From positions 96,001 to 160,000 of the forward strand of contig VMGC01000002.1 of NCBI GenBank assembly GCA_007376385.1: a DNA stretch of 64,000 bases. Direction: 5' to 3'. This document shows, one piece after another, positions 1 to 64,000 of the stretch. Positions within the stretch are counted from its first letter, which is position 1. Every line of letters begins with the position of its first letter. This DNA comes from Parcubacteria group bacterium Gr01-1014_8 (GTDB lineage Bacteria > Patescibacteriota > Minisyncoccia > Phycocordibacterales > UBA2100). The position numbers and the translations under genes are program-made. A model generated the notes under the pieces. That model was not told the origin of the DNA. It was given only the letters and a program-made list of their open reading frames with translations, and did not search any database.

Positions 1-474
1 AATCGCGCAAAGACCGCACTTAAAGAGCGGCACGCACAAGAGGAAGCGAAACGCATCCTTTCAAAGATTCCGGATAATCGAGAGCTAAAGCAACTTTTAT
101 GTTGTTTAATATATTGGTGTGAAGGTGCAAAGCGCTATGGGAACATGGGTAATTTTTCTTTCACAAATTCTGATCCCGAGTTAATCTCGACGTTTCTTTC
201 ATTGCTGAGGGAATCGTTTGAATTGGATGAGGCAAAATTCAGGGTGTGTATGCATTTACACAGTTATCATGATGAGAAGAAGCAGTTGAAATTCTGGTCA
301 AAAATGACTAGTATTCCAACTGAGCTGTTCATTCGTTCATATCGCAAGAGGGAGAGCGGTATAAGTATCCGAAGTGGGTATCAAGGTTGTATTTCCATCC
401 GATATCACGATACTGCCTTTCTCCGTCAAATCTTGGCGATAGCGAGTGAATTTCTCAAGAAAAGGGGTCCATAG
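1..474 (+). CDS. 3' part of an ORF entering from upstream of the window; possible degenerate LAGLIDADG-type homing-endonuclease-like domain
   Basis: Frame 1 is open from nt 1 with no stop. Segment ..LLCCLIYWCEGAKRYGNMGNFSFTNSDPELISTFLSLLRESFEL.. resembles the LAGLIDADG motif plus downstream helix pattern. Stop overlaps the tRNA-Trp 5' end. Call by eye only. Confidence 0.3.
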   Translation, partial: NRAKTALKERHAQEEAKRILSKIPDNRELKQLLCCLIYWCEGAKRYGNMGNFSFTNSDPELISTFLSLLRESFELDEAKFRVCMHLHSYHDEKKQLKFWSKMTSIPTELFIRSYRKRESGISIRSGYQGCISIRYHDTAFLRQILAIASEFLKKRGP

Positions 475-535
475 TTCAGTGGTAGAATATCTCTCTCCAA
501 AAGAGCAGATCTAGGTTCGATTCCTAGTGGGCCCG
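465..535 (+). tRNA. tRNA-Trp (anticodon CCA)
   Basis: Hand-folded cloverleaf: acceptor GGGTCCA/TGGGCCC, D-arm GTTC..GAAT with GG in loop, anticodon loop CTCCAAA (U33, CCA, A37), T-arm CTAGG-TTCGATT-CCTAG, discriminator G. One 27:43 mismatch. Confidence 0.85.
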
Positions 536-556
536 AAACTGGTTTATAATGTTGCG

Positions 557-886
557 ATGACTGATAAAGCTCCAGTAGTCAGAGACTATTTAGATCTCGA
601 AAAGTTGCCGGATGGCTGGAAGAAGGCTCATGAGTATGTGGTGGAAAGACGATCTGAATTACAGAGAATTTACGACGAAGAGGGACAAGGTAAGATGTCT
701 GTGAATTTTGTTGACCAATTCCGCGAAACGCTTAAGGCAATGAGAAACGAACCTGCCTTTTCTTCTCTTAAAGATTATTTTGTTTACGAATCGAGAAGGG
801 GAAAACCGGTGATATATTCTTCCAAAATGCTTGAGATTGCATACGAAAGAACCTTACGCAATAGGTTTCCGCAAAGATATAGATAA
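557..886 (+). CDS. hypothetical protein
   Basis: Open frame with ATG just after the tRNA (track ORF 527..886 trimmed to first ATG outside the tRNA). No recognisable motif. Confidence 0.4.
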   Translation: MTDKAPVVRDYLDLEKLPDGWKKAHEYVVERRSELQRIYDEEGQGKMSVNFVDQFRETLKAMRNEPAFSSLKDYFVYESRRGKPVIYSSKMLEIAYERTLRNRFPQRYR

Positions 887-1056
887 GGGACTCTCTAATT
901 TTGATTCGCGAAATTTCGGACTTTAAAACACCTCTAACTTTCGCGTAATTCGATTTCAACATCGCGCGGAGAGGCGGGCAAACGCCCCCCTGGCCCCTGG
1001 CCGGGCAGGCACAAGGTCCAATCGACATATTTGGAGCAAGTGGCATAGTAATTGAT

Positions 1057-1479
1057 ATGCCGTCGGCGGAACGCAAACCAAAAGTACTGATGCTCGATGA
1101 TGAAAAGCTGCTACTTGATATCTATAAGCAGAAATTTGAAAAAGGGGGGTACGAGGTATCAATGTTCTACACTGCAGATGATGCACTCAATGCACTCCGA
1201 AATGGGTACGAGCCTGACGTAATTCTGTTCGATATCACCATTCCCAATAGCAGAAGCGGGTATGATTTTTTGGAAACGCTACAGAAGGACAAATTGAGCA
1301 AGCACAGTCTAAAAGTCGCCCTCTCCAACGAAGGCCAAGACGGAGAAAGAGCGCGCACTGCAGAACTCGGCGCAGACGCCCACTTACTCAAGGCTAATTT
1401 CATTCCGTCAGAACTGGTGACCGTAGTGGATGAGATGCTGCGCAAGAGGAAAAAATCATGGTGGAAGAAGCAACGTTAG
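1057..1479 (+). CDS. response-regulator receiver (CheY-like) domain protein
   Basis: VLMLDDE...ILFDITIP...KVALS pattern typical of REC domains; 140 aa, no output domain. Confidence 0.7.
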   Translation: MPSAERKPKVLMLDDEKLLLDIYKQKFEKGGYEVSMFYTADDALNALRNGYEPDVILFDITIPNSRSGYDFLETLQKDKLSKHSLKVALSNEGQDGERARTAELGADAHLLKANFIPSELVTVVDEMLRKRKKSWWKKQR

Positions 1480-1601
1480 ATTCCGCGGGGTGGCACGGCA
1501 ATCTCATTAAAAAATGCCAACATCGTCCCTCTGACCGGGCGGTCGCGGGGCACTCACGAATTTCTGGCCAAATGATGCCTGCATAGTATGATGCTGGCAC
1601 T

Positions 1602-2969
1602 ATGCATCTCTACGGCAATCAGACCGAGCTCGCGAAGAGGCATTTCAAAGTAGGTACCGAGCTCTGGCCGCGAGAGATGATAGAGGCGCAGGTGTTGATA
1701 AAAAAAGCCGCTGCCCAAACCAATACGGCGCTTGGGATCTTAGACAAGCGGGTTGCCGCATCTATTGAACGAGCTGCGGATGAAGTTCTTACAGGAAAAT
1801 TTGCAGACCAATTTCCACTCTCGATATGGCAAAGCGGCAGCGGCACGCAATTCAACATGAATGTGAACGAGGTGCTCGCGTCGCGAGCTACGCAGCTTCT
1901 CGGTAAAGGAGTCCTTCGGACACTCAAGGCGACACCTCAAAAGGGAGGAGTCGCCTTATCAGTTCATCCGAATGACCACATCAATTTGAGCCAGTCTACG
2001 AACGACTCCGTTCCAACAGCAATACACATTGCCGCGCTCTCGATGATAGTAGAAAAGCTTTTACCTGCCCTCGAAACACTCGAGAATTCGCTCGACAAAA
2101 AATCGAAGTCATTCAAAGGCATCATAAAAATCGGACGAACGCATTTGCAGGATGCAGTGCCGCTCACGCTCGGGCAGGAATTCTCCGGTTACGCGAGGCA
2201 AATTGAATTTGCGCGCGAGCATCTAGAAGCGGGAGGCAAGGGTTTATACGAGCTTGTGATAGGCGGGACTGCGCTGGGCACGGAACTAAATGCTCCAAAG
2301 GGATATCGCGCTCGAATAGTCAAGAATATCAACGTGCTCACTGGCATAAAATTCAAGCCGGCAAAAAATTTGTTCGCGAATATGGCTGCCCATGATGCCG
2401 TAGTCGCAACATCCGGCGCTCTAAAAATGGTTGCGACTGCGCTCATGAAAATAGCGAACGATGTACGATTCTTAGGAAGCGGCCCGCGAGCGGGACTCGG
2501 AGAGTTGGTATTGCCCGTGAATGAGCCAGGAAGCTCGATTATGCCCGGCAAAGTGAATCCGACTCAGAGCGAGATGGTGATGATGGTGTGCAGCCAGGTG
2601 TACGGAAATGACACCGCTATCGCGACAGGGGCAGCAACCATGTCGAACTTCGACATGCAGGCGGCGAAGCCGCTGTTTGCACTTTCGCTACTCCAATCTA
2701 TCCGATTGCTCGCTGACGCAACACATTCTTTCGAACATCATTGCATTCGCGGCATTTCAGCAAATAAGGAAAAATTGCGCGAAAACGCAGAGCGGTCATT
2801 GATGCTCGTTACACCTCTCAGTAAACACATAGGGTACGACAAGGCGGGTGAGATAGCCAAAAAAGCGCATAAGGAGAATACGACGCTCGAAGAAGCCGCT
2901 CTCGCGCTCGGGTACGTCACAAAGGAGCAATTTAGAAAGTGGGTCGATGTGAAGAAGATGCTCGGGTGA
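1602..2969 (+). CDS. fumC: fumarate hydratase class II
   Basis: LSIWQSGSGTQFNMNVNEVLASRA and GSSIMPGKVNPTQSE (fumarase/aspartase signature); 455 aa. Confidence 0.9.
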   Translation: MHLYGNQTELAKRHFKVGTELWPREMIEAQVLIKKAAAQTNTALGILDKRVAASIERAADEVLTGKFADQFPLSIWQSGSGTQFNMNVNEVLASRATQLLGKGVLRTLKATPQKGGVALSVHPNDHINLSQSTNDSVPTAIHIAALSMIVEKLLPALETLENSLDKKSKSFKGIIKIGRTHLQDAVPLTLGQEFSGYARQIEFAREHLEAGGKGLYELVIGGTALGTELNAPKGYRARIVKNINVLTGIKFKPAKNLFANMAAHDAVVATSGALKMVATALMKIANDVRFLGSGPRAGLGELVLPVNEPGSSIMPGKVNPTQSEMVMMVCSQVYGNDTAIATGAATMSNFDMQAAKPLFALSLLQSIRLLADATHSFEHHCIRGISANKEKLRENAERSLMLVTPLSKHIGYDKAGEIAKKAHKENTTLEEAALALGYVTKEQFRKWVDVKKMLG

Positions 2970-2971
2970 AT

Positions 2972-3838
2972 CTATGCCAAGGGAACAGCATCAGAGATGT
3001 CTTTCTGATCTGGAAATTCCAGCCGTAGTCGTTCGATATCTTCTGTGTCCATTTCCCACTCAATAGCTCCAAGATTTTCTTTTAGATGATCAATATTTGA
3101 AGACTTCGCCAACGTTACGACGTTCTTCTGAGAAATCAGCCAATTAATGGCGATTTGGGCGGGAGTCTTTTTATATTTATCGCACATTTCAATTAAGACT
3201 TGCGGTGCATCAGCTAGAAGCGCGCCCTTTTCAAGAGGTCGCCATGCCGCAAGAAAAACATCATTCTTTTGACAGTAGTCTAGAAGTCCCTCTCGTTCTG
3301 GCTCACGAAATTCGAGGTTGTAATGGACTTGGTTGTATACGATCGGATTTGTGGCGCAACGTCGGGATTCTTCGAGAGCGGCTGTGTTGAAATTTGAAAC
3401 ACCCAGGTTCCTAATAAGTTCCCGGTTTTTCAGCTCATCCATCGCTGCCATTGTTTCTGACAGTAGAACATTGGGGACGTGCCGGTGCAAAATGTATAGG
3501 TCAAAATAATCTGTTCCGACTCTTGCAAGACTCGCTGTGCAGGCGTTGATGAGCGCATCGTGCTCCATGTGATCTGCAAAGACTTTTGAGGCTATGAATA
3601 ATTTCGAGCGATCGTATCCGCGTATCGCTTTGCCTACAAGTTCTTCAGCGTGGCCGGAGGCATATACTTCGGCTGTGTCGATGTGGGTAACTCCCATATC
3701 TATCGCAGCGCGGATGGCGGCGATGTCCGTGGCGTCATTGGTGGTATTGCGGTCATGTCTGCCTCCCATTTGCCATGTGCCTATGCCGAAAACAGGCATA
3801 GAAAAGCCGTTGATCAATGTTTTCTGTGGAATTTCCAT
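2972..3838 (-). CDS. aldo/keto reductase family oxidoreductase
   Basis: [13 protein letters not shown]...[19 protein letters not shown]...LYILH motifs of the AKR superfamily. Confidence 0.85.
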
Positions 3839-3873
3839 GCGATAGATTATACTGTACCTATCATTTTTTCCGC

Positions 3874-5160
3874 ATGAAGATCCACACTATACAGGCGCGA
3901 GAGATATTGGATTCACGGGGGAATCCGACAGTGGAAGCGGATGTGTATTTGGACGATGGAACAATGGGGCGTGCAGCGGTGCCGTCAGGAGCGTCTACGG
4001 GTGCACACGAAGCGCATGAACTTCGCGACGGAGATAAAAAACGTTATGGAGGGAAAGGCATTCTGAAGGTGGTTACGAATATAAAAGGAGAAATTTCTAA
4101 GGCGCTCATCGGCAAAAAAGCGGAACAGCGAGATATAGATAATGCTCTCATCAAACTTGATGGCACCGAAAATAAAAAGAGGCTTGGAGCAAATGCCATT
4201 CTTGCAGTCTCGCTCGCAACTGCTCACGCAGTCGCTCGCTCAAAGAAACAACACTTGTTCGAATATGTCCATGCTCTTTCTTCATCTCCTCGCAACATGG
4301 TGCTTCCTGTACCCCAGTGCAACGTGGTGAATGGTGGTGCGCACACAAACTGGGAATCGACCGACATACAGGAATTTATGCTCATGCCTATCGGGGCAAA
4401 GACCTTTCGTGAAGGTCTGCGGGCAATTACCGAAGTTTTCCACACACTAAAAGGTGTGTTGAAGGAAAAAGGCTACGGAACTACAGTGGGCGACGAAGGA
4501 GGCTTCGCACCAAAATTGAAAGGAAATGAGGAAGCGCTTACACTCATTGAAGAGGCAACTAAAAAAGCTGGTTACGCGCTCGGAAAAGATATAGTGTTCG
4601 CACTCGACTGTGCGGCGTCCGAACTTTTTGAAAATGGTTCCTATAAACTTCCGAAAGAGGGAAAAACCCTATCTTCCGCTGAAATGGCGGCATGGTATGG
4701 CGCGCTAAAAAAGAAGTACCCGATTGTTTCTATCGAAGACGGACTTGCGGAAGACGATTGGGACGGTTGGAAAAAACTCACTTCGTCGCTCGGAAAGAAT
4801 ACTCAGCTTGTTGGCGACGATTTGCTCGTAACGAACGTAAAATTTCTCGAGCGCGGTATCAAAGAAAAAGCTGCGAACTCGATACTGATCAAAGTGAATC
4901 AGATCGGTACGCTGTCAGAAACTGTTGATGCCGTAGATATGGCTCATAAAGCAGGCTGGACAGCCGTTATTTCCCATCGCTCGGGTGAGACGGAAGACAC
5001 AAGCATTTCGCATATTGTCGTCGGGCTTGGCACAGGACAGATAAAGACCGGCTCTGTCTCTCGCTCGGACAGAACCGCAAAATATAACGAGTTGCTCCGA
5101 ATTGAGGAAATCCTCGGTAAAAAAGCCATGTATGCTGGAGAAAAAGCCCTGAGATCATGA
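3874..5160 (+). CDS. eno: enolase (phosphopyruvate hydratase)
   Basis: [24 protein letters not shown]...[10 protein letters not shown]; start moved to internal MKIHT relative to track ORF 3817. Confidence 0.95.
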
Positions 5161-6671
5161 GCAGGAGAATAAAGCCGCTTGTATTGGTGGTGCTCGACGG
5201 CTGGGGGTATCGCGAAGACCCGGAACATAACGCAATTGCTGAAGCCAAGATCCCTTTCTTTGATTCGCTTTGGAAAAAGTATCCGCATAGTTTACTGACT
5301 GCGAGCGAGGAAAGCGTAGGACTCCCGGTAGGGCAGATGGGTAATAGCGAGGTGGGGCACATGACCATTGGTGCCGGCAAGGTCATTGATACGGATCTCG
5401 TGCGAATTACAAAAGCGATGCGAGGCGGAGAGTTCAGAGGCAATTCCGCGTTCAATGGATTGTTCCAGCACTGCCTGAGGCATAATTCGACACTGCATGT
5501 CATAGGGTTGGTGTCGACTGGGGGAGTGCATAGTCACATCGAGCATCTTTACGGGTTTCTGCGGGCTGCTAAGGACGCAGGCGTGAGCAATGTGGCGATT
5601 CACGCCATTACTGACGGGCGCGATACTCTGCCGAGAAGCGGCGCAGACTATCTTGTAGACCTCGAGAAAAATCTGAAAGAAATCGGCGTAGGCCGTATTG
5701 CCACGGTCTGCGGTCGCTTTTTCGCTATGGATAGAGATCAGAATTGGGACAGACTCGCACGGGCCGAAGCGGCAATGTTCAAGGGCGCTGCCCCGATGCG
5801 GACATCAAGGCCGTCAGATTTCCTTCGGGCACGCTATGCGGAGGGTACAATAGATGAGTTGCTGGAACCAATCGTCTGTACGGATCTTGAAGGCGGAGCG
5901 TGCACAATTCAAAAAAATGACGGGGTATTTATGTACAACTTCCGGGCAGATCGCGCGAGAATGTTGTCGAAGCGTATTGCGTCAATGTGCGATAAGGACA
6001 ACGTATTTCTCGTTACGATGACTGAATACGACAAGAATGTGAAAACCAATGTCGCATATCCTCCTGTCACCATAACAACTACGCTTGCGGCGGAGATATC
6101 GAAGGCGGGACTTTCTCAAGTGCACATTGCAGAAACGGAAAAATATGCGCATGCAACGTACTTTTTGAACGGCGGTCAGGAAAAACCCCATGATGGAGAG
6201 GAGCATGTACTCATAGAGAGCCGCAAAGACATAGCAACCCATGACATGGCACCGGAGATGCGTGCACGCGAAATAACTGATGCCGCGATAGAACGGATAC
6301 AAAAAGGCGTCGATTTTGTATTCATCAATTACGCAAACGTGGACATGGTGGGGCACACTGCAAACACAAAAGCAATAGTGAAGGCAGTCGAGACAGTCGA
6401 TTCAGAACTTAAAAGACTCGTTGAATCAGTACAGGGGGCAGGCGGCGCAGTATTTGTAACGGCAGATCACGGGAATGCAGAACAAAACTTTGATGTTGCA
6501 ACAGGCGAGAAGCATACAGCACACACCCTAAATGTTGTCCCGGCAATCCTCACAATTGACCGAGGCTTGCTTCGAGACGGGGGTCTTGCTGATGTGACGC
6601 CCACCATTCTTTCGCTCTTTGGATTGCACGTACCTAAAGTAATGACTGGTCAGAATCTCTACAGAAGTTAA
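5157..6671 (+). CDS. gpmI: 2,3-bisphosphoglycerate-independent phosphoglycerate mutase
   Basis: [10 protein letters not shown]...[15 protein letters not shown]... iPGM family; ATGA overlap with eno. Confidence 0.9.
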
Positions 6672-7528
6672 TAGTCTTTTGCCACAGATATCCATCGGAT
6701 TGCCGTATTTCGTCGCCAGTACGTCATTTGTCGCTTCGCGTAATGCCAGATGTCGCGTTCAAGTTCCTCTGCCATTTGTTTTTTCGTTACATCGCCTTGC
6801 AAGTACTGCGAAAGGTGACGATATTCCAGCCCTAGTTCGTGCATACGTTTCCACGATACTCCTTGTGAATGCAACCGTTTTACTTCAGTTATCATTCCTT
6901 GTTTCATTCGCGCCAGAAGTCGCTTGTGTATCTTTGCGCGGAGCACTGTGTTTCCCGGGTTAAGGCCGATCCATTCGATGTCATAGGGAAGCGGTTTTAT
7001 TCTCGCCGCTGGTACTTTTCCCAACTTTTTCGCGATCTCGATGGCACGGACGAGTCTTACCGGATTGTGCTTGTCTATCGAGAGTGCGCGCTTCGGGTCC
7101 ATAATTTTGAGCATTGCGTATAACTGTGACGCCGATTTTTTCGCTAGCTTTGAACGCAGCGCGGGGTCCGCAGGGACATTCGGGAGACTGATCCTCCCCA
7201 ACAGCGCGTCTATGTAAAAGCCTGTTCCTCCGCACACTATCGGCACCTTGCCTCGTGCCAGAATGTCATTAATGGCGTCACGACCTTTCTTTTGGAGATC
7301 GCTTGCCGTAAATACTTTTTTGGGGGAAGAGACATCAAGCAAATGATGTCGAATTCCCTTCATCTCGCGTTTTGTTATTTTGCCTGAACCGATATCGAGA
7401 CCTGTATAGACTTGCCGAGAATCTGCTGAAATTACCTCTCCATCAATTTTTCGTGCAAGTTCCACGGCAAACGCACTCTTTCCCGAAGAGGTCGGACCAA
7501 CGATGGCAAAAACCTTTGGCTGACTCAT
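6668..7528 (-). CDS. miaA: tRNA dimethylallyltransferase
   Basis: VFAIVGPTSSGKSAFAVELA...ISADSRQVYTGLDIGSGK; start taken at MSQPKV. The alternative ATG at 7549 lies inside the upstream 16-nt motif. Confidence 0.85.
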   Translation of the reverse strand: MSQPKVFAIVGPTSSGKSAFAVELARKIDGEVISADSRQVYTGLDIGSGKITKREMKGIRHHLLDVSSPKKVFTASDLQKKGRDAINDILARGKVPIVCGGTGFYIDALLGRISLPNVPADPALRSKLAKKSASQLYAMLKIMDPKRALSIDKHNPVRLVRAIEIAKKLGKVPAARIKPLPYDIEWIGLNPGNTVLRAKIHKRLLARMKQGMITEVKRLHSQGVSWKRMHELGLEYRHLSQYLQGDVTKKQMAEELERDIWHYAKRQMTYWRRNTAIRWISVAKDY

Positions 7529-7539
7529 GCGAGGCACTA

Positions 7540-7646
7540 TATACCCCATGAGATAGTATCGACAATATTATTTCTGAGTCGATATATATTTTGGCCATGC
7601 TGTTATTTCGGTGGAAAGATGGAAAGTGTTTATCTCACGGGGTAGA
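7540..7646. promoter_or_regulatory. inverted pair of 16-nt motif (TATACCCCATGAGATA at 7540-7555; TATCTCACGGGGTAGA at 7631-7646) between divergent miaA and DCC genes
   Basis: Exact or near-exact copies of the motif recur at 3 other intergenic sites; each copy faces the adjacent gene. Confidence 0.6.
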
Positions 7647-7654
7647 CTACAGAT

Positions 7655-8035
7655 ATGGATAATAAGAAAATCGATATTTATTACGATGGTAGCTGTCCTA
7701 TGTGCACTGTCTTCGCGGATACTGTCGCGGATTCTTCAAAGGGTCAGACATTTGAGAATCAGGATGTTACAAAAGGAAAATTGCCTGACGGTGCGACATT
7801 TCAGCAAGTATGGAGGGAAATGTATGTCGTTGAAGATGGGAAGCAATATAAAGGCGCAAACGCGGTTCTTCGTGTTCTTGCGGAATATCCTCACTGGCGA
7901 TGGTTCGCGCGGTTTGGGATGCTACCCGGCATCAACAAAATAGCGCATCTGGTCTATCGCATCGTTGCAGCGAACAGACATCGCATTCCATGGCGCCGAA
8001 AGAAGGTCGAAACTAGTGCCGGAAGAGAGACTTGA
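7655..8035 (+). CDS. DCC-family thiol-disulfide oxidoreductase (DUF393)
   Basis: IYYDGSCPMCT CxxC motif near the N-terminus, ~120 aa. The 3' end of the ORF runs 19 nt into the tRNA-Leu gene on the opposite strand. Confidence 0.6.
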   Translation: MDNKKIDIYYDGSCPMCTVFADTVADSSKGQTFENQDVTKGKLPDGATFQQVWREMYVVEDGKQYKGANAVLRVLAEYPHWRWFARFGMLPGINKIAHLVYRIVAANRHRIPWRRKKVETSAGRET

Positions 8036-8099
8036 ACTCTCAAGGGGTTGCCCCCGAACGATTTTGAGTCGTTTGCGTATACCATTTCGCCATTCCGGC
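8017..8099 (-). tRNA. tRNA-Leu (anticodon CAA), class II with long variable arm
   Basis: Reverse complement folds as acceptor GCCGGAA/TTCCGGC, anticodon loop CTCAAAA, 15-nt variable arm GGGGG..CCCC, T-arm GAGAG-TTCAAGT-CTCTC, discriminator A; 83 nt. Confidence 0.85.
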
Positions 8100-8154
8100 A
8101 ATCTTGGCAAGTGTACAGTCCTTTCGGATTTAATTCAAAACCTGCGGTGATATA

Positions 8155-9153
8155 ATGCTTCTCATGGACGATTTCAAAGACAAGGCATATTTCAGCGACT
8201 CTATCTATTGGGTCGAAGTGGACCGCATAAAACCAAATCCATTCCAGCCTCGCAAAGAATTTGATGAGACGGCACTTGCGTCTCTTGCCGAATCTGTCCG
8301 TCAGTATGGCATTTTGCAGCCGCTTGTCGTAACACGAAAAGAGATCGAACGCCCCGGCGAAGGCATTTTCGTTGAATACGAGCTTATAGCTGGCGAGCGG
8401 CGACTGCGTGCGGCTAAACTTGCGGGACTCATTCAAGTGCCCGTGGTTGTAAGGCGTGCAGAAGACAGCGACAGAATGAAGCTTGAGCTCGCCATTATCG
8501 AGAATCTTCAGCGAGAAGACCTAAACGCGATAGATAGGGCAAAGGCGTTCAAACGGCTCGTAGACGAATTTGGTTTAAAGCACGGCGAGATAGGGAAGCG
8601 CGTCGGGAAAAGCCGGGAATACGTATCAAACACGCTTCGAATTCTTTCACTGCCGCAGGAGATGCAGGACGCGCTTCAGGCAGGTGAGATTACAGAGGGT
8701 CACACGAGACCTCTGTTGATGTTGATAGACAGACCAGAAGAACAGCGGACACTGTTCAAAGAAATAATCGCGCGCCGGCTGACCGTCCGCGACACGGAAC
8801 AATTAGCACGAAGAGTGGCCATAGAAAAGGTGCGGAAAACAGATCAGCTTTCGCCGGATCTCATGAACCTGGAGCGTCAGTTGACCGAACGATTGGGAAC
8901 GCGCGTACGTATCGAGAAAAAAGAACAAGGGGGAAAAGTCACGATAGATTTTTTCTCACCGGAAGACCTGGCGCATTTGTGTTTGGTCCTGGCGTCCCAA
9001 GAAAGAACGAAGGAAAAAGAAGAAAAAGAAACAGACATGCCAGAAGCGAGTGCAAAACCAGGTACACTGGCACAGACAGCTGAACCGGTCGTTACACACT
9101 CTACAGAAAGCCCGCCAGAAGATCTCTACTCAGTGAAAAACTTCACCGTTTAA
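8155..9153 (+). CDS. parB: ParB/Spo0J chromosome-partitioning protein
   Basis: IKPNPFQPRKEFDE...GILQPLVV...GERRLRAAKLAG. The true start is probably ATG 8164 (MDDFKDK), 7 nt after a TATAAT at 8151-8156. Confidence 0.85.
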   Translation: MLLMDDFKDKAYFSDSIYWVEVDRIKPNPFQPRKEFDETALASLAESVRQYGILQPLVVTRKEIERPGEGIFVEYELIAGERRLRAAKLAGLIQVPVVVRRAEDSDRMKLELAIIENLQREDLNAIDRAKAFKRLVDEFGLKHGEIGKRVGKSREYVSNTLRILSLPQEMQDALQAGEITEGHTRPLLMLIDRPEEQRTLFKEIIARRLTVRDTEQLARRVAIEKVRKTDQLSPDLMNLERQLTERLGTRVRIEKKEQGGKVTIDFFSPEDLAHLCLVLASQERTKEKEEKETDMPEASAKPGTLAQTAEPVVTHSTESPPEDLYSVKNFTV

Positions 9154-9179
9154 TATTGTTTTGCGGTCTTCATAAGGAA

Positions 9180-9213
9180 TACCATAATGGTGCCGGTCGG
9201 CACCATTATGGTA
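9180..9213. terminator. perfect 15-bp palindrome hairpin between convergent parB and rel (putative bidirectional terminator)
   Basis: TACCATAATGGTGCC-GGTC-GGCACCATTATGGTA. Confidence 0.5.
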
Positions 9214-9241
9214 CGAGTATAAAAAACGGCGTCACGATCAG

Positions 9242-10771
9242 TCAGGATTGTTTTTGTGCGGCGAGTGCCGCGCGGATCATCTTTTTTGCGAGAGTCGTTT
9301 TGGCGATATCCTGCCATTTGCGCGACGGCCTTGCAGAAGATTTCGTGATTATCTCGACCATATCGCCGTTTCGGAGAATACTGTCGAGTGATGCCATTTT
9401 TCCGTTCACCCGTGCGCCAGCCATTTTGTTTGCTATCTCGGAATGAATTGCATACGCGAAATCAATAGGTGTCGCAGCAAGAGGCAGGTCGATAACGTCT
9501 CCTTTTGGGGTGAATACGAATATACGATGGCTGAAAAAATCTGTCTTCAGATTTTCAAGATACTCGCCCGAACGGCCTTCCTGTTCATGTGCGTGCGCGA
9601 GCTCTTGCACCCAATCTGGAGCTGTGTGGCCGCTTTGTTCAGGAATTGTTTCGGGAAGTTTTTTTCTTCTGCCGGGGATGAATTGTTTTATCCACTCCAA
9701 GCTGCCGCCGCGGGAGCCCTCAACATATCCGAGCGCTTCTTTGTACGTGAGGTGGGACGCAATGCCGTATTGCGCCTCCCGATGCATGCTTTCTGTTCGT
9801 ATCTGTATCTCGAGCGCTCCGCCATCTCCCGTATAGACAGTCGTGTGAATACTCTGGTATCCGTTTGGTTTTGGGAACGCAATATAATCCTTTATTTTTC
9901 CCGGTACCGGTCGCCACTGCTTGTGGACAACACCGAGGACTGAATAGCAATCCGCAACAGTCGGAACGATGATGCGCAGAGCCAAAATATCGAATATCTT
10001 TCCCATTTCCCAATCTTTGCGGTCAAGTTTGCGAAATAGGCTGTACATGCCTTTCATTCGCGACTCGGTGCGGAATTCGCGAATGCCTGATTCAGCAAGT
10101 GCCCGCTTGAGGTCTTTTTCTGCTTTTTCAAGACGTTTCTCGGTCTCTTTCGTGCGTTCCTTCAAAAGTTCCCTAGTTTTCTCGTAATCTTCTGGATAGG
10201 CATAGGGAAATGCGGCATCTTCGAGGGCTGTTTTTGCGACGCTCATGCCGAATCGATCAGCAATAGGAGCGTATATTTCCAATGTCTCAAGGGCGATACG
10301 TTTTCTCTTGTGTTCTGGCACGTGTTCAAGTGTCGTCACATTGTGCAGCCTATCCATCAATTTAATGATGAGTACGCGAATGTCCTCGGCGGTTGCCGCA
10401 AAAAGCCTTCGAAGCGATTCAGTGTGACGCTCAAGTCCTCGATAGCGCAGCGCGCCAAGTTTCGTTACGCCGCGCACCAAAAACAATACCTCTTGGCCGA
10501 ATTCTTTTTCTATCGTTGCTGCAGAGACGCCAGCATCTTCCATCGAATCATGAAGAAGCCCGGCAGCTATCGTTTCCGCATCCATTCCAATTTCTGCTAG
10601 CGTGAAGCCGACTTCAGCAGGATGCAGAAAATATGGCTCGCCGGAATAACGCGTTTGGTCTTTGTGAGCATCTCTTGAGAATTCATACGCTTTGGAGATC
10701 ATGGAAACGTCCGCCGCTTCCTTCGACGTCATCGCAGACAATATCTCAGAGAGTGGGCGTATGTCGGCCAT
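9242..10771 (-). CDS. rel: (p)ppGpp synthetase/hydrolase, short RelA/SpoT-family protein (HD + synthetase + TGS, no ACT)
   Basis: HPAEVGFTLAEIGMD...GLLHDSMED (HD) and RFGMS...YQSIHTTV (synthetase) motifs; 509 aa. Confidence 0.9.
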   Translation of the reverse strand: MADIRPLSEILSAMTSKEAADVSMISKAYEFSRDAHKDQTRYSGEPYFLHPAEVGFTLAEIGMDAETIAAGLLHDSMEDAGVSAATIEKEFGQEVLFLVRGVTKLGALRYRGLERHTESLRRLFAATAEDIRVLIIKLMDRLHNVTTLEHVPEHKRKRIALETLEIYAPIADRFGMSVAKTALEDAAFPYAYPEDYEKTRELLKERTKETEKRLEKAEKDLKRALAESGIREFRTESRMKGMYSLFRKLDRKDWEMGKIFDILALRIIVPTVADCYSVLGVVHKQWRPVPGKIKDYIAFPKPNGYQSIHTTVYTGDGGALEIQIRTESMHREAQYGIASHLTYKEALGYVEGSRGGSLEWIKQFIPGRRKKLPETIPEQSGHTAPDWVQELAHAHEQEGRSGEYLENLKTDFFSHRIFVFTPKGDVIDLPLAATPIDFAYAIHSEIANKMAGARVNGKMASLDSILRNGDMVEIITKSSARPSRKWQDIAKTTLAKKMIRAALAAQKQS

Positions 10772-10836
10772 ACGCTCTAAATAGTACGCTTGTCGCTTGT
10801 GTTTGAAAAGCTCTCCATTTGCAACGCAGAGTGAAT

Positions 10837-13002
10837 TTACTTCGCGAGTTTGTGCGGGTTATGCATTAGACATGATTTGTTACTGCAGCGTTCTGGGATA
10901 GTCTTAGTTCCTTGCATCATCAGTGATCCGCACTCGGGGCAAAGTTTTCCTGTCGGCCTGGCTTTAATCGCGTTTTTGCAATCAGGATAATTCGAGCATG
11001 AAAAGAAAGGCCCGAATTTTCCGCGGCGCTCCACCATTTCTCCTTTTTTGCACACAGGACACGCCACGCCCGTCTTACTCTTTGCCTCTTCGATCGGATC
11101 TTTTCTCACGAATTTGCATTTCGGATAATTACTGCATGCGATGAATCGTCCGAAGCGGCCTTCACGCTCCATCAGTTTTCCGTCTTTACATTCAGGGCAA
11201 GTTTCGCCGATATCTTTTGGCGGCGCAATTTCGCCTCCATCTTCTTTGCGCGCTCCCAGGCATTTGGGGAATTTCGCGCAACTCATAAAGCGCCCAGTGC
11301 GAGACAGTTTGTATACCATTAAGCCGCCGCATATCGGGCAGGGGAATTCAGCAGGTGCGGGACCCATATTTGTTAATTTCTCAATTTTGTCTTTTGCTTT
11401 TACTGCTTTTTTGAACGGAGAGTAGAAATCTTTTAGTGTTTTTTCATACTCTCGCTTTCCATCTGCGATCTCGTCGAGTTCATTTTCCATTTCGGCGGTA
11501 AATGTATCGCTGATGTATTCGGTAAAGTGCTCTTCAATGAACGAGCTTACCACGTCGCCGGTATGGGTTGGAACAAGTGTGCGGCCTTGTTTCTCGACGT
11601 ATCCGCGATTCTCCAGCGTCGAGATAATTGACGCATAGGTCGAAGGCCGTCCGATACCACGTTTTTCCAGTTCTTTCACCAATCCGGCTTCGCTATATCT
11701 CGGAGGTGGTTGTGTTTCTTTTTCCTCTGTGTTTGCTTTTACGAGCTTCAATGCATCGCTTTTTGCTACCTTTGGAAGTTGTACCTCTTCTCCGCGTGCC
11801 TCGGGGTCAGCCTTGAGCCATCCTTCAAAGAGTACGCGCGAACCGTTTGCAGCAAAATGCGGGACGGTGTCGCCTTCAACATTTGCAGTTATTTTTGTGC
11901 GAAGGACTTTTGCGTCTGTCATCTGGCTCGCCAAGGTGCGTGCGCGGATGAGCTGGTACAGCTTTTTTTGGTCGTCGGTCGTTCCAGCGGACGCCTTGTG
12001 CATATTCGTCGGCCGAACTGCTTCGTGGGCCTCTTGAGCAGATTTGCTTTTTGACTTGTATGCCCGCACTTCTACGTACTCTTTGCCAAAATCGCTTTCA
12101 ACAACATGTGCGATCTGCTCCACCGCCTCCTTTGCAAGACTCGGAGAATCCGTACGCATGTAGGTGATGTGTCCGACTTCATACAGTTTCTGTGCTGTTC
12201 GCATCGTTCGAGATGGCGAGAAGCCAAGCCGCGTCGAAGCGACCTGCTGCAGGGTTGATGTCGTGAACGGCGCGCGCGGAACTCTTTTTTGTTCCGATTC
12301 TTCGATGTCCACGACATGCCACGCCTTTGTGTGCGCCTCATCAAAAATTCGTTTCGCCTCCTTCTCGTCGCGCGGTTCTTCGCTGCAAATAACGGTAAAC
12401 GGTTCATCCTTCATTGTTTTGACCTCTGCGCTAAGCACCCAGAATTTTTCCGGAATAAATGCGCGTACTTCGCGCTCCCGCTCCATGAGTATGCGCAGCG
12501 CAGGGGATTGGACGCGACCAGCTGAGAGGCCGTAACGCACTTTTTTCCACACTAATCCCGAGAGGTCGTATCCAAACAATCTGTCGAGTACGCGTCTTGC
12601 TTCTTGCGCTTTGCGCAGGTTCTGGTCGATGAGTCGCGGATGAGCGAGTGCTTCTTGAACAGCATGTTCGGTTATCTCGTTGAATACGATGCGTTTTGGT
12701 TTTTTGAGTCCGATGGTCTCTGCCAAGTGCCATGCGATGGCCTCTCCTTCTCGGTCGGGGTCGGTCGCAAGGATGACCTCATCGGCACGGCCTGCGATCT
12801 CGTGCAAACCGTCAATCACGTGCTGCTTCTCTTTTACTATCTGGTAGCGCGGAATAAAACCGCCCTCGATATCAACGGCGTCCTTGTTGCTTTTCGGCAG
12901 ATCGCGGATATGCCCGACCGACGCGCGGACGGTGAATCCTTTTCCCAGATATTTTTCAATTGTCTTGGCTTTCGCCGGAGACTCAACAATTACCAATTTC
13001 AT
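10837..13002 (-). CDS. topA: DNA topoisomerase I
   Basis: MKLVIVESPAKAKTIEKYLG...TOPRIM; C-terminal repeated C4 zinc-ribbon motifs (CPxCG..C..C). Confidence 0.95.
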   Translation of the reverse strand: MKLVIVESPAKAKTIEKYLGKGFTVRASVGHIRDLPKSNKDAVDIEGGFIPRYQIVKEKQHVIDGLHEIAGRADEVILATDPDREGEAIAWHLAETIGLKKPKRIVFNEITEHAVQEALAHPRLIDQNLRKAQEARRVLDRLFGYDLSGLVWKKVRYGLSAGRVQSPALRILMEREREVRAFIPEKFWVLSAEVKTMKDEPFTVICSEEPRDEKEAKRIFDEAHTKAWHVVDIEESEQKRVPRAPFTTSTLQQVASTRLGFSPSRTMRTAQKLYEVGHITYMRTDSPSLAKEAVEQIAHVVESDFGKEYVEVRAYKSKSKSAQEAHEAVRPTNMHKASAGTTDDQKKLYQLIRARTLASQMTDAKVLRTKITANVEGDTVPHFAANGSRVLFEGWLKADPEARGEEVQLPKVAKSDALKLVKANTEEKETQPPPRYSEAGLVKELEKRGIGRPSTYASIISTLENRGYVEKQGRTLVPTHTGDVVSSFIEEHFTEYISDTFTAEMENELDEIADGKREYEKTLKDFYSPFKKAVKAKDKIEKLTNMGPAPAEFPCPICGGLMVYKLSRTGRFMSCAKFPKCLGARKEDGGEIAPPKDIGETCPECKDGKLMEREGRFGRFIACSNYPKCKFVRKDPIEEAKSKTGVACPVCKKGEMVERRGKFGPFFSCSNYPDCKNAIKARPTGKLCPECGSLMMQGTKTIPERCSNKSCLMHNPHKLAK

Positions 13003-13181
13003 ATCAATTTATTTTCTGAAGCGCCTTTGCCGGCCTGTCCCGTTAGACACGAAGCTGTCTAACCGAGACGATCCTACTATTACAAGCTTCATACGAGCAC
13101 GATTGATATCCTAGAAGCCTAACACGTGTCAAGCGGATGTAATAAAAATGTTATTGACTCTCAGTGATATTTATATGAGTC

Positions 13182-13334
13182 TGGACGCAAGCAAGGGGAA
13201 GGAGGTGCGCAGTGTACAGGATCTTCTTGCTGGTTCGGTTGCTCTCCTTTTCGGGGGAAGTTACTTCAACGTGGGAGATCGATCTTCCGCCGAACGCTGA
13301 GTTTCCGCTCTGCATGCCTCCATGCAGCGCGTCC
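13182..13334 (+). ncRNA. candidate structured RNA in the dprA-topA intergenic region (strand and identity uncertain)
   Basis: Closing helix GGACGC...GCGTCC enclosing about 140 nt with several internal hairpins (GGGAGATCGATCTTCC, CTGCATGCCTCCATGCAG). Weak TTGACT/TATAT promoter-like elements upstream. Confidence 0.25.
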
Positions 13335-14194
13335 TAAATCGCACGAACCAATCCAAGCGTTTCCTGAATTAACCCTTTTATCTCCATCGTTGAAAGCAGA
13401 ATATTTGCTTCAGAAATAGACATTTCTAACTGAGATAGTAGTTCGTCGCGTGAGCAGGGCGAGGATAGTATTTCCAGCACTTTGCGCTCATCTGAAGACA
13501 AATCTTCTCGCAATGACGGACTTACGATGTCGGTCATTTCGATGCCGAGCGCTTTCAAGATGTCCTCGGGTTCCGTTACTGGCGTTGCGCCGAGTTTTAA
13601 AAATTGATGCGTTCCGCGGCTTTCGGCGCTGAAGATAGAGCCCGGAACGACTAACAACTCCCGATTATATTCGGTCGTAAGCCGCGCGGTGATAAGGGAG
13701 CCAGAACGCTCTTTTGCCTCGATGACCAGAGTCGCCAGGCATAATCCGGCCATGATGCGATTCCGCTGTGGAAATGTGTGATCGGCGGCTTTTTGCTTCG
13801 GCTCAAATTCTGACAACAAAGCTCCGCCCGCTTTTAAGATTTCTCGAGCCAGCCCAACATGCGCTCTAGGATAGATGACGTCCCAATCGAGACCAGACCC
13901 AGGGACTGCAACAGTGGGGAGTCCGGCGGAAAGGGCCGCTTTGTGAGCACATGCGTCTATGCCATAGGCGAGCCCCGACACGATGACGATCGGGTAGCCG
14001 CGGAGACCCCCTATTAGATGTTCGCACGCCTGTCGTCCGTAGGAACTTGCGGCGCGAGAGCCGACCACTGCGAGCCATACGTCGTCGTAACGGGGAAGCT
14101 CTCCCCGGACATACAATTGTTTCGGCGGGTCCGATATTTCGGCTAATAGAGGGTGGAAATGAGCTGCTTTGAGTTGGCGTAACGTGTCACTCAT
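13334..14194 (-). CDS. dprA: DNA-processing protein DprA/Smf (short form)
   Basis: LAVVGSRAASSYGRQ...IVSGLAYGIDACAHKAAL Rossmann-like DprA core; start set at MSDTLRQ. Confidence 0.85.
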   Translation of the reverse strand: MSDTLRQLKAAHFHPLLAEISDPPKQLYVRGELPRYDDVWLAVVGSRAASSYGRQACEHLIGGLRGYPIVIVSGLAYGIDACAHKAALSAGLPTVAVPGSGLDWDVIYPRAHVGLAREILKAGGALLSEFEPKQKAADHTFPQRNRIMAGLCLATLVIEAKERSGSLITARLTTEYNRELLVVPGSIFSAESRGTHQFLKLGATPVTEPEDILKALGIEMTDIVSPSLREDLSSDERKVLEILSSPCSRDELLSQLEMSISEANILLSTMEIKGLIQETLGLVRAI

Positions 14195-14208
14195 TGTACT
14201 ATCTATTG

Positions 14209-14276
14209 TATACCCCGTGAGATAAACAGGTCTGACCTTCAACAGGAAAGCGGATGTGCATATCTCATGGGGTATG
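14209..14276. promoter_or_regulatory. inverted pair of 16-nt motif (TATACCCCGTGAGATA 14209-14224; TATCTCATGGGGTATG 14261-14276) between divergent dprA and serS
   Basis: Same motif as at 7.5, 18.2 and 32.6 kb. Confidence 0.6.
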
Positions 14277-14306
14277 CCGTTATTTCCGGCGCTTCCCTTT
14301 AGACCT

Positions 14307-15578
14307 ATGCTTGACATCAAATTCATCCGAGAAAACAAAGATATTGTTGCGGCAGGCGCGCGGAAGAAGCATATAGATGTCGATATAGACAGACTTCTTC
14401 AGCTTGACGATAAACGCAGAGAGCTTCAACAGGCGCTGGAAGCTAAGAGGGCCGAGCAGAACAATGCATCAAATGCGATAGCAGGCGCAAAAAATGATAG
14501 AGAGCGGCAGGAGCTTATTGCTCGAATGCAGCAAGTCAAAGAGACGATGAAAATGGAAGAAACATCACTTGAGGAAATATTAAAAGAATGGCGAGCCTTG
14601 ATGGTGCGGGTTCCGAACGTTCCGGATATCTCAGTCCCTGATGGTGACAGCGATGCGGATAATAAGGAAGTAAAGAAGTGGGGAGAGGCAGCTGAATTTG
14701 AGTTTGAGCTGAAAAATCATTCCGAATTGATGTTGATGCATGACATGGCCGATCTTGAGCGAGGCGCAAAAGTTGCAGGCTTCAGGGGATATTTCTTGAA
14801 AAACGATGGGGCACGATTGGTGTGGGCCTTAGAAAGATTCGTACAAGATAGATTCATGAACCGCGAGGGGTTTGTTCCTGTCGTTGTTCCTTCCATGGTT
14901 CGTCGAGAGCCTTTTATCGGCACCGGATATTTGCCCCAGAGCGAAGAGGATCTGTATAAAACGCAAGATGGTGACTATCTTGCGGGTACCGCGGAAGTTG
15001 CCGCTATGGGATATTACATGGACGAAATAGTTGATAAAAGATTGCTGCCGATAAAATTCTTTGCATTCTCTCCGTGTTTTCGCCGTGAAGCGGGGAGTCA
15101 CGGCAAAGACACGAAAGGACTCTTTCGGATCCATGAGTTCGTGAAATACGAGCAGGTAGTCTTATGCGAGGCGAATCATGAAGAATCCGTGCGTCACCAC
15201 GAGGAGTTAACGGCGAATTCGGAAGCTCTCCTGCAGGAATTGAAATTGCCGTATCGCGTTGTGCTGAACTGCGGGGGGGACATAGGTCTCGGGCAAGTAA
15301 AAAAGTACGACATCGAAGCATGGATGCCGTCGGAGAAAAAATATCGCGAGACGCATTCATCATCGTATTTTCATGATTTCCAATCTCGGCGATTGAATAT
15401 TCGTTATCGAGATGATGACGGGACGCTTAAATTCGTCCATTCTTTGAATAACACAGCGCTCGCGATGCCGCGCATCCTCTGCCAAATAGTCGAGAACAAC
15501 CAACACTCTGACGGTTCAATATCAATTCCGGAGGTGCTCCGGGGCTACGTGGGAAAAGATGTGATATCCAAGCACTAA
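14307..15578 (+). CDS. serS: seryl-tRNA synthetase
   Basis: MLDIKFIRENKDIV N-terminus and class II aaRS core; start moved to MLDIKF. Confidence 0.95.
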   Translation: MLDIKFIRENKDIVAAGARKKHIDVDIDRLLQLDDKRRELQQALEAKRAEQNNASNAIAGAKNDRERQELIARMQQVKETMKMEETSLEEILKEWRALMVRVPNVPDISVPDGDSDADNKEVKKWGEAAEFEFELKNHSELMLMHDMADLERGAKVAGFRGYFLKNDGARLVWALERFVQDRFMNREGFVPVVVPSMVRREPFIGTGYLPQSEEDLYKTQDGDYLAGTAEVAAMGYYMDEIVDKRLLPIKFFAFSPCFRREAGSHGKDTKGLFRIHEFVKYEQVVLCEANHEESVRHHEELTANSEALLQELKLPYRVVLNCGGDIGLGQVKKYDIEAWMPSEKKYRETHSSSYFHDFQSRRLNIRYRDDDGTLKFVHSLNNTALAMPRILCQIVENNQHSDGSISIPEVLRGYVGKDVISKH

Positions 15579-15676
15579 TTTTGCCATTTTATTCGCTGAA
15601 CGATCCGGTTGCGAATGTGGCGGGTTTATAAAGGGAGACGTTATATAGAGAAAATAACCGGACACATATAGAAGCC

Positions 15677-16564
15677 ATGGCAAAATTTAGTGGGGGACCA
15701 TTACGTCGACTAAGCGTTCGTAGAAATTTGCCAACAGCAATACGCAGACGGCCTGTCTCCGGTCAGCTTGCGCTGGCGTTCCGGCCAAGGGAGAGGCTCG
15801 CCAGGCGCAGGCGCCGTGCGCGACTGCGCCTGGCGTTCATAGTGTTCTTATCGATCGCAGGTCTTGGGTGGGGAGCAGGGTTCCTTTCTTATAACGATAG
15901 ATTGACAATTCAAGACATACAGATATCTGGTACATCGGCACTATCGACGCGAGTGGTACAAGCCGCTTTCGAAGCGAATTTATACGATGGAGCGTACCAT
16001 TTTCTCTCTCGTGAAAATATTTTTCTGTACCCAAAGGGAACGTTAGCCGCAGAACTGAAAGAAGAGTTGCCACGCCTTAAAAGTGTTTCAATATCACGCG
16101 AGTCACTTCTTGCGCAGGCGGTTAAAGTGACCGTCGAAGAAAGGGGTGCGCAGTATGTGTGGTGCAATAGTGAGAGCTGTTACGTGATGGATTCTGACGG
16201 GTTTATCTTTGCTCCAGTCGATAATGCCACCACCGAATATACGTTTAGAGGCGGTTTGGCGGGAAATTCCTCGCCAGTCGGGCAGACATTTCTCCGCGGG
16301 AGGTTAAATAACATTGTGGAACTCTTTAAACGTCTCGATGAAGCAGGTTACAAAGCGACCGGAGCAACCGTGGAGAACGAGAAGGATTACCGCGTTCTGC
16401 TCGGAAAGGGATTTTCATTGAAAGTGACCTTTGATTCCGAACCGCACGAGGTAGTCCGAAATTTAGAGTTGATTCTTGATTCCGATGCGATTAAGGATGA
16501 CCTTGAAAAACTCGACTATGTGGATTTACGGTTCGGCAATCGCGTATACTACCAGCTACGATAG
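15677..16564 (+). CDS. FtsQ/DivIB-like cell-division protein (TM + POTRA)
   Basis: Arg-rich N-terminus, one TM (LAFIVFLSIAGLGWGAGFL), then RLTIQDIQISGTSALS...VKVTVEERGAQYVW POTRA-like pattern. Confidence 0.55.
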   Translation: MAKFSGGPLRRLSVRRNLPTAIRRRPVSGQLALAFRPRERLARRRRRARLRLAFIVFLSIAGLGWGAGFLSYNDRLTIQDIQISGTSALSTRVVQAAFEANLYDGAYHFLSRENIFLYPKGTLAAELKEELPRLKSVSISRESLLAQAVKVTVEERGAQYVWCNSESCYVMDSDGFIFAPVDNATTEYTFRGGLAGNSSPVGQTFLRGRLNNIVELFKRLDEAGYKATGATVENEKDYRVLLGKGFSLKVTFDSEPHEVVRNLELILDSDAIKDDLEKLDYVDLRFGNRVYYQLR

Positions 16565-16567
16565 CGT

Positions 16568-17122
16568 ATGACAGATCATCAAGGCGGGCGCGGAAACGGA
16601 AATGGCGAGAAAAAGGGGGAACTCACATCGAGCGATGTGTTTGCGGCTCGGCGCGAACTTCAGGAAAAGCAGCGGAAAATAGCATCACAGCAAAGGGATG
16701 AAAAAGCAGCAAGAGAAAAGCACGACAAACTTCAAGGAGAAAAAGTCAGTATCGGATTGGATAATTCTGCACTTGTGTGGCGGGTGAAGGATGAAACTGA
16801 AAAGTTTCTCAAAGAAAACGAATGGAAAATTATTCCTGAAATTGACGCTGCGCGGGATCGATTTGATAAGCAACTCGTTATCAGACAGTTCGGCGGCCCG
16901 GCCGTATCGGCCAGATCTGGACGATTTGCCCCGGTACTTGTGACTTTCTTTGGCGATGCGGATGATTCTCCAGCTGGGGTTGAAAAAAGGCGTGTTCTCA
17001 AGAATTGGATAGGGAATAAGTACGCGGGCATAGAAGGTAATGAGTGGCCAATTGTTGTCGATACGAGAGCAGATTACGAAGTGTACATAGAGTGGCAGCC
17101 GAAAGAGAGGCCCGCAGGCTAA
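16568..17122 (+). CDS. hypothetical protein
   Basis: 184-aa ORF abutting the FtsQ-like gene; charged coiled-coil-like N-terminal half. Confidence 0.4.
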   Translation: MTDHQGGRGNGNGEKKGELTSSDVFAARRELQEKQRKIASQQRDEKAAREKHDKLQGEKVSIGLDNSALVWRVKDETEKFLKENEWKIIPEIDAARDRFDKQLVIRQFGGPAVSARSGRFAPVLVTFFGDADDSPAGVEKRRVLKNWIGNKYAGIEGNEWPIVVDTRADYEVYIEWQPKERPAG

Positions 17123-17125
17123 ACG

Positions 17126-18160
17126 TTGCTCGTCTCTCGTGTTATCGTGCGCAAAATGAAAAACTTCTGGGACACATTGCCGCGCCCTTTTTTCATACAG
17201 GCGCCGATGGAGGATGTGACGGACGCCGCTTTTCGGCGTCTCATCGCACGTTATGGCAAACCGGATGTGATGTTCACAGAGTTCACTTCAGCGGATGGTC
17301 TCGTTCTTGCACCACCTTCAGGACAGAAGATACTGCGGAAAAAGTTGGCGTTTGATGAGAGCGAGAGGCCTGTTGTTGCGCAATTATTTAGCGCGATGCC
17401 GGAGCGTATGGAAAAAGCTGCGGAATTGATAACCGAACTCGGATTCGACGGACTCGATATAAATATGGGTTGTCCAGTGGATGAGGTCGTGAAAAGCGGG
17501 GCAGGGGCCGCACTCATCAACGACCACGAGCTTGCGAGAGAGTTGGTTCGCGCGGCTGACCGAGGGCTCCGATCCGCCGGCCGGCGGATGCCTATCTCGA
17601 TAAAAACACGGATCGGGTATCGCGAAAATGAGCTTGCGTCGTGGCTGCCCGTTCTTTTAGAAGTGGAACCGGCGATGGTGGCAATTCATGCTCGAACTCG
17701 AAACGAAATGTCTGCAGTGCCTGCCAGATGGGACACGGTGAAGGAGGCAGTTCATATTCGAGACCGGCTCGGCTCGAAGACTTTTATTGTCGGCAACGGT
17801 GACGTACGGGATATTTCTCACGCGCGGGAACGCATAAAAGAAAGCGGCGCCGATGGTGTGATGCTCGGGCGAGCTATTTACGGAAATCCTTGGTTGTATT
17901 CAGGCCGGACGGATGCACCGTCCCCGAAAGAGCGCATCAACGCGCTCCTTGAACACCTCTCACTATTCGAAGAATTGATGCAGGGGACAACGAACTATGC
18001 GACCATGAAAAAGCATTTCAAGGCGTACATTTCTGGCTGGCCTGCCTGCCGCGACGAGCACGGCGCAGGCAGGGACGGCGCGAAAGATCTGCGGGTGAGG
18101 CTTATGGAGACGGAAGCGATATCGCAAGCAAGAGAAATTCTTACTGGCGACGTAGAGTGA
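17126..18160 (+). CDS. tRNA-dihydrouridine synthase
   Basis: FFIQAPMEDVTDAAFRRL...DINMGCP...IGNGDV Dus-family motifs. Confidence 0.85.
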   Translation: MLVSRVIVRKMKNFWDTLPRPFFIQAPMEDVTDAAFRRLIARYGKPDVMFTEFTSADGLVLAPPSGQKILRKKLAFDESERPVVAQLFSAMPERMEKAAELITELGFDGLDINMGCPVDEVVKSGAGAALINDHELARELVRAADRGLRSAGRRMPISIKTRIGYRENELASWLPVLLEVEPAMVAIHARTRNEMSAVPARWDTVKEAVHIRDRLGSKTFIVGNGDVRDISHARERIKESGADGVMLGRAIYGNPWLYSGRTDAPSPKERINALLEHLSLFEELMQGTTNYATMKKHFKAYISGWPACRDEHGAGRDGAKDLRVRLMETEAISQAREILTGDVE

Positions 18161-18230
18161 GAGCAGAGAACATGTACTCATGTTCTCTTCCGAGCCGAGG
18201 AGTCAGAAACTAGAGCCAGTTTACCAGTGA

Positions 18231-18333
18231 TATACCCCGTGAGATATAAACCTGTATGTCGCACTCTCGGCGCTCAATTTTGAGAAGATGTGACGCTATA
18301 GGCGGATAGAGCCGGACTATCTCATGGGGTATA
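18231..18333. promoter_or_regulatory. inverted pair of 16-nt motif (TATACCCCGTGAGATA 18231-18246; TATCTCATGGGGTATA 18318-18333) upstream of dnaX
   Basis: The right copy faces dnaX. The left copy faces leftward toward a 10-bp hairpin (18165-18188) with no annotated gene. Confidence 0.6.
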
Positions 18334-18341
18334 CTCCTTCC

Positions 18342-19424
18342 ATGACTGCAAAAACCGAGACGAAACACACGACTCTCTACCGCGCGTACAGGCCGCGGAC
18401 TTTTGGGGAAACGCACGGGCAGGAGCATATCGTAAAAGTCTTAGAGGCGGAAATAAAACAGAAAAAACCTGCGCATGCGTATTTATTCGTCGGAAGCAGA
18501 GGGACGGGGAAGACAACATTTGCACGCATTCTTGCGCGAGAGCTTGGAGTAACAGATAAGGATTTGTACGAGATGGATGCCGCATCGCATACCGGGGTAG
18601 AAAACATCCGAGAACTTCGCGAAGGCGCAAACGTAATGCCCTTCGAATCGCCGTATAAGTTCTATATTATTGACGAAGCACACATGCTCTCGAAGGGCGC
18701 ATGGAATGCGTTTTTAAAAACGCTTGAAGAGCCGCCTCCTCACGTCATTTTCGTTCTTGCGACGACAGACCGGGACAAAGTCCCTGACACAATTCAATCG
18801 CGTTGCGAGATATATTCCTTCAAACAGCCGACCCGCGAAGTATTAGCCCAGGTCGTTTCAGATGTGGCGAAGAAAGAAGGGTACTCGCTCGAATCATCAG
18901 CATCTGAATTAGTGGCGCTTCTCGCAGAAGGTTCGTTTCGAGATGCGCTCTCGATATTGCAGAAAGTGTTGGCAGTCTCGAAAGACCCCAGTGAGACAGG
19001 AAAATTGTCTCACGGGGCAGGTAAGAAAGTTACAGTGGCGGAGGTTGAGGAGGTCTCAGGAGCTCCGCGAGGCGAACTCGTGCGCCGTCTCTTGAAGGGA
19101 TTGTCGGAGAAGAATGCAAAAGATTCGCTTTCGGCCATACAAGAAGCTGTTGATGAGAATCTGGACGCTCGCACGCTTGCAAAATTGTTGATACATCGAA
19201 TGCGCGTAGTGCTGCTACTTCGCTATGCACCTGATCTGGCGGGATCTTTTTCCAAAGAACTTACCGACGCTGATCTCGCGCTTGCTAAGGAAATCTCAAA
19301 AAATCCAGGCGTGACCTCTGAAACATTGCGAATGCTTCTTGAGGCGTACGGAGCAATGGCATACGCAGCGGTCCAACACTTACCACTTGAGCTCTCAGTC
19401 ATTGATATATGCGGCCGCGAATAA
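18342..19424 (+). CDS. dnaX: DNA polymerase III subunit gamma/tau (short form)
   Basis: YRAYRPRTFGETHGQEH...GSRGTGKTT...DEAHML; 361 aa from MTAKTE. Confidence 0.8.
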   Translation: MTAKTETKHTTLYRAYRPRTFGETHGQEHIVKVLEAEIKQKKPAHAYLFVGSRGTGKTTFARILARELGVTDKDLYEMDAASHTGVENIRELREGANVMPFESPYKFYIIDEAHMLSKGAWNAFLKTLEEPPPHVIFVLATTDRDKVPDTIQSRCEIYSFKQPTREVLAQVVSDVAKKEGYSLESSASELVALLAEGSFRDALSILQKVLAVSKDPSETGKLSHGAGKKVTVAEVEEVSGAPRGELVRRLLKGLSEKNAKDSLSAIQEAVDENLDARTLAKLLIHRMRVVLLLRYAPDLAGSFSKELTDADLALAKEISKNPGVTSETLRMLLEAYGAMAYAAVQHLPLELSVIDICGRE

Positions 19425-20194
19425 ATAAGAAACCGAAGAAAGCGAAAAAGGGAACGACGTGGGGCCACGTTGCGAATTGGTATCACGAACATGTCTCAGA
19501 GTCCGAAGATACCTATCATGAGCAAGTCATCAAGCCCGGGCTGCTGTCGGCTCTTGGCGGTCTGCGAGGTAAGCACGTGCTTGATGTAGCCTGCGGGCAA
19601 GGATTCTTTTCGCGCGCTCTTCAAAAAGAAGGAGCTCAGGTTACCGGAATTGATATAGCGCCGGAATTGATAGATATCGCGAAAAAGGCAGGTCCTGCTG
19701 ATATCGCATATGTTGTTGCGTCAGCAGATAGAATTCCTCTTTCAGATGTTACCTACGACATCGCCATCTGTGTGCTCGCGCTTCAAAATATCAAGAATCT
19801 TTCAGGAACGCTTGAACAAGTATCGAAGCTTTTGAAGAAGGGAGGCGTATTTGCGATAGTGTTGAATCATCCTGCCTTTCGCATCCCGCGGCGCTCTTCG
19901 TGGGGATATGATCCAGACATCAAAGTTCAGTTCCGCAGATTGGATGGGTACTTTTCGGAAAGTTCTCATATGATACAGATGCATCCCGGCTCTGATCCGA
20001 GTGCGACGACTCTTTCCTATCACCGCCCGCTTCAAACGTATGTGGCAGCGTTGGCAAAGCATGGTTTTTCCATCGTTGGTCTTGAAGAGTGGGTGTCGCA
20101 CCGCAAAAGCGAGAAAGGACCCCGCTCGGAAGCGGAAGATAGGTCTCGAAAAGAGTTTCCACTTTTCCTTATGTTGAAAGCGCGCAAAGACTGA
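19409..20194 (+). CDS. class I SAM-dependent methyltransferase
   Basis: VLDVACGQGFFSRAL...GIDIAPELI motif I. Confidence 0.75.
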   Translation: MRPRINKKPKKAKKGTTWGHVANWYHEHVSESEDTYHEQVIKPGLLSALGGLRGKHVLDVACGQGFFSRALQKEGAQVTGIDIAPELIDIAKKAGPADIAYVVASADRIPLSDVTYDIAICVLALQNIKNLSGTLEQVSKLLKKGGVFAIVLNHPAFRIPRRSSWGYDPDIKVQFRRLDGYFSESSHMIQMHPGSDPSATTLSYHRPLQTYVAALAKHGFSIVGLEEWVSHRKSEKGPRSEAEDRSRKEFPLFLMLKARKD

Positions 20195-20323
20195 TTGCTA
20201 AAAGGACAAAATATTCGTACCATCGAGTGCACTGCCGGACTAACCTCATGGTGGGATTGAAAAAAGAATTTGATTGCATATCACGCAGGGTCCGCAGGAA
20301 TCGTCGTTCTTTGCGCGCAGTGT

Positions 20324-20394
20324 TGCCGGATCGTCTAACGGTAGGACACTGCCCTTTGGAGGCAGGTATCTTGGTTCGATTCCAAGTCCGGCAA
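20324..20394 (+). tRNA. tRNA-Gln (anticodon TTG)
   Basis: Acceptor TGCCGGA/TCCGGCA (U1:A72 as in bacterial tRNA-Gln), anticodon loop CTTTGGA, T-arm CTTGG-TTCGATT-CCAAG; 71 nt. Confidence 0.8.
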
Positions 20395-20509
20395 CAATGT
20401 GCGCAAAGAGACGATAGGAGAGCCCTTTTGGAGAAATTCCGGCCGAAATTTTCTTGACACATACTGATCAGAGGTTACTCTTCGGTTATATCAGTTTACG
20501 AACATTTTT

Positions 20510-20935
20510 ATGTACAACCTCACCGTTACATCCGCGCTCCAGTTCAATGTGATCCTTGATAACGTCCCGGGGTCACTTGCGAAGATAGCAAAGGCCCTTG
20601 CCGGCGCTGGAGTCAATATAGAATCAGTAAGTCACACAGCCGAGGGAACTGGCGGAAAGGCAACACTACGGTTGGTTGCAGACGATCAAGCGGCGGCAAA
20701 GCAAGCTCTAACGAGTGCCGGTAATTCATTCACGGAAGAAGATATTCTTCTCATTACATGCCCGCAAAACAAACCAGGAACTCTTGCGGCTATCGCACAA
20801 GCTTTTGGTGATGCTGGGATCAATCTCGAGGATGTCTACTATTCTTCTTCGGCAACGCAGGCGAACACAGTCGTCTGTGTTCAGGTCAGCAAGGAAGATC
20901 TTGCAAAGGCGGGCGAGATTGCGAAGAGTCTCTAA
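20510..20935 (+). CDS. tandem ACT-domain protein
   Basis: Two repeats of the VILDNVPGSLAKIAKALAGAGVNIE-type ACT pattern. Confidence 0.6.
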   Translation: MYNLTVTSALQFNVILDNVPGSLAKIAKALAGAGVNIESVSHTAEGTGGKATLRLVADDQAAAKQALTSAGNSFTEEDILLITCPQNKPGTLAAIAQAFGDAGINLEDVYYSSSATQANTVVCVQVSKEDLAKAGEIAKSL

Positions 20936-20958
20936 AGAGACTGTGTTACACTGGGCGC

Positions 20959-21354
20959 ATGAAAGGATACGTTGCAAATATCGAAAAGGCTGCTCTTGAG
21001 AACGAATCGTTTCGGAAGGTGCTCTATACTGCAAAAAATTGCCAGCTTGTCGTGATGAGCTTGCGGCCGGGAGAGGATATAGGCGAGGAGGTTCATCAGC
21101 TTGACCAGTTTCTGCGGATCGAGTCTGGCGAAGGGAAGACAATTCTGGACGGTGTCGAGTACGACATTGCGGATGGCTCGGCGGCGGTTGTGCCTGCGGG
21201 AACAAAACACAACATACTGAACACATCCACTAACAAGAAGATGAAGATCTATTCGATCTATGCGCCGCCAAATCATCGCCGCGATGTTGTGCACGAGACG
21301 AAGCAACAGGCGGAGGAAGACGATGAACACTTTGACGGAATAACTACAGAATGA
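20959..21354 (+). CDS. cupin-domain protein
   Basis: Cupin two-motif pattern (G..EEVHQLDQF...AAVVPAGTKHNILN). Confidence 0.6.
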   Translation: MKGYVANIEKAALENESFRKVLYTAKNCQLVVMSLRPGEDIGEEVHQLDQFLRIESGEGKTILDGVEYDIADGSAAVVPAGTKHNILNTSTNKKMKIYSIYAPPNHRRDVVHETKQQAEEDDEHFDGITTE

Positions 21355-21358
21355 AGGT

Positions 21359-21607
21359 ATGTTGCCTATTTTGGTTCCTCGGCTCGGAATTGAAAATGAA
21401 TACACTTTCACTTCACTCGCAACGCTCGCCAATAAATATATGGAAAAGATAAAAATTGAACATCACACACTATCAGGAGGTCTCTGGATAGGGGCGTGGC
21501 TGTTCACGATCGGTTTTTTGCACCTAACATTTTGGAAAGGTGTTCTCGCCGTCGTGATATGGCCGTACTACCTCGGTGTTGCATTCGGCGGCTGGGTCCA
21601 CATATGA
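21359..21607 (+). CDS. small hypothetical membrane protein
   Basis: 82 aa with two hydrophobic segments; overlaps the start of the nirK-like ORF. Confidence 0.3.
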   Translation: MLPILVPRLGIENEYTFTSLATLANKYMEKIKIEHHTLSGGLWIGAWLFTIGFLHLTFWKGVLAVVIWPYYLGVAFGGWVHI

Positions 21608-22871
21608 AGTATTTGAGACAGTGCATTATTCTATGAGTCAAATAATTCAAGCGTGGTCGCTCATTTATTCCCTGATAATTCAGGGTTTTGGGCTTGTGCT
21701 CGCGGGAATCGCCGCCGTCATCTTTTTATACGTTGTATTGCGCAAGCATCATTCATTTCGAGATACCATGCTCCTTGGTATCTTTTTTGCTGGAGCGATG
21801 CTTTTCTTTTGGTTTCCGATAGGAGTTCCGAAAAATCTTACGTATCCGTTCGGCTTGACCACGTATGGTCCTGCAGAAGGTCCTTCGCTGCCCTTAAAGA
21901 ATGTTTTTACATTTTTTTGGCATTTAGACTCATTTGAACGCGTTTCTGATATCGCTCGTTCACCGCTTGATGTGCCGCCGCCAACCGGCAGAACCGAAGC
22001 ATCGGACGTTTCCATCGAACTCACAACAAAAGAAGTACTCTCAGAGATTGCGCCCGGTGTTTTGGTTAACTATTGGACGTTCGACGGGACTGTGCCAGGG
22101 CCAATGCTTCGCGTACGAGAGGGGGATACTGTCTCGCTTACCCTTCATAACGACCAGTCGAGCTTGCATATGCATAGCATAGACTTACATGCGGTAACGG
22201 GCCCGGGAGGAGGCGCGACGGTGACCGATGTGATGCCGGGGGAAAGTAAGACGATGCGGTTCAAGGCTTTGAATCCCGGGCTTTATATTTATCACTGCGC
22301 CCACCCGAATGTGGCAAACCACATGTCGCACGGCATGTACGGACTTATTTTGGTTGAGCCAAAAGACGGATTACCGCAGGTGGATAAAGAGCTGTATGTT
22401 GTGCAGGGGGAGTTCTATACCGCGGCAGAGCGGGGAACCAAGGGCCTTCAGGCCATGGATGCGGGAAAGTTGCTCGACGGTATTCCTGAGTACATCGTTT
22501 TCAACGGACGAACGGGAGCGATCTCAAAAGACCGCGTTGTTGTGACCCAGGGCGAAAAAGTGCGAATGTATGTAGGAAATGGCGGCGTAAATCTCGTGTC
22601 ATCATTCCATCTCATAGGCGAGATATTTGATACGGTCTATCCAGAAGCCGCAATGGGGAGTGAGCCGCACAAGAATGTGCAAAGCACGATTGTTCCGGCT
22701 GGCGGGGCAACCATTGTCGAATTTACGGCAGATGTGCCGGGCACGTATGTGTTAGTTGACCATGCGCTTGCACGATTGGATAAAGGTGCATGGGGCACGT
22801 TATCTATCGTCGGCGATGCGCGTCCAGATATATTTTTCGGGACGCCGAGCGACCATCCTTCTGGACACTAG
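21576..22871 (+). CDS. nirK: copper-containing nitrite reductase (NirK-type multicopper oxidase) with N-terminal transmembrane segment
   Basis: HMHSIDLHAVTGPGGGA (type-2 Cu His pair) and YIYHCAHPNVANHMSHGMYG (type-1 Cu C/H/M); two cupredoxin domains; 3 TM helices N-terminally. Confidence 0.75.
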   Translation: MLHSAAGSTYEVFETVHYSMSQIIQAWSLIYSLIIQGFGLVLAGIAAVIFLYVVLRKHHSFRDTMLLGIFFAGAMLFFWFPIGVPKNLTYPFGLTTYGPAEGPSLPLKNVFTFFWHLDSFERVSDIARSPLDVPPPTGRTEASDVSIELTTKEVLSEIAPGVLVNYWTFDGTVPGPMLRVREGDTVSLTLHNDQSSLHMHSIDLHAVTGPGGGATVTDVMPGESKTMRFKALNPGLYIYHCAHPNVANHMSHGMYGLILVEPKDGLPQVDKELYVVQGEFYTAAERGTKGLQAMDAGKLLDGIPEYIVFNGRTGAISKDRVVVTQGEKVRMYVGNGGVNLVSSFHLIGEIFDTVYPEAAMGSEPHKNVQSTIVPAGGATIVEFTADVPGTYVLVDHALARLDKGAWGTLSIVGDARPDIFFGTPSDHPSGH

Positions 22872-23422
22872 AGTATTATCTCTGTATTTGGGAGTTTAGG
22901 ACGGATGACCTCGAGATCTTGAGTAGAGATGTTATTTCCCGACAGGTCAAGTTTTTGTAAATTACGCAGGTTTCCAAGCTCATGCGGGATGCCTGTCAGT
23001 TGATTGTTCGATGCGTCCAGAACGCGCAATTTTGAAAGCTGGCCAAGCTCCGCAGGAAGTCCGGTCATTTTATTGTTGCTAATATCCAATACTTCGAGAT
23101 CTTGCAGATGGCGTATCTCTGCGGGGAGCGCCCCCTCGAGTTGATTATGTGATAGATCTAACTGTGTAAGGTACGTGAGTTCAAGGATCTCTTTTGGAAT
23201 GCTCGTAAGCCCCTCATCCGCGCGGTTCAATGTTCGCTGCATGGAAACATCCTCCGCCTTTTTGATAACAGAAGGAATGTCTACGCCAACTTTTTGTCCA
23301 GTTGTTCCGTAGTAATATGCACTCGCAGCAACGATGATGAGAACAAACACCAAAAGAAGTATTCGCATGCGCTCACTGTACTCCGATCGAGCGTTTCCGC
23401 AAGAAACCGGGAAAAGACGCAT
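22868..23422 (-). CDS. leucine-rich-repeat protein with N-terminal membrane anchor
   Basis: Repeats LxxLxxLDLSxNQLxGxxP (LTQLDLSHNQLEGALP, LEVLDISNNKMTGLP, LRVLDASNNQLTGIP, LQKLDLSGNNIS). Confidence 0.7.
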   Translation of the reverse strand: MRLFPVSCGNARSEYSERMRILLLVFVLIIVAASAYYYGTTGQKVGVDIPSVIKKAEDVSMQRTLNRADEGLTSIPKEILELTYLTQLDLSHNQLEGALPAEIRHLQDLEVLDISNNKMTGLPAELGQLSKLRVLDASNNQLTGIPHELGNLRNLQKLDLSGNNISTQDLEVIRPKLPNTEIIL

Positions 23423-23436
23423 GATATTCTTACCGA

Positions 23437-24004
23437 CGTGAAAGAAACAGTAGCAGTCATAGCGTCACTCCTTGCTATTGCGGGGAACATTCCGTATGTA
23501 CGGGATGTTGTTACTCGGCGCGTTGAACCTCATGCGTACACGTGGTTCGTTTGGTCCATAGTTTCCGGAGTGGTTTTTTTCGGTCAGCTCGCAAAAGGAG
23601 CGGGCGTCGGCGCGCTTCCTACGGCAGCATCGGAGATATTCACACTCATCATTTTTATGTTCTCGCTGAAATACGGCTTCAAGCACATTACACGGACAGA
23701 CACATTTTTTCTCGTTGCGGCGCTTCTTGGTCTCATACCGTGGGTACTGACAAAGGACCCGACGATTTCCGTTATCGTTGCTGTTTCAATTGATGTGATC
23801 GCGTTCATGCCGACCCTGCGAAAAACATGGGAAAAGCCGGACACAGAAACACCTATCCTGTACGGCGCGAACGTTATACGCCACATACTCGCTCTCTTTT
23901 CTATGCAAGCCTACAACATAGCGACGACATTGCATTCGATCGCAATGATCATAATGAACGCAATGATGACGTTGGTCGTTGTCGGATATAGAAAAAAGAA
24001 TTAA
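23437..24004 (+). CDS. hypothetical multi-pass membrane protein
   Basis: 5-6 hydrophobic helices; probable GTG start at 23437 to avoid overlapping the LRR gene. Confidence 0.5.
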
Positions 24005-24015
24005 TAACGACGGAA

Positions 24016-24435
24016 ATGAACAGTGCAATAGCAAATAGGATGAAGCAGGTGTCGTTACACGGACGTGCGCTTGCCCTGATCGCAGTTCTGTTTTTTCTTA
24101 TTCATACATGGGCCTACGTGAATGAGGTGTATCACAATGTCCCGCGTGTCGATGTCCCCATACACATACTGTTCGGCGTATGGCTCGCGCTCTTGCTTCT
24201 CCATCCTATATTTCGAGAACGCCGCCTTACGTTGCCTGCAATTTTTGGAGCAGTCATGGTCGTAGGAGTAGGATGGGAATTCCTGGAATATATTTACGAT
24301 ACCGTTCTTACGATCCCTCGAGGACTCCCAACTGCGCAACATGGTGTCGCAGAGACAATACGGGACCTGCTCTGCAATGGCACTGGAGCAGCCGTGACCC
24401 TAACGTTTTTTCGATCTAAGAAATATTTCTGGTAG
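24016..24435 (+). CDS. hypothetical membrane protein
   Basis: 139 aa with 3-4 predicted TM helices. Confidence 0.45.
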   Translation: MNSAIANRMKQVSLHGRALALIAVLFFLIHTWAYVNEVYHNVPRVDVPIHILFGVWLALLLLHPIFRERRLTLPAIFGAVMVVGVGWEFLEYIYDTVLTIPRGLPTAQHGVAETIRDLLCNGTGAAVTLTFFRSKKYFW

Positions 24436-24444
24436 AATCGCGAA

Positions 24445-24990
24445 ATGGATCTGCCTGGTCGCGAAGAAGCACAAACGCTTCTTGAAAAACATGTTCAAGA
24501 TGAGTACCAGCGCTATCATGCGTTGATGGTAGGTACGGCGATGGCGGGGTATGCAAGATTGCTCGAAGAAGATGAAGACCTCTGGTTTTTAACAGGATAC
24601 TTTCACGACATTGATTTTGATGAACATCCCGATAAACATCCGGGAGAATCATTGAAATGGTTCAAAGAGTGGGGTTATCCGGAGGAATTGATCCATGCGG
24701 TAGAGGCGCATGCATACGGGTACAACGGATTTACAACGCTGCCGAAAACAAAACTCGCGGCCGCCCTCATCGCATGCGACGAAATAAGTGGCATTTTTTA
24801 CGCATACCGAAAATTGAATCCCATACCCTTTGCACAGATGAAAGCAAGTTCGATAAAGAAGCGTCTCAATGAAAAAGCTTTCGCCGCTAACATAGACAGG
24901 GAAACGATCTATAGCGGCTGCAAAGCACTCGGGGTTTCTGTGGACGATCATGTGTTGAATTTGATACATTTTTTCTCGACGCTGCCTTAA
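24445..24990 (+). CDS. HD-domain phosphohydrolase
   Basis: H..(x)..YFHDIDFDEH..D pattern; 181 aa. Confidence 0.65.
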   Translation: MDLPGREEAQTLLEKHVQDEYQRYHALMVGTAMAGYARLLEEDEDLWFLTGYFHDIDFDEHPDKHPGESLKWFKEWGYPEELIHAVEAHAYGYNGFTTLPKTKLAAALIACDEISGIFYAYRKLNPIPFAQMKASSIKKRLNEKAFAANIDRETIYSGCKALGVSVDDHVLNLIHFFSTLP

Positions 24991-25059
24991 AGGTCAGTTC
25001 TGATTTTTTAGTCTGGCGTGGTATTGTGCATTTGCAACATTCGTGTTGTATGTGATCCT

Positions 25060-26304
25060 ATGGACAAATTTAGGGCTCAATTACGGCTTACCCGAGACGC
25101 GGCGCAGATACTTGCCACCCTCCCCATTTCAACGAGAAGGGGGATCTTGCGCACGCTCGCATCCCGTCTCAAATACAAAAAAAAGGACCTCTTGAGAGCG
25201 AATAAACGAGACATCGAAAAAGCGAAAAAACGCGGGAGAAACAATGCGTTCATAGATAGGCTTACGCTCACGGACAAAAGGTTTAATTCCATGCTTGTAC
25301 AGGTGAAAAATATTGCACGTTCACGTGATGTTTTGCACAGAGTTATCGAAAGCAGGCGGCTTCCTCAGGGAATGATATTGAAGAAAATAAGTGTCCCCCT
25401 GGGCGTCATCGGTATTATTTACGAATCACGGCCGAACGTGACCATTGATGTAGCTGCTCTTTGCATCATGTCCGGGAACGCGGCGGTCTTAAAGGGCGGT
25501 TCCGATGCACTGAACACAAACAGACTCTTGTCTCGATGCGTGCAGTATTCGCTGAAGCGGCGCGGAGCGCCACAGGCAGCGGTGAATTTCCTCGACACAA
25601 AAGACCGGAGCGTTGTTGAGGCGCTGGTGAAGGAAAACGAATACATAGATGTCGTTATTCCGCGCGGAGGGTATGAACTCGTGCGAAAGATCGTGCGGCA
25701 GTCGCGGATCCCCATCCTCTATCATGCGGAGGGAGGAGCGCGAATTTACGTCGACAAGCATGCGGACCTTAGAAAAGCCATTCAAATTTGCATTAATGCT
25801 AAAACAGATCATCCGGCGACCTGCAATTCGGTGGATACGGTATTGGTCCACGGGAAGATCGCGCGACGATTTATTCCGGAAATGGTACGCGTATTCAAAA
25901 GCGAGGGTGTGGAGGTTCGGGGCGACCCGGAATCAAAGCGATTTGCAAAGATACATAGCGCGAATGCGTCGGATTACAGTGCAGAGTTTCTCGACAGGAT
26001 TGTTGTGTTGAAAGTCGTGAAGAGTACGGAGGAAGCAATTGCCTTCATACGAAGGTTCAGTAAGAAACACACAGAGGGTATCGTGTCGCGTAACAAAAAA
26101 ACGGTTGCAGCATTCGTGAATTCGATCGATGCTGCAGGAATATTTGTCAATTGCTCGACGAGACTTCACGATGGAGGGATATTCGGCCTGGGGGCCGAGA
26201 TGGGCATTGCAACAGGCAAATTACATGCCCGCGGCCCAGTGGGTTTGAAGGAGCTCGCAACGTATAAATGGGTCATGTATGGAAGCGGCCAGATACGAAA
26301 TTAA
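25060..26304 (+). CDS. proA: gamma-glutamyl phosphate reductase
   Basis: ESRPNVTIDVAALCIMSGNAAVLKGGSDA... aldehyde-dehydrogenase-fold ProA. Confidence 0.9.
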   Translation: MDKFRAQLRLTRDAAQILATLPISTRRGILRTLASRLKYKKKDLLRANKRDIEKAKKRGRNNAFIDRLTLTDKRFNSMLVQVKNIARSRDVLHRVIESRRLPQGMILKKISVPLGVIGIIYESRPNVTIDVAALCIMSGNAAVLKGGSDALNTNRLLSRCVQYSLKRRGAPQAAVNFLDTKDRSVVEALVKENEYIDVVIPRGGYELVRKIVRQSRIPILYHAEGGARIYVDKHADLRKAIQICINAKTDHPATCNSVDTVLVHGKIARRFIPEMVRVFKSEGVEVRGDPESKRFAKIHSANASDYSAEFLDRIVVLKVVKSTEEAIAFIRRFSKKHTEGIVSRNKKTVAAFVNSIDAAGIFVNCSTRLHDGGIFGLGAEMGIATGKLHARGPVGLKELATYKWVMYGSGQIRN

Positions 26305-27121
26305 TGTGAAAAAAATAGTAATAATCGGCGGCGGGAACATCGGAAAAGCCTTGGCTCTCGGCATAGTGGGCTCTAAAATAGTATTACGACGGAATTTGGT
26401 TGTCTGCGATCACGGAAGCAGGAATCGCGCGCGGCTGGTAGCTCGGGGTATCAGCGTTGCAACGGAAGCTCGCGATGCCGCCGTTCAAGCCGACGTCGTG
26501 ATAGTGGCAGTAAAACCGAAGGATATGCGTACTGTGCTGAAGCGAATTGGCGATGTGCTTCATGAGCGAACCGTATTGATATCTGTCGCAGCAGGCGTTG
26601 CCGTGCGAGATCTGGAACGATTCTTTCCCCGCAAACGATCCGTGATACGAGTCATGCCGAATATCTGTGCTTCGATAGGAGAATCTATGTCTGTGTGGGT
26701 AAAGAACAGACATGCGAGCGCGGCTCATGTTCGTCTTGTAAAAAGAATACTCTCGTCAATAGGTGCAGAGCTTCAGGTGCATTCTGACAACGATATTGAC
26801 AGGGCAACGGCGATCTCCGGAAGCGGACCAGCCTATCTGTTCTATCTTGCAGAGCTTCTGATATTTGAGGCAAAGAGGCTTGGGTTCTCGAAAGTCGATT
26901 CGAATATGATGGTCAGGCAAACTCTTTTCGGGAGCGGAGCAATGATCAAGGACCTAAAAAGAGAGCCGACTGATCTCCGAACATCAGTAACTTCTCCTGG
27001 CGGCACGACAGCAACCGCCCTTCGCGAGTTCAAGAGAGCGAACCTGAAAAAGATGATACATACTGCTATCAAGGCTGCGGCTAAGCGTGCTGGAGAATTA
27101 GCTGCGATAAACAGAAAGTAA
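26279..27121 (+). CDS. proC: pyrroline-5-carboxylate reductase
   Basis: IVIIGGGNIG...VMPNICASIGESMS...SGSGPAYLFYLAE. Possible GTG start at 26306, just after the proA stop. Confidence 0.85.
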   Translation: MEAARYEINVKKIVIIGGGNIGKALALGIVGSKIVLRRNLVVCDHGSRNRARLVARGISVATEARDAAVQADVVIVAVKPKDMRTVLKRIGDVLHERTVLISVAAGVAVRDLERFFPRKRSVIRVMPNICASIGESMSVWVKNRHASAAHVRLVKRILSSIGAELQVHSDNDIDRATAISGSGPAYLFYLAELLIFEAKRLGFSKVDSNMMVRQTLFGSGAMIKDLKREPTDLRTSVTSPGGTTATALREFKRANLKKMIHTAIKAAAKRAGELAAINRK

Positions 27122-27124
27122 ACC

Positions 27125-27883
27125 ATGTACAAAAGGATAATCGTGAAAGTGGGCACGGGAGTCGTCTCAAAAGAAAGCGGAGAGCTCGATCTGAATATAT
27201 TCAGGCATCTGGTAGAGCAAGTCGTGGCGCTTCGCAATAAAGGGATGGAAGTTGTCATTGTCACTTCGGGAGCAGTCGGGGCCGGAAAAAGCGTCCTCAC
27301 CCCGAAAGGAATAAATTCAGAGGTTATCCGAAAGCAGGTTTTAGCTGCTGTCGGCCAAGCGAAACTTATGAACATATACGCTGACCTCTTTTCAAAACAT
27401 GGATATCTCTGTGCGCAGGTTCTAACCACAAAGCAGGATTTTCGCGATGAAGAACACTATGCAAATATGAAGAATTGCTTCAAAGCACTTCTCATGGACA
27501 GCGTCGTTCCAATAGTGAATGAAAACGATGTTGTGGCGACGACCGAGCTCATGTTCACCGATAACGATGAACTTGCCGGCCTCGTAGCGACGCAACTTGA
27601 AGCCGACCTGTTCGTGATACTTACGACCTCTGACGGAATTCTCGATAGCGACAAAAAGACCATCCCAGAAATAAATCTTTCCAATAGCGCGAGTGTTTCA
27701 GGGCATATTACGGGAGAGATATCAGCGTTTGGACGAGGGGGAATGCGTTCAAAATTCACTATTGCAAAGCAACTCGCAAAGAATGGAATTGCCGTGTATA
27801 TAACGAACGGAAAAAAGAAAAATGCTTTGATACATAGTATTGATGGGAAGGCAGGCGGCACATATTTTGCGCCGGTGACATAG
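27125..27883 (+). CDS. proB: glutamate 5-kinase (no PUA domain)
   Basis: IIVKVGTGVVS...VIVTSGAVGAG amino-acid-kinase family; 252 aa. Confidence 0.9.
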   Translation: MYKRIIVKVGTGVVSKESGELDLNIFRHLVEQVVALRNKGMEVVIVTSGAVGAGKSVLTPKGINSEVIRKQVLAAVGQAKLMNIYADLFSKHGYLCAQVLTTKQDFRDEEHYANMKNCFKALLMDSVVPIVNENDVVATTELMFTDNDELAGLVATQLEADLFVILTTSDGILDSDKKTIPEINLSNSASVSGHITGEISAFGRGGMRSKFTIAKQLAKNGIAVYITNGKKKNALIHSIDGKAGGTYFAPVT

Positions 27884-27909
27884 GGGAGGGGTCGTTCTTC
27901 AATAATTGA

Positions 27910-28263
27910 ATGTGCGAGGTTGCGCCTGTCTCTTGTCAGGGTAAGGGGGTGTCGTATAGTGAACGCATGACGAAGAACCCTTATATCAACGCTTCGCTCG
28001 CCGCCGCGTATATCGCCCTCGTTGCGACAGTGATGACCGTCGGCGAGAAGTTTGGCCCTGATGGGTCTATCTTGGTGCCGATGGCTGTTCTTTCTCTGTT
28101 TGTACTTTCCGCCTGTGTCATGGGATTCATTTTCTTCTTTGAACCGGTTCAAATGTATCTTGATGGCGCAAAGAAAGAAGCCATTTCTCTCGCATATAAG
28201 ACTATTGGCACTTTTGCGGTCATTACGGCATTATTTTTTGCGACATTACTTTTTGTCGCCTGA
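27910..28263 (+). CDS. hypothetical membrane protein
   Basis: Three hydrophobic helices. Confidence 0.4.
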   Translation: MCEVAPVSCQGKGVSYSERMTKNPYINASLAAAYIALVATVMTVGEKFGPDGSILVPMAVLSLFVLSACVMGFIFFFEPVQMYLDGAKKEAISLAYKTIGTFAVITALFFATLLFVA

Positions 28264-28338
28264 TCTTGCCCGATGTTGGAATGGCCAGTTGACGCATCGG
28301 TGCTATGATTGTCTGAGTATTATTTAATTCATTGGAAT

Positions 28339-29385
28339 ATGAAAAAAGCATTAATGTTGATGACCTTAGGCGCGCTCGTCTTTGGTGTAAGCGCAGGGTT
28401 AGCCTATGCAAAGCCGCAACAGGTAACAAGCGGAGGAAAAACATATTACGTTGTTGCTTCAACCGATCAGGCGATTGATTCGGGTGCAGAAGTATGTGCT
28501 TCGATGGGGAAGCAGTGCATCGGATACACGGGATTTTCAAACGACGCGTGTAAGAAGGTGCATGCTGATGCCGCGACAAAATCAGACATGAATGGCAGTA
28601 AAGCTGGATTTTATTGCGACGGTTCACCGCAAGGAGGCGTGTGCGCGAGCGAGGTGAATACGTGCCACGTCTGCCCGAATTGCAATGTGGGCGTGACGTG
28701 CGACGAATCGATAGGCGGTCTGTATCGAGAAATGTATGTTGAATGTTCCTCCAGCGATGACACTATTGCAGTTCCAGCGCGGTGGCGCAGCGTCTTTTCT
28801 TTTCCCGGCAGGTGGTGGAGCGGGATGCGTGATACAGTCGCGCGAGCGTTCGATCGTTACCGCGAGATCCTCGGTCGGTTAACAATGGTAACTGTGAAGC
28901 ATGTCGTTATTCAAGTACAAGGTCCAAATGGCACCGTAAGCGCGGACATTCCTGAGGACTCGCTCGTATGCGAGTTCTATCAAACGAACAAGAAACTTGT
29001 GACGTGCGGCGCGCTCGCAGCAGCGGACCAATTTTGCGTGACAGCATTTGACTCTCGATTCGCGACTGCAGCGCTCTGTCAGGACAACGGCATCATTATC
29101 TGCAGCAAACCGTGCACGACGGATCCACAGGAGTTGAAGCCGCAGAGATGCGCGTTCGACAATGACCGACCGAGGGGAAAACAAGCGGCGCCTCTCGATT
29201 TCTGCACCGAGACAAAAACCATTCAAGTTGATACGGGTGACACGGTAAAAAAGAAAGCAGGGCAAGAGTGCAAGCATGGCGGCGAGTGCAATACGGGGTA
29301 TTGTCTTGGACAGCCGTCGGACAACGGAATTAAGTATTTCTGCTCGTGCAAGCAAACGACGCTCGACTTTACGTGTGGCACGTAG
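28339..29385 (+). CDS. secreted cysteine-rich protein
   Basis: Signal peptide MKKALMLMTLGALVFGVSAGLAYA; about 30 Cys with CxxC/CxC spacing; C-terminus EGF-like (CKHGGECNTGYCLG...FCSC). Confidence 0.5.
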   Translation: MKKALMLMTLGALVFGVSAGLAYAKPQQVTSGGKTYYVVASTDQAIDSGAEVCASMGKQCIGYTGFSNDACKKVHADAATKSDMNGSKAGFYCDGSPQGGVCASEVNTCHVCPNCNVGVTCDESIGGLYREMYVECSSSDDTIAVPARWRSVFSFPGRWWSGMRDTVARAFDRYREILGRLTMVTVKHVVIQVQGPNGTVSADIPEDSLVCEFYQTNKKLVTCGALAAADQFCVTAFDSRFATAALCQDNGIIICSKPCTTDPQELKPQRCAFDNDRPRGKQAAPLDFCTETKTIQVDTGDTVKKKAGQECKHGGECNTGYCLGQPSDNGIKYFCSCKQTTLDFTCGT

Positions 29386-29441
29386 CGGTGGTGGGGGGCA
29401 TGGAGCGTGCTTCAGAAGGTGCCGAGTAGTACACTGAAGCC

Positions 29442-29975
29442 ATGGGTAAATACGTCCTCGCTCTTCTTGTCTTGATCGGAGCGATAGTCGCAGCTGTCTG
29501 GTGGAGCGGGATTTTTGCTGTTGATATGGACCCATCGATTGCGACCGACTATAGAAATGCAACATACGAGATAGACCTACAGCCGATAAAACTAGAAAAT
29601 GGGCGAGCGGAATCGTTTGTCGTTTCGGACTCCGACGCGAAAGCCATCACACAGTATTTTGGCAATGACGCAATGGGAGACCTGAACGGCGACGGACTTG
29701 CAGATGTTGCCTTTCTTCTCACACAGCAAAGCGGAGGAAGCGGAACCTTCTATTACGTGGCCGCCGCACAAAAGGCTGGCAACGGCTATAGGGGAATGAA
29801 CGCGGTGTTGTTGGGGGACAGAATTGCGCCGCAGAGCACGGAGATCCATAATATGCAGATCATCGTCAATTACGCAGAGCGCAGGGGCGATGAGCCGATG
29901 ACCGCACAGCCGTCTATCGGTGTTTCGAAATATTTCCGCATCAATAACGGTCGGCTCACTGAAGAGGGTATATAG
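29442..29975 (+). CDS. hypothetical membrane-anchored protein with FG-GAP/VCBS-like DxNGDG motif
   Basis: N-terminal TM; GDLNGDGLADVAFLL. Confidence 0.45.
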   Translation: MGKYVLALLVLIGAIVAAVWWSGIFAVDMDPSIATDYRNATYEIDLQPIKLENGRAESFVVSDSDAKAITQYFGNDAMGDLNGDGLADVAFLLTQQSGGSGTFYYVAAAQKAGNGYRGMNAVLLGDRIAPQSTEIHNMQIIVNYAERRGDEPMTAQPSIGVSKYFRINNGRLTEEGI

Positions 29976-30022
29976 CGCGTGTTGCATGGCCACGGGGGGA
30001 GGGGTGAATTGAGCGGTCCATC

Positions 30023-31162
30023 GTGATACGCTCAATATCCATGCGGGCGACAAAAGTTCATTTTGCTTCTTCCGATAGCGCGGACATGTACTATATGGTC
30101 CAGTGCCGAATCCCGGACCCTTTTTTTGTTATAGATTCAGGACGCGAAAAAAAAGTATTTCTGAATGTCCTGGAGATAGATGCGTTTCGAGAAAGAAATA
30201 CAAATGACACGTTTGAGGTCATACCGGTGGAGCCGCTCATGAAGAAAGCAAAGGCCATTGACGGTAAAGGAAGCAGAGCGGCGAAACTTGCCTACGTGAT
30301 ATTTGAGCAGTACGACTTGCTGAAAAAAGAGATAACAGTGCCTCGTGAATTTCCGTTGGACGTTGCGGATTATCTGCGCTCAAAAGGTGCAGTTCTTAAC
30401 GTATCGCATCCATTCATTCACGAACGCGCGACAAAAACCGCGGAGGAAATCGAGCTTCTTCGGGAAAATCTAAAAAAGACAACGAAGGGATTTGAGCTTG
30501 TGGAGAAAATATTACGCGCCGCCAAGATAAAAGATGATTCCCTTTTTCATGATGGAAAAGAACTAACGAGCGAGTACATAAAGGATGAAGTCGAAAAGTC
30601 CTTATTCCTCGAGGGGATGGAGGATGTCGAAGGAATGATCCTCTCGTCAGGAAAGCAATCGGCGATGCCCCACCACAAAGGAGAGGGGTCCATTAAACCA
30701 AACACAGCCATCATTTGTGACATTTTCTTCCGCGATCGAAAGAATCGATATTTTGGCGATATGACGCGCACGTACGTCAAAGGTACGCCAACTGAAAAAG
30801 TTAGGCAGATGCACGAAACAGTAAAAAATTCTCAAGATGCGGCATTTGCCGCCATAAGGCCAGGTGCTCTCGCAAAACATGTTTTTGAGGCGTCAGCAAA
30901 AGCGATCCGTGATGCAGGATTCGATGTAGGGGACAAAGGATACATTCACAGTCTGGGGCACGGACTTGGTCTCGAACTGCACGAAGCGCCAAATGCAGGA
31001 CCCAATTCCGAGGACGTTTTAGAAGTTGGGAATGTTATTACTATTGAGCCCGGTCTTTACTATCCGGAGTGGGGAGGCGTGCGTATAGAGGATGTTATTG
31101 TAGTTGGTGAACATGGCGTTGAGAACTTGACCAATTATCATCGTGAGTATCTTATTACCTAA
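30023..31162 (+). CDS. M24-family Xaa-Pro aminopeptidase/dipeptidase
   Basis: HSLGHGLGLELHEAPN...ITIEPGLY...VRIEDVIVV metal-ligand pattern. Confidence 0.8.
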   Translation: MIRSISMRATKVHFASSDSADMYYMVQCRIPDPFFVIDSGREKKVFLNVLEIDAFRERNTNDTFEVIPVEPLMKKAKAIDGKGSRAAKLAYVIFEQYDLLKKEITVPREFPLDVADYLRSKGAVLNVSHPFIHERATKTAEEIELLRENLKKTTKGFELVEKILRAAKIKDDSLFHDGKELTSEYIKDEVEKSLFLEGMEDVEGMILSSGKQSAMPHHKGEGSIKPNTAIICDIFFRDRKNRYFGDMTRTYVKGTPTEKVRQMHETVKNSQDAAFAAIRPGALAKHVFEASAKAIRDAGFDVGDKGYIHSLGHGLGLELHEAPNAGPNSEDVLEVGNVITIEPGLYYPEWGGVRIEDVIVVGEHGVENLTNYHREYLIT

Positions 31163-31286
31163 TTATGCCTGTACACACGAAAAGGCCTTATATGCATGCG
31201 GTCAGCCGTTCAAGAATGAACACAACTGATCCAGAGACTTGGTTGCTTTTTGGAAGTAATGTTGGCCAGCGGCTAGGCCTTTTCGT

Positions 31287-31580
31287 GTGATAGGTATGCA
31301 AGAAAGAATAGAGGCGATCGAGCGGGAGCTGGAAGCAATAAAACAAAGAAATTCTCGGGTGGAAGGGGATAAAGCATGGGAAACAAGCCCTGTGCGCGCG
31401 GCTATTCTCGCAGCCATTACGTTTGTAGTGACTTCCGCCGGCCTCATGATGATCGACAATGAGAATCCGTTTCGCAACGGGATCATAGCGGCGATCGGAT
31501 ATGTACTTTCAACGCTATCATTTTCATTCCTGAAGCGACGCTGGATCGTCTCGTACGTCGCGCGACTCGGCAAGAAGTGA
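31287..31580 (+). CDS. small membrane protein with N-terminal coiled coil
   Basis: 97 aa; competing antisense ORF 31202..31609 judged less likely. Confidence 0.35.
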   Translation: MIGMQERIEAIERELEAIKQRNSRVEGDKAWETSPVRAAILAAITFVVTSAGLMMIDNENPFRNGIIAAIGYVLSTLSFSFLKRRWIVSYVARLGKK

Positions 31581-31712
31581 ACCCCGTTAGAGAACGCCCT
31601 GCCGAACACGGCTTCAGTCGTCTTAGGGGTGGCTTTTCTCTAACGGGTGAATAACTCGCTGTACAGAGCTTCCAGCATGGTATTCTTTGCAGATTAACAT
31701 CATCTCTTTCGT

Positions 31713-32099
31713 ATGAGTTCACTCATGCTTCCTCAATTATTAGGTTTGTATTTTTTGATAGTCGGGGTCATCGTCGTTGCCAGGCGCGCATCGATAATGC
31801 CTGCGCTGTCACAGATAGTCGCGAACAGGCCGCTTCTCCTTGTCATCTCGCTTGCAGAACTCCTTGCAGGGCTGGCCATCATCCTCAATTACTCAGAAGT
31901 GTCATTTACGACAGAAGGGGTTATTGCGGTCATAGGCTGGATGCTCGTCGTGGAAGGCATTTTGTATCTTGCAACGCCTATGCGTGTTGTTCAAAAGTTC
32001 ATCAAAGCATTCAATAAGCAGGAGTGGTATGCCGCAGGGGGAGTACTCGCAGTCGTCATAGGTGCGTATCTGTCCATTGTCGGTTTTGGGATGATGTAA
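31713..32099 (+). CDS. hypothetical membrane protein
   Basis: Four hydrophobic helices. Confidence 0.45.
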   Translation: MSSLMLPQLLGLYFLIVGVIVVARRASIMPALSQIVANRPLLLVISLAELLAGLAIILNYSEVSFTTEGVIAVIGWMLVVEGILYLATPMRVVQKFIKAFNKQEWYAAGGVLAVVIGAYLSIVGFGMM

Positions 32100-32239
32100 G
32101 GACTTACGCAAACGGCGCATTTCGTCGTCGCACCGCAAAAAATGTCGCTCACGGTACTTTCATATGTACCGCTTACTCCATTTTTCTTGTGCTTCTAGAA
32201 CTGCATCCATCTGCGTAAGTCCTATGGTACCAGAGACTG

Positions 32240-32587
32240 CTACCTGCTCTTCCCATCGTACGGAGTGAGCGTGAGTTCGGAAAGTTCGACGCCATCCAAA
32301 CATCGGACGTTGATCGAAACGGTAGGGCCGTTCTTGCCAGCTCCTTTTCCGAATGCCTGCACGCCGCAGGTCTTGCAGAAAAGGTGGTCTATCAATTTTT
32401 TATTGAATCGGTAACTTTGCAATTTGTTTTCTCCAGAGATCAGCTTGAATTGCGTTGCGGGTGAGAAGGTCAAGAGCAGTCCTTTTTTCTGACAGTGGGT
32501 GCAGTTGCACTCAATTACTTTCGTCAGATCTGCTTCAACTTCAAATTGCACTGCCTTGCAATGGCAAGCACCTTTGTATTTTTTCAT
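32240..32587 (-). CDS. GFA/CENP-V family zinc-binding protein
   Basis: CHCKAVQFEV...CNCTHCQKKG...CKTCGV cysteine pattern; start set at MKKYKG, 9 nt after the motif copy. Confidence 0.7.
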   Translation of the reverse strand: MKKYKGACHCKAVQFEVEADLTKVIECNCTHCQKKGLLLTFSPATQFKLISGENKLQSYRFNKKLIDHLFCKTCGVQAFGKGAGKNGPTVSINVRCLDGVELSELTLTPYDGKSR

Positions 32588-32596
32588 GAACCTCAG

Positions 32597-32702
32597 TATA
32601 CCCCATGAGATAAAGCATTTATCGTATCTCTCCAAATAATTTCCAGGCTAAAAGTCTATTAATCGGCTGAAATTGTAGATTTTTTTTATCTCACGGGGTA
32701 TA
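32597..32702. promoter_or_regulatory. inverted pair of 16-nt motif (TATACCCCATGAGATA 32597-32612; TATCTCACGGGGTATA 32687-32702)
   Basis: The left copy faces the GFA gene; the right copy faces the 32777 gene. Confidence 0.6.
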
Positions 32703-32776
32703 CCAATATGACCGTTTTGCGTAAGGTTATCTGAAAAGAAGAGCACATGTACTAAGGGGTGTGTTACAGTACCCCA

Positions 32777-33205
32777 ATGAAGAAGACGCTGGTTGTCGGC
32801 GGGGCGATGCTATTAGCGGGCTTCGGCTTTTATCTCCACGACATTTCGAAGATGACAGAGGCGGCTCCCATCGTTTCTGGCGATGTTATATGGGTTATTG
32901 AAGCCGCTGGGGAAGATCCAGAGTCTGCGGCGCCCCTTTCATCTGTAGCCATTAAGAGAGGAGCAAAAACGTATGAACTTGGCACATATGCTGGCTCTTG
33001 CTTTGAAATAGATAATGTATCGTGGAAACTATACGAAGGAGAGCTCACTGGGGTAATTTGCTGGTTTGCGGGAGGCGGCGAGGAATTGGGAGTCTTTGGC
33101 GAGGGAAGCTGGCTTGTCGTCAAGAGAGGACAGCTTGATGAAGGTTCAGCAGAAACACCCGGCGTTCGCGGCAACTTCAAGCAGATTCTTGTTCTCGGCG
33201 AATAG
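32777..33205 (+). CDS. hypothetical secreted/membrane-anchored protein
   Basis: MKKTLVVGGAMLLAGFGFYL signal/anchor. Confidence 0.45.
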   Translation: MKKTLVVGGAMLLAGFGFYLHDISKMTEAAPIVSGDVIWVIEAAGEDPESAAPLSSVAIKRGAKTYELGTYAGSCFEIDNVSWKLYEGELTGVICWFAGGGEELGVFGEGSWLVVKRGQLDEGSAETPGVRGNFKQILVLGE

Positions 33206-33214
33206 CCCTACGTC

Positions 33215-33952
33215 ATGTCAGTCCTGAACGTTCAAAACCTCACGAAGGTCTACAAAGATGTGATTGCCGTCGATGGCATTTCTTTTTCAGTATCGAAAGG
33301 AGAGATAGTCGGGTTGCTTGGCCCAAATGGCGCGGGAAAAACATCGACCATCAGCATGATTCTCGGCGTTTTGGAGCCAAGCGGAGGAAATGTTTTTATT
33401 GACGGCAAAGACATTGTAAAAAAAAGAAGCGAAGCGTTAGTACGGACGAATTTTGCGGCCGTGTATGCGCAGCTGCCGGGCAATCTAAGCGTATATCAAA
33501 ATTTGATGTTCTTCGGACTTCTCTACGATGTGCATGGTATTCGCGCGAGGATAGAGACGATGTTGGAAAAATTCGATCTGAAGCATTATAAGAATTCGAA
33601 AGTCGGTTTTCTTTCGTCCGGGGAGCAGACCAGGGTCGGACTCGCGAAAGCGATGCTGAATTCACCCGGCTTGCTCCTATTGGATGAACCCACTGCATCT
33701 CTTGACCCATCGACAGCACGAACTACTCGCGAGTCTATCAAGGAGTATGCTGCGGAAGGCAAGGGCGGAGTAGTATGGACCTCGCATAACATGCAAGAAG
33801 TAGAAGCTGTCTGCGATAGGGTTCTTTTTCTCTCGCACGGCAAAATACTTTTGGAGGGCAATCCAAAAACACTTGCAGCGCAGCACGGAAAAAAAGATCT
33901 GGAGGAATTATTTATTACAGTGGCGCGCGAGCCGCTCTCGCTTGATATCTGA
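33215..33952 (+). CDS. ABC transporter ATP-binding protein
   Basis: GPNGAGKTS Walker A, LSSGEQTRVGLAKAM signature, LLLDEPTASLD Walker B. Confidence 0.9.
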   Translation: MSVLNVQNLTKVYKDVIAVDGISFSVSKGEIVGLLGPNGAGKTSTISMILGVLEPSGGNVFIDGKDIVKKRSEALVRTNFAAVYAQLPGNLSVYQNLMFFGLLYDVHGIRARIETMLEKFDLKHYKNSKVGFLSSGEQTRVGLAKAMLNSPGLLLLDEPTASLDPSTARTTRESIKEYAAEGKGGVVWTSHNMQEVEAVCDRVLFLSHGKILLEGNPKTLAAQHGKKDLEELFITVAREPLSLDI

Positions 33953-34013
33953 CCCGAACACACGAAGAGCACAGGCAACGAGCAATATGATGAGCACTAT
34001 GGACAAACACAGA

Positions 34014-34110
34014 ATGAAAGGTTTCAACCTCCGGGGCAAGCCCTGGACTCTGGGAAACGAGCACCGCTCGTTTCCCAAATTCCGCGGCCTGTCTGCGTGC
34101 ATCGCACAGG
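34014..34110 (+). repeat. copy A of ~97-nt near-identical direct repeat (copy B at 61918-62014); contains an 11-bp perfect hairpin
   Basis: 93/97 identity with copy B; GGGAAACGAGC-ACC-GCTCGTTTCCC. Confidence 0.6.
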
Positions 34111-34128
34111 CAGGCAAGCCGCGGGGTT

Positions 34129-34926
34129 TTGAACCTTTGCTGTCTGTGTCGCTTCCTCAGGCAAATGTACCTTTTCAGAGGAAGCCCAACCAGGTACGTA
34201 CAGCTTTTCGTATGGATAACTGTTGATATTGTTCTTTGGGGGTTCATCACCAAATATTTCACCGAGTCAGTAGGCGCAGAGTTCAGTTTTGTGACGACGC
34301 TTCTTGGCGCAGTCATTTTGTGGGACATATTAAGCAGAGCGCATCAAGGTACGACGATGCCTTTTTTGGAGGATGTGTGGTCGAGGAATTTTCTGAACAT
34401 TTTTGCGACTCCTCTCAAACTTCCGGAGTACTTGCTCGGCTTCATCATGACATCGCTTTTTACGACGGGCCTCGTTGTCGTTGCCATCTCGCTTTTTGCC
34501 GCGGTTGTTTTTGATTATTCGCTATTTTCGCTTGGAATATATCTCGCTCCGTTTCTCGGTATCTTGTTTTTGTTTGGCGCTGCGCTTGGTATTTTGGGCA
34601 TCGGGCTCGTGCTTCGATTCGGTCCTCCGGCCGAGTGGTTCACCTGGCCCCTTGCAGCCGTCCTTAGTCCTTTTGCGGGGGTGTTCTACCCTATCTCTAC
34701 GTTGCCTGACTGGATGCAGACAGTGGCATATCTGTTGCCGCCTGCCTATGTCTTTGAAGGCATGCGGGGAGTCATCTTGACAGGCGTTATCTCCGGCGGG
34801 TCGCTTGTGAAGGGTTTTGTACTAGCGTGTGTATACGTACTCCTCATGTATGCACTCTTCACGTATATGTATAGAATAGCTATACGAAATGGGCTTATTG
34901 CTCGGTACAGCGCCGAAGGGCCATAG
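34129..34926 (+). CDS. ABC-2 type transporter permease
   Basis: Six TM segments and the ABC-2 E.GT.E loop (AHQGTTMPFLEDVWS); TTG (34129) or ATG (34165) start. Confidence 0.7.
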   Translation: MNLCCLCRFLRQMYLFRGSPTRYVQLFVWITVDIVLWGFITKYFTESVGAEFSFVTTLLGAVILWDILSRAHQGTTMPFLEDVWSRNFLNIFATPLKLPEYLLGFIMTSLFTTGLVVVAISLFAAVVFDYSLFSLGIYLAPFLGILFLFGAALGILGIGLVLRFGPPAEWFTWPLAAVLSPFAGVFYPISTLPDWMQTVAYLLPPAYVFEGMRGVILTGVISGGSLVKGFVLACVYVLLMYALFTYMYRIAIRNGLIARYSAEGP

Positions 34927-34969
34927 TTTCGACTGTAATCTTTATATGTATTCATCCGTCACACTAAAC

Positions 34970-36181
34970 ATGAGCACATTGCGGCATTTTTTATCCGTAC
35001 CCCGTGTGGCATTTTTGCTGCTTTTCTTTCTGTATGTGTTTTTGCCTCACGCCGCCTCTGCCGCGGTGATATCAAAACCGTTTGAAATATCAGGATGGAT
35101 ACCGTACTGGCGCACCGCAACAGGTACTGCGGACACGCTTGTGCACCTTGAGACATTCACCGAAGTTAATCCATTCGTCTACACGGTCACGAATACCGGC
35201 CGTTTGAATGATGCGGGGAGTCTCCTCACCGACGCTTCTTGGATACAATTGAAGCAAGAGGCGAAGCTAAAAGGGGTGCGGTTTATTCCAACAGTGATGT
35301 GGTCCAACCCTGACGCGATGCATGCAGTACTCAGCGATACGGCCACGCGGCAGCTCTTGGTGAGAATGATAGTGGATGAGGCTGTCGTCAACGAATACGA
35401 CGGCATTGATATCGATTTTGAGGGCAAGTATGCGAAGACCCGCCCGTATTTCTCAAAATTTCTTCAGGAGTTGTATAAGGGAATGGGGAACAAGTGGGTG
35501 CAATGTACCATCGAATCGCGCACGCCTATCGCAGACCGATATTTCGGGACAGAACCGCCTTCTGACGCGGGCGAGTATGCGAACGATTTTGCGGTCATCA
35601 ACAAAAACTGTGACCGCGTACGCTTCATGACGTATGACCAGCAGAATGTCGACCAAAAGCTCGCGTCGGAGACGACAGAGCCATACGGCCCAGTCGCCGA
35701 TACAGACTGGGTCGAGAAAGCAATTCGCGAAGCAATGAAAACAATTCCCAAGCGAAAGATAGTGCTTGGCATTGCCACCTATGGCTACGAGTGGGATGTA
35801 CGGACGTATGCTAACAACGAGCATGTGTATGACCTCTTGTGGACGTTCAATCCGAAATACGGTTTGGAGCTCGCGTCGAAATACAACATTACGCCCGGAA
35901 GAAACGCAGGCGGAGAACTAGGTTTTACATATTTTCCAGAGGGGGCAGCGATTTCTCTCCCTCGTCCCAGCATTCCGTGGCCGTACAACCTTATTGCTTC
36001 CGCCGCTTCCGCTCTTACAACGGCTAACAATTCAAACATGTCGTACAGAATGGTCACATGGAGCGATGCGGAGGCGATAGGAGATAAAGTGGACTTGGCA
36101 AAACGGCTCGGCATTCGGGGGGTAGCCATCTTCAAAATAGACGGAGGCGAGGACCCCGGCATGTGGGAGGCGTTAAAATAA
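34970..36181 (+). CDS. glycoside hydrolase family 18 (chitinase-like) secreted protein
   Basis: Signal peptide; YDGIDIDFEG (DGxDxDxE GH18 catalytic motif). Confidence 0.7.
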   Translation: MSTLRHFLSVPRVAFLLLFFLYVFLPHAASAAVISKPFEISGWIPYWRTATGTADTLVHLETFTEVNPFVYTVTNTGRLNDAGSLLTDASWIQLKQEAKLKGVRFIPTVMWSNPDAMHAVLSDTATRQLLVRMIVDEAVVNEYDGIDIDFEGKYAKTRPYFSKFLQELYKGMGNKWVQCTIESRTPIADRYFGTEPPSDAGEYANDFAVINKNCDRVRFMTYDQQNVDQKLASETTEPYGPVADTDWVEKAIREAMKTIPKRKIVLGIATYGYEWDVRTYANNEHVYDLLWTFNPKYGLELASKYNITPGRNAGGELGFTYFPEGAAISLPRPSIPWPYNLIASAASALTTANNSNMSYRMVTWSDAEAIGDKVDLAKRLGIRGVAIFKIDGGEDPGMWEALK

Positions 36182-36262
36182 TCGAATGTGGTATGCATTT
36201 GCGGAATCTCTTAAAATGTGTCGGCCTTGTTCTTTTGACTGCCGATCTCAACGAGCTAAGAG

Positions 36263-36383
36263 AGGTGTGCGCTGCAGTGTCTCGCAGGCTGACGAGCAAA
36301 GAGGCAGCGCTGCCGCAGTAGCGGCGGACAGCGACGGCAGCGCGCACCTGTCTAGCGAGTACCTTTTTTTGACAGGTGCGCGC
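36263..36383 (+). promoter_or_regulatory. structured leader upstream of thrA with mutually exclusive helices
   Basis: AGGTGTGCGC (36263-72) can pair with GCGCGCACCT (36343-52). Alternatively GCGCGCACCTGTC (36340-52) pairs with GACAGGTGCGCGC (36371-83). Inner 8-bp hairpin CGCTGCCG/CGGCAGCG. Confidence 0.3.
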
Positions 36384-36406
36384 TCGCGTGGTAGCGTCGA
36401 ACTTCC

Positions 36407-38866
36407 ATGTCTAGCGTACGCGTGCTGAAATTCGGCGGTACTTCTGTTGGTTCGCCGGACGCGATACGGCACATCGTAAAAATAGTTCAACAACGCGGGA
36501 AAACCCGCATTGCCGCTATCGTTGTTTCTGCTTTTTCCGGCGTTACTGACGAACTCATCGCGATAGGCAAACTCGCGGCGAAAAAGGACCAGTCATATAA
36601 AGGGTTTCTCGCTGCGCTAGAAGCACGGCACATCGACGCTGTGAAGGAGCTCATCAGCCGAAAGAATCAGGATGCCTCCATTGCGCAGGTTAAAGTTTTG
36701 TTTAGATTCCTCGAGGGTGCGGTGCAGGGCGTGTCCCTTATTCACGAGTTATCGTCCGGCGCGCTGGACTACATTATGTGTTACGGAGAGCGCCTGTCTG
36801 CGCACATCGTTGCGGACGTACTGAGAGATAAAGGCATTCGTACGGAGTATTTGAATGCACGTAACATCATATTCACCGATGAGAATTTCGGTTCTGCATC
36901 AGTCGATTTTCCAGAGACGAATAAAGCGATAAACGCGTACTTTAAGAAGCATCATTCCGTGCAAGTTGTCACCGGTTTTATTGCCTCTACGCCGGATGGA
37001 AAGACGACGACGCTCGGGCGGGGAGGAAGCGACTATACGGCATCTATTCTAGGGGCAGCGCTTGACGTAGATGTCATCGAGATATGGACTGATGTGAGCG
37101 GTGTGATGACTGCAGATCCGCGTACAGTAAAAGAAGCGTTTCCCATCAAGGAAATGAGCTATACGGAAGCGATCGAGGTATCGTATTTCGGGGCAAAGGT
37201 CATTCATCCGCCGACGATGCAGCCGGCCAGAGAGAAGAATATCCCGATACTCATAAAAAATACGTTCGAACCGGAAGCGCCCGGCACCATCATTAGTTCG
37301 AAGTCAGCGGATAATGGCGCGCTTGCGAAAAGTATTACATCGATCGGAAATGTCGCGCTCTTGAGAGTGCAGGGAAACGACATGCCGAAAATTCGGGGCG
37401 TGCTTTCGCGCTTATTCGGCGCCCTTTCAAAGCACGCGATAAATGTCATTGTCATCACGCAAGCATCTTCGCAGCATTCCATCACGATTGCCGTCCTCGG
37501 CGCGGATGCGGATACCGCGCGAAAGGCGATAGACGAAGAGTTCGAACTCGAACGGCGGACCCACCGGATGGATAGGACGATAGTGGAAACGAAATTGGCA
37601 GTCATTGCACTCGTTGGCGAAGGTATGCGCAACAAGCCCGGAGTCGCGGGCAGGCTTTTCCAGACATTGGGACGCAACGGCATCAACATCGTCGCTCTCG
37701 CGCAAGGTTCTTCAGAATTGAATATTTCGTTCATTGTGCGCGAGAGCGACACGACGAAAGCCCTGAATGCTATCCACACGTCGTTCTTCTATCCGCGCCG
37801 GCGGGATATCAACGTCTTTCTAACAGGCACCGGTCTTATTGGAGGCATGCTCTTGCAACAACTTCTGAAACAGCAGGAATTTCTTGAACGTGAGCGCGGC
37901 GTTCGAATTCGCGTCGCCGGCATCGGAAACCAGCGCACGATGGATCTGGTACAGGACGGCATCTCGCTTTCAACGTGGAAAAAGGACCTCGTGTCTTCAA
38001 AGAAGCGCATGAATATTCGCGCGTTCATACACGAGATGAAGAAGATGGAGCTCCCGAACAAGGTGTTCGTGGATTGCACCGCGAGCGACGATATTGCAGC
38101 CGCATATGGAGACATATTAGCTTCCGGCATATGGGTAGTGACGCCGAACAAAAAAGCGAATTCGGGCACCTATAAGTATTATGAGGAATTACAGCAGTAC
38201 GCGGCATTTCCCGGCGTACAGTTCTTTTACGAGACGAATGTCGGCGCCGGATTGCCTATCGTCAACACGTTGAACGATCTCAGAGACAGCGGCGACAAAC
38301 TTCTTAAAGTGGAAGCCGTATTATCGGGGACACTGAGCTATATCTTCAATAATTTCGTAGAAGGAACGCGGTTCAGCGACATCGTGCGGCAGGCGAAGGA
38401 AAAAGGCTTCACGGAACCGGACCCACGGAACGACCTCTCCGGCGAAGATGTGGCGCGAAAGATACTCATTCTCGCGAGAGAAGCAGGATACAAGTTGGAA
38501 CTGAAAGATGTAGCCTTGAAGGGGCTTCTCGGAAAAAGATTCAGATCTGCCGATACTCCTAAAAAATTCTTTGCGCTTTTGGAAAAAGAAAATACCGCAT
38601 TCGAGAAAATTCGGGCGCATGCGGCAAAAAAAGGCCTTAGACTCCGATATATTGCACGCCTTGAAAAAGGACGTGCGAGCGTATCGCTCGAGGCAGTCCC
38701 GAGCACACATCCGTTCTATGAACTCGCAGAAAGTGATAACATTGTTTCATTCACGACAGAGCGATATAAACGCACCCCGCTCGTTGTGAAAGGTCCCGGC
38801 GCTGGTGCGGAAGTTACGGCGGGAGGCGTCCTCGCGGATATTTTACGGATAGGGATGACGATTTAA
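36407..38866 (+). CDS. thrA: bifunctional aspartokinase / homoserine dehydrogenase
   Basis: VLKFGGTSVGS...aspartokinase, two ACT-like segments, C-terminal HSD (GTGLIGG...). Confidence 0.9.
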   Translation: MSSVRVLKFGGTSVGSPDAIRHIVKIVQQRGKTRIAAIVVSAFSGVTDELIAIGKLAAKKDQSYKGFLAALEARHIDAVKELISRKNQDASIAQVKVLFRFLEGAVQGVSLIHELSSGALDYIMCYGERLSAHIVADVLRDKGIRTEYLNARNIIFTDENFGSASVDFPETNKAINAYFKKHHSVQVVTGFIASTPDGKTTTLGRGGSDYTASILGAALDVDVIEIWTDVSGVMTADPRTVKEAFPIKEMSYTEAIEVSYFGAKVIHPPTMQPAREKNIPILIKNTFEPEAPGTIISSKSADNGALAKSITSIGNVALLRVQGNDMPKIRGVLSRLFGALSKHAINVIVITQASSQHSITIAVLGADADTARKAIDEEFELERRTHRMDRTIVETKLAVIALVGEGMRNKPGVAGRLFQTLGRNGINIVALAQGSSELNISFIVRESDTTKALNAIHTSFFYPRRRDINVFLTGTGLIGGMLLQQLLKQQEFLERERGVRIRVAGIGNQRTMDLVQDGISLSTWKKDLVSSKKRMNIRAFIHEMKKMELPNKVFVDCTASDDIAAAYGDILASGIWVVTPNKKANSGTYKYYEELQQYAAFPGVQFFYETNVGAGLPIVNTLNDLRDSGDKLLKVEAVLSGTLSYIFNNFVEGTRFSDIVRQAKEKGFTEPDPRNDLSGEDVARKILILAREAGYKLELKDVALKGLLGKRFRSADTPKKFFALLEKENTAFEKIRAHAAKKGLRLRYIARLEKGRASVSLEAVPSTHPFYELAESDNIVSFTTERYKRTPLVVKGPGAGAEVTAGGVLADILRIGMTI

Positions 38867-38877
38867 CCACAGAAGCT

Positions 38878-39975
38878 ATGAATAAAAAGATCCCCGTAGG
38901 GATTTTGGGAGCGACAGGCATGGTCGGACAGCAGTACGTTCACCTGTTAGAGGATCATCCATGGTTCGAGGTGGCGTATGTTGCCGCGTCGCCGCAGTCG
39001 GCAGGACACACATACAAAGACGCCCTAAAGAATGGATGGCAAGTTCACGGCGACATCCCAAAGAACGTCGGGAGCATGGTCGTTGAAGATGTTGCAAGTA
39101 TCGAAAAGGCAGTAAAGAAATGTACACTTGTATTTTCGGCATTTGAAATGCCGGACAAGGACGCTATTCGAACATATGAAGAAGAATATGCAAAGGCAGG
39201 TATGCCCGTATTTTCTAATGCCTCCGCTCACCGTCACACCAACGACGTCCCTATGCTTATTCCAGAAATAAATGCACATCATTTGGCTATAATTCCCGCA
39301 CAGCAAAAAAAGCGCGGGTGGAAAAAGGGATTCATTGTTGTGAAGCCGAATTGCAGTTTGCAGAGCTACCTCGCGCCTATTGTTGCGCTGCAACATGGAG
39401 GATACGAAATATCTGATGTGCTCGTTACCACACTGCAAGCGGTTTCCGGCGCAGGATATCCGGGGGTTGCGTCGCTTGATGTCATTGACAATGTCATTCC
39501 GTTCATTCCGGGTGAGGAAGAAAAAACCGAAGTCGAGCCCATCAAGATCTTGGGACATATAAAAGGCGGCACATTCGCGAATTTTAAGGGAATCAATATT
39601 TCGGCGCAGTGCATGCGTGTACCGGTTTCCGACGGGCACATGGCGTGTGTAAGCGTCAAATTCAGAAGGCAGAGGCCAACCATAGAACAAGTTCGGAGCA
39701 CGTGGATAAATTTCAAGAGCGAGCCGCAAGAGTTGAAGCTTCCATTCGCGCCCGAACAACCGATCATCTATCGCGACGAGCCGAATCGCCCGCAGCCAAA
39801 GCGCGATCGCGACAACGGTAAAGGAATGGCTGTGACCGTTGGCCGTCTTCGTCCGTGCAGCGTCTTTGACTACAAATTCGTTGCCCTTAGCCACAATACT
39901 GTGCGAGGCGCGGCGGGAGGGGGCATTTTGAACGCGGAACTTGCGTATAAAAAAGGTTATCTACAGAATGTGTGA
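38878..39975 (+). CDS. asd: aspartate-semialdehyde dehydrogenase
   Basis: VGILGATGMVGQ NAD site; catalytic Cys in VKPNCSLQSYL. Confidence 0.9.
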   Translation: MNKKIPVGILGATGMVGQQYVHLLEDHPWFEVAYVAASPQSAGHTYKDALKNGWQVHGDIPKNVGSMVVEDVASIEKAVKKCTLVFSAFEMPDKDAIRTYEEEYAKAGMPVFSNASAHRHTNDVPMLIPEINAHHLAIIPAQQKKRGWKKGFIVVKPNCSLQSYLAPIVALQHGGYEISDVLVTTLQAVSGAGYPGVASLDVIDNVIPFIPGEEEKTEVEPIKILGHIKGGTFANFKGINISAQCMRVPVSDGHMACVSVKFRRQRPTIEQVRSTWINFKSEPQELKLPFAPEQPIIYRDEPNRPQPKRDRDNGKGMAVTVGRLRPCSVFDYKFVALSHNTVRGAAGGGILNAELAYKKGYLQNV

Positions 39976-40012
39976 GCCTGTGAATCATGGGAGTTGAGGT
40001 ATCATATCTACC

Positions 40013-41458
40013 GTGACCCCGGCTCCAGAGACGAACATTCCGACGATACTGGTGGCCCTCGGAGGTACTGGAGACTTAATGAGGCGGAAAGTGATACCCG
40101 CCTTTTTTTATCTCTACAAACAAGGGGCGCTTCCGGACAAATTTCGGCTCGTCGGTTTTTCGAGACGAGATATGACGGATGAGCAGTTCCGTGAATATGT
40201 AAAAGAGGTTATCGTGGCACACGCGGGGGAGCTCATTTTTCCCGAGATGATAGATTCTTTTTTGAAGCTTTTTAAGTTTCAAAAGGGAGAATTCAGCGAC
40301 AAAAAAAGTTACCGCGACCTTAAAAAGACGATTGATGAGTGCGATAAAGAGTGGGGCGTATGCTCAAATAAATTATTTTACCTGGCTGTTGCGCCGGAGT
40401 TTTACGAAACAATATTTAAAAACCTATCTGATTCGAAGTTGTCGGAGCCATGTGATGAAGATGGCGGCTGGACACGCCTTATCATTGAGAAGCCCTTCGG
40501 TGTTGATCTGAAGACGGCTAAAAGCATTGAGCGGCTCCTTACCAAGCTTTTTCTGCCGGAACAGATATATCGTATTGACCATTATCTGGCCAAAGAAATG
40601 TTACAGAATATTCTTACGTTCCGCTTCTCGAATAATTTATTCGAGAAACACTGGGGACGGGACTCAATAGAACGCATTTACATAAAATCGCTTGAGGAGA
40701 TAGGCGTTGAAAAGCGCGGTGCATTCTATGATCCGGTGGGCGCATTTCGCGACGTGGGCCAAAATCACTTTTTGGCGATGATGGCTCTGGTCACCATGGA
40801 ACATCCGATAAGTTTCGATGCAAAGGCGATCCAAAGGAAACGAGCGGATGTGCTAAAGAAATTGAAAATTATCAAAAAAAACGAAATACCGAAAGCCACA
40901 TTTCGTGCGCAGCACGAGGGCTACAGAACCATCGCTGGTGTTGCGAAAAATTCCGCGACGGAAACATACTTCAAAATAAAAGCGGAAGTTGCAACGAAGC
41001 GATGGAAGGGAGTACCGATAATTCTTGAAGGCGGCAAGCGATTGGGGGCGCCAGAGAAGGAAGTCATCATTACCTTCAAGCATCCAAAACAGTGTCTTTG
41101 CCCGAAAGACGGACCACATCACAAGAATGAGATAATCATCCGTTTTGAACCCAGGGAAGAGATTCTCATCGAATTCTGGTCCAAAAAACCCGGCTTCACG
41201 ATGGATACTGCGCCGCGCATGCTCCACTATATTCTAAGGGAACCAAAAGCGCATATTCCGTACATCGAGGAATACGCGAAGCTCCTTTTGGATTGCATTC
41301 GTGGGGATCAGATGCTGTTCGTCTCCACGTCCGAGATACAGGCGATGTGGCGCTTCACCGATCCCATCCTTGACGCATGGAAGAAGGGTTTGGTACCGTT
41401 GCATTCGTACAAACCGGATACAAAAGAAATACTACAAACATCTAACTATATACAATAG
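40013..41458 (+). CDS. zwf: glucose-6-phosphate 1-dehydrogenase
   Basis: ILVALGGTGDLMRRKV...IEKPFG...YRIDHYLAKEM. Confidence 0.9.
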   Translation: MTPAPETNIPTILVALGGTGDLMRRKVIPAFFYLYKQGALPDKFRLVGFSRRDMTDEQFREYVKEVIVAHAGELIFPEMIDSFLKLFKFQKGEFSDKKSYRDLKKTIDECDKEWGVCSNKLFYLAVAPEFYETIFKNLSDSKLSEPCDEDGGWTRLIIEKPFGVDLKTAKSIERLLTKLFLPEQIYRIDHYLAKEMLQNILTFRFSNNLFEKHWGRDSIERIYIKSLEEIGVEKRGAFYDPVGAFRDVGQNHFLAMMALVTMEHPISFDAKAIQRKRADVLKKLKIIKKNEIPKATFRAQHEGYRTIAGVAKNSATETYFKIKAEVATKRWKGVPIILEGGKRLGAPEKEVIITFKHPKQCLCPKDGPHHKNEIIIRFEPREEILIEFWSKKPGFTMDTAPRMLHYILREPKAHIPYIEEYAKLLLDCIRGDQMLFVSTSEIQAMWRFTDPILDAWKKGLVPLHSYKPDTKEILQTSNYIQ

Positions 41459-41460
41459 AT

Positions 41461-42450
41461 ATGCAAAAAGAGATAGGAATGATCGGACTTGGAAAAATGG
41501 GAGGGAACATGGCGCGACAGCTCGTGGAAAAAGGATGGAATGTGCACGGTATGGATGCGGACCCTGCGACAACACAAAAACTCGGAAAGGAGGGTATACA
41601 AGGAGCGTACTCGATACACGAACTTGTCTCGAAACTGAAAGCCCCGCGTGTGGTATGGCTCATGGTACCCGCAGGGAAACCGGAAGACGATCTGCTGTTT
41701 GGCAATGACCGACATCATGACCGACATCGTAAGTCGAACACATTGACCGACTTACGATATCGGTCACGGTCATCCGTAAAAGATGCGGGGCTTGTACGTT
41801 TACTTTCACGGGGCGACGTTATCATTGATGGGGGTAATTCTTATTACAAAGATTCAATATCGCGCGCGAAGAAAGTCGCAACATTCGGCATCAAATTCAT
41901 TGACGTTGGATTTTCTGGCGGCCCCGCGGGGGCTCGAAACGGAGGCTGTCTCATGATCGGCGGGGATGAAAGCTCGTTCAAGCGGCTCGAACCGTTGTTC
42001 AAAGACCTTGCGCGCGACAATGGGTATCAATTCTTCAAAGGTGTTGGAGCGGGCCATTTTGTAAAGATGGTCCACAACGGCATCGAATACGGCATGATGC
42101 AGGCGTTGGGGGAAGGTTTTGCGATGTTAAAAAAGACACCGTTCAAACTGGATCTCACGCGTGTTGCGGATATATACAATAATGGAAGCGTTATCGAGTC
42201 GCGCTTGGTAGGATGGATGAAGAAAGCGTTTCAAGAACATGGAGAAGACTTGAAGCAGGTCTCAGGTTCGGTTGGGCACACTGGCGAGGGCGAATGGACG
42301 GCAAAGACTGCGCGAGAAATGAAAATTCCGGCAAAAATAATTGGGGAATCGTACAAGTTTCGCGTTCAGTCAAAGAAAAAGCCGTCGTTTACCGGCAAAG
42401 TCGTGTCCGCATTGCGTGGACAGTTCGGAGGACATAATATTAAAGAGTAA
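41461..42450 (+). CDS. gnd: 6-phosphogluconate dehydrogenase (short YqeC-like form) carrying an in-frame insertion
   Basis: IGMIGLGKMGGNMA...VWLMVPAG...GDVIIDGGNS...HNGIEYG. About 23 extra residues between PAG and GD are encoded by a repeat-rich segment. Confidence 0.8.
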   Translation: MQKEIGMIGLGKMGGNMARQLVEKGWNVHGMDADPATTQKLGKEGIQGAYSIHELVSKLKAPRVVWLMVPAGKPEDDLLFGNDRHHDRHRKSNTLTDLRYRSRSSVKDAGLVRLLSRGDVIIDGGNSYYKDSISRAKKVATFGIKFIDVGFSGGPAGARNGGCLMIGGDESSFKRLEPLFKDLARDNGYQFFKGVGAGHFVKMVHNGIEYGMMQALGEGFAMLKKTPFKLDLTRVADIYNNGSVIESRLVGWMKKAFQEHGEDLKQVSGSVGHTGEGEWTAKTAREMKIPAKIIGESYKFRVQSKKKPSFTGKVVSALRGQFGGHNIKE

Positions 42451-42452
42451 CT

Positions 42453-43400
42453 ATGAACAGAAACCTAGCGCTTGAATTTGTGCGAGTGACCGAGGCTGCG
42501 GCATACGCTGCAGCGAAGTGGGTCGGGAAAGGCGACAAAATTGCTGCGGATGGTGCGGCGGTAGACGCGATGCGAGAGCGTTTCAACGAGATAGAGTTCA
42601 GCGGGACCATCGTCATTGGCGAGGGAAGCAAGGACGAGGCGCCAGAATTATATACAGGCGAAAAAGTAGGGAAAGGCAAAGGGCCGGTGATGGACCTTGC
42701 GGTGGACCCATTGGAGTGCACCGACAGCGTTGCCTTTGGACGCTTCAATGCTCTAAGCGTTATTTCAGCAGGAGCTAAGGGAAGCCTTCTTTCAGCGCCT
42801 GATACCTATATGGAAAAGATCGCTGCAGGCCCCGGCGCGGGTAAAGTAATCGATATAGATGCACCTGTCGCAACAAATATTAAAAAGGTGGCAAAGGCGC
42901 TCGGGAAGGATGTCGGGGAGATCACCGTGGTGATTTTAGACAGGGACAGGCATATCGAACTCATCAATGATGTTCGGAAGGCAGGAGCGCGTGTTCGATT
43001 GATAACAGATGGAGATGTGGCAGGAGGTATTGCGCCGTGCATGCCAGAGAGCGGCATTGACCTATTGATGGGCATTGGCGCTTCCGCCGAGGCGGTGCTC
43101 GCGGCGACTGCGATAAAGATTATGGGGGGAGAGCTTCTCTGCCGGTTCAAACCAAAAGACGAGAAACATGCGAAATTGGTTTCGGATCACGGGCACACCA
43201 CGAAGAGGATATTCAAGACGAGCGACCTCGCCAAGGGGAACGAGCTAACGTTCACCGCGACCGGTGTTATTGACGGGCCGCTTCTCCAAGGAGTGAGGAT
43301 TCTAAGGGACATCGCGATAACACATTCCCTCGTCATACAGGGCGTCTCGGGGACACTTCGCTACATAACGACCCATCACAAACTCCCTGCGTATAAATAG
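42453..43400 (+). CDS. glpX: fructose-1,6-bisphosphatase class II
   Basis: N-terminal and central GlpX family motifs (LALEFVRVTEAAA..., DPLECTD). Confidence 0.9.
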   Translation: MNRNLALEFVRVTEAAAYAAAKWVGKGDKIAADGAAVDAMRERFNEIEFSGTIVIGEGSKDEAPELYTGEKVGKGKGPVMDLAVDPLECTDSVAFGRFNALSVISAGAKGSLLSAPDTYMEKIAAGPGAGKVIDIDAPVATNIKKVAKALGKDVGEITVVILDRDRHIELINDVRKAGARVRLITDGDVAGGIAPCMPESGIDLLMGIGASAEAVLAATAIKIMGGELLCRFKPKDEKHAKLVSDHGHTTKRIFKTSDLAKGNELTFTATGVIDGPLLQGVRILRDIAITHSLVIQGVSGTLRYITTHHKLPAYK

Positions 43401-43449
43401 ATCTGCTACACTGCAAAAGTGACACTAATTATTTTATTAATATATCTTT

Positions 43450-44445
43450 ATGTCTTTACAATCAATCGCAAAGCAGATGGTCGCAAAGGGAAAGGGCATC
43501 CTCGCAGCGGACGAAAGTTCGGGAACGATAGAGAGGAAGTTTGCGAAAGTCGGACTGACTTCGACAGAAGATAATCGGCGGGCGTATCGCGGAATGCTTT
43601 TTACCTCGCCAGGTATTGGAAACTATATTTCGGGAGCCATCCTTTTTGATGAAACGATAAAGCAAAAGGCGCCCGACGGCCGCACAATGGTCTCCATTCT
43701 GGAAGCGGAAGGAATCCTGCCGGGCATAAAAGTCGACCAAGGTACGAAGGATATGGAGGGTTCGCCGGGCGAGAAGATCACCAAAGGGCTCGACGGACTT
43801 GGCGAACGTCTAAAAGAATATGCAACGTTGGGAGCAAAATTTGCGAAGTGGAGATCGGTCATTACGATAGGAAACGGTATCCCGACCGATGCAAACATCA
43901 AACAGCAAACAAAAGATTTGGCTGCGTACGCGCTGGAGTGCCAGAAAGCCGGCATTGTTCCGATGGTTGAGCCGGAAGTACTCATGGATGGCGGCCACAC
44001 GATTGAAAGATGTGTTGAGGCAAGTGAAAAGACGCTCACTGCACTTTTTGAAGAGCTGAAGGCAGCAGGGGTAGATATATCGGGGACTATTCTCAAGACG
44101 AACATGATGGTTCCCGGCAAGGAGAGCGGTACGAGGGCAACACCAGAACAAGTGGCGGATGCGACTGTCGCCGTATTCAAGAAAGTTCTTCCAAATGATC
44201 TGCCAGGTCAGGCATTCCTATCTGGCGGGCAGGAAGATGTGGAAGCGACAGAGAATTTGAATGCCATCAACAAAAAGGGACCTTTCCCCTGGAATCTTTC
44301 ATTCTCATATGGCCGCGCACTTCAAGATTCGGCGCTCAAGGCATGGAACGGAAAATCAGAAAATATCATCGCTGCGCAACAGGTGTTTCTCAAGCGGGCA
44401 AAAATGAATTCACTTGCGACGGAAGGCAAATATAAAGGAGAGTAG
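43450..44445 (+). CDS. fba: fructose-bisphosphate aldolase class I
   Basis: GKGILAADESSGTIEKRF...GAILFDET; Schiff-base Lys region. Confidence 0.9.
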   Translation: MSLQSIAKQMVAKGKGILAADESSGTIERKFAKVGLTSTEDNRRAYRGMLFTSPGIGNYISGAILFDETIKQKAPDGRTMVSILEAEGILPGIKVDQGTKDMEGSPGEKITKGLDGLGERLKEYATLGAKFAKWRSVITIGNGIPTDANIKQQTKDLAAYALECQKAGIVPMVEPEVLMDGGHTIERCVEASEKTLTALFEELKAAGVDISGTILKTNMMVPGKESGTRATPEQVADATVAVFKKVLPNDLPGQAFLSGGQEDVEATENLNAINKKGPFPWNLSFSYGRALQDSALKAWNGKSENIIAAQQVFLKRAKMNSLATEGKYKGE

Positions 44446-44534
44446 TCGCATTTGAAACCTAATTTTTCAGCAATATCGCATGATACCTTAGGTGTGCCGA
44501 CCGGCACACCTAAGGTATTCAGGTTTTTGGCGGA

Positions 44535-45182
44535 CTACAATAAAGAATGCCCGTGAAGGACGATAGGAAGAATATCTTCGATTGTGTACACGATGTGGTC
44601 CGGTTCGTACGCGACGAGATCAGCGTGGGGTCCGTATGAAATACCAATAGTCCCGACACCGGCGGCTTTTCCCGCTTGGATGTCGACTGGCGTATCGCCG
44701 ACAAACCACGCGTCTTTCGCCTCTACATCTACCGCTCGGAGGGCTGCAGACACGTGTTCCGGGTCTGGCTTGGCTCGAGTGACATCATCTTGAGACAGCA
44801 AGGCATCAAACATGCTCACTATTTTTACGTGTTGCATGGTGGCGATGGACGATTTTCTCATACGATTTGTCACTGTTGCCAGCTTGATGCCCTTGTCTTT
44901 AAGCGTCTGCAGCGTTTCTTTTACGTTTGGAAATATCATTACTAACTGAAGATTTTTTTCTTGAAAATCGCGATGCGCTTGCATAAGCCGCAGGGCATCT
45001 TTTTCCGGGAACAGCATTTCATAGTTCTCTCTCAGCGTTTTACCCTGGCTTGCGAGAAGCACTGCAGTTGCCCGTGAAATAGGCGCTCCTTCTTCAGTGG
45101 TAACATGCTCGTAAGCACGAATAATGTACTCGTACGTATCAAGCAGAGTCCCATCGACATCAAAAAGTACTGCTTTTGTCAC
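44535..45182 (-). CDS. HAD-superfamily hydrolase (phosphatase)
   Basis: LFDVDGTLLDT motif I; later motifs present. Confidence 0.75.
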   Translation of the reverse strand: MTKAVLFDVDGTLLDTYEYIIRAYEHVTTEEGAPISRATAVLLASQGKTLRENYEMLFPEKDALRLMQAHRDFQEKNLQLVMIFPNVKETLQTLKDKGIKLATVTNRMRKSSIATMQHVKIVSMFDALLSQDDVTRAKPDPEHVSAALRAVDVEAKDAWFVGDTPVDIQAGKAAGVGTIGISYGPHADLVAYEPDHIVYTIEDILPIVLHGHSLL

Positions 45183-45296
45183 TGGAAGATTATACCTAAC
45201 TTCAGGAGAACTCGTATTTCTCTCACTTTGACAGGAGTCATATATCTCCGTATGATGTTTTTTTCGCCCCTATAATAAGGCACACTTCCTAGGCAC

Positions 45297-47522
45297 ATGA
45301 GGCATATATTCTTAATCGTGCTTGCTGTCGCTTTTGCTGTATCTCTTGCAGCTTCAGTTTTTACGTTGATGCAAGTGAACAAAGAGACAGATGAGTTGTC
45401 GAAGAAGCTCAGGGAGAGGACGCTGCTTCTTGCGGATGGTCTTGCAGAGTCCGCGGCTCCTGCGTACGCGCGATATGCCACGAGTACGCTGGAAAAGTTG
45501 GCGAACACCTTTACGAATCGCGAGCGTCTCATCGGCCTTGCATTTTATGACACGCGCGGTAATAAAATTGCCGGTTCGAGCGGCGTCACAGATGAAATGC
45601 TGAAAAATGCGCCGATTCTCGATACATTCAATAGCACCGAGCCTGACGACGCTTTTGCAATTACCGAAGGGACGAGAAAATATTATTTCGCGCAACCACT
45701 CCACTCTGACGATGCCTATATTGGCTCGCTTGTACTTGTGCAGGATGCCAGTGATATCGATGTGGCAATGAGCAGGATATGGCGAGACACATTTCTGAAA
45801 CTTTTCGTATATTTTCTCCTTTTTGCCGTCGCCATCGCAGCCCTTGTCTACTTTGTGCTTTTCAAACCGCTATCGAATTTAGCTGAATCTATCCGCCAGG
45901 CGCGAATGAATAAAGATGCGCGTGCTCCTCAACCCTCGCACCACAATTTTTTTCTGCAACCTCTTGCGATGGAAGTCTCGAAACTTGCGTCTTCACTCGC
46001 GCAGGCACGAACTGCTGCAAGCGAAGAGGCGCGTATGCGCCTTGAAAAGATTGACACCCCTTGGACGGAGGAGAGGCTAAAGGAATTCATAAAGGCGTAT
46101 CTCAAGGATAGGCCTATCTATGTCGTTTCGAATCGAGAGCCCTACATACACTCCAAGGATCGCGGAGAGGTCACCTACTCGGTGCCTGCGAGCGGCATGG
46201 TGACAGCGCTTGAGTCTGTCATGGCGGCCTGCGGAGGGGAATGGCTCGCTCATGGCAGCGGAAATGCTGACAAAGAAATGGTCGATGCGGAGAGCAAGAT
46301 CCGTGTCCCACCAGATGAGCCGAAATATACCTTGAAGCGTATTTGGCTGAATCCAAAAGAGGTCAAGGGCTATTATGTCGGTTTCTCGAACGAGGCTCTG
46401 TGGCCGCTGTGTCATATAGCGCATACGAGGCCGACCTTCAGAAAGGAAGACTGGCTGATGTACAAGCGCGTGAACGGCAAGTTTGCTGAGGCGCTTCTTG
46501 CGGAATTAAAAGGCGTCGAGCGCCCCATAGTGTTGATACAAGATTTTCATCTTTCTCTTTTGCCGCGGATGATAAAGGAGTCGCGTCCGGACGCACAGGT
46601 CGGTCTTTTTTGGCACATACCCTGGCCGTCCGCAGAAGGCTTCAGTATCTGTCCTTGGAGAAAAGAGATACTGCAGGGAATGCTCGGCGCGGATATAATC
46701 GGTTTTCATACGCAGCAGTTCTGCAATAATTTCCTCGAAACTGTCGGAAAAGAGATCGAATCGCTTATCGATCTGGAGCAATTTGCTGTTACGAGCGATG
46801 AGCACACATCATTCATCAAGCCATTTCCTATAAGTATTTCGTTCACTGACGCAATGGAGGGAAAGACGTCGATAGCGCCTGATCGCGCTGCTCTTGAAGC
46901 GATGGACATTCGAACAGAGTTCGTCGGACTTGGCGTGGACAGGCTCGACTATACGAAGGGAATTCTTGAGCGATTCAGAGGGATCGAATTTTTTCTTGAC
47001 GCTCATCCGGATTTTTATAAACGATTTACGTTCTTGCAGGTCGCACCTCCGAGCCGCGAGGAATCGGAAAAGTATCGGGATTATGCAGTTGCCGTCGAGG
47101 CAGAAGCAGCCCGAGTGAATGCAAAATTCAGAAAGAATGGATGGCAGCCCATTCGTTTTGAAAAAAGGCATTTTTCGCACTCGGAACTTGTGCCGCTCTA
47201 CCAAACAGCGAACTTTTGTCTTGTGACATCTCTGCACGACGGCATGAACTTGGTCGCCAAAGAATACGTGGCAGCAAGAGATGATGAAGCAGGAGCCCTC
47301 ATCTTGAGCAAATTCACCGGCGCTTCTCGCGATTTCAATCGCGGTGCGCTTATCGTCAATCCCTATAGCGCCGAAGAGGTCTCGGAAGCTATCCACCGTG
47401 CTCTCGTCATGCCCGCCACTGAGCAGCATCGTAGAATGAGATCCATGCGAACATCAATACGAGACTACAATGTGTATCGCTGGGCGGCTGAATTTATAAA
47501 AGCAGTTGCAGCGCTCCGATAA
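45297..47522 (+). CDS. otsA: trehalose-6-phosphate synthase-like glycosyltransferase (GT20) fused to an N-terminal two-TM sensor-like domain
   Basis: C-terminal 480 aa match the OtsA core (PIYVVSNREPY...WHIPWPS...DIIGFHT...). N-terminal 250 aa have TM1 - ~150-aa extracytoplasmic domain - TM2 - coiled linker. Confidence 0.75.
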   Translation: MRHIFLIVLAVAFAVSLAASVFTLMQVNKETDELSKKLRERTLLLADGLAESAAPAYARYATSTLEKLANTFTNRERLIGLAFYDTRGNKIAGSSGVTDEMLKNAPILDTFNSTEPDDAFAITEGTRKYYFAQPLHSDDAYIGSLVLVQDASDIDVAMSRIWRDTFLKLFVYFLLFAVAIAALVYFVLFKPLSNLAESIRQARMNKDARAPQPSHHNFFLQPLAMEVSKLASSLAQARTAASEEARMRLEKIDTPWTEERLKEFIKAYLKDRPIYVVSNREPYIHSKDRGEVTYSVPASGMVTALESVMAACGGEWLAHGSGNADKEMVDAESKIRVPPDEPKYTLKRIWLNPKEVKGYYVGFSNEALWPLCHIAHTRPTFRKEDWLMYKRVNGKFAEALLAELKGVERPIVLIQDFHLSLLPRMIKESRPDAQVGLFWHIPWPSAEGFSICPWRKEILQGMLGADIIGFHTQQFCNNFLETVGKEIESLIDLEQFAVTSDEHTSFIKPFPISISFTDAMEGKTSIAPDRAALEAMDIRTEFVGLGVDRLDYTKGILERFRGIEFFLDAHPDFYKRFTFLQVAPPSREESEKYRDYAVAVEAEAARVNAKFRKNGWQPIRFEKRHFSHSELVPLYQTANFCLVTSLHDGMNLVAKEYVAARDDEAGALILSKFTGASRDFNRGALIVNPYSAEEVSEAIHRALVMPATEQHRRMRSMRTSIRDYNVYRWAAEFIKAVAALR

Positions 47523-47523
47523 T

Positions 47524-48300
47524 ATGAGGTATTCCGAGTCGGTGCTTCCGGTGATGAGGGCGATCAGAGACATGCTTCTCCCAGAGTGGGGCGTCGCGAA
47601 AGCCGTCCATCAAAAAACAGCGTCCTCATGGAGCGTCGTTACGGCGCTCGATATCGAAATAGAAAAATTTGTGAGCGCCGAATTGGCGCATCTCCACCCT
47701 GATATTGAATTTGTCGGAGAAGAGCAAGGGGGGAATAGAAGTGCGAAGAAATTCTGGTTGATGGACCCGATAGACGGAACGGCTCACTTTATCCGCGGCC
47801 TGCCGTTCTGCACGTCGATGCTTGCATTGGTCGACAGAGGGCATGTCGTTTTTTCTGCCATATACGATTTTATACACGACGAAATGTATTTTGCTGATAA
47901 GGGGAAAGGAGCGTTCTGCAACGAAAAGAAGCTTTCAGTGAGTTCGCGAACGTTAAAAGATTCTTTCGTCTCGTTCGAGACGGATATTGCAATCGAGAAG
48001 AATGCTAATTTGCGACAAAAAATGCTCTCGCAAACGAACGTAATGACGACATTTTGTGCAGGCTGGGAATTTGCAATGGTCGCATCAGGAAAAATTGATG
48101 CGCGAATATGTCTCGACCCGTTTGGCCAAGATTATGATTTCGCTCCTGGTACGCTATTGGTAATGGAAGCAGGAGGCGTCGTCACGAACCTTGATTCGCA
48201 CGAATTTGACTATACGAATTTGGATCTCATCGCAGCAAATCCGCTTGTGTATAAAGACCTTACGGAGGGAGAATCAGCATTATTCCCTCTCGGGCGCTAG
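47524..48300 (+). CDS. inositol-monophosphatase-family phosphatase
   Basis: WLMDPIDGTAHFIRG and WEFAMVASG motifs. Confidence 0.75.
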   Translation: MRYSESVLPVMRAIRDMLLPEWGVAKAVHQKTASSWSVVTALDIEIEKFVSAELAHLHPDIEFVGEEQGGNRSAKKFWLMDPIDGTAHFIRGLPFCTSMLALVDRGHVVFSAIYDFIHDEMYFADKGKGAFCNEKKLSVSSRTLKDSFVSFETDIAIEKNANLRQKMLSQTNVMTTFCAGWEFAMVASGKIDARICLDPFGQDYDFAPGTLLVMEAGGVVTNLDSHEFDYTNLDLIAANPLVYKDLTEGESALFPLGR

Positions 48301-48409
48301 CTATAGAGGGATGTGGACAATTGATTAACTTCTCTGCCTGCAGGGGACTATACTTGCAGGAAGGGTCGATTATACATATTCACTCTATTTTTATATGAAG
48401 TGGTTACAC

Positions 48410-48613
48410 ATGGTCTCCTATATCCTCGTATTTGCTGGAAGCTTGAACTGGCTGCTTTTGGCGCTTACTGGATGGGAAATAGGCTCTCTGTTCGGAGGTA
48501 TGACAGCTCCAATATCGCAGGTGGTCTATGTGCTAGTTGGACTTGCAGCCATCTATCTCATCGCGACCCATAGGAAATACTGCAAAGAGTGCGCAGCAGG
48601 TGCGCCAATGTGA
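48410..48613 (+). CDS. DUF378-family small membrane protein
   Basis: Two TM helices with the NWLLL..G pattern. Confidence 0.55.
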   Translation: MVSYILVFAGSLNWLLLALTGWEIGSLFGGMTAPISQVVYVLVGLAAIYLIATHRKYCKECAAGAPM

Positions 48614-48808
48614 AGCTAGCCACCGCCGTTCGCGACGGTGTACTGGGGCTGGCTTGCTGATAACGTGTCTCTCTGCCGACTTGAGATCAATCTTTGCCAC
48701 CTCACCGTAGTTTGGCGGCAATTCCAGATTATGAAGAGCGTGCGCGGTGGGCCCAAACCAAAACGCTCGAGGAAACTCGGGCGTTTTGCATGCTAAAGTT
48801 TCAAGAAT

Positions 48809-49243
48809 ATGGAAGACAGGCCCTTTGTCGGTATTGGCGTAACGATACTTAAAGATGGAAAAATTCTCCTCGGCAAAAGAGTATCAACGTATGGGACCGG
48901 AGAATATCAAACGCCTGGCGGACATCTTGAGCCTAAAGAAGCTTTTGAGGCATGTGCGCGGCGAGAAACCTTGGAGGAGTGCGGACTCGAAATAGGCTCA
49001 ATCCGTTTTCAATTTGTAGCAAATGCCGTAGGGTATGGTCTCGTGCATTACGTTCATATTGGTTTGATAACGGAATGGAAGGCAGGTGAACCTAAAAATC
49101 TTGAACCTACAAAATGCGAAGGATGGGATTGGTACTCTCTTGACGCATTGCCGGAGCCTCTTTTTGTATACACGAAATGGTCTATAGAGGCACATCAAAC
49201 AGGACTCAATTATTTCGATAGTGAGGCCCGACCAGCGAAATAA
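48809..49243 (+). CDS. NUDIX hydrolase
   Basis: Nudix box G.LEPKEAFEACARRETLEECGL. Confidence 0.75.
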   Translation: MEDRPFVGIGVTILKDGKILLGKRVSTYGTGEYQTPGGHLEPKEAFEACARRETLEECGLEIGSIRFQFVANAVGYGLVHYVHIGLITEWKAGEPKNLEPTKCEGWDWYSLDALPEPLFVYTKWSIEAHQTGLNYFDSEARPAK

Positions 49244-49244
49244 A

Positions 49245-49375
49245 GGTTCCTCGGAGCTTGCTCCGAGGTATTATGGAGCTCGCTTCGCTCGCGCAGTCTC
49301 GCAGCAGAGCTGCGAGGTATTGAACCTGTGTTTGCTCCTCGGCACGGAAATGCAACAGAGTACTTTTGCATTTCT
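49245..49375 (+). repeat. hairpin-rich intergenic repeat element (related copy, opposite orientation, at 62619-62683)
   Basis: CCTCGGAGC-TTG-GCTCCGAGG 9-bp palindrome plus about 60 nt shared with the 62.6-kb copy; a 48-nt extra segment bounded by the 7-nt direct repeat GAGGTAT; trailing 9-bp hairpin GAAATGCAA/TTGCATTTC. Confidence 0.5.
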
Positions 49376-49447
49376 CTCGCAATGCTCGCAAATAAAATGT
49401 GAAGGCATCTTGACTCGATTTCGTGCACGGGTAGAGTATGGGGGTTC

Positions 49448-49642
49448 ATGAACGTCTCAAATAATGTACAGAAATTGCGTATGAATCGTGATCTCACGCA
49501 AGAAGCGCTGGCGGATAAGGTTGGTGTTTCGCGCCAAACGATTATTTCTATAGAGAAGGGGAATTACACACCCTCAGTCTTGCTTGCTTTGAAGATCGCA
49601 CGCATATTTAAAGTGCCTGTTGAGGACGTCTTTTACCTATGA
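49448..49642 (+). CDS. XRE-family HTH transcriptional regulator
   Basis: LTQEALADKVGVSRQTIISIEKG. Confidence 0.8.
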   Translation: MNVSNNVQKLRMNRDLTQEALADKVGVSRQTIISIEKGNYTPSVLLALKIARIFKVPVEDVFYL

Positions 49643-50001
49643 ATTCACTTTTCATTCAGGTTGGTGTTGCTGTCGTTTTCATCGGGCTCCTCGTTGGACT
49701 TACCGATCCTTTTATGTACTGGATGCCCGATATGGCGGCATTAGTGGTACTCGTCGTCGCAGCTGCTCTTTCGGCGACGTGGGTAGGATTTGTTGCTCTT
49801 GAACAGAGGGGAGACGAACGTGAGGCGGGTCACCGACAATTTGCAGGACGTGCGGCGTACCTCTCAGGTATCGCGATACTAACGATCGCGTTGGTTGTTC
49901 AAGGCTTAGCGCACGTTATTGACTCCTGGATTTCGATGGCACTTGGTGCAATGGTTGTTGTGAAGCTTGTAGCTCGCTGGTTTGCGGATCGTTTTTACTA
50001 A
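49639..50001 (+). CDS. membrane protein co-transcribed with the XRE regulator
   Basis: 4-nt overlap; 3-4 TM helices. Confidence 0.5.
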   Translation: MNSLFIQVGVAVVFIGLLVGLTDPFMYWMPDMAALVVLVVAAALSATWVGFVALEQRGDEREAGHRQFAGRAAYLSGIAILTIALVVQGLAHVIDSWISMALGAMVVVKLVARWFADRFY

Positions 50002-50109
50002 ATTGGACACCGCGGCTATCCACATGTGCAATGTTAAGTGCACTTTACATATCACGATTTGTATATACACTATTCGTAATTAATCGAAATTCAGAAATAA
50101 CGTAACGTT

Positions 50110-50679
50110 ATGCAATACGGAATTATTGGTCTCATTGTGCTGGCAGTTCTTGGGGGAGGTTTCTATGTTTTTCTAGGCTCATCGCAGGATACGGCAATGG
50201 TGGAGAAAGAAAAGATGGAGAAGGATGCAATGATGCAGCAAGAGGTAATGGAAATGGAAAAGAAAGCTACGATGGAAAAGGAAGCAATGGAAAAAGAAGT
50301 AATGATGAAGGAAGAGGCGATGAAAAAAGATGACTCGATGATGGAGAAAGGTGATGCAATGATGGCGCACGGAGGCACCTATGAGGCGTATGCTCCTGAA
50401 AAGATCTCATGGGCAAAAGATGGTGACGTTGTTCTATTTTTCCGCGCATCGTGGTGCCCAACCTGCAGGGCAGTTGATGCGGACATTCGCTCGCATCTCT
50501 CCTCAATACCTAAGGATCTAACCATTCTCGACGTGAATTACGATAACTCGTCAGCACTGAAACAAAAATACGGCGTGACCTACCAGCACACCTTTGTGCA
50601 AGTGGATGCTTCGGGAAATCAGATCACGAAATGGAGTGGAAGCCCAACTCTTGCGGCACTTGTTTCTAATGTAAAATAG
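50110..50679 (+). CDS. membrane-anchored thioredoxin-fold protein with Met/Glu/Lys-rich repeat region
   Basis: WCPTC active site; about 55 aa of MEKEAM-type repeats after the N-terminal TM. Confidence 0.65.
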   Translation: MQYGIIGLIVLAVLGGGFYVFLGSSQDTAMVEKEKMEKDAMMQQEVMEMEKKATMEKEAMEKEVMMKEEAMKKDDSMMEKGDAMMAHGGTYEAYAPEKISWAKDGDVVLFFRASWCPTCRAVDADIRSHLSSIPKDLTILDVNYDNSSALKQKYGVTYQHTFVQVDASGNQITKWSGSPTLAALVSNVK

Positions 50680-50683
50680 AAAC

Positions 50684-52450
50684 ATGGTTTTGCTCATCCT
50701 CTCGTTCGTAGCAGGTGTACTAACAGTACTTGCACCTTGTATACTTCCGCTTCTGCCCGTCATCATTGGCGGCTCACTTGATCCGATGCGACACGTGCGT
50801 TTAAAGCATGCCACAACGGTTGTGCTTTCGCTCGGTGTTTCCGTTATTGTCTTTACGTTTCTTTTGAAAGTGAGCACTGCTCTTATATCTGTCCCGCCGC
50901 AGGTTTGGACGTATCTTTCGGGAGGCATTGTCTTTTTTTTCGGATTGACCTTACTTTTTCCCGGACTCTGGGAACATGTGCCGTTCATCGCAAAACTTAG
51001 CAGCCGTTCGAACCGGCTGGTTTCGACTGGCTATCAGAGGAAGAGTTTTTGGGGAGACATTTTGATAGGCGCAGCACTCGGACCGGTATTTGCGACGTGT
51101 TCTCCCACATATTTCATAGTTCTCGCGACAGTATTGCCGCAAAGTCCTGTCCTCGGCTTTGTGTATGTATTGGCGTACGTTCTCGGACTTTGTCTGATGT
51201 TGCTTCTTATCGGTATCGTCGGCCAGCGTCTTGCGGATAGCCTCGGATTTGCTTCTGATCCGCACGGAAGTTTCAAGCGCATACTTGGCGTCATATTCAT
51301 GATAGTCGGGCTCGTGATCATTATGGGCTTCGATAAGAAATTTCAGATCAAGCTATTGGAGTGGGGTATATTCGATATTACCAAAGTGGAGCAGCGGCTG
51401 TTGCAACTCACTGATCCGAATGCAAAAGGACTTGTTCCGAGCCAATCCATTGCCATTTTGGATGAAGAAATGCGCATCGCGCAGAAAGAGAGGCTGTACG
51501 AACGAGCGCCAGAAATTCAAAATCCCGCTGGCTATGTGAACACTGGCGGCAGACCTGTCACCATCGGTGAATTCCGCGGGAAAAAAGTCGTGCTTCTCGA
51601 CATTTGGACCTACAGCTGCATAAATTGCCAGAGAACCATTCCCTACCTTAAGGCATGGCACGAGACGTACAATGATCAAGGATTACAGATAATCGGTATA
51701 CATACGCCGGAATTTGCGTTCGAGAAGGACGCAAAGAATGTCGAATGGGCAGTTCGGCAATTCGGGATCACGTATCCAAGTGTTCTGGATAACGATTATG
51801 AGACGTGGAAAGCACTCGGTAATAATTACTGGCCGCGAAAATATCTCGTGGACATCGATGGGTTCATTGTATACGACCATATTGGTGAGGGAAATTACGA
51901 GGAAACTGAAGCAGCGATCCAGAGGGCTCTGCAGGAGAGGGCGATGGTGGTGGGTAGTGAAATGCCTGGTAAAAAGATCGTCGCGGAAGAGATCCCTCAA
52001 GCTGATCTATCGGGAGTGCGTTCGCCGGAAACGTATTTTGGAGCTTTGCGAAACGAGAGTTTAGCCAATGGTGATCCGCAGACCATCGGTGTTGAAACGT
52101 ATATACTGCCAGAAAATATCATAGGAAATGCGCTCTATCTGGAAGGGATATGGGATTTGACCCCGGAATACGCGGGATCGAAGGGAAGGACAAAGATAGT
52201 CTACAAATATAATTCGCGGGATGTATACCTTGTGGCGAGTAGCGACAAAGGAGTGAAAATAACTGTCCTTCGAGATGGGAAGCCCGTTGGCGAATTTGCG
52301 GGTGCAGATATTGACCAGACAACAAGCACCGGGACGATCAAAGAAAACAAGCTGTACAAATTGGTGCATGACGATGAGCCAGGACAACATCTACTTGAAA
52401 TAGTCATAGAAGGCGAGGGGGTAAAGGCGTACGCGTTCACATTCGGTTGA
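50684..52450 (+). CDS. DipZ-like protein: CcdA/DsbD transmembrane domain + thioredoxin (CINC) + C-terminal beta-rich domain
   Basis: CcdA-type TM core with two conserved Cys-containing helices; LLDIWTYSCINCQRT Trx motif; about 200-aa C-terminal domain. Confidence 0.75.
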   Translation: MVLLILSFVAGVLTVLAPCILPLLPVIIGGSLDPMRHVRLKHATTVVLSLGVSVIVFTFLLKVSTALISVPPQVWTYLSGGIVFFFGLTLLFPGLWEHVPFIAKLSSRSNRLVSTGYQRKSFWGDILIGAALGPVFATCSPTYFIVLATVLPQSPVLGFVYVLAYVLGLCLMLLLIGIVGQRLADSLGFASDPHGSFKRILGVIFMIVGLVIIMGFDKKFQIKLLEWGIFDITKVEQRLLQLTDPNAKGLVPSQSIAILDEEMRIAQKERLYERAPEIQNPAGYVNTGGRPVTIGEFRGKKVVLLDIWTYSCINCQRTIPYLKAWHETYNDQGLQIIGIHTPEFAFEKDAKNVEWAVRQFGITYPSVLDNDYETWKALGNNYWPRKYLVDIDGFIVYDHIGEGNYEETEAAIQRALQERAMVVGSEMPGKKIVAEEIPQADLSGVRSPETYFGALRNESLANGDPQTIGVETYILPENIIGNALYLEGIWDLTPEYAGSKGRTKIVYKYNSRDVYLVASSDKGVKITVLRDGKPVGEFAGADIDQTTSTGTIKENKLYKLVHDDEPGQHLLEIVIEGEGVKAYAFTFG

Positions 52451-52508
52451 AAAAGTCTGCAGCGCGATCGAAAAAGTGTCTAGTTGAATATTGCTATAAT
52501 GAGTTCAC

Positions 52509-54464
52509 ATGGAATCCGCACGAGCCGAGAAAATACAAAAATCACAAGATGCCGATCTGTCAACTCAACCTGCAGCGGAACCTAAGTCAGTCGGAGATGA
52601 TCAATCTGGCATAGATACGGCTCGAAATGAGGAGGAAAGGAATCGTGAAGAACGAGTTCAGCGAGCCGAGACAATGTCCAAGATGTTGGATGTGTACGTG
52701 GCGAACAGAACTCCATCGTTAGTAGAGGAGGCCCTTAAAGGGATGCCAGAAACAGAGGTCGCTGTAAGAGAGGCGCGTGCGCAAGAAGTCAAAGAGCAGT
52801 CCGAAAGAATAAAGCAATTTTTCGTCAGTGTTGACGCTGGGAAAAGAGAGGAAACGCCGCTAACAAGAATGGCTCAAATTTATGAGTATCTTGATGCTCC
52901 GGAAAATCCTAGCGAACAAGCTGAATTTGAGACTGCGATGTCAGCTCATATGCAAGAATTAGTGGAACGTGCGTTTGATCAGCACCTAGACAACCCTGAG
53001 CAGTATGTGTCTCATGGATTCGATCATTCCCTCAACGTTGCCGATTATGCCAAAAATATAATTGATTTGAATGATGTAATTGTCGACCAGACCGCCCAGA
53101 AATACGGCATAAGTGCGAAGGAGGCAAAATTTATGCTGGAAAATGTTGCACTTTTTCACGACTGCGGCTACCCTCATGTTGGCGCAAAGGCAAAAGCTGT
53201 GCACGGCATTGCCGGTGCAGATCTTATCTCGACCCCGAAAATGCAGGGAATATTTCGGAATCTCATTAGGACCCCGGAGGCTAATTTGGACCTGCTTAGC
53301 CACGATCTGAGGGATTCAATACTTTTCCATTCAGCGGATAAAGTTGAGAATCAATTTTCAGCAAAAATACGGACTACACGCGGGACCTTTTTGTCGGAAG
53401 GTAGGGACGTGTATACGGTCATATCAACTTTTAATGATCCCTCGGAGAATCCGGTTGGAGTTGCGCGAGATATTTTGGAGATTGAGGTTGCTGATGAAGA
53501 AACAAAATTGGACATCGAAGCGCAACTTGCATTGGCGGCCGCTGATACAGCAAGAAAAACAGGTCTGCCACCCGAATCAATTCCGGTTACTGTAGGAGGC
53601 TCCCGATTTAAGGGCAGATACACAGATCTTGCGAGGGCGAAGGATAATCGTTTGGGTTTGGAGTACTCAGAAATCGATGCTTTGCAGACACCATTGCATG
53701 CGATCATTCGATTGGCAGACAATATGGACATGCGCCGCAATCGATTTTCTGCTGTACAGAGGGAGCCAGCGTTTCGTGCAACCTATCAAGCGTTTAGCGA
53801 TGGGGGACAGACGAGCAGAGCCCTTGTAACTTTAGAGGCCGAAAGTAAATTATTCAAAGGTCGCTTGGCAAGTGCGGGTTCAGAGACAGAAAAAGCTCAG
53901 CTTCTGGCAGACTCACCGCAGCTCGTTCAGTCGCAGTTTCAAGCGCTACTGGCGGAAAATCAAAACCTTGTAACAGTCACAACGGAAGAAATAGCGTCGT
54001 TGCAGCAACCTTCAGACGCGGAGAAACTTTGGAGAAAAGGCATAGCGGAACGGATCATCAACAGCGAAGATCAGGTGTTATCGCCGGAGAATAAAAGAAA
54101 AATAATGAGCATGGCTCTTGCGCAAGATTCACAGGGAATGCGGCATTTTGGCGGTTGCGAAGCGGTAACAGATGTCCGAATGGAACGTTTCGGTGAGCGC
54201 GGAGCTGAAGTTTCAATTGTCGTTGTTACAGCAGATAGGGGGCAATTTGAACAGCTCAATCGCACGCGTGTTCAGGATTCAAGCCTCGATAAAGAGGGGA
54301 ACGTCAGCACTGTCGAGCTTGGCATAGGTGAGTATCAAATTTGGCGCGCGCGTGAGGCTTACAAAAGTATCTCGGTTGGTGGGAAAAAGATCGGCATAAG
54401 GGTTCAGGACGAGAATGGCTTGGAACTCCAAACGACTTTTGAACAATTTAGAGAGGAGAAATAG
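52509..54464 (+). CDS. large hypothetical protein with central HD-like motif
   Basis: VSHGFDHSLNVADYAKN...ALFHDCGYPHVG; acidic, coiled-coil-rich N-terminus; 651 aa. Confidence 0.5.
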   Translation: MESARAEKIQKSQDADLSTQPAAEPKSVGDDQSGIDTARNEEERNREERVQRAETMSKMLDVYVANRTPSLVEEALKGMPETEVAVREARAQEVKEQSERIKQFFVSVDAGKREETPLTRMAQIYEYLDAPENPSEQAEFETAMSAHMQELVERAFDQHLDNPEQYVSHGFDHSLNVADYAKNIIDLNDVIVDQTAQKYGISAKEAKFMLENVALFHDCGYPHVGAKAKAVHGIAGADLISTPKMQGIFRNLIRTPEANLDLLSHDLRDSILFHSADKVENQFSAKIRTTRGTFLSEGRDVYTVISTFNDPSENPVGVARDILEIEVADEETKLDIEAQLALAAADTARKTGLPPESIPVTVGGSRFKGRYTDLARAKDNRLGLEYSEIDALQTPLHAIIRLADNMDMRRNRFSAVQREPAFRATYQAFSDGGQTSRALVTLEAESKLFKGRLASAGSETEKAQLLADSPQLVQSQFQALLAENQNLVTVTTEEIASLQQPSDAEKLWRKGIAERIINSEDQVLSPENKRKIMSMALAQDSQGMRHFGGCEAVTDVRMERFGERGAEVSIVVVTADRGQFEQLNRTRVQDSSLDKEGNVSTVELGIGEYQIWRAREAYKSISVGGKKIGIRVQDENGLELQTTFEQFREEK

Positions 54465-54479
54465 CGTACGCATAAAAGC

Positions 54480-55184
54480 ATGACCAACGAAGCAGATCAA
54501 AGTGGAAAGCATCACATGTCGGAGACGCCTGATTCTGTGCGTTGGAAACAAAGTCTCGCAGGCAAATTGTGTTCACGATTGGAAAAAATTGCAAAAGACA
54601 CAGGTAAAACATTCCGAATGCTCGGGGCAGGGTCATCTGTCGAGGTGTTTGAGTTTGGCGGGGAACGAGCGGAGTTAGTAAAGCACATGGAGAACAGTAC
54701 TGTTGGGGACGTAGGCGGTTCTATACGAAATTACGTAGAATCGTGGGACTACAAACGATTGCCTTGGTGGCGAGACGCACTCATGAGTGAACAGGCACCG
54801 TATGAGTTACTCGACATTCCCGTATCTCGCGCGGCGAGAGATGCCGGGGTTGAGAGGTGGCGAGAGCTTTTTATTCCCGCACAAGTTGTCAATACCTTTG
54901 ATCTTGTTACGCCTGACAATTGGAGAGAAGTGGAGGCAATGAAGGAATGGGTTCGATCTTCGATTACGAACATTCTAGGTCGTATCGTTCGTCCTGATTA
55001 CTCCGTCACATTCTTTGAGAACTCTTTGAGACTCGCGCCTCTCACAGAGGGGGCAATTCTAAGTAAAACAGTCGATAATGAAACATATAGCAGTTTGCTA
55101 AAAAAGATCGAGATCATCGCACCCGCGTTCGAACTGGAATATGCGCGTAAACGTGACAAGCGAAGCAAAACATCTACATCTTGA
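54480..55184 (+). CDS. hypothetical protein
   Basis: 234-aa ORF directly after the 651-aa gene. Confidence 0.4.
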   Translation: MTNEADQSGKHHMSETPDSVRWKQSLAGKLCSRLEKIAKDTGKTFRMLGAGSSVEVFEFGGERAELVKHMENSTVGDVGGSIRNYVESWDYKRLPWWRDALMSEQAPYELLDIPVSRAARDAGVERWRELFIPAQVVNTFDLVTPDNWREVEAMKEWVRSSITNILGRIVRPDYSVTFFENSLRLAPLTEGAILSKTVDNETYSSLLKKIEIIAPAFELEYARKRDKRSKTSTS

Positions 55185-55337
55185 ATGGCAAAAGATCCTA
55201 CGTTCTGTCCGAGTTTGCCGTTGCGTAAAAAAAGTCGGCGTGTTAGCTTGGTGCAATGACGCACATAACAGTCTCAGCACGCCGTCGCGCTGCTTCTACC
55301 TTGAGGCTGTTTGTCAGCGCTTAAACCTTAAACACTG

Positions 55338-55372
55338 ACACGCGGCCTTAAGGAAAAGGTCGCGTGTTTTTT
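55338..55372 (+). terminator. rho-independent terminator-like hairpin with T-tract, 32 nt upstream of argG
   Basis: ACACGCGGCC-TTAAGGAAAA-GGTCGCGTGT followed by TTTTTT. Confidence 0.5.
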
Positions 55373-55403
55373 AATTTAATTAATAATTTTTACAATAATT
55401 GCC

Positions 55404-56675
55404 ATGAAAACAGATAATACGTATAAAAAGATCTCATCATATGAGATAGAGCCTGGCGACGTTGATACCGTGCTTCTCCTCTATTCAGGGGGACTTGATA
55501 CGTCGGTGATGTTGAAATGGATACAAGACCACTACAAAGCAGATCTTGTGACTCTTACCCTGGATATCGGCCAGCAAAAGGACGATCTTGAAGCGATACG
55601 AAAGAAAGCACTGCGCCTGGGCGCAAAAAAGGCGATTGTTCTCGATGCGAAAAAAGAATTTGCAGATGAATTTATCGCTAAAGGGATCAAGGCGAATGCG
55701 TCGTATCAGGGCGAGTATCATCTTTCAACTCCTATCGGCAGAGCCGTAACCGCAAAAAAGGGTGTGGAAGTCGCAAAGAAATTGGGGATTACGTGCATTG
55801 CGCATGGGTGCACCGGAAAAGGCAACGATCAAGTCCGGTTTGAAGGATACATCTTAGCCCACGACCCGAATATGAAGGTCATTGCACCGGTCAGAGAGTG
55901 GAACATGGATAGGAACGAGGAGATAGAATACGCGCGAAAAAATAATATCCCTGTCCCGGCCAAAAAAGATTTTCCTTACTCCGTGGATGACAACATGTGG
56001 GGCATGACATGGGAAGGCGGAGAAGTCGAAGATCCTGCATCAGTGCCGAAAGTCGAGAAATTCCTTACCACGTACACATTGCCTGAAAAGGCGCCAAGCA
56101 CTCCGGAAAAGATAACGCTTGCCTTCAAGAATGGTTTGCCGACAAAACTGAACGGCAAGGCCATGCGCTTGTCAGACCTCATCATTAAACTCAATTCCAT
56201 CGGAGGCAGGCACGGTGTCGGAATTGCGTACATGATCGAGGACAGAATGGTCGGCGTGAAAGACAGGGGCGTCTATGAGCAGCCGGGCGGGCACCTGATT
56301 ATCGAGGCCCACAAAGCACTTGAAAGGTACGTATCAACACGCGACTTGAACGAACTCAAGTCGTCGCTCGACATCAAGTGGGGGTACCTTTGCTATGGCG
56401 CAAAATGGTATGACCCTTCCATGGATGCTATCAACGCGTTCAATGATTCGGTGAATGAAAAAGTTGAAGGCACAGTGACCTTAAAGTTACATAAGGGTTC
56501 CGTAACCGTTATCGCACTCACCTCGCCGTTCGGTCTAAAACACGCGTCGTTCAACAACACAGAAGGGTACAACTTCAATGTGAATGCGAGTGCAGGCTTC
56601 ACGGAAATATATACATTGCAAATGAAGATCGCTAATGACTTGGCAAGAAAACATGCAAGTAAGAAAAAGAAGTAG
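55404..56675 (+). CDS. argG: argininosuccinate synthase
   Basis: LLYSGGLDTSVMLKW N-terminal PP-loop and full-length match to the family. Confidence 0.95.
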   Translation: MKTDNTYKKISSYEIEPGDVDTVLLLYSGGLDTSVMLKWIQDHYKADLVTLTLDIGQQKDDLEAIRKKALRLGAKKAIVLDAKKEFADEFIAKGIKANASYQGEYHLSTPIGRAVTAKKGVEVAKKLGITCIAHGCTGKGNDQVRFEGYILAHDPNMKVIAPVREWNMDRNEEIEYARKNNIPVPAKKDFPYSVDDNMWGMTWEGGEVEDPASVPKVEKFLTTYTLPEKAPSTPEKITLAFKNGLPTKLNGKAMRLSDLIIKLNSIGGRHGVGIAYMIEDRMVGVKDRGVYEQPGGHLIIEAHKALERYVSTRDLNELKSSLDIKWGYLCYGAKWYDPSMDAINAFNDSVNEKVEGTVTLKLHKGSVTVIALTSPFGLKHASFNNTEGYNFNVNASAGFTEIYTLQMKIANDLARKHASKKKK

Positions 56676-56677
56676 GT

Positions 56678-57967
56678 ATGGCAAAGTTATGGCAAAAATC
56701 CGGTAAAAAACTGCATCCACTTGTAGAGAAATATACTGTCGCAACCGACGATGTATTCGATGTGCTGTTGATGCCGTTCGATATCACGGTGTGCAAGACG
56801 CATGCAAAAGGATTGAAACAGATAGGCATTTTGACAGCGAGGGAGCTTAAAAGTCTGCTTGATGCACTCGCTCAACTCGAGCAAGATTGCAAAGAAGGCG
56901 CAGTGCGGATCACGAAAGCGGACGAAGACAGCCATACAGTCATTGAGAATTATCTTGTGAAGAAGCTCGGCGCCGTGGGGAAGAAGATCCATACAGGACG
57001 GAGCCGGAACGAAGTTATTGTCGCAATGCGGTTGTATATGAAGGATGCGCTTGGTCAGTCGAGAAAGCAGTGTCTCCATCTTGCAAGGGAATTTCTTGAC
57101 ATGGCGGATGAACACAAAAACATTCCTATGGCAGGATATTCGCACACGCAGCAGGCGATGCTTTCAAGTATCGGTCATTATTTTTCCGCTTTTGCGGAAA
57201 GTATGTTGGATGATTCAGACGTGCTTCATCTCGCGAAAATGCACCTCGATAAAAGTCCGCTTGGTTCGGCTGCCGGATTCGGTGTTTCTTTGCCGCTTGA
57301 TCGCGTCTATACGGCAAAAGAGCTAGGCTTTGGCAGTATCCAGATAAATTCACTGTATTGCCAAAACTCGCGCGGCAAGTTCGAGAGCCTGTACATGGAA
57401 GCTCTGGCGCAGGTCATGCTTACATTGGGAAGATTTGCAAACGATATGCTGCTCTTTACCTCGCAGGAATTCGATTTTTTCTTGATAGATGACTCGCTTG
57501 TGACAGGCTCAAGCATCATGCCGCATAAGCGAAATCTAGATGCCATGGAAATACTGCGAGGAAATGTGAGCGTGGTCATTGCAAATCAGCTCATGGTAAA
57601 AGATATCGCAAAAAACTTGCTATCCGGATACAACCGGGACGGACAGCTCATGAAAAAACCGATCTTTGAGTCAACACAGATAGTCTTGGACTCACTAAAG
57701 ATCGTAGAGCTCATATTGAAGGGGCTTACCCCAAAGACGGATCGTATCATCGCCAATATCCGCATGGGTATCTTTACCGCGGATATTGCGAATGACCTGG
57801 TTTCAAAAAAGGGTGTCCCATTTCGAGACGCGTATAGACAAGCTGCAGATACAGATGTCGGAAACATAAACCTCATGGCGAACATCGCCTCAAAAAAGAG
57901 CCTAGGTGCTCCAGGCAATCTTGGATTGAAACTGCTTCGAAAGCGAGTTAGTAAGTTATCGATATGA
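56678..57967 (+). CDS. argH: argininosuccinate lyase
   Basis: GSSIMPHKRNLDAMEILRG lyase-1 signature. Confidence 0.95.
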   Translation: MAKLWQKSGKKLHPLVEKYTVATDDVFDVLLMPFDITVCKTHAKGLKQIGILTARELKSLLDALAQLEQDCKEGAVRITKADEDSHTVIENYLVKKLGAVGKKIHTGRSRNEVIVAMRLYMKDALGQSRKQCLHLAREFLDMADEHKNIPMAGYSHTQQAMLSSIGHYFSAFAESMLDDSDVLHLAKMHLDKSPLGSAAGFGVSLPLDRVYTAKELGFGSIQINSLYCQNSRGKFESLYMEALAQVMLTLGRFANDMLLFTSQEFDFFLIDDSLVTGSSIMPHKRNLDAMEILRGNVSVVIANQLMVKDIAKNLLSGYNRDGQLMKKPIFESTQIVLDSLKIVELILKGLTPKTDRIIANIRMGIFTADIANDLVSKKGVPFRDAYRQAADTDVGNINLMANIASKKSLGAPGNLGLKLLRKRVSKLSI

Positions 57968-58890
57968 AGCACGTACTTTCAATTGCAGATCTAACATCCA
58001 AGGAAATTACAGAAATACTGAACCTCGCAAAGAAATTGAAGTCAGAGTTGAAGAAAAAGGGAGCAAATTCACCTCTGTTCAAGAATAAAACACTGGTCAT
58101 GATCTTCGAGAAGCCAAGTCTTCGTACACGGCTTTCGTTCGAGATAGGTATGACACAGCTGGGCGGGCATGCTGTCTATCTGGCTCCGAGCGATATCGGG
58201 CTAGGAAAACGCGAATCGATCGCCGATGCGTCGAAAGTCATATCTCGGATGGGTGACATCATCATGGCGCGTGTATTTTCGCATGAGAACGTGAGGGAAA
58301 TGGCCGCGCACTCCTCTGTGCCTGTGATAAACGCACTGTCTGACCTTGAACATCCATGCCAATCTCTCGCGGACGTAATGACGATGTGGGAACACAAGCG
58401 TTACCTCAAGGGGCTGAAAGTCGCATTCATCGGGGATGGTGAGAACAACGTCACGCACTCGCTGGCGCTCATCTCGGGGCTTCTTGGGATGCATTTTGTA
58501 ACCGCATCGCCCAAAGGGTATTGGATGAACAAGGGCATCGTTGCTCAGGCAAAAAAGTTTGCAGCAAAAAGTGGAGGTTCTATTTCTGAAACCACCAAGC
58601 CTGAAGTCGCAGCCAAAAATGCAGATGTGGTCTACACGGATACATGGGTGAGCATGGGAGACGAGGCAGGAAAGGAACAAAGACTTAAGATCTTTCGCCC
58701 ATATCGAGTGACTAAAAGGCTTATGAGTCTGGCAAAGAAGGATGCCCTCTTTATGCACGACCTCCCCGCGTACCGTGACAATGAAGTTGAGGCGGACGTT
58801 ATCGATGGTCCGAAGTCAGTTGTGTTCCAACAAGCGGAAAATAGGTTGCACGTCCAAAAGGCTATACTAGTGCGTTCATTGCAGAAATGA
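57964..58890 (+). CDS. argF: ornithine carbamoyltransferase
   Basis: SLRTRLSFE carbamoyl-P motif and HDLPAYRDNEV (HCLP-type ornithine site). Confidence 0.85.
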   Translation: MKHVLSIADLTSKEITEILNLAKKLKSELKKKGANSPLFKNKTLVMIFEKPSLRTRLSFEIGMTQLGGHAVYLAPSDIGLGKRESIADASKVISRMGDIIMARVFSHENVREMAAHSSVPVINALSDLEHPCQSLADVMTMWEHKRYLKGLKVAFIGDGENNVTHSLALISGLLGMHFVTASPKGYWMNKGIVAQAKKFAAKSGGSISETTKPEVAAKNADVVYTDTWVSMGDEAGKEQRLKIFRPYRVTKRLMSLAKKDALFMHDLPAYRDNEVEADVIDGPKSVVFQQAENRLHVQKAILVRSLQK

Positions 58891-58925
58891 CGCTTTGTCG
58901 TAATGCGCGATGATAGAATATCGGT

Positions 58926-59348
58926 ATGTCGAGCCAAGAAAAATCGCTTCGCGTTCAAAATATAGAGATCAGAAAAGAGTGGCTAGAAGATCCAAAAAAT
59001 CTTGCTACCCTACTGCAACGATGGCACAAAAAAGCGCTATCGGATGGCAATGAGGAGATGAAACGAGAACTTGAGCAAATACTCACAGTTATAAATGACA
59101 TGAAAAATCCCAGTTCGCACAACTACCCCATGTTTAGGCGATGGGAAGGCTGGGTGGGCGGGAAGCTTGGCATAGATGCTGATCCTGCAAGTCCGGCTGC
59201 TTTCATCGCAGCGGTGAAAGCGGCTGATGGCCGCCAACCCAACGCTTGGTCGTATATACCTGGTTTTGTTACTTCCACTCGAACTCTTTTGCAATCTATT
59301 TTCGAGCAAGAAGGCCTTCTCAACGCAAAGATTGATCTTAGAAAGTGA
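58926..59348 (+). CDS. hypothetical protein
   Basis: 140-aa ORF. Confidence 0.4.
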   Translation: MSSQEKSLRVQNIEIRKEWLEDPKNLATLLQRWHKKALSDGNEEMKRELEQILTVINDMKNPSSHNYPMFRRWEGWVGGKLGIDADPASPAAFIAAVKAADGRQPNAWSYIPGFVTSTRTLLQSIFEQEGLLNAKIDLRK

Positions 59349-59388
59349 GTATTTGGAATGATCGAATGAGAGCCTCTCGACAAAAAAG

Positions 59389-60651
59389 GTGTTCACGGGT
59401 ACGCTAGCTCTCATGTCATACACACCGAACGGTACGATTCTCAAAAAATACGCGGACGTGATGGTCAATTTCGCGCTCGGCAAAGGAAAGGGGATCAAGA
59501 AAGGAGATGTGGTACGGCTCTCCGGCAGCGAATCGTGCAAGCCTCTCTTTATCGCGATACACAATGCCATCATTGATGCAGGCGGGCATGTCATTTCGCA
59601 TTACGGTCCTGATGAAGAAAAAGGCGACAGACGCCGCAACATCAATTTCAGCCGATATTTCTACGAGCACGCGACTGACGAACAGCTGAAGTTTTTTCCG
59701 AAGAATTATCTCAAAGGTGTTGTTGACGACATGGATCACTCGCTGTTCATTTTGGCGGAGAAAGACCCGCACGCGATGGACGGAGTAGACCCAAAGAAGA
59801 TACTGCTCCGCGGGAAGACGATGAAGCCGTTCATGGATTGGCGTCACGAGAAAGAATATAAAGGCAAATTGACCTGGTCCATCTGCATGTACGGAACTGC
59901 TGCGATGGCAAAGGAGGCAGGTCTATCGGAAAAAGAATATTGGAACCAGATAATCAAAGCGTGTTACCTCGATAAGAAAAACCCAATTGCAGTCTGGAAA
60001 AAATTATATCGGGAAATTGAGAGTTACCGGCGAAAACTCTCCGCGCTATCGCCGAAGATCGACCGCCTGCACGTTAAGGGGGTTGACGCTGACCTCTGGA
60101 TACGTTTGGGCGAAAAGCGCCAGTGGCTTGCCGGGCGAGGCTACAACATGCCGTCATTCGAGATATTCACGTCACCCGACTGGCGCGGAACGAACGGATG
60201 GATCCGCTTCAATCAGCCTTTGTATCGTTATGGAACAAAAATGACCGGCATTCAGTTATGGTTCAAAGATGGTCGGGTTATAAAAAGCAAAGCGAAGACG
60301 AACGAAAAATTCTTGAAGCAGATGATAGCCACAGAAAATGCCGATAAGATAGGCGAATACTCCTTGACGGACAGCCGCCACTCTCGCATCACAAAATTCA
60401 TGGCAGAGACTCTGTATGATGAGAACGTCGGTGGACCGCAAGGGAACACACACCTAGCGGTGGGTATGAGCTATCGCGACACATATTCGGGGAATGTTGC
60501 GAAGCTTACTGATGCACAGGCGAAGAAACTCGGATTCAACGATTCTTCTGTACACACGGACATCATCTCCACGACTCGCCGAATTGTAACGGCGCACCTA
60601 AGGAACGGCACACAAAAAGTCATCTACGAAGACGGGAAGTTCGTTTTATAG
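59389..60651 (+). CDS. M29-family aminopeptidase (AmpS/aminopeptidase T-like)
   Basis: N-terminal ILKKYADVMVNFALGKGKGIKKGD and overall length typical of the M29 family. Confidence 0.75.
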   Translation: MFTGTLALMSYTPNGTILKKYADVMVNFALGKGKGIKKGDVVRLSGSESCKPLFIAIHNAIIDAGGHVISHYGPDEEKGDRRRNINFSRYFYEHATDEQLKFFPKNYLKGVVDDMDHSLFILAEKDPHAMDGVDPKKILLRGKTMKPFMDWRHEKEYKGKLTWSICMYGTAAMAKEAGLSEKEYWNQIIKACYLDKKNPIAVWKKLYREIESYRRKLSALSPKIDRLHVKGVDADLWIRLGEKRQWLAGRGYNMPSFEIFTSPDWRGTNGWIRFNQPLYRYGTKMTGIQLWFKDGRVIKSKAKTNEKFLKQMIATENADKIGEYSLTDSRHSRITKFMAETLYDENVGGPQGNTHLAVGMSYRDTYSGNVAKLTDAQAKKLGFNDSSVHTDIISTTRRIVTAHLRNGTQKVIYEDGKFVL

Positions 60652-60703
60652 AAGCTATGGTGGTACCAATGAGGAGCGAAAAACCATGAGATACTAGATC
60701 CTC

Positions 60704-61357
60704 ATGAAAACGATTTATTTTGTGAGGCACGGTGAGACTGAAGGGAATAAAGGTCATTTTTTTCAAGGACCGGATACTCCGCTTACTGATAAAGGCCGCG
60801 CGCAAGCGGCGTTTATTGCCGAACGCGTCTCGAAGCTTCCCATAGAGGTGATATTGTCGAGCGAAATGGAGCGTGCCAAAGATACAGCGGAACATATTTC
60901 CCGCAGCACTGGAAAGTTAGTCGAATTTTCCAAGTTTCTGTTTGAACGAAGAATTCCAAGTGTGCAGGTTGGATCACGGCATAATTCGGAAGAAATGAGG
61001 CATGTCTCGCGCGAGGTCATTGCAAATTTTGGGAAACCAGGCGGACGATATTCGGATGAAGAAAATTTTGACGATCTCAAAGAACGTGCCCGGGATGCTC
61101 TCAATGAACTCGCAGAGCGACCGGAGAACCATATTGTTGCCGTTACTCACGGATTTTTTCTCCGTGTCATTCTAGCGTATGCGCTTTTCGATGAGAAATT
61201 GACACCCGAAATATGCGTCGCATTCTTAAAGGGCGGGCGTGTTGCCAATACGGGACTTACCATTCTTAGATACAAGCATGAAGACCACGAATACTTTGGA
61301 AACTCAGAGAACGGATGGGAGTTTTGGGTCTGGAACGACCATGCGCATTTGGGATAA
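60704..61357 (+). CDS. histidine phosphatase (phosphoglycerate-mutase-like) family protein
   Basis: VRHGETEGN catalytic RHG motif. Confidence 0.75.
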   Translation: MKTIYFVRHGETEGNKGHFFQGPDTPLTDKGRAQAAFIAERVSKLPIEVILSSEMERAKDTAEHISRSTGKLVEFSKFLFERRIPSVQVGSRHNSEEMRHVSREVIANFGKPGGRYSDEENFDDLKERARDALNELAERPENHIVAVTHGFFLRVILAYALFDEKLTPEICVAFLKGGRVANTGLTILRYKHEDHEYFGNSENGWEFWVWNDHAHLG

Positions 61358-61390
61358 ATTGTATGCAAAAGTGTGCGATGATGAGCATGA

Positions 61391-61921
61391 ATGCGTCCTG
61401 ATACTATGGTTGTAGAAAAATACAGAGACGTCATGAAGCTTCCGCACGATATAGAAGCCGAGCTGGACGGTGCGCCTCTGTTTGAAAATTTGGAAGCTGC
61501 AATGGGGACACTTGAGCTCGAGCATAAACGCCGTCGCAACCTTTTAGAGCACGCTGGGAAGGCAGAACGTCTCAACTACCCTGATAAGGCAACTGCGATA
61601 AAAGCAGCGATAATGAATGGAAGGTCAGCAGCAAAAGAAACAGCTGCGTGGGAGGATTTTACGCAGTCGAATCCTTCTGCAGAACAGGCGGCAATAGTTC
61701 TAGCGCACGTCTCTCATTTTAGGTCCGCGAAACCGACGCTGCTCGATATGGCAATTGATTTCTTTCTTCTTCGTATTCAGGAGGTTACTGATGCGAAAAA
61801 ATCAAGAGAGATAGTGGCTCTCGCTGCAAATGCCATTCGCAGCAGGCATCTGGACGATCCCGAAAAAAAAGGATATTTACGGAGACTGCAACTCTTAAAT
61901 GGAGTGGGCGAGGAAAAATGA
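61391..61921 (+). CDS. hypothetical protein
   Basis: 176-aa ORF; its stop overlaps the ATG that opens repeat copy B. Confidence 0.4.
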   Translation: MRPDTMVVEKYRDVMKLPHDIEAELDGAPLFENLEAAMGTLELEHKRRRNLLEHAGKAERLNYPDKATAIKAAIMNGRSAAKETAAWEDFTQSNPSAEQAAIVLAHVSHFRSAKPTLLDMAIDFFLLRIQEVTDAKKSREIVALAANAIRSRHLDDPEKKGYLRRLQLLNGVGEEK

Positions 61922-62014
61922 AAGGTTTCAACCCCCAAGGCAAGCCCTGGACTCTGGAAAACGAGCACCGCTCGTTTCCCAAATTCCGCGGCCTGTCTGC
62001 GTGCATCGCACAGG
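61918..62014 (+). repeat. copy B of the ~97-nt direct repeat
   Basis: Aligned to 34014-34110 with 4 mismatches. Confidence 0.6.
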
Positions 62015-62058
62015 TACACATATATCGGCGGCATTCACCGTGGTACACTGGCACTCCC

Positions 62059-62610
62059 ATGAACACAACGATTACGACAGGGTGGCTGAAGTTTGTCATA
62101 GGATGGACAGCTGTGTTCCTATTCCGCTTGATACCATTCAGACCGCCGAATTTTGAGCCAATGTTGGCGACGATCATGCCGTTCTCAAAGCGATACGGCG
62201 TTGTGGGGAGCTTTTTGTTCGGATTCCTCGGAATTGTTCTCTACGATGCAGTAACGTCCGGCTGGGGGATATGGACACTTGTAACGTCCGTCTGCTACGG
62301 CCTGTTGGGTGTCGGAGCATATTTTTTCTTTAAGAATCGTGAGGCAACGGCAACACATTTTGTGATGTTCGGCGTCCCGAGTACGGTATTGTACGACGCT
62401 GTAACGATGATGATAGGACCCCTCTTCAATGGACAATCTTTTGCTGCGGCGCTCATAGGGCAAATTCCATTCACCGTCATGCATCTTCTTGGAACCATTG
62501 TATTTGCAACACTTCTCAGTCCCGCTTTATACCGCTGGGTCGTTCAAAATGATGTTTTGGAATTTTCTGTTCTATGGATGCAGGTTCGCTCGTTGATCGG
62601 CACTCGTTGA
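62059..62610 (+). CDS. multi-pass membrane protein (possible ECF-transporter S-component-like)
   Basis: 5-6 TM helices. The track ORF begins at 61918 inside the repeat; the internal Met at 62059 is a more plausible start. Confidence 0.5.
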   Translation: MNTTITTGWLKFVIGWTAVFLFRLIPFRPPNFEPMLATIMPFSKRYGVVGSFLFGFLGIVLYDAVTSGWGIWTLVTSVCYGLLGVGAYFFFKNREATATHFVMFGVPSTVLYDAVTMMIGPLFNGQSFAAALIGQIPFTVMHLLGTIVFATLLSPALYRWVVQNDVLEFSVLWMQVRSLIGTR

Positions 62611-62618
62611 AATTACTC

Positions 62619-62683
62619 CTGCTTTATTTCCGAGCCGAGGAGCAAACACAGGTTCAATACCTCGGAGCTTGCTCCGAAGAACC
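62619..62683 (-). repeat. second copy of the hairpin-rich repeat element (reverse-complement orientation relative to 49245)
   Basis: GCCGAGGAGCAAACACAGGTTCAATACCTCGGAGCTTGCTCCGA. Confidence 0.5.
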
Positions 62684-63262
62684 TTTATCTTTGCGAGGGC
62701 GAATAAATACAAATATATCATTCGCCGAGTAGGTGTCATCGGAATTTGCTCGAAGCTCGAGTTGACGTTGTCCCGGAAGAAGAAATCGCATGGGACCAGC
62801 GATAGAAGAAAGTCCAAAAACATGAGACGTATGGGCGCTGACTGGAATAGCTTGCATACCAAGTACCAGGTGTTCGCCAGGAGGTTGATTACGATATTGG
62901 ATACGAAGCAATGGGCCTACTTGAGGTGGACATAATTCGAGCCCATGTGCCACAGCAATTTCACAAATATATTTGTAGAGTCCCGTGCCATGCTTTATTT
63001 TGTCGTAATCGAAACCCAGGCTTCGTGCTGACAGTGTCACTAATTCTACTTCTCTGCTTTTTGGCGCGTCTTGAAATGATGCGGTTTCAAGGAGTTGATG
63101 CGCGTCTTGAGTGATGTAACATCCAGCATCATTGAGCTTCTTCCGGAAAGACGATGCGGATTCCGAATGGGCAGGAAGCATGAGGCGCATGAGAACTGGC
63201 AATTTCTCTATTGATGTATCAGCATGAGCCGTATCCGTATTGGACTTGGGATAGTTTTTCAT
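62654..63262 (-). CDS. hypothetical protein
   Basis: 202-aa ORF; its last 9 codons are encoded by the repeat element, so the real extent is uncertain. Confidence 0.3.
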   Translation of the reverse strand: MKNYPKSNTDTAHADTSIEKLPVLMRLMLPAHSESASSFRKKLNDAGCYITQDAHQLLETASFQDAPKSREVELVTLSARSLGFDYDKIKHGTGLYKYICEIAVAHGLELCPPQVGPLLRIQYRNQPPGEHLVLGMQAIPVSAHTSHVFGLSSIAGPMRFLLPGQRQLELRANSDDTYSANDIFVFIRPRKDKGSSEQAPRY

Positions 63263-63475
63263 TGTGCAAGTGTAAAGCTCCGTATACTTCGTGTCGACTG
63301 CCAGTTATGCTGAGACAGGACGTTGCGCTGGTTTCAACTTGATATATACTTCATTTTTAATGCTCCAACATCTCATCGACCCCAGTACCACAAGCCCTTC
63401 GGGCTTGGCTACGGGGCGAGGTTCATTGCATGAATATACTTGCGCGGGCGTGCAGTCCGTGGAGAAAATAATGTT

Positions 63476-64000
63476 ATGCAACATCTGATCGAAACCCAGC
63501 AGTTCGATAGAGAAGCTCTTAGCAAATTGTTTGCGCTTGCGACCACTCTTGAGGGGAAGCGCGAAGAATCACTCAAAGGCAAGATACTTGCCTCTCTTTT
63601 TTACGCACCGTCCACTCGAACGCGGCTTTCATTCGAATCAGCGATGATGCGGCTCGGAGGCAATGTTCTTTCGATGGAAAATGCAAGCGAATCATCGTCG
63701 GCAACAAAAGGCGAGACAATCGAAGACACGATACGCATCGTGGATGATTATGCCGACATTATCGTCCTCAGACACACGGAAGTCGGGACTGCGGCGAAGG
63801 CGGCAGCTGTCTCGGAAGTTCCCATTATCAATGCAGGAGATGGCATTGGACAACACCCGACGCAAGCGTTTCTCGATCTGTATACAATAGAGCGCGAAAT
63901 AGGGCGCACAGACGACTTCCACATTGCATTTGTGGGTAATCTTGCGTATTACCGGACCGCGCGTTCGCTTGCGTATCTTTTGGGAAAATACAATAAAGTA
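63476..64000 (+). CDS. pyrB: aspartate carbamoyltransferase catalytic subunit, 5' partial (runs off window)
   Basis: Hand translation MQHLIETQQFDREAL...STRTRLSFE...NAGDGIGQHPTQAFLDLYTIE; not in the ORF track because no stop falls within the window. Confidence 0.8.
   Translation, partial: MQHLIETQQFDREALSKLFALATTLEGKREESLKGKILASLFYAPSTRTRLSFESAMMRLGGNVLSMENASESSSATKGETIEDTIRIVDDYADIIVLRHTEVGTAAKAAAVSEVPIINAGDGIGQHPTQAFLDLYTIEREIGRTDDFHIAFVGNLAYYRTARSLAYLLGKYNKV

Follow-up and report, generated by a model that had tools for sequence, protein, structure and literature searches.

Among described systems, the closest are the Correia elements (CREE/NIME) of Neisseria, inverted repeats that start with TATA, fall into three length classes and carry two end variants, which gives symmetric and asymmetric elements (PMC2649163). 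Their ends provide sigma-70 promoters on one or both sides, they lie mostly 5' of genes with some copies within coding sequences, and their arms can form an RNA hairpin (PMC2649163). The interior of Correia elements is conserved, their repeats measure 26 bp, they occur in a single genus, and they make their promoters from a -35 with a partial -10 or from an inward-reading -10. The -10-only or extended -10 promoters of leaderless genes in Actinobacteria and Deinococcus carry TAnnnT 6-7 nt before the start codon and a weak or absent -35, with graded conservation and no fixed upstream sequence. Proteobacterial REP/BIME and REPIN are intergenic palindromic units of two slightly different types in alternating orientation, forming arrays in some genomes; they lie mainly at gene 3' ends, are lineage-specific and depend on RAYT, and in E. 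coli the REP/BIME linkers have discrete length classes, the long one binding IHF. Rickettsia palindromic elements (RPE), of 100-150 bp, are palindromic and inserted in frame into protein-coding genes. Finally, looping by LacI, GalR or AraC involves two sites for one protein near a promoter, one of them overlapping it, with helical-repeat spacings and palindromes or direct repeats of short half-sites, in single operons.

Here we describe paired copies of a 16-mer in a 64-kb window, that is, the whole stretch of 64,000 nucleotides analysed from a Parcubacteria group bacterium. Like Correia elements, the pairs have TATA-starting ends, three size classes, variant ends, apparent promoters made by these ends and a position mainly 5' of genes. 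Unlike them, they have an unconserved interior, are smaller (about 42, 67 and 104 bp) and keep identical arms across a class-level clade, while the putative promoter reads outward, shows no clear -35 and is placed so as to yield leaderless mRNAs. A TAnnnT box 6-7 nt upstream of the start codon was measured here too, as in leaderless-gene promoters, but 12 invariant bases in the spacer, GG in place of TG and a nearly obligatory inverted second copy set the motif apart. Alternating orientation, two slightly different types, spacers of discrete length classes, intergenic location and arrays in some genomes recall REP/BIME and REPIN, although RAYT was not found here among the most frequent flanking Pfam families. 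An apparent in-frame insertion into dnaX recalls RPE, whose sequence is unrelated and of which a single counterpart was seen here. Compared with LacI, GalR and AraC, to which two sites near a promoter for one putative protein would correspond, the sites here run into the hundreds, their arms are asymmetric and 16 bp long, and their spacings are out of phase. Searching the literature by topic and by sequence string returned nothing on the motif, and to our knowledge its sequence is unlike the DnaA box, parS, the IHF site, CIRCE and the NrdR box, as well as Tn3-family ends and integron attC.

Inverted pairs of a 16-mer in the window

We found eight copies of TATCTCAYGGGGTATA with zero or one mismatch in the window, against 0.02 expected by chance with up to two mismatches. 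Six are exact and two, at 7631 (ending TAGA) and 14261 (ending TATG), carry one mismatch. Since allowing two to three mismatches yielded no further copy in the window, the motif is all-or-none. All eight copies are intergenic and make up four pairs, each with the left arm on the - strand and the right arm on the + strand, at start-to-start distances of 91, 52, 87 and 90 nt. The eight copies with their coordinates and strands, and the four inverted pairs, agree with what the initial annotation had listed; its remark that every pair joins one CATGGGG arm to one CACGGGG arm is true for the four window pairs, and comparison of their spacers revealed no sequence similarity, as it had also claimed. 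In contrast, the ninth instance that it placed at 48337-48360 has only GGGG..TATACT in common with the motif, lacks TATCTCAY and gives no match within three mismatches.

In the first pair, the left arm (7538..7555, - strand, CAT variant) reads TATCTCATGGGGTATAta and has a probable -10 TATAGT (7541-7536), followed after 7 nt by the ATG of miaA at 7528 (IPPT/IPT Pfam). The gene caller stretches miaA to an ATG within the motif (293 aa). Across a 75-nt spacer (7556..7630, long class, d=91) unlike the other spacers, the right arm (7631..7648, +, CAC) carries a -10 TAGACT, then 6 nt and the ATG of a DCC1-like gene at 7655, a layout of predicted leaderless geometry. In the second pair, the left arm (14207..14224, -, CAC) has the box TATACA, and the ATG of dprA at 14194 (DNA_processg_A) stands 14 nt past the 16-mer, pointing to a short leader or a shifted -10; the right arm (14261..14278, +, CAT), beyond a 36-nt spacer (14225..14260, middle class, d=52), has a degenerate TATGCC box with the serS ATG at 14307, 30 nt downstream. 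The left arm of the third pair (18229..18246, -, CAC; box TATATC) has no gene downstream and faces a terminator hairpin and the 3' end of a Dus gene (17207-18160, +); it is probably the promoter-dead partner. A 71-nt spacer (18247..18317, long class, d=87) separates it from the right arm (18318..18335, +, CAT), where TATACT, 6 nt and the dnaX ATG at 18342 compose what would be the canonical driver arm. In the fourth pair, the left arm (32595..32612, -, CAT) places TATACT 7 nt before the ATG of a GFA-family gene at 32587 (PF04828), whereas the right arm (32687..32704, +, CAC), across an A/T-rich 74-nt spacer (32613..32686, long class, d=90), reads TATACC without T at -7, the next long ORF starting at 32777; it appears to be of the partner type.

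The claim that each copy lies 8-30 nt from a gene start thus fits six of the eight arms, but neither 18231-18246 (-), which has no gene start behind it, nor 32687-32702 (+), which lies 74 nt from the ATG at 32777; this leaves two arms that drive no gene. A start codon at 8-14 nt is present for only five arms, namely those of DCC (8), dnaX (8), GFA (9), miaA (11) and dprA (14), and the serS arm, 30 nt away, has a poor box. Testing for a TAnnnT hexamer (A at -11 and T at -7) also qualified five of the eight arms. Of the initial picture, in which every copy faces a gene, the association with promoters was retained but not the assignment of one promoter to each arm.

Putative promoter geometry, pairing and conservation across genomes

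In a set of 221 copies drawn from many genomes, long ORFs began most often 8 nt past the end of the 16-mer (39 copies), then at 9 (16) and 10 nt (9). ATG thus stands 6-8 nt past TATAcT, with a peak at 6 nt, which gives a leaderless geometry and supports the -10-like end and near-leaderless layout proposed at the outset. Gene-adjacent arms (n=87) had A at position 14 and T at position 18 in 87% of cases, whereas position 18 of gene-less arms (n=93), which usually read TATAcC, was C in 53% and T in 26%. Partner arms vary mainly at positions 13-16 and 1, while positions 2-12 are more than 97% conserved. Gene-less arms therefore keep the core yet lose T(-7), which the -10 box needs, which indicates that the core is conserved independently of promoter activity.

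No clear TTGACA-like -35 could be detected at 17 +/- 1 bp: the information content upstream does not exceed 0.25 bit, and of 86 driver arms 8 carry TTG at the 17-bp position; we noticed a faint TTGAA tendency there and no other conserved spacer motif. The TG of an extended -10 is absent at -15/-14, with GG instead. Other putative promoters of the window show TATAAT, 6-7 nt and then ATG or GTG, and form a TATAAT or TGnTATAAT class that bears no similarity to the core. A sigma-54 promoter was rejected on inspection of the consensus, which has neither GG at -24 nor GC at -12, and because the ATG follows too closely for a start 12 nt downstream. Genes apparently driven by the motif are ordinary housekeeping genes with no common function. 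In the fetched loci, no tRNA gene out of 26 has a copy directly ahead of it (the nearest is at 93 nt), so the motif is not a universal strong promoter; Rfam reported only three tRNAs in the window and no match on the elements of the array loci. We also discarded a DNA uptake sequence, because the window copies are all intergenic and the copies across loci are fixed relative to start codons.

An inverted upstream partner with at most two mismatches accompanied 140 of 175 copies (80%), direct or downstream partners being rare. Start-to-start distances fell into three classes of about 26, 51 and 88 nt (means 25.8, 51.7 and 87.1; ranges 22-29, 49-55 and 76-96 nt). A scan without TATA selection again gave bimodal spacers, at 8-14 and 32-38 with a mode at 35. 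The steps from class to class, of 25 and 37 bp, amount to 2.4 and 3.4 turns rather than whole helical turns, so that a rigid dimer or a simple DNA loop would leave the spacings unexplained. Shared ancestry of the classes was ruled out as well, since flanking genes nearly all differ: the 142 genes flanking 74 pairs split into 134 clusters, making the sites independent. The dnaX promoter pair itself is spaced by 87, 93 or 51 depending on the genome. One arm had a gene behind it in 50 of the 74 pairs and both arms in 6; 41 pairs lie between co-directional genes and 23 between divergent ones. TATA-type pairs are found at 5' ends, with convergent flanks in only 1 of the 13 for which both flanks were assigned. 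Spacers are mutually unrelated, even within one genome, the sole exception being an 89-nt unit duplicated in tandem and common to two contigs of MAG CAYPGH01. Although AAAAT is present in 21 of 33 long spacers, we observed neither A-tract phasing nor AA/TT periodicity, and no third copy is hidden in the long spacers (best matches with 5-8 mismatches, at scattered positions).

MAGs of Kaiserbacteria, Paceibacterota, Nomurabacteria and Campbellbacteria also contain the 16-mer, in intergenic regions that are not orthologous, and its arms are conserved letter for letter throughout a class of uncultivated (CPR) bacteria. Scanning one genome per species for the exact 16-mer returned matches mainly in Patescibacteria MAGs, and about 21 single copies in other phyla, as expected by chance. 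Viral contigs gave 14 single matches and no pair, in line with chance, so a phage link was rejected. Arrays of copies were seen in three cases (L108, L155 and L233), with arrays at contig ends. CAT/CAT pairs were absent from the 74 pairs (about 9 expected) and found once in a second set of 116. The syntenic Dus-dnaX locus of L096 has the same two arms as ours, with the same C/T variants and the same TATACT-N6-ATG layout, while its spacer is 6 nt longer and without evident similarity. Given that orthologous proteins across motif-bearing genomes are only 35-69% identical, the identical arms and the dissimilar syntenic spacer argue for long-term purifying selection rather than recent spread. Likewise, the 6-nt ATG spacing and the preference for T18 in live but C18 in dead arms argue for selection on promoter function. 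In the main family, 34 deviations affect one arm and none is mirrored in the other, that is, no compensatory change between arms was found.

Two variant pairs in the window behave differently. A short-class pair, CCCAGTGAGACA-N7-TGTCTCACGGGG (18987..19017), lies within dnaX and coincides with an in-frame 12-residue insertion relative to a single ortholog (L039). The other, CCCCGTTAGAGA-N43-TCTCTAACGGGT(GAA) (31582..31648), in the divergent intergenic region 31609/31713, shows two identical changes in both arms and belongs to a sibling arm family. The arms of both pairs co-vary, which would fit selection for a hairpin or arm-to-arm copying rather than independent reading by a protein; a wide search for such pairs performed overall no better than a direct-repeat control, although a few perfect sibling families were conspicuous. 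Moreover, the 12-nt core was found as TRAA-flanked, non-promoter inverted pairs and arrays in contigs of non-Patescibacterial appearance, and neither a transposase nor any other family is enriched next to these elements. Terminal inverted repeats, many copies and discrete sizes are MITE traits, but a conserved interior among copies of one genome is missing; because the outer TA/TATA is palindromic, a target-site duplication is indistinguishable from the repeat, positions 17-18 being non-random. The view that this is a positional element and not a transposed MITE therefore holds as to the interior, whereas the core in non-promoter repeats outside Patescibacteria and the apparent in-frame dnaX insertion bring a mobile origin back into play. 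REP/REPIN with RAYT was dismissed, given that pairs sit at 5' ends and that, of the 113 Pfam families to which 145 flanking ORFs were assigned, the commonest do not include Y1 transposase.

Candidate explanations of the paired arms

The explanation that we favour, with moderate confidence, is that each pair is one small inverted-repeat element, with arms of 16-18 bp and a total length of 68-107 bp, co-opted as an outward promoter and read by a putative factor. In the arm consensus TATCTCAYGGGGTATAcy, the outer 6 bp (TATAcT) would serve as a sigma-70-type -10, 6-7 nt before the start codon, and a live arm would be a promoter without a clear -35, producing a leaderless mRNA that starts at the A of ATG. 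In the window, the arms of DCC, dnaX and GFA, and probably those of miaA and dprA, would be live. The inner 12 bp (TATCTCAYGGGG, -24 to -13) may form the site of a sequence-specific factor that reads both arms as a unit, the second arm keeping its core perfectly at one of the three preferred distances and usually being promoter-dead if no gene lies behind it. In our view, this putative factor most likely stands in for a -35 contact by helping RNA polymerase to bind or to take up its position, a role as repressor being less probable; the initial suggestion of an operator or recognition element for a global factor still explains the invariant 12-nt core best. As to origin, the element is most likely a member of a MITE/Correia-like family of short, insertion-prone inverted repeats, which would have been fixed in Paceibacteria under strong purifying selection. 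Several observations go against this reading, among them the spacing steps that are not whole helical turns, the co-varying arms of the two variant pairs, the lack of transposase enrichment next to related elements and the tRNA genes without a copy directly ahead. Bound at -24 to -9, a factor should moreover impede melting of the -10 rather than promote it, and spacers are not shared within a genome, unlike those of real MITEs, with no demonstrable target-site duplication. The window encodes candidate binders, namely ParB (8155-9153), an Xre-type HTH protein (49448-49642) and a response regulator (1057-1479), and nothing ties any of them to the motif.

Alternatively, RNA polymerase holoenzyme alone could read the 18-mer, via an alternative sigma or a contact of sigma region 3 or beta' with the spacer, and partner arms would be non-productive polymerase sites or relics of bidirectional promoters. 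The contiguity of the motif from -24 to -7 in fixed register with the -10, the G at -14 on the extended -10 position and an all-or-none conservation typical of alternative-sigma promoters agree with this, as do the existence in the window of a second, ordinary promoter class unlike the core and the GGGTAT string, which we take to be similar to the -10 of SigB/SigF-type sigma factors. However, polymerase recognition gives no reason for gene-less arms to hold the core while losing T(-7), near-obligatory inverted pairing at discrete distances is foreign to sigma promoters, the core also exists with TRAA ends and without gene starts in contigs not looking Patescibacterial, and the genes driven are ordinary housekeeping ones, all of which makes a pure promoter class unlikely. 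It is improbable, too, that the pairs are operators with no mobile history, at which a dimer or tetramer of a global repressor bound to both arms would occlude the -10 and silence a large housekeeping regulon, for instance when the cell is detached from its host. Such a site would occupy the classic position over the -10 box, inverted sites at preferred distances resemble auxiliary operators, the presence of at least one strong CAC arm per pair suits cooperative binding, and A-tracts are frequent in long spacers. Nevertheless, the spacings are out of helical phase without AA/TT periodicity, the driven genes share no function, and neither the TRAA-type family outside Patescibacteria nor the apparent dnaX insertion would be explained. 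In addition, promoters with TATAcT and no clear -35 or TGn would be weak unaided, in contrast to the perfect TATAAT of the non-motif promoters in the window.

Pairing of the arms as RNA or single-stranded DNA, giving an RNase III site, a terminator, an insulator or a hairpin for an HUH-type transposase as with REP/REPIN, seems to us very unlikely, even though 16-bp stems can form on either strand (z-scores -3 to -8), both arms of the two variant pairs and of sibling families carry matching changes, stems are regularly imperfect at positions 8 (C/T) and 14 (A/G) in a way reminiscent of Y1 transposase hairpins, and Correia elements are RNase III substrates (PMC2649163). Against it, none of the 34 one-arm deviations of the main family is compensated, and CAT/CAT pairs, which would be perfect hairpins, are avoided. 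The strand that permits G.U is not matched to the sense strand (a driver with C goes with a partner with T in 21 pairs and the other way round in 15), 23 of the 74 pairs are flanked by divergent genes, so that a read-through transcript is absent, short-class spacers (about 6-13 nt) are too small for an internal promoter, and neither an Rfam family match nor, among the most frequent flanking Pfam families, a transposase was found. A selfish, currently active MITE without host function, whose association with gene starts would merely reflect insertion into TATA (-10) boxes, is the most improbable of all. The ends begin with TA/TATA like those of TA-targeting elements, and discrete length classes, the tandem 89-nt duplication in two contigs of one MAG, the related element in the dnaX coding sequence and the arrays at contig ends go in the same direction. 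But spacers are unrelated within a genome, arms are identical across genomes whose orthologues are 35-69% identical and at a syntenic locus with a dissimilar spacer, and the 6-nt ATG spacing together with the T18/C18 split reveals selection on promoter function.

Going back to the co-opted element, a broader version of it is conceivable, if doubtful: TATCTCAYGGGG could be the mark of tiny paired repeats spread across phyla and read by one widely conserved putative protein, which Paceibacteria would have domesticated as a promoter module.

Relevance for transcription in Paceibacteria

For transcription initiation in Patescibacteria (CPR), the only published description that we found is one Saccharibacterium data set. 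A conserved and searchable 18-mer 6 nt before start codons offers a testable promoter model for Paceibacteria, the first for the group. It also fixes real start codons, over-extension of miaA by the gene caller being an example, and provides a ready probe for its putative reader protein. No textbook promoter, operator or MITE fits the layout of live and dead arms, the three spacings and the avoidance of CAT/CAT. Beyond the initial annotation, the analysis adds the three spacing classes, the near-absence of CAT/CAT pairs, the clade-wide conservation, the core outside Patescibacteria and the apparent dnaX insertion. Its occurrence in contigs of non-Patescibacterial appearance suggests that the core belongs to a wider recognition system, and a mobile repeat has possibly been turned into core regulatory hardware. 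If the broader, cross-phylum version is true, the domesticated module, which joins a live arm to a dead one across a measured spacer, would serve to punctuate a compact genome and to start leaderless mRNAs at about 1/6 of its transcription units, and a dedicated factor replacing -35 recognition would represent a new mode of promoter specification.

Copies of the motif in the window and the genes they face

By scanning the window for TATCTCAYGGGGTATA, we found eight copies, six exact and two with one mismatch, where 0.02 would be expected by chance. These are exactly the eight copies of the initial annotation and, since a three-mismatch scan of the window gained no further ones, the motif is all-or-none. 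A ninth copy proposed at 48337-48360 was absent at three mismatches and lacks the TATCTCAY half, and is thus not a member. The copies (arms) form four inverted pairs with start-to-start distances of 91, 52, 87 and 90 nt, the left arm on the minus strand and the right arm on the plus strand in every case. As first described, each pair combines one arm with T at position 8 (CAT) and one with C (CAC), and the four spacers are unrelated.

We checked which genes the arms face against gene calls and Pfam hits from matching metagenome contigs. The proposal that every copy faces a gene start, 8-30 nt from the start codon, held for six arms: those at 7540 (miaA, ATG 7528, 11 nt), 14209 (dprA, ATG 14194, 14 nt) and 32597 (GFA, ATG 32587, 9 nt) on the minus strand, and those at 7631 (DCC1-like, ATG 7655, 8 nt), 14261 (serS, ATG 14307, 30 nt) and 18318 (dnaX, ATG 18342, 8 nt) on the plus strand. 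It did not hold for the minus-strand arm at 18231, which has no gene and looks onto a terminator and the 3' end of the plus-strand Dus gene, nor for the plus-strand arm at 32687, whose box is TATACC and whose next ORF, at 32777, is 74 nt off. Behind the latter, the region 32703-32776 holds an 8-codon mini-ORF (ATG at 32708) and a GGGGTGTGTTACAGTACCCC hairpin stopping 2 nt short of the ATG at 32777, and may be a leader or regulatory structure.

A ParB homolog (ParB_N, HTH_ParB, ParB_C) is encoded at 8155-9153, about 500 nt from the first pair; neither a parS-like site nor a link to the motif was seen. Other repeats in the window are a 98-nt direct repeat (34013-34110 and 61917-62014; 96% identical, with an internal hairpin), whose second copy begins at the ATG of ORF 61918-62610, and 51-nt arms at 49308-49358 and 62619-62669 that are 90% complementary. 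The recurrent intergenic TTCCGAGCCGAGGAG (18196-18210, 21374-21388, 49330-49344, 62628-62642) and the repeated hairpin CCTCGGAGCTTGCTCCGAGG (49249-49266, 62660-62677) lie at gene ends and look terminator-like.

Probable promoter anatomy of the arms

Among 221 copies, the distance from the end of the 16-mer to the first start codon of a long ORF peaks sharply at 8 nt (39 cases), followed by 9 nt (16 cases) and 10 nt (9 cases); the start codon is ATG in 71 of 87. Positions 17-18 lengthen the motif to TATAcT, with T at position 18 in 87% of the 87 arms with a gene directly behind, against 26% T and 53% C in 93 gene-less arms. Judged from sequence, a TAnnnT box with an ATG after 6 nt has the layout of a sigma-70 -10 element that would fire a leaderless mRNA, and the element can be classed as a leaderless -10 promoter. 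The -10-like hexamer and leaderless layout first noticed in the window are thereby borne out. Motif-free promoters in the window have the same geometry, with the box TATAAT.

No -35 is clearly conserved upstream of the motif (information content at most 0.25 bit). At the canonical distance of 17 bp TTGAA is faintly favoured, with TTG in exactly that place in 8 of 86 driver arms (those with a gene start directly behind) versus 1 of 86 others. The element qualified neither as a canonical or extended -10 promoter nor as a sigma-54 promoter. The genes driven are unrelated housekeeping genes, including dnaE, dnaX, uvrC, recG, hisS, pheS, ddl, secD and those for a murD-like protein, L25, RNase H and a DksA-like protein; the loci include 26 tRNA genes, not one of which lies directly behind a copy. 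We consider it quite probable that leaderless genes behind such live arms are transcribed from promoters that lack a clear -35 and take their -10 box from the outward end of the arm.

CAT arms at the usual distance of 8 nt carry an internal ATG in frame with the true start (7549 and 18324 in the window, and in the loci generally), which opens the downstream long ORF in 30 of 221 copies. Gene callers can therefore add 6-7 codons to a gene, whose product then begins with MGYT..., as with miaA, called as 293 aa.

Distribution, spacing and conservation of the two arms

An exact-match scan for the 16-mer in one genome per species returned at least 117 stretches. About 96 of the 117 matches listed are Patescibacteria MAGs (Kaiserbacteria, Paceibacterota, Nomurabacteria, Campbellbacteria and TPA bins labelled Saccharibacteria), and roughly 21 are single copies in other phyla, in line with chance. 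The viral contigs scanned gave 14 single matches and zero pairs, a level consistent with chance occurrence. The motif is real and strongly non-random, and it is apparently undescribed: searching the literature for the topic and for the sequence brought up no account of it.

In Patescibacterial loci, 140 of 175 copies have an inverted partner (at most 2 mismatches, at most 130 nt upstream) and about 11 more a degenerate one, in most cases close to a class distance; few partners are direct-oriented or downstream. The distances fall into three classes, short, middle and long, which average 25.8, 51.7 and 87.1 nt, and intermediate values are almost absent. Because the 142 proteins flanking pairs form 134 clusters, these classes do not reflect shared ancestry. 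Their steps of 25 and 37 bp are non-helical, and the element failed as a phased looping operator. When we scanned metagenomes for the inner 12-nt cores only, with spacers anywhere from 8 to 38 nt, spacer lengths were again bimodal, with 31 pairs at 8-14 nt, 74 at 32-38 nt (mode 35) and 14 over the 17 intermediate lengths. A gene start lies behind both arms in 6 of 74 pairs and behind one arm in 50; flanking genes are co-directional in 41 of 74, the second arm aiming at the terminator of the gene upstream.

Among 128 partners of exact copies, each of positions 2-12 deviates in at most 4 to 6 cases, and deviations pile up at position 1 and at positions 13-16, the TATA part. The conserved core of the second arm therefore indicates selection on the 12 nt independently of promoter activity. 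Deviations were mirrored in the other arm in 0 cases and unmirrored in 34, which favours sequence reading over upkeep of a hairpin. Another species (L096) has, at its syntenic Dus-dnaX junction, the same two 18-mers as the window, with the same C-left/T-right variants and TATACT-N6-ATG layout; the two spacers are not evidently similar, and their lengths differ by 6 nt. In a third species, the dnaX promoter lies in a 51-nt pair.

CAT/CAT pairs are avoided (0 of 74 versus about 9 expected; 1 of 116 in the metagenome sample), and pairs are heterotypic in 25 of 29 cases in the long class and 8 of 10 in the short class. Driver arms favour CAC in the short class and in the middle class. Of 10 short-class pairs, 7 (L009, L010, L014, L054, L055, L100, L116) have C for T at position 1 (GAGATG...TATCTC) in one arm, usually that without a gene.

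A wider family and the competing explanations

In the metagenome sample selected on cores only, most pairs have T(A/G)AA (TRAA-type) rather than TATA ends, typically with one TAAA and one TGAA arm. The 12-nt core TATCTCAYGGGG occurs there in inverted pairs and dense arrays (loci L137-L256 and L108:2690-3339), on contigs of GC 0.32 to 0.64 whose inspected ORFs do not look Patescibacterial (secreted proteins with lipoprotein-type signal peptides, mreBCD-pbp2-rodA and H+-PPase, for example). These pairs occur in every gene orientation and in larger intergenic gaps, usually without a gene start behind, and some spacer families are common to several contigs. We found no Rfam match for them, no protein family enriched beside them and no flanking transposase.

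Two extra window pairs have variant arms, with the same changes in both. One, CCCAGTGAGACA-N7-TGTCTCACGGGG (18987-19017), lies inside dnaX (18342-19424), where a 36-nt palindrome akin to the core (GACCCCAGTGAGACAGGAAAATTGTCTCACGGGGCA, 18984-19019) encodes exactly 12 residues (KDPSETGKLSHG/A) absent from the 67% identical DnaX of a Paceibacteria MAG (L039); it reads as an in-frame insertion of a hairpin element into an essential gene. The other, CCCCGTTAGAGA-N43-TCTCTAACGGGT(GAA) (31582-31648), occupies a divergent intergenic region with two changes per arm; its sibling arm TCTCTAACGGGG recurs in L218, and a related TTTCTAACGGGA in L004 and L049. In the MAG CAYPGH01 (L022:806-1111, L064:2867-3072), the tandem duplication of an 89-nt unit, made up of an arm and a 73-nt spacer, has brought two arms to overlap in a 28-bp palindrome (GGGGTnTACCCC); copies of the unit, about 90% identical on two contigs, are the sole case of common spacers among TATA-type pairs. 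The TRAA-type family, the variant pairs, the dnaX insertion and the duplicated unit point to an insertion-prone origin.

A promoter class read by a dedicated sigma factor or by polymerase only would leave the conserved gene-less (dead) arms, the obligatory pairing and the non-promoter relatives unaccounted for. Were the arms operators of a global repressor, the promoters would be weak in themselves, and no function is common to the driven genes. An RNA or single-strand DNA hairpin fits poorly with the lack of compensatory changes between arms and with the avoidance of CAT/CAT pairs, which would be perfect hairpins; moreover, the G.U strand bears no relation to the sense strand, and the genes on either side of many pairs are divergent. 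Against a purely selfish MITE stand the unrelated interiors and arms that do not differ between genomes sharing 35-69% protein identity.

The element failed the tests for REP/RAYT elements and Rfam RNAs. Of described systems, the Neisseria Correia element comes closest: it has TATA-starting inverted repeats, three length classes and variant ends, makes promoters at either or both ends, is found in coding sequences, and involves IHF and RNase III (PMC2649163). Our element shares the repeats, length classes, variant ends, predicted end-made promoters and, for the variant pair within dnaX, a place in a coding sequence, but it is smaller, lacks a conserved interior, is kept across a class-level clade and is geared to leaderless starts. 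It falls among promoter-bearing inverted repeats and leaderless promoters, with several unexplained regularities.

The chances are about even that the 12-nt core is the site of a putative sequence-specific factor reading both arms at measured distances. Such a factor would most likely aid polymerase recruitment; the -10 is the weaker TATAcT without -35 or TG, next to motif-free neighbours with a perfect TATAAT. Taken as a whole, we lean slightly towards a Correia-like small inverted repeat that Paceibacteria would have fixed, the outward end of the live arm giving a -10 box to a leaderless gene while the putative factor, reading the two cores, may help to recruit polymerase.

Follow-up and report, generated by a model that had tools for sequence, protein, structure and literature searches.

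The 331-nt spacer between dprA and topA (13003-13333), carried by a Kaiserbacteria-like genome, is probably a mosaic of three unrelated parts and not the seat of a single folded RNA element. The first part (13136-13337, approximately 200 nt) would hold a small plus-strand open reading frame between the dprA stop codon and the topA promoter. The second would be the conserved topA promoter (13132-13102), and the third a topA leader of approximately 107 nt (13109-13003), the presumed product of an 88-90-nt cassette. If so, a very small insert that contains a hairpin and provides a replacement start has shifted the start of an essential gene, and this has occurred in three Kaiserbacteria lineages. 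We call the whole 64,000-nt stretch of DNA that was analysed the window (WIN); L-numbered loci, such as L162 and L163, are the related dprA-topA loci compared with it. Two genes flank the spacer:

13334-14338, minus strand: dprA, taken as the longest ORF (Pfam DNA_processg_A, 1.7e-65), stop codon TAG at 13336-13334
10837-13002, minus strand: topA, 721 aa (Pfam Toprim, Topoisom_bac and Zn ribbons), ATG at 13002

The true dprA start is likely Met49 at 14194, giving a protein of 286 aa; DprA proteins of relatives align from approximately residue 46, and the annotation of the source contig also has 286 aa. The 334-aa product of the longest ORF had no exact match, as the annotated start differs. 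The initial annotation of this region remarked on the length of the spacer, which is indeed unusual for the lineage, as relatives most often have a dprA-topA gap of 40-90 nt. Gaps range from -10 to 1909 nt, with unrelated genes inserted in some. The closest relative, L162 (TopA 91% identity), has a plain spacer of 54 nt. The segment 13136-13337 is missing from it and is present in few lineages only.

The proposed structured RNA and the small open reading frame

Within this segment, the initial annotation had proposed a helix-closed, hairpin-rich RNA of approximately 150 nt (13182-13334). The features found here are listed below.

13183-13188 and 13329-13334, plus strand: closing helix GGACGC/GCGTCC, present, not conserved and not counted as a functional part
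13199-13204 and 13244-13249: inverted repeat AAGGAG/CTCCTT, from the repeat search
13273-13288: palindrome GGGAGATCG/CGATCTTCC, in which any hairpin loop must come from the palindrome centre
13306-13331: hairpin of 11 bp with one mismatch and a 4-nt loop, located where the ends of dprA and the small ORF converge, from the repeat search and all folds; the CTGCATG...CATGCAG repeat, also from the repeat search, lies within it
13199-13205, plus strand: Shine-Dalgarno sequence AAGGAGG, 6 nt before the GTG at 13212 and containing one arm of the AAGGAG/CTCCTT repeat
13212-13337, plus strand: small ORF of 41 codons with a GTG start and a TAA stop, from the ORF list and its translation; product MYRIFLLVRLLSFSGEVTSTWEIDLPPNAEFPLCMPPCSAS
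13154-13171, plus strand: candidate small-ORF promoter TTGACT...TATTTA, weak, with non-canonical spacing and hexamer, recognized by inspection

A repeat search found all of the inverted repeats named in the initial annotation, and its TTGACT element is confirmed at 13154-13159, upstream of the proposed RNA. The AAGGAG and CTCCTT sequences are real, but their pairing is absent from the minimum-energy fold. The 8-bp hairpin GTTAGACA/TGTCTAAC is also real; its position had been given as 13061-13082, wrong by 19 nt, and is corrected to 13042-13063. The last base of GCGTCC (13334) falls in the dprA stop codon.

An independent structured small RNA on the plus strand, closed by the GGACGC/GCGTCC helix, would account for these repeats, for the TTGACT box and for a minimum free energy of -60.8 kcal/mol over 153 nt in a fold that contains the closing helix. 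The stability of that fold is marginal, however (z = -1.83, with 9 of 200 shuffles equally stable), and the opposite strand gives the same z of -1.83 (9-10 of 200 shuffles as good over the two strands), as expected from base composition alone. Folding of the whole spacer gave z = -0.17 on the minus strand and -1.69 on the plus strand. The suggested Rfam scan for 6S, SRP or other RNAs was run and returned no match in 12900-13450 even at E ≤ 10; over the whole window at the gathering threshold it returned three tRNAs and nothing else. When the element was compared with 80 related loci by blastn and tblastx, only the promoter and the relic part described below were matched, and it has no repeat copy in the rest of the window. 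Its only homologues, at L163 and L169, keep the Shine-Dalgarno sequence, the reading frame and its start codon, whereas an equivalent of the closing helix is missing. RNAalifold of the window with these two loci gave -4.5 kcal/mol with a positive covariation term (+1.34). Given also its absence from L162, we consider such an RNA very unlikely, and the 150-nt candidate can be retired. Its hairpins may be incidental pairings within a small coding sequence and its ribosome-binding site. The plus strand that had been suggested for an independent transcript may still be right, but conservation there concerns a Shine-Dalgarno sequence, a start codon and hydrophobic codons in one frame, as in a small coding gene and not an RNA. 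The alternative suggestion, a 5′ leader of topA, fails for the 150-nt element, because the conserved topA promoter is located between this element and the gene; it holds for the ~107 nt next to topA, in which the 8-bp hairpin lies.

The small ORF converges on dprA, overlaps the dprA stop codon and spans most of the proposed RNA. It is open, with its start codon inside the range of 5-9 nt after the Shine-Dalgarno sequence. The window, L163 and L169 form one TopA subclade, and the sequence GGAAGGAGGTG is identical in all three, with a start codon 4-6 nt downstream in each. Both L163 and L169 have the sequence GAGGAAGGAGGTG, an initiation codon and a hydrophobic N-terminus, with location and strand agreeing with those in the window. 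Among these three short sequences identity is 26-33%, and the best non-self tblastn match of the L163 ORF in 1.1 Mb is to 13194-13313 of the window (E = 0.16). Hydrophobic N-termini easily look alike, which calls for caution on homology. The L163 homologue has 67 aa against 41 in the window, and the L169 homologue is cut by the contig end; the window copy may be a decaying remnant. Judged from sequence, we think it likely that the product of the ORF is a short protein whose hydrophobic N-terminus resembles a signal peptide.

Public annotation calls another, overlapping frame of 50 aa at 13148-13300. We rejected this frame as a real gene because the homology with L163 sits in the 41-aa frame; it is probably the wrong frame, and the public gene call can be corrected. 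Among 5.8 billion proteins the 50-aa frame matched only itself, and the 41-aa frame had no word-sharing homologue. HMMER against 1.84 billion representatives gave two matches to the 41-aa frame, both long tandem-repeat proteins that scored via many repeats and were treated as artefacts. At the place matching the candidate small-ORF promoter, L169 has TTGACT-N16-TATTCT. A consensus promoter and terminator scan of 12700-13700 returned no sites, including none for the small ORF. The strong Shine-Dalgarno sequence is atypical for the genome; in the window an SD-like motif precedes only 4 of 62 long ORFs.

In its short frame, AAGGAGG-N6-start, hydrophobic N-terminus, patchy and fast-diverging distribution and incorrect annotation, the ORF resembles other unannotated small SD-led intergenic ORFs. 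It differs from them in lying in a genome whose genes mostly appear leaderless and SD-less and in overlapping the stop codon of a converging dprA.

Could the segment 13136-13337 be without function, either what is left of a decaying small accessory gene or filler, so that neither its RNA nor its protein matters? The spacer gains and loses DNA among relatives, as the range of gaps and the inserted genes attest. The closest relative does without the segment, the window ORF is shortened relative to that of L163, the promoter scan was negative and no wider protein family was found. Nevertheless, three lineages (TopA only 84-87% identical to that of the window) retain the Shine-Dalgarno sequence at its spacing from the start codon as well as the hydrophobic N-terminus, and the window frame is still open over 41 codons. 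We regard such a lack of function as possible though somewhat unlikely.

A type I toxin, in which a folded mRNA with the closing helix and a buried Shine-Dalgarno sequence acts as a translational lock as in hok/sok, would fit a small hydrophobic peptide behind a strong Shine-Dalgarno sequence in an SD-poor genome. The closing helix and a weakly conserved stem, AGCAA/UUGCU, around the Shine-Dalgarno sequence are also in line with it. However, the hydrophobic run of the product is approximately 10-13 residues and is broken by Arg, which is of signal-peptide rather than transmembrane length and falls short of a full transmembrane helix. In addition, the closing helix lacks conservation, a candidate antisense promoter is missing and Pfam was negative. 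A toxin of this type therefore seems exceedingly improbable.

Lastly, a dprA terminator region had been suggested. A strong hairpin does lie directly after the dprA stop codon (13306-13331), but a U-tract is lacking on both strands and the terminator scan was negative. Bidirectional termination at this hairpin, without a U-tract and for both of the converging transcripts (dprA and small ORF), would agree with its GC-rich 11-bp stem, which forms in every fold. Against this, dprA in relatives ends 10-20 nt before the topA promoter without such a hairpin, and we find a terminator role doubtful.

The topA promoter and a displaced start codon

The promoter and the leader that follows it are composed of the features below.

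13102-13132, minus strand: topA promoter motif, conserved in approximately 50 of 80 related loci, with TTGACA (13132-13127), the TG of an extended -10 (13124-13123), TAGGCT (13121-13116) and ATATCAAT (13109-13102)
13009-13092, minus strand: upstream ORF (uORF) of 27 codons plus TAA, headed by the putative ancestral topA start, ATG 13092; product MKLVIVGSSRLDSFVSNGTGRQRRFRK
13034-13068, minus strand: 35-nt insert between codons 8 and 9 of the relic topA start, with the perfect 8-bp hairpin GTTAGACA-GCTTCG-TGTCTAAC (13063-13042)
13003-13021, minus strand: A-rich linker CTTCAGAAAATAAATTGAT, SD-less and directly before the topA ATG
13001-13008, minus strand: AUUGAUAU, overlapping the first two bases of the topA AUG and perfectly complementary to AUAUCAAU (13109-13102)

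The promoter consensus of the related loci is TTGAC(A/G)YRTGNTA(G/C)NNT...GTATCAMT, and the full motif occurs once in the window. Its extended -10 of the form TGnTAnnnT is present as GTGtTAGGCT at 13125-13116. This is the common promoter form of the genome, found 6-7 nt before many ATGs in the window; most genes there lack an SD and have TAnnnT at that distance from the ATG. Most genes of the genome appear to be leaderless and SD-less. From the motif, we place the topA transcription start at approximately 13109. In approximately 30 loci an ATG follows TTGAC by 37-45 nt, and in most Kaiserbacteria the topA leader is only ~15 nt.

In Streptomyces coelicolor, the supercoiling-sensitive promoter topAp1 has a 13-nt spacer between -35 and -10, and transcripts begin 78-144 nt ahead of the start codon (PMC5055605). 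The topA promoter of the window is likewise unusual in geometry, with TTGACA only 5 nt from the TG-extended -10, and precedes a long leader; its -35/-10 spacer is conserved and has no second occurrence in the window. Unlike the S. coelicolor case, most Kaiserbacteria topA leaders are short. Supercoiling sensitivity of the window promoter is speculation.

The long leader contains a relic of a topA start. Codons 1-8 (13092-13069) together with codons 9-12 (13033-13022) match the real topA start of L162 at 34 of 36 nt. We favor the view, drawn from these alignments, that a 90-base insertion displaced the ancestral start upstream, and that the cassette comprises the hairpin, the A-rich linker and a new ATG with codons 1-8. 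The insertion point is after codon 8 of the ancestral topA, and the first 24 nt of the present gene (ATGAAATTGGTAATTGTTGAGTCT), which differ from the relic at 6 of 7 synonymous positions, would have come with the cassette. Among approximately 170 loci, the duplicated topA start is found only in the window, L022 and L164, with spacings of 90, 88 and 89 nt, respectively. A cassette-free sister exists for each of the three carriers, and L022 compared with L026 shows a clean 88-nt indel. L022 and L164 have A-rich linkers matching that of the window. All three copies of the cassette form a hairpin in which the base is conserved while the upper stem differs entirely, and the topA leader fold of the window has z = -2.56. 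Metagenome matches to the TopA N-terminus reached at most 69% identity among the matches listed.

Several other origins and roles were considered for these inserts. Recent tandem duplication was rejected because 5-6 of 7 synonymous positions distinguish the relic from the new start. RNA splicing was rejected for L040, which lacks a second ATG of the duplicated kind, because an in-frame ATG inside the insert gives a 27-aa N-terminal extension. Programmed translational bypass of the T4 gene 60 kind was also set aside: no stop follows the take-off codon directly, and the cassette has its own ATG and codons 1-8. An integron attC site was rejected because the GTTAGAC/GTCTAAC cores are in the wrong order, and a cruciform sensor of supercoiling was not favored in view of related inserts with loops of 70-120 nt.

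Integrating elements are known to replace the end of the gene that they enter, as do prophage e14 in E. coli icd and elements in tRNA genes. The topA insert is similar in that it brings its own copy of the gene end, leaves the gene intact and turns the displaced native end into a synonymously diverged partial repeat. It differs in affecting the 5′ rather than the 3′ end, in having only ~65 nt from the relic to the new start in each of the three carriers, and in the lack of an integrase; no recombinase-bearing or larger element was found at the topA start in any locus examined.

Translational coupling or a neutral scar

How, then, is topA translated? In the window, ribosomes might load at the old start, ATG 13092. 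Translation of the uORF would melt the leader hairpin and the helix between the mRNA 5′ end and the new start (AUG2), and termination could then be followed by re-initiation on topA, that is, translational coupling. The architecture itself, with a uORF that spans the hairpin, is shown by the sequence; the transcription start, translation of both small frames and the uORF-topA coupling are all inferred. In the window, the uORF stop ends 6 nt before the SD-less topA ATG, which is the geometry expected of coupling, with a stop within a few nt of an SD-less start. The 8-bp pairing between 13109-13102 and 13008-13001 is also present in the minus-strand fold of the whole spacer; at least 8 bp were obtained in 9 of 5000 dinucleotide shuffles (p ~0.002), although this was a post hoc observation. 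By eye, L164 has a partial 7-bp analogue of the pairing; L022 has none.

Adjacent or overlapping cistrons and leader peptides offer precedents, in that the uORF of the window ends close to an SD-less start that can be sequestered; at L034 the uORF stop and the ATG share bases (ATGA), the classic coupling geometry. Unlike those precedents, the window uORF is the displaced N-terminus of the same gene, the geometry is non-uniform among relatives, and the uORF has no sign of a metabolite- or antibiotic-sensing peptide. Relative to the real topA ATG, the uORF stops at -6 in the window, -17 in L164 and +20 in L022. In four other insertion-bearing relatives (L001, L012, L028 and L040) it ends 43-92 nt before the real start and so lacks the coupling geometry, which argues against coupling as a general requirement. 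The chance of the uORF being open among the carriers is approximately 0.02; since there are only three cassette-bearing loci, this figure and the apparent covariation of the hairpin are weak statistics.

The relic, hairpin and linker may instead be a neutral scar; ribosomes would then initiate at the topA AUG itself by way of the unstructured A-rich linker, and neither uORF nor hairpin would have a regulatory role. Quite different inserts are tolerated at this place in other relatives, with uORF stops far from the real start, L040 starts within its insert, and the three carriers all have sisters that do without the cassette. Yet the 24-nt relic, with 20 of 24 positions invariant among the three carriers, is more conserved than the rest of the cassette. 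The hairpin is also kept despite the complete change of its stem sequence, each of the seven tabulated loci with an insertion retains the first ATG at its ancestral distance from the promoter, and AUG2 is SD-less and able to pair with the mRNA 5′ end. We give the neutral scar a substantial chance, though one short of even.

A bolder proposal holds that the cassette is mobile: transposition, or transformation with recombination, would carry this module into the 5′ end of topA, an essential gene, where the uORF would gate translation through the hairpin and the helix between the mRNA 5′ end and AUG2. Entry of the cassette would spare topA because a replacement start is supplied. We think this unlikely as a whole. 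Were it true, it would add a layer of post-transcriptional control to topoisomerase I in a largely leaderless genome. If the uORF does gate topA, the locus would be a simple example of internal-start translation in a mostly leaderless, SD-poor organism and a possible control point for supercoiling homeostasis.

A family of small inverted-repeat elements

The ends of the 35-nt leader insert resemble the terminal repeats CCCCGTTAGA/TCTAACGGGG of a family of small inverted-repeat elements, with 9 of 10 and 8 of 10 matches; its ends TCCCGTTAGA and CTCGGTTAGA share the family terminus CCCCGTTAGA. Members of the family begin and end with CCCCGTTAG...CTAACGGGG (also CCCGGTAG...CTAACCGGG) around variable interiors of 44-143 nt. 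Eleven matches were found in 1.1 Mb, located in promoter and leader regions. One further member of the window is intact:

31582-31647, plus strand: second family member, CCCCGTTAGAG...CTCTAACGGG, flanked by TGAA on both sides

Other copies of the family have 4-bp flanking direct repeats (TATG, TTGA and TGAA). No target-site duplication was found around the leader copy, a minimal hairpin of 30 nt whose flanks are TCGT and ACAG.

Correia, ERIC and RUP-type elements are miniature inverted-repeat or palindromic elements that are inserted in 5′ regions and co-transcribed. The present family is similar in its shared termini, variable interiors and 4-bp flanking repeats, and the termini of the leader hairpin match it. 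It differs in its low copy number in 1.1 Mb and in the leader copy, which is minimal and has no flanking direct repeat. A search of the literature on MITEs or leaderless translation in CPR/Patescibacteria returned nothing directly relevant, and, as far as could be found, small inverted-repeat elements clustering at the topA promoter and start are undescribed in Patescibacteria. Palindromes at divergent promoters (CCCCRTGAGATA...TATCTCAYGGGG) have a motif similar to the leader hairpin but seem to be distinct from it.

The dprA-topA spacer and its predicted fold

Three features of the region are:
10837-13002, minus strand: topA
ending at 13334, minus strand: dprA
13183-13188 and 13329-13334: GGACGC/GCGTCC inverted repeat

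The dprA-topA spacer spans 13003-13333 (331 nt), and the initial annotation had placed a hairpin-rich element of about 150 nt within it (13182-13334). A repeat search found all of the inverted repeats named there, including AAGGAG/CTCCTT, a palindrome centred on GATCGATC, and the CTGCATG hairpin. Nearer topA, the reported 8-bp hairpin also exists, but at 13042-13063, 19 nt from where it had been placed. The main interpretation of these repeats, a structured RNA of about 150 nt, is not supported. The 153-nt fold has a z-score of -1.83 on the plus strand and the same on the minus strand, and 9-10 of 200 shuffles fold as well. A GC-richer patch would give this value, which does not point to selection for structure. 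Over the whole spacer, z is -0.17 (minus strand) and -1.69 (plus strand). The suggested Rfam scan, run on 12900-13450, returned no match even at E<=10, and consensus scans detected no promoter or terminator.

Conservation upstream of topA, also proposed, was assessed in related loci. The best TopA matches are from Candidatus Kaiserbacteria and other Parcubacteria MAGs; an identical protein is encoded by ENA contig ERZ27284378:k139_40110 and by the NCBI MAG 'Parcubacteria group bacterium Gr01-1014_8'. Most of 80 related loci have dprA immediately upstream of topA, with a gap of -10 to 1909 nt (usually 40-90 nt) that often contains unrelated inserted genes. The 150-nt element has no nucleotide or translated match in these 80 loci and no second copy within the window. 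By blastn, the only part of the spacer that matches them is 13135-13069, which aligns to the ~43 nt preceding the relatives' topA together with the first 24 nt of the gene. Closer relatives were obtained via contigs encoding the nearest TopA proteins. The spacer of L162 (TopA 91% identical) is only 54 nt, consisting of the dprA stop, ~12 nt, the promoter and an ATG; the element is therefore dispensable, and was recently gained or lost. Across L001-L080 and L162-L170 the spacer is a gene-insertion hot spot. It contains unrelated ORFs, among them a PIN-domain protein (L166), an Exo_endo_phos protein (L167) and several small hydrophobic opposite-strand ORFs preceded by a Shine-Dalgarno (SD) sequence (L011, L016, L169 and L170).

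A small plus-strand ORF facing dprA

In L163 (TopA 87%), the position of the element is occupied by a called opposite-strand gene, and in L169 (TopA 84%) a similar frame begins at the contig end. These two loci and the window fall within one TopA subclade and have in common GAGGAAGGAGGTG, followed after 4-6 nt by a start codon and a hydrophobic N-terminus:
window: MYRIFLLVRLLSFSGEV
L163: MFKLVLLLWVVGPFGEV
L169: MITLVLLVVVMHLAEGDV

The fold is not shared, and as a structured RNA the element fails the conservation test. RNAalifold scored the three sequences at -4.5 kcal/mol, its covariation term was positive, and neither L163 nor L169 has a helix equivalent to the closing one. By this pattern, the AAGGAG arm is a conserved SD sequence, and the element is most plausibly a 41-codon ORF (13212-13337, plus strand), convergent on dprA and overlapping its stop codon. 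The best non-self tblastn match of the L163 ORF was window 13194-13313 (E = 0.16 against 170 loci plus the window, 1.1 Mb); E is much lower when the search space is the syntenic spacer alone. The public gene call uses another frame, the 50-aa hypothetical protein G01um10148_503 (13148-13300, plus strand). This frame lacks both an SD and any homologue, differs from the one shared with L163 and L169, and is probably mis-called.

In its behaviour the element resembles a small, fast-evolving gene led by an SD, or the remnant of one. Decay is a live alternative given a very small family with poor conservation, a promoter that is weak at best and a window copy shorter than that of L163; two very large protein searches returned no further members.

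A displaced topA start and its leader

Upstream of topA, the minus strand reads in order:
13132-13102, minus strand: topA promoter motif, unique within the window
ATG at 13092 (AUG1), minus strand: relic part 1, ATGAAGCTTGTAATAGTAGGATCG, at the normal distance after the motif
after relic part 1: 35-nt insert containing the perfect 8-bp hairpin
after the insert: relic part 2, CCGGCAAAGGCG
after CCGGCAAAGGCG: 19-nt A-rich stretch, before the real topA ATG at 13002 (AUG2)

ATGAAGCTTGTAATAGTAGGATCG plus CCGGCAAAGGCG match topA codons 1-12 of L162 at 34 of 36 nt, while the first 36 nt of the window's real topA differ from L162 at 12. This identifies the upstream copy as the displaced native start. 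From AUG1 runs a 27-codon uORF whose TAA ends 6 nt ahead of AUG2. L022 and L164, alone among ~170 loci, show the same order (relic, hairpin, CA(A/G)GCC, A-rich linker, new ATG); AUG1 and AUG2 are spaced 88, 89 and 90 nt apart in the three carriers. The closest TopA relative of each carrier lacks this cassette:
window and L162: 92.5% amino acid identity
L164 and L165: 93.8%
L022 and L026: 96.9%, a clean 88-nt indel

This patchiness may reflect either repeated loss or lateral spread through recombination. Of 7 synonymous sites, 5-6 distinguish the relic from the new start, which rules out a recent tandem duplication. All three hairpins have a CCCCGG...CCGGGG-like base, but their upper stems are wholly different (fold z -2.6, -1.5 and -2.2). 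We are highly confident of this leader architecture.

The promoter motif, TTGAC(A/G)-YRTG-N-TA(G/C)NNT-...-GTATCAMT, is found in ~50 of the 80 loci, ~30 of which have an SD-less ATG 37-45 nt past TTGAC. Only 4 of 62 long window ORFs are preceded by an SD-like motif (GGAG, GAGG or AGGA). A TAnnnT hexamer, frequently with TGn in front of it, is most common 6-7 nt ahead of the ATG; in 11 of the 62 the distance is exactly 6 nt. Its position and the scarcity of SDs suggest that most mRNAs of this organism are leaderless and start from extended -10 promoters. GTGtTAGGCT of topA matches the extended -10 form, which would place the start of transcription near 13109, with ~17 nt of leader ahead of AUG1; pairing TTGACA-N17/18-TATCAA instead would leave AUG1 essentially 5'-terminal. 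Under both pairings, AUG1 would be the promoter-proximal start and AUG2 an internal SD-less start ~107 nt into the mRNA. The stretch separating TTGACA from the -10 hexamer is conserved (CAYRTG) in the window (13116-13132) and in relatives' topA promoters, and ACACGTGT in the window is a palindrome. Such conservation, far above a promoter spacer's need, may mark an operator or a supercoiling-sensitive feature. Known topA control is chiefly through supercoiling-sensitive promoters with unusual spacing, for example in S. coelicolor (PMC5055605); the Kaiserbacteria motif, conserved and oddly spaced, may be analogous, though this is speculation.

The leader resembles uORF coupling. Ribosomes would start at AUG1, read through the hairpin, stop 6 nt short of AUG2 and re-initiate on topA. 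Translating the uORF would also unmask AUG2: every base of AUAUCAAU (13109-13102, the 8 nt of the predicted mRNA 5' end) is complementary to AUUGAUAU at 13008-13001, a stretch overlapping AUG2. This pairing, equalled in 9 of 5000 shuffles, was spotted post hoc and has no equivalent in L022. That coupling matters functionally is possible, but we lean against it. There are only three carriers, and in four other insertion-bearing relatives the uORF ends 43-92 nt before the real start. Coupling is favoured by the conserved relic nucleotides (20 of 24 invariant), the retained hairpin, uORFs open to -6, -17 and +20 nt of AUG2 in the three carriers, and a classic ATGA overlap in L034.

Small inverted-repeat elements and other repeats

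The leader also resembles MITE insertions in 5' regions, and gene-end replacement by integrating elements, except that the element body is absent. Both ends of the leader hairpin, TCCCGTTAGA and CTCGGTTAGA, are similar to the terminal sequences of a family of small inverted repeats that takes the forms CCCCGTTAG...CTAACGGGG and CCCGGTAG...CTAACCGGG. The window and related loci (1.1 Mb) contain 11 matches. Their interiors measure 44-143 nt, and most have 4-bp direct repeats on their flanks. The leader copy has no such flanking repeat, so it is only a probable member. One intact element lies elsewhere in the window:
31582-31647: CCCCGTTAGAG...CTCTAACGGG, 66 nt, TGAA on both flanks
It sits at the 5' edge of a minus-strand ORF (31204-31639), upstream of a plus-strand gene, and its termini match elements at relatives' topA promoter and start.

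L012 (1911-1986) and L168 (2336-2435), far apart on the TopA tree, carry elements at the identical site, duplicating TTGA of the topA TTGACA box. CCCGGTAG...CTA(A)CCGGG elements of 131-143 nt occur at L001 2869-2999, L012 2033-2168 and L009 5442-5584. All three have TATG on both sides, so that the flanking repeat regenerates a start codon; those of L001 and L012 separate the ancestral topA ATG from the regenerated one, and that of L009 lies at another gene's start. L034 and L028 have different palindrome-closed inserts at the same spot. The topA 5' end is thus a repeated target of small palindromic inserts in this clade. The L034 insert, ~100 nt upstream of topA (3001), creates a 34-codon uORF whose TGA overlaps the topA ATG. 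The L040 insert (2917-2998) lacks a second ATG, and TopA would begin at the in-frame insert ATG with 27 extra residues; protein P0024 has a similar extension, '...RPISNG-MKLVIVES'.

A 31-nt hairpin, CCCAGTGAGACA-GGAAAAT-TGTCTCACGGGG, followed by CAGG, lies in frame within a dnaX-like gene (18987-19017; residues ...DPSETGKLSHGAGK...). It is very similar to the hairpin of the topA leader and may have been inserted in frame. Inverted pairs CCCCRTGAGATA...TATCTCAYGGGG lie between divergent genes at 7544-7642, 14213-14272, 18235-18329 and 32601-32698. Each arm borders a TAnnnT hexamer that precedes an ATG by 6-7 nt, an arrangement in which ATCTCAYGGGG-TAnnnT looks like a conserved upstream promoter element. 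One pair falls between dprA and serS, whose longest ORFs overlap head to head in the region covered by 14194-14338 and 14256-14307. Relatives and source-contig gene calls indicate a dprA of 286 aa from ~14194 and a serS of 423 aa from ~14307, leaving a divergent promoter region of ~110 nt between them.

What the first reader, a model, noticed from the sequence alone, without database searches (positions are those of the whole stretch)
20959..23422. Membrane-anchored NirK-type copper nitrite reductase with cupin, small membrane protein and LRR neighbour
NirK with all type-1 and type-2 copper ligands is preceded by about 110 residues forming 3 TM helices, an unusual anchor. It lies in a locus with a cupin, an 82-aa membrane protein and a convergent membrane-anchored LRR protein.

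In a genome that otherwise looks reduced and fermentative (no respiratory chain genes in this window), a lone denitrification-type enzyme is noteworthy. It may serve nitrite detoxification or NO signalling.
Basis: partly seen in the sequence, partly recalled or inferred. Interest (0 to 1): 0.5.

Follow-up and report, generated by a model that had tools for sequence, protein, structure and literature searches.

The report
Membrane-anchored copper nitrite reductase of Parcubacteria
The gene is a real, intact copper nitrite reductase (NirK) held on the outside of the cell membrane by a two-helix anchor, but this enzyme family is already annotated and published for these tiny groundwater bacteria, and its neighbouring genes here are not a conserved partnership.

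Summary
The four ORFs exist as described. The central gene (best start ATG 21633, 412 aa, not the 431-aa GTG ORF) is an AniA-like (class II) NirK. It scores 329.6 bits against the curated equivalog TIGR02376 (cut-off 296.3), is about 55% identical to Neisseria AniA, and keeps every type-1 Cu, type-2 Cu and catalytic residue.

The N-terminal extension is a hairpin of two membrane helices, not three. A conserved Pro/Gly-rich tether of about 40 residues follows it, and the topology places the enzyme outside the cytoplasmic membrane.

The window comes from the MAG "Parcubacteria group bacterium Gr01-1014_8", where the protein is already named copper-containing nitrite reductase. The same full-length architecture occurs in at least 78 of the 80 best species-level relatives. 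NirK in otherwise fermentative Parcubacteria, with conserved Cu ligands and the detoxification/NO-signalling interpretation, was published in 2017, 2021 and 2024.

The cupin, small membrane protein and LRR protein lie within 6 kb of nirK in only 5, 3 and 2 of 80 related loci, so they are not a conserved module. No electron donor or nor/nos gene was found in the window.

Verdict: correct identification of an already known feature, of low interest. The family-wide hairpin anchor and tether appear undescribed but are a minor point.

The parts
21633..22871 (+). nirK: copper-containing nitrite reductase, 412 aa (AniA-like, class II), with stop codon
   Evidence: TIGR02376 329.6 bits against a cut-off of 296.3. 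AniA 1kbv/5tb7 E~1e-100 and about 55% identity. The AF2 core matches NirK structures with TM-score 0.90-0.94 normalised to the target. 100% identical to P0001, 'Copper-containing nitrite reductase [Parcubacteria group bacterium Gr01-1014_8]'.
21651..21740 (+). TM helix 1 of the N-terminal hairpin (residues 7-36), predicted to run from outside to inside
   Evidence: Kyte-Doolittle maximum 2.61. AF2 helix 2-39. Small-residue positions G20, A24 and A28 are conserved.
21765..21827 (+). TM helix 2 of the hairpin (residues 45-65), predicted to run from inside to outside. It follows the basic loop RKHHSFRD (residues 37-44).
   Evidence: Kyte-Doolittle maximum 2.13. AF2 helix 42-59. R37 and S41 are at least 90% conserved. 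Relatives with one extra N-terminal TM helix fit this topology.
21828..21941 (+). Conserved Pro/Gly-rich tether (residues 66-103) between the anchor and the catalytic core. It has no counterpart in solved NirK structures.
   Evidence: Residues 66-110 average 62% identity to the window protein across 76 family members, against 43-48% for the TM helices and loop. P66, Y71, P72, T77, G79, P80, G83, P84, L86, P87, N90, F94 and E102 are at least 90% conserved. AF2 pLDDT is below 50 for residues 61-86. PDB alignments begin at residues 104-111.
21942..22832 (+). Catalytic core of two cupredoxin domains (residues 104-400). T1Cu ligands: H181 (22173), C222 (22296), H230 (22320), M235 (22335). T2Cu ligands: H186 (22188), H221 (22293), H377 (22761). 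Catalytic residues: D184 (22182), H326 (22608), I328 (22614).
   Evidence: Pfam Cu-oxidase_3 and Cu-oxidase_2. Residues aligned to AniA. All ligands invariant in 76 of 76 family members, I328 in 74 of 76. Codon positions verified by translation.
22833..22868 (+). Variable C-terminal tail ending in a nearly invariant His (H412)
   Evidence: The tail averages 37% identity, but the last residue is His in 74 of 76 sequences. Its function was not tested.
20959..21354 (+). Small cupin (131 aa) upstream on the same strand. Function unknown; not a conserved NirK partner.
   Evidence: PF07883. Best solved relative is BH2720 (2oa2), a protein with no assigned function, E=2e-27. Found within 6 kb of nirK in 5 of 80 other loci, in varying position and orientation.
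21359..21607 (+). Small membrane ORF (82 aa as an ORF). The conserved core is the C-terminal part of about 55 aa, so the likely true start is ATG 21440.
   Evidence: No Pfam or NCBIfam hit. 363 homologues, most of those listed 53-57 aa long, covering 55-70% of the query at 70-88% identity. Genomic contexts elsewhere vary and lack nirK. Near nirK in 3 of 80 loci.
22868..23422 (-). Convergent LRR protein with one membrane anchor (184 aa). It overlaps the nirK stop codon region by 4 nt.
   Evidence: LRR_4, LRR_8 and LRR_1. One hydrophobic segment at residues 15-42. Near nirK in only 2 of 80 other loci, both close relatives.
20510..20935 (+). Tandem ACT-domain protein (141 aa). It is the first gene of the tightly spaced same-strand run ACT-cupin-smp-nirK and is listed for context only.
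   Evidence: Pfam ACT, two copies. Intergenic gaps of 23, 4 and 25 nt. Not found next to nirK in other species.

Best explanation
A native, intact class II (AniA-like) copper nitrite reductase of a Parcubacteria (CPR) bacterium. Shown: two cupredoxin domains carry a complete type-1 Cu site (H181, C222, H230, M235), a complete type-2 Cu site (H186, H221, and H377 supplied by the neighbouring subunit in known NirK trimers) and the catalytic Asp184/His326/Ile328. An N-terminal extension of about 100 residues consists of two hydrophobic helices separated by a basic loop, followed by a conserved Pro/Gly-rich tether. Inferred: the helices form an N-out/C-out hairpin in the cytoplasmic membrane. The enzyme therefore sits as a trimer on the outer face of a cell without an outer membrane, in place of the signal peptide or lipid anchor of characterised NirKs. 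There it reduces nitrite to NO, with electrons entering at T1Cu and passing through the Cys-His bridge to T2Cu. The electron donor is not encoded in this window and remains unknown; a cupredoxin encoded elsewhere was proposed for related genomes. The physiological role is unresolved: nitrite detoxification, NO production within a symbiosis, or an accessory step in community denitrification. The cupin, small membrane protein and LRR protein are neighbours by local genome arrangement, possibly co-transcribed, and are not conserved partners.
For: Family assignment: TIGR02376 above its curated cut-off, Pfam Cu-oxidase_3 and Cu-oxidase_2. PDB: AniA E=5e-100 and 338 bits, against about 143 bits for class I NirKs; about 55% identity. 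AF2 model pLDDT 78; the core superposes on NirK structures with TM-score 0.90-0.94 normalised to the target. Ligands invariant in 76 of 76 family members. Anchor: hydropathy, AF2 hairpin, basic RKHHSxR loop with R37 and S41 at least 90% conserved, extra N-terminal TM helix in distant relatives. Native gene: identical gene and neighbours on contigs of 200, 130 and 13.7 kb; GC and GC3 match the window. 204 species-level genomes encode a relative, and 78 of the best 80 match over the full length. Literature: Danczak et al. 2017 (PMC5581439) reported nirK in Kaiserbacteria and Harrisonbacteria with conserved T1/T2 ligands and a separate CPR clade. He et al. 2021 (PMC7906910) and PMC11188291 confirm it is common in groundwater CPR. 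Neighbours are not conserved.
Against: No activity, copper content, trimer state or localisation was measured for any CPR NirK. Topology rests on hydropathy, the positive-inside rule and a monomer AF2 model whose tether has pLDDT below 50. No electron donor was found in the window, so turnover in vivo is unproven. The tight spacing of ACT-cupin-smp-nirK (gaps 23, 4 and 25 nt) and the recurrence of the same cupin family near nirK in 5 of 80 loci leave room for a loose functional link.
Confidence: 0.9

Rival explanations
1. The cupin, the small membrane protein, NirK and the LRR protein form a dedicated functional module, for example with the cupin or small membrane protein acting in copper delivery, electron entry or NO handling for NirK.
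For: Same-strand spacing of 23, 4 and 25 nt suggests co-transcription, and no convincing terminator lies between the genes. The same cupin family (61-68% identity) recurs within 6 kb of nirK in 5 of 80 other loci: L005, L016, L018, L050 and L076. That is more than the roughly one expected for a random gene. The cupin-smp pair is also adjacent in L005.
Against: 75 of 80 related loci have no cupin, 77 have no smp and 78 have no LRR protein within 6 kb. Where the cupin is present, its position and side vary. In L005 a B12/RNR cluster separates cupin-smp from nirK. smp homologues elsewhere sit in unrelated contexts without nirK. The cupin's closest solved relative, BH2720, has no assigned function.
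Confidence: 0.08
2. It is a laccase-like or other multicopper-oxidase paralogue, not a nitrite reductase.
For: Weak secondary hits to CopA, laccase and CueO models, as expected for any cupredoxin-domain protein.
Against: Those hits score 37-54 bits against cut-offs of 480-560, whereas the NirK equivalog scores 329.6 against 296.3. The protein has the two-domain NirK architecture. The NirK-specific catalytic Asp, His and Ile are invariant. There is no trinuclear-cluster HxH pair pattern.
Confidence: 0.02
3. The gene is a binning contaminant or a very recent horizontal acquisition that is not part of the organism's biology.
For: PMC11188291 suggests nirK was gained by horizontal transfer in some groundwater Parcubacteria. 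Its presence is patchy across CPR.
Against: The gene is embedded in a 200-kb contig between dnaX, dus and serS on one side and proline-biosynthesis genes on the other. GC3 is 0.52 against a window mean of 0.51. The closest 120 protein clusters and the 80 best loci all have the CPR-type full-length form. Danczak et al. found a distinct CPR clade and argued against recent transfer.
Confidence: 0.03
4. The hairpin and conserved tether are more than an anchor. They would be a CPR-specific functional element, such as a docking or electron-entry site for a membrane partner, or a spacer that presents the enzyme at the contact with a host cell.
For: The tether region is more conserved (62% identity) than the TM helices (43-48%), with 13 residues of the tether (66-103) at least 90% conserved. 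It has no counterpart in solved NirKs. No donor gene was found nearby.
Against: The extension has no conserved Cys, His or Met that could bind a cofactor. AF2 gives it low confidence. Conservation may only reflect packing in the trimer. Its N-terminal sequence matched only short proteins (73-279 aa); the nine inspected are NirK N-terminal fragments, and none showed a different intact domain.
Confidence: 0.1

Closest known systems
AniA, the class II copper nitrite reductase of Neisseria gonorrhoeae (PDB 1kbv, 5tb7, 5ue6)
   Same: Two-cupredoxin-domain core, about 55% identical over 293 aligned residues. Identical T1Cu, T2Cu and catalytic residues. Membrane-attached on the extracytoplasmic side.
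   Different: AniA is a lipoprotein tethered to the outer membrane by a lipid-modified Cys and a flexible linker (my own knowledge). The window protein has a two-helix transmembrane hairpin and a conserved Pro/Gly-rich tether of about 40 residues. The organism is presumed to lack an outer membrane.
Parcubacteria/CPR NirK clade described by Danczak et al. 2017 (Microbiome 5:112; PMC5581439)
   Same: Same protein family. Close homologues (80% identical) come from Kaiserbacteria, one of the two phyla in that study. Conserved T1/T2 ligands, a lone denitrification gene in otherwise fermentative genomes, and the same candidate roles.
   Different: Nothing in kind. That paper trimmed unaligned ends and did not describe the N-terminal hairpin and tether. 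It proposed cupredoxin plus NDH-II or an Nqo-like complex as the donor path; none of these is in this window.
Three- and four-domain NirKs with a fused cupredoxin or cytochrome c (Hyphomicrobium denitrificans 2dv6/6tfd, Ralstonia pickettii 3ziy, Bradyrhizobium 6the)
   Same: Same class II core, 315-335 bits. These too carry an extra N- or C-terminal extension on the core.
   Different: Their extensions are redox domains that feed electrons. The extension here has no cofactor-binding residues and is a membrane anchor.

Membership tests
Copper-containing nitrite reductase NirK (TIGR02376 equivalog) | Whole-protein score above the curated equivalog cut-off | tested here: met
   329.6 bits against a cut-off of 296.3, E=2e-98, model positions 5-320 of 326
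Copper-containing nitrite reductase NirK (TIGR02376 equivalog) | Two cupredoxin (Greek-key beta-barrel) domains | tested here: met
   Pfam Cu-oxidase_3 and Cu-oxidase_2. The AF2 core superposes on NirK structures with TM-score 0.90-0.94 normalised to the target.
Copper-containing nitrite reductase NirK (TIGR02376 equivalog) | Type-1 Cu ligands His-Cys-His-Met | tested here: met
   H181, C222, H230 and M235 align to the AniA ligand positions. Invariant in 76 of 76. Codons verified.
Copper-containing nitrite reductase NirK (TIGR02376 equivalog) | Type-2 Cu ligands: three His, one from the adjacent subunit | tested here: met
   H186, H221 and H377 present and invariant in 76 of 76
Copper-containing nitrite reductase NirK (TIGR02376 equivalog) | Catalytic Asp and His (plus the gating Ile) at the T2 site | tested here: met
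   D184 and H326 invariant in 76 of 76, I328 in 74 of 76
Copper-containing nitrite reductase NirK (TIGR02376 equivalog) | Homotrimeric assembly with T2Cu at subunit interfaces | not testable with these tools
   Only a monomer was modelled.
Copper-containing nitrite reductase NirK (TIGR02376 equivalog) | Nitrite to NO activity | not testable with these tools
   Requires an enzyme assay. Danczak et al. describe NirK function in Parcubacteria only as putative, and none of the papers read reports an assay.
Class II (AniA-like) NirK subgroup | Closer to AniA and the multi-domain NirK cores than to class I (Achromobacter/Alcaligenes) enzymes | tested here: met
   306-339 bits to AniA and to the Hyphomicrobium, Pseudoalteromonas, Ralstonia and Bradyrhizobium NirKs, against 135-143 bits to class I enzymes. 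Foldseek shows 49-53% identity to the former and 28-32% to the latter.
Extracytoplasmic, membrane-anchored enzyme | N-terminal TM segments with a topology that places the catalytic domain outside | tested here: inconclusive
   Two hydrophobic helices, a basic loop between them, and three-TM variants in relatives with a basic N-terminus. All fit a catalytic domain outside the membrane, but this is prediction only.
Complete denitrification pathway | nar/nap, nor and nos genes accompany nirK | tested here: not met
   None found in the 64-kb window or as a recurrent neighbour in 80 related loci. The rest of the genome was not searched.
Conserved cupin-smp-nirK-LRR gene cluster | The neighbours co-occur with nirK across related genomes | tested here: not met
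   Cupin in 5 of 80, smp in 3 of 80 and LRR in 2 of 80 loci within 6 kb. Order and side vary.
Multi-domain NirK with a fused electron-donor domain | An extra cupredoxin or cytochrome c domain with its metal or haem ligands | tested here: not met
   The N-terminal 100 residues have no Pfam domain and no conserved Cys, His or Met. AF2 shows only two helices and a coil.

The most novel reading that the evidence does not exclude
The family-wide two-helix hairpin and the strongly conserved Pro/Gly-rich tether (YPFG..TYGP..GP.LP..N...FF) could be a CPR-specific functional module rather than a passive anchor. It might be the site where an as yet unknown membrane or host-derived donor delivers electrons to NirK in cells that lack quinones and cytochromes. 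In about a quarter of related genomes the enzyme might also be controlled by a four-cysteine ArsR-type sensor encoded directly upstream. That would address the open question of how, and why, fermentative CPR bacteria run a nitrite reductase.
Probability: 0.1. Interest if true: 0.55.

Novelty: already known. Interest (0 to 1): 0.2.

Why it matters
NirK is one of the few redox or 'respiratory-type' enzymes in the otherwise fermentative Parcubacteria. It bears on whether these ultra-small symbionts take part in groundwater nitrogen loss or use NO in their interactions with hosts. That question has been posed since 2017, and this window adds no new kind of evidence to it.

The practical gains are three. 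The start codon and the topology (two TM helices, tether, catalytic domain outside) are corrected. The window's gene neighbours are shown to be no guide to function. And in relatives the more recurrent neighbours are an ArsR-type regulator, a B12-dependent ribonucleotide reductase cluster and copper-homeostasis genes.

Tried and rejected
1. GTG 21576 as the start codon (431 aa) was rejected. The public annotation and about 120 homologue clusters support ATG 21633. Neither start has an obvious Shine-Dalgarno sequence.

2. Three TM helices were rejected for this protein. They are seen only in distant relatives.

3. The N-terminal 112 residues were searched against 1.84 billion cluster representatives. 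There were 23 hits, all short proteins of 73-279 aa. The nine inspected are truncated NirK N-termini, one of them apparently chimeric. Full-length family members did not appear. I suspect this is because clustering at 50% identity represents them by NirKs without this N-terminus. The search therefore shows no fusion to other domains but cannot bound the taxonomic spread.

4. A conserved electron donor next to nirK was sought by clustering all ORFs of 80 related loci. No cupredoxin or cytochrome family recurred.

5. The small-membrane-protein family was followed into three other genomes. It showed no link to nirK and no function.

6. The sigma-70 promoter and terminator scan of 20100-24100 was uninformative: 0 promoter-like sites against 5.3 expected, and terminator-like hits at the level of the shuffled controls.

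7. I recalled that Castelle et al. 2017 (PMC5220378) reported NirK. The paper does not mention it, so it is not cited for that.

8. A literature search for a described TM anchor of CPR NirK found nothing relevant.
Full report
**What is in the sequence.** The region holds a tight same-strand run on the + strand:
- an ACT-domain gene, 20510-20935;
- a 131-aa cupin, 20959-21354 (PF07883);
- an 82-aa hydrophobic ORF, 21359-21607, with no family hit;
- the NirK ORF, which ends at 22871.

Intergenic gaps are 23, 4 and 25 nt. A convergent 184-aa protein (22868-23422, minus strand) has one hydrophobic segment followed by leucine-rich repeats. It overlaps the end of nirK by 4 nt.

**Identity of the central gene.** The protein scores 329.6 bits against NCBIfam TIGR02376, "copper-containing nitrite reductase". 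This is an equivalog model with a cut-off of 296.3. The protein carries Pfam Cu-oxidase_3 and Cu-oxidase_2.

Its best solved relatives are Neisseria gonorrhoeae AniA (E=5e-100, 338 bits) and the cores of the Hyphomicrobium, Pseudoalteromonas, Ralstonia and Bradyrhizobium multi-domain NirKs. Class I enzymes score only about 140 bits. Identity to AniA is about 55% over 293 aligned positions.

An AlphaFold2 model (mean pLDDT 78) superposes on NirK crystal structures with TM-scores of 0.90-0.94 normalised to the target. About 300 residues align; the first 100 or so have no counterpart.

In numbering from ATG 21633:
- type-1 Cu ligands are H181, C222, H230 and M235;
- type-2 Cu ligands are H186, H221 and H377;
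- the catalytic residues are D184, H326 and I328.

All align to the AniA positions. The ligands are invariant in 76 of 76 family members taken from related genomes, and I328 in 74 of 76. I verified the codon coordinates by translation. This is a bona fide class II NirK by every sequence criterion.

**Start codon and anchor.** The public record for this exact protein is 412 aa (P0001, 100% identity). About 120 homologue clusters of 405-420 aa align from the Met at 21633. The 19 extra residues are not hydrophobic.

The extension before the NirK core is about 100 residues long:
- two hydrophobic segments, residues 7-36 and 45-65, modelled as helices 2-39 and 42-59 forming a hairpin;
- a short basic loop between them, RKHHSFRD, with R37 and S41 at least 90% conserved;
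- a tether, residues 66-103, rich in conserved Pro, Gly and aromatic residues.

There are two TM helices, not three. The positive-inside rule puts the loop in the cytoplasm and both ends outside. More distant relatives (P0128, P0132, P0135) carry one additional N-terminal TM helix preceded by basic residues. That gives the same outcome, with the catalytic domain outside. This topology is inferred, not shown.

The extension has no conserved Cys, His or Met, so it cannot bind a redox cofactor. It is an anchor, unlike the fused cupredoxin or cytochrome domains of three-domain NirKs. Across 76 family members the tether region (62% mean identity to the window protein) is more conserved than the TM helices (43-48%) and close to the core (70%). 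That hints at a structural role in the trimer, which I could not test.

**Where it comes from and how common it is.** The 100% hit is [quoted passage not shown] on a 200-kb contig. The same gene with the same neighbours is found on a 130-kb ENA contig and a 13.7-kb Logan contig. These may be re-assemblies of the same data.

The flanking genes are ordinary CPR housekeeping genes: topA, dprA, serS, dus, dnaX and proline biosynthesis. GC is even across the window. The gene's GC3 of 0.52 matches the window mean of 0.51 +/- 0.05. Contamination is excluded.

A scan of one genome per species found 204 genomes that encode a relative. The best 80 come from Kaiser-, Yonath-, Nomura-, Zambryski-, Moranii-, Harrison- and Doudnabacteria and from unnamed Paceibacterota. 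In 78 of the 80 the match starts at residues 1-14, so it includes the anchor. The hairpin-anchored form is therefore the norm for this clade.

**Already known.**
- Danczak et al. 2017 (PMC5581439) reported nirK in Kaiserbacteria and Harrisonbacteria and in public CPR genomes. They showed conserved T1/T2 ligands and a distinct CPR clade. They proposed cupredoxin plus NDH-II or an Nqo-like complex as the electron path. They also discussed detoxification, a symbiotic role and energy conservation, and concluded that the role is questionable.
- He et al. 2021 (PMC7906910) found nirK in 19 CPR genomes.
- PMC11188291 calls it common in groundwater CPR and suggests NO as a toxic or signalling molecule.

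I found no paper that describes the TM hairpin. Danczak et al. trimmed the unaligned ends.

**The neighbours.** I searched the 80 related loci (6 kb on each side) with the window's proteins.

| Neighbour | Loci with it, of 80 | Which loci |
|---|---|---|
| Cupin | 5 | L005, L016, L018, L050, L076; side and distance vary |
| Small membrane protein | 3 | L005, L009, L026 |
| LRR protein | 2 | L005, L018 |

In L005, a close relative (NirK 83% identical), cupin-smp lies 5.2 kb upstream of nirK. A cluster of DUF6580, DUF4430, cobalamin adenosyltransferase and class II ribonucleotide reductase separates them. The window's adjacency looks like that synteny with the cluster removed.

The cupin's closest solved relative is Bacillus halodurans BH2720 (2oa2), a protein with no assigned function.

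The small membrane protein belongs to a family of 363 detected members. Most of those listed are 53-57 aa long and 70-88% identical over the C-terminal hydrophobic part, so the true start here is probably ATG 21440. Some members come from MAGs labelled Acidobacteria and Burkholderiales. Three other genomic contexts differ from each other and lack nirK.

The neighbours may be co-transcribed with nirK here, but they are not a conserved functional module. The fivefold recurrence of the cupin is the only weak hint otherwise.

**What does recur next to this NirK.** I clustered all ORFs of the related loci.

| Recurrent neighbour | Loci, of 80 |
|---|---|
| ~120-aa ArsR-family HTH protein with conserved CxxC and CxxxC motifs | 25 (22 of them 0-25 bp upstream, same strand) |
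| Divergent B12-dependent ribonucleotide reductase | 18 |
| ABC transporter ATPase | 16 |
| P-type ATPase (copper-type assignment is my reading of its N-terminal sequence) | 9 |
| DUF305 | 7 |
| DsbA-like protein | 7 |
| CsoR-type repressor | 5 |

None of these is in the window. No cupredoxin or cytochrome recurs.

**Rest of the window.** Pfam scans, together with the precomputed annotation, show the following:
- central carbon metabolism: aldolase, fructose bisphosphatase, and glucose-6-phosphate and 6-phosphogluconate dehydrogenases by Pfam; enolase and phosphoglycerate mutase read from their N-terminal sequences only;
- amino-acid biosynthesis, trehalose-phosphate synthase, a GH18 enzyme and RelA/SpoT;
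- a thioredoxin plus a DsbD/CcdA-redoxin fusion.

There is no respiratory complex, quinone or cytochrome gene, cupredoxin, nor or nos among the ORFs scanned. This fits the "reduced, fermentative" impression, for this window only. About 20 further ORFs were not scanned; I judged them from their N-terminal sequences.

**Mechanism.**
- Shown: an intact NirK catalytic apparatus and an N-terminal pair of hydrophobic helices, conserved across the clade.
- From established NirK enzymology (my own knowledge): a homotrimer in which an external donor reduces T1Cu, the electron passes through the Cys222-His221 bridge to T2Cu at the subunit interface, and nitrite is protonated by way of Asp184 and His326 and released as NO.
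- Inferred here: the enzyme is held on the outer face of the cytoplasmic membrane by an N-out/C-out hairpin and a tether of about 40 residues. These replace the signal peptide or lipid anchor of characterised NirKs, in a cell presumed to lack an outer membrane.
- Unknown: the electron donor and the physiological purpose.

**Verdict.** The identification is correct and the feature is real. Both the gene family and its puzzling presence in Parcubacteria are already annotated and published. The particular neighbours are incidental, and the anchor details needed correction. Novelty: already known. Interest: low (0.2). The most novel reading not excluded, at about 10%, is that the conserved hairpin and tether form a CPR-specific docking or electron-entry element.

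Noticed in passing
Related loci, e.g. L009:4630-4992, L006:5633-5995, L008:3348-3704 (not in the window): An ArsR-family HTH protein of about 120 aa (PF01022/PF12840) carries conserved cysteine motifs LCPxCF and AHCFExCxIPY. It recurs in 25 of 80 related loci and lies 0-25 bp upstream of nirK on the same strand in 22 of them. It is a candidate metal-, redox- or NO-responsive regulator of nirK. It is absent from this window.
   Followed up: partly
Related loci, e.g. L005:1679-5577, L020:3232-5559, L042:2739-3281: A B12-dependent (class II) ribonucleotide reductase with an ATP-cone lies divergently, typically 260-440 bp upstream of nirK, in most of the 18 of 80 loci that carry it. It is often accompanied by cobalamin adenosyltransferase, DUF6580 and DUF4430. 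In L005 this cluster sits between cupin-smp and nirK. The reason for the linkage is unknown.
   Followed up: partly
Related loci L016:7622-10601, L018:3574-5927, L036:3391-5923, L050:1587-5985: Metal-homeostasis-type genes cluster near nirK in relatives: P-type ATPase (9 of 80), DUF305 (7 of 80), CsoR-type repressor (5 of 80), DsbA-like protein (7 of 80). A second ORF of about 500 aa, which looks like a multicopper oxidase from its N-terminal sequence and its clustering with NirK but was not scanned against Pfam, lies directly upstream of nirK in L050 and L036.
   Followed up: partly
window 21359-21607 (conserved core from about 21440): The small membrane ORF belongs to a family with no Pfam or NCBIfam hit. 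Most members listed are 53-57 aa long. They are unusually conserved (70-88% identity) across CPR and MAGs labelled Acidobacteria and Burkholderiales, in varied genomic contexts. Such conservation in so small a protein is unexplained.
   Followed up: partly
window 22866-22868 (NirK residue 412): The NirK tail is variable, but its very last residue is His in 74 of 76 family members, usually as ...GH at the C-terminus, often with another His 4-6 residues earlier. This may relate to copper acquisition. It was not tested.
   Followed up: no
window 50110-52450: A membrane-anchored thioredoxin (189 aa) is followed by a 588-aa fusion of a DsbD/CcdA transmembrane domain, a redoxin domain and a Thioredoxin_10 domain. 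This is a system that moves reducing equivalents across the membrane in a genome without cytochromes.
   Followed up: no
window 52509-55184: Two consecutive ORFs of 651 aa and 234 aa have no Pfam match. The first begins with a charged, low-complexity stretch.
   Followed up: no
window 45297-47522: A trehalose-6-phosphate synthase (GT20) domain occupies residues 275-737. It is preceded by an N-terminal extension of about 270 residues that begins with a hydrophobic segment. This is an unusual membrane-anchored architecture for this enzyme.
   Followed up: no
window 20100-24100: No sigma-70-like promoter match was found, where 5.3 +/- 2.6 are expected from shuffled sequence. This fits either one long transcription unit or non-canonical promoters in this lineage.
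   Followed up: no
Loci L006-L082 record titles: Many MAGs that carry this Parcubacteria-type full-length NirK are labelled 'uncultured Candidatus Saccharibacteria', and a few 'Gammaproteobacteria' or 'Bdellovibrionales' (L036, L044, L052). L036's gene content includes a CsoR-like gene and small unannotated ORFs. These labels are probably automated misassignments rather than evidence for the family outside Parcubacteria.
   Followed up: partly
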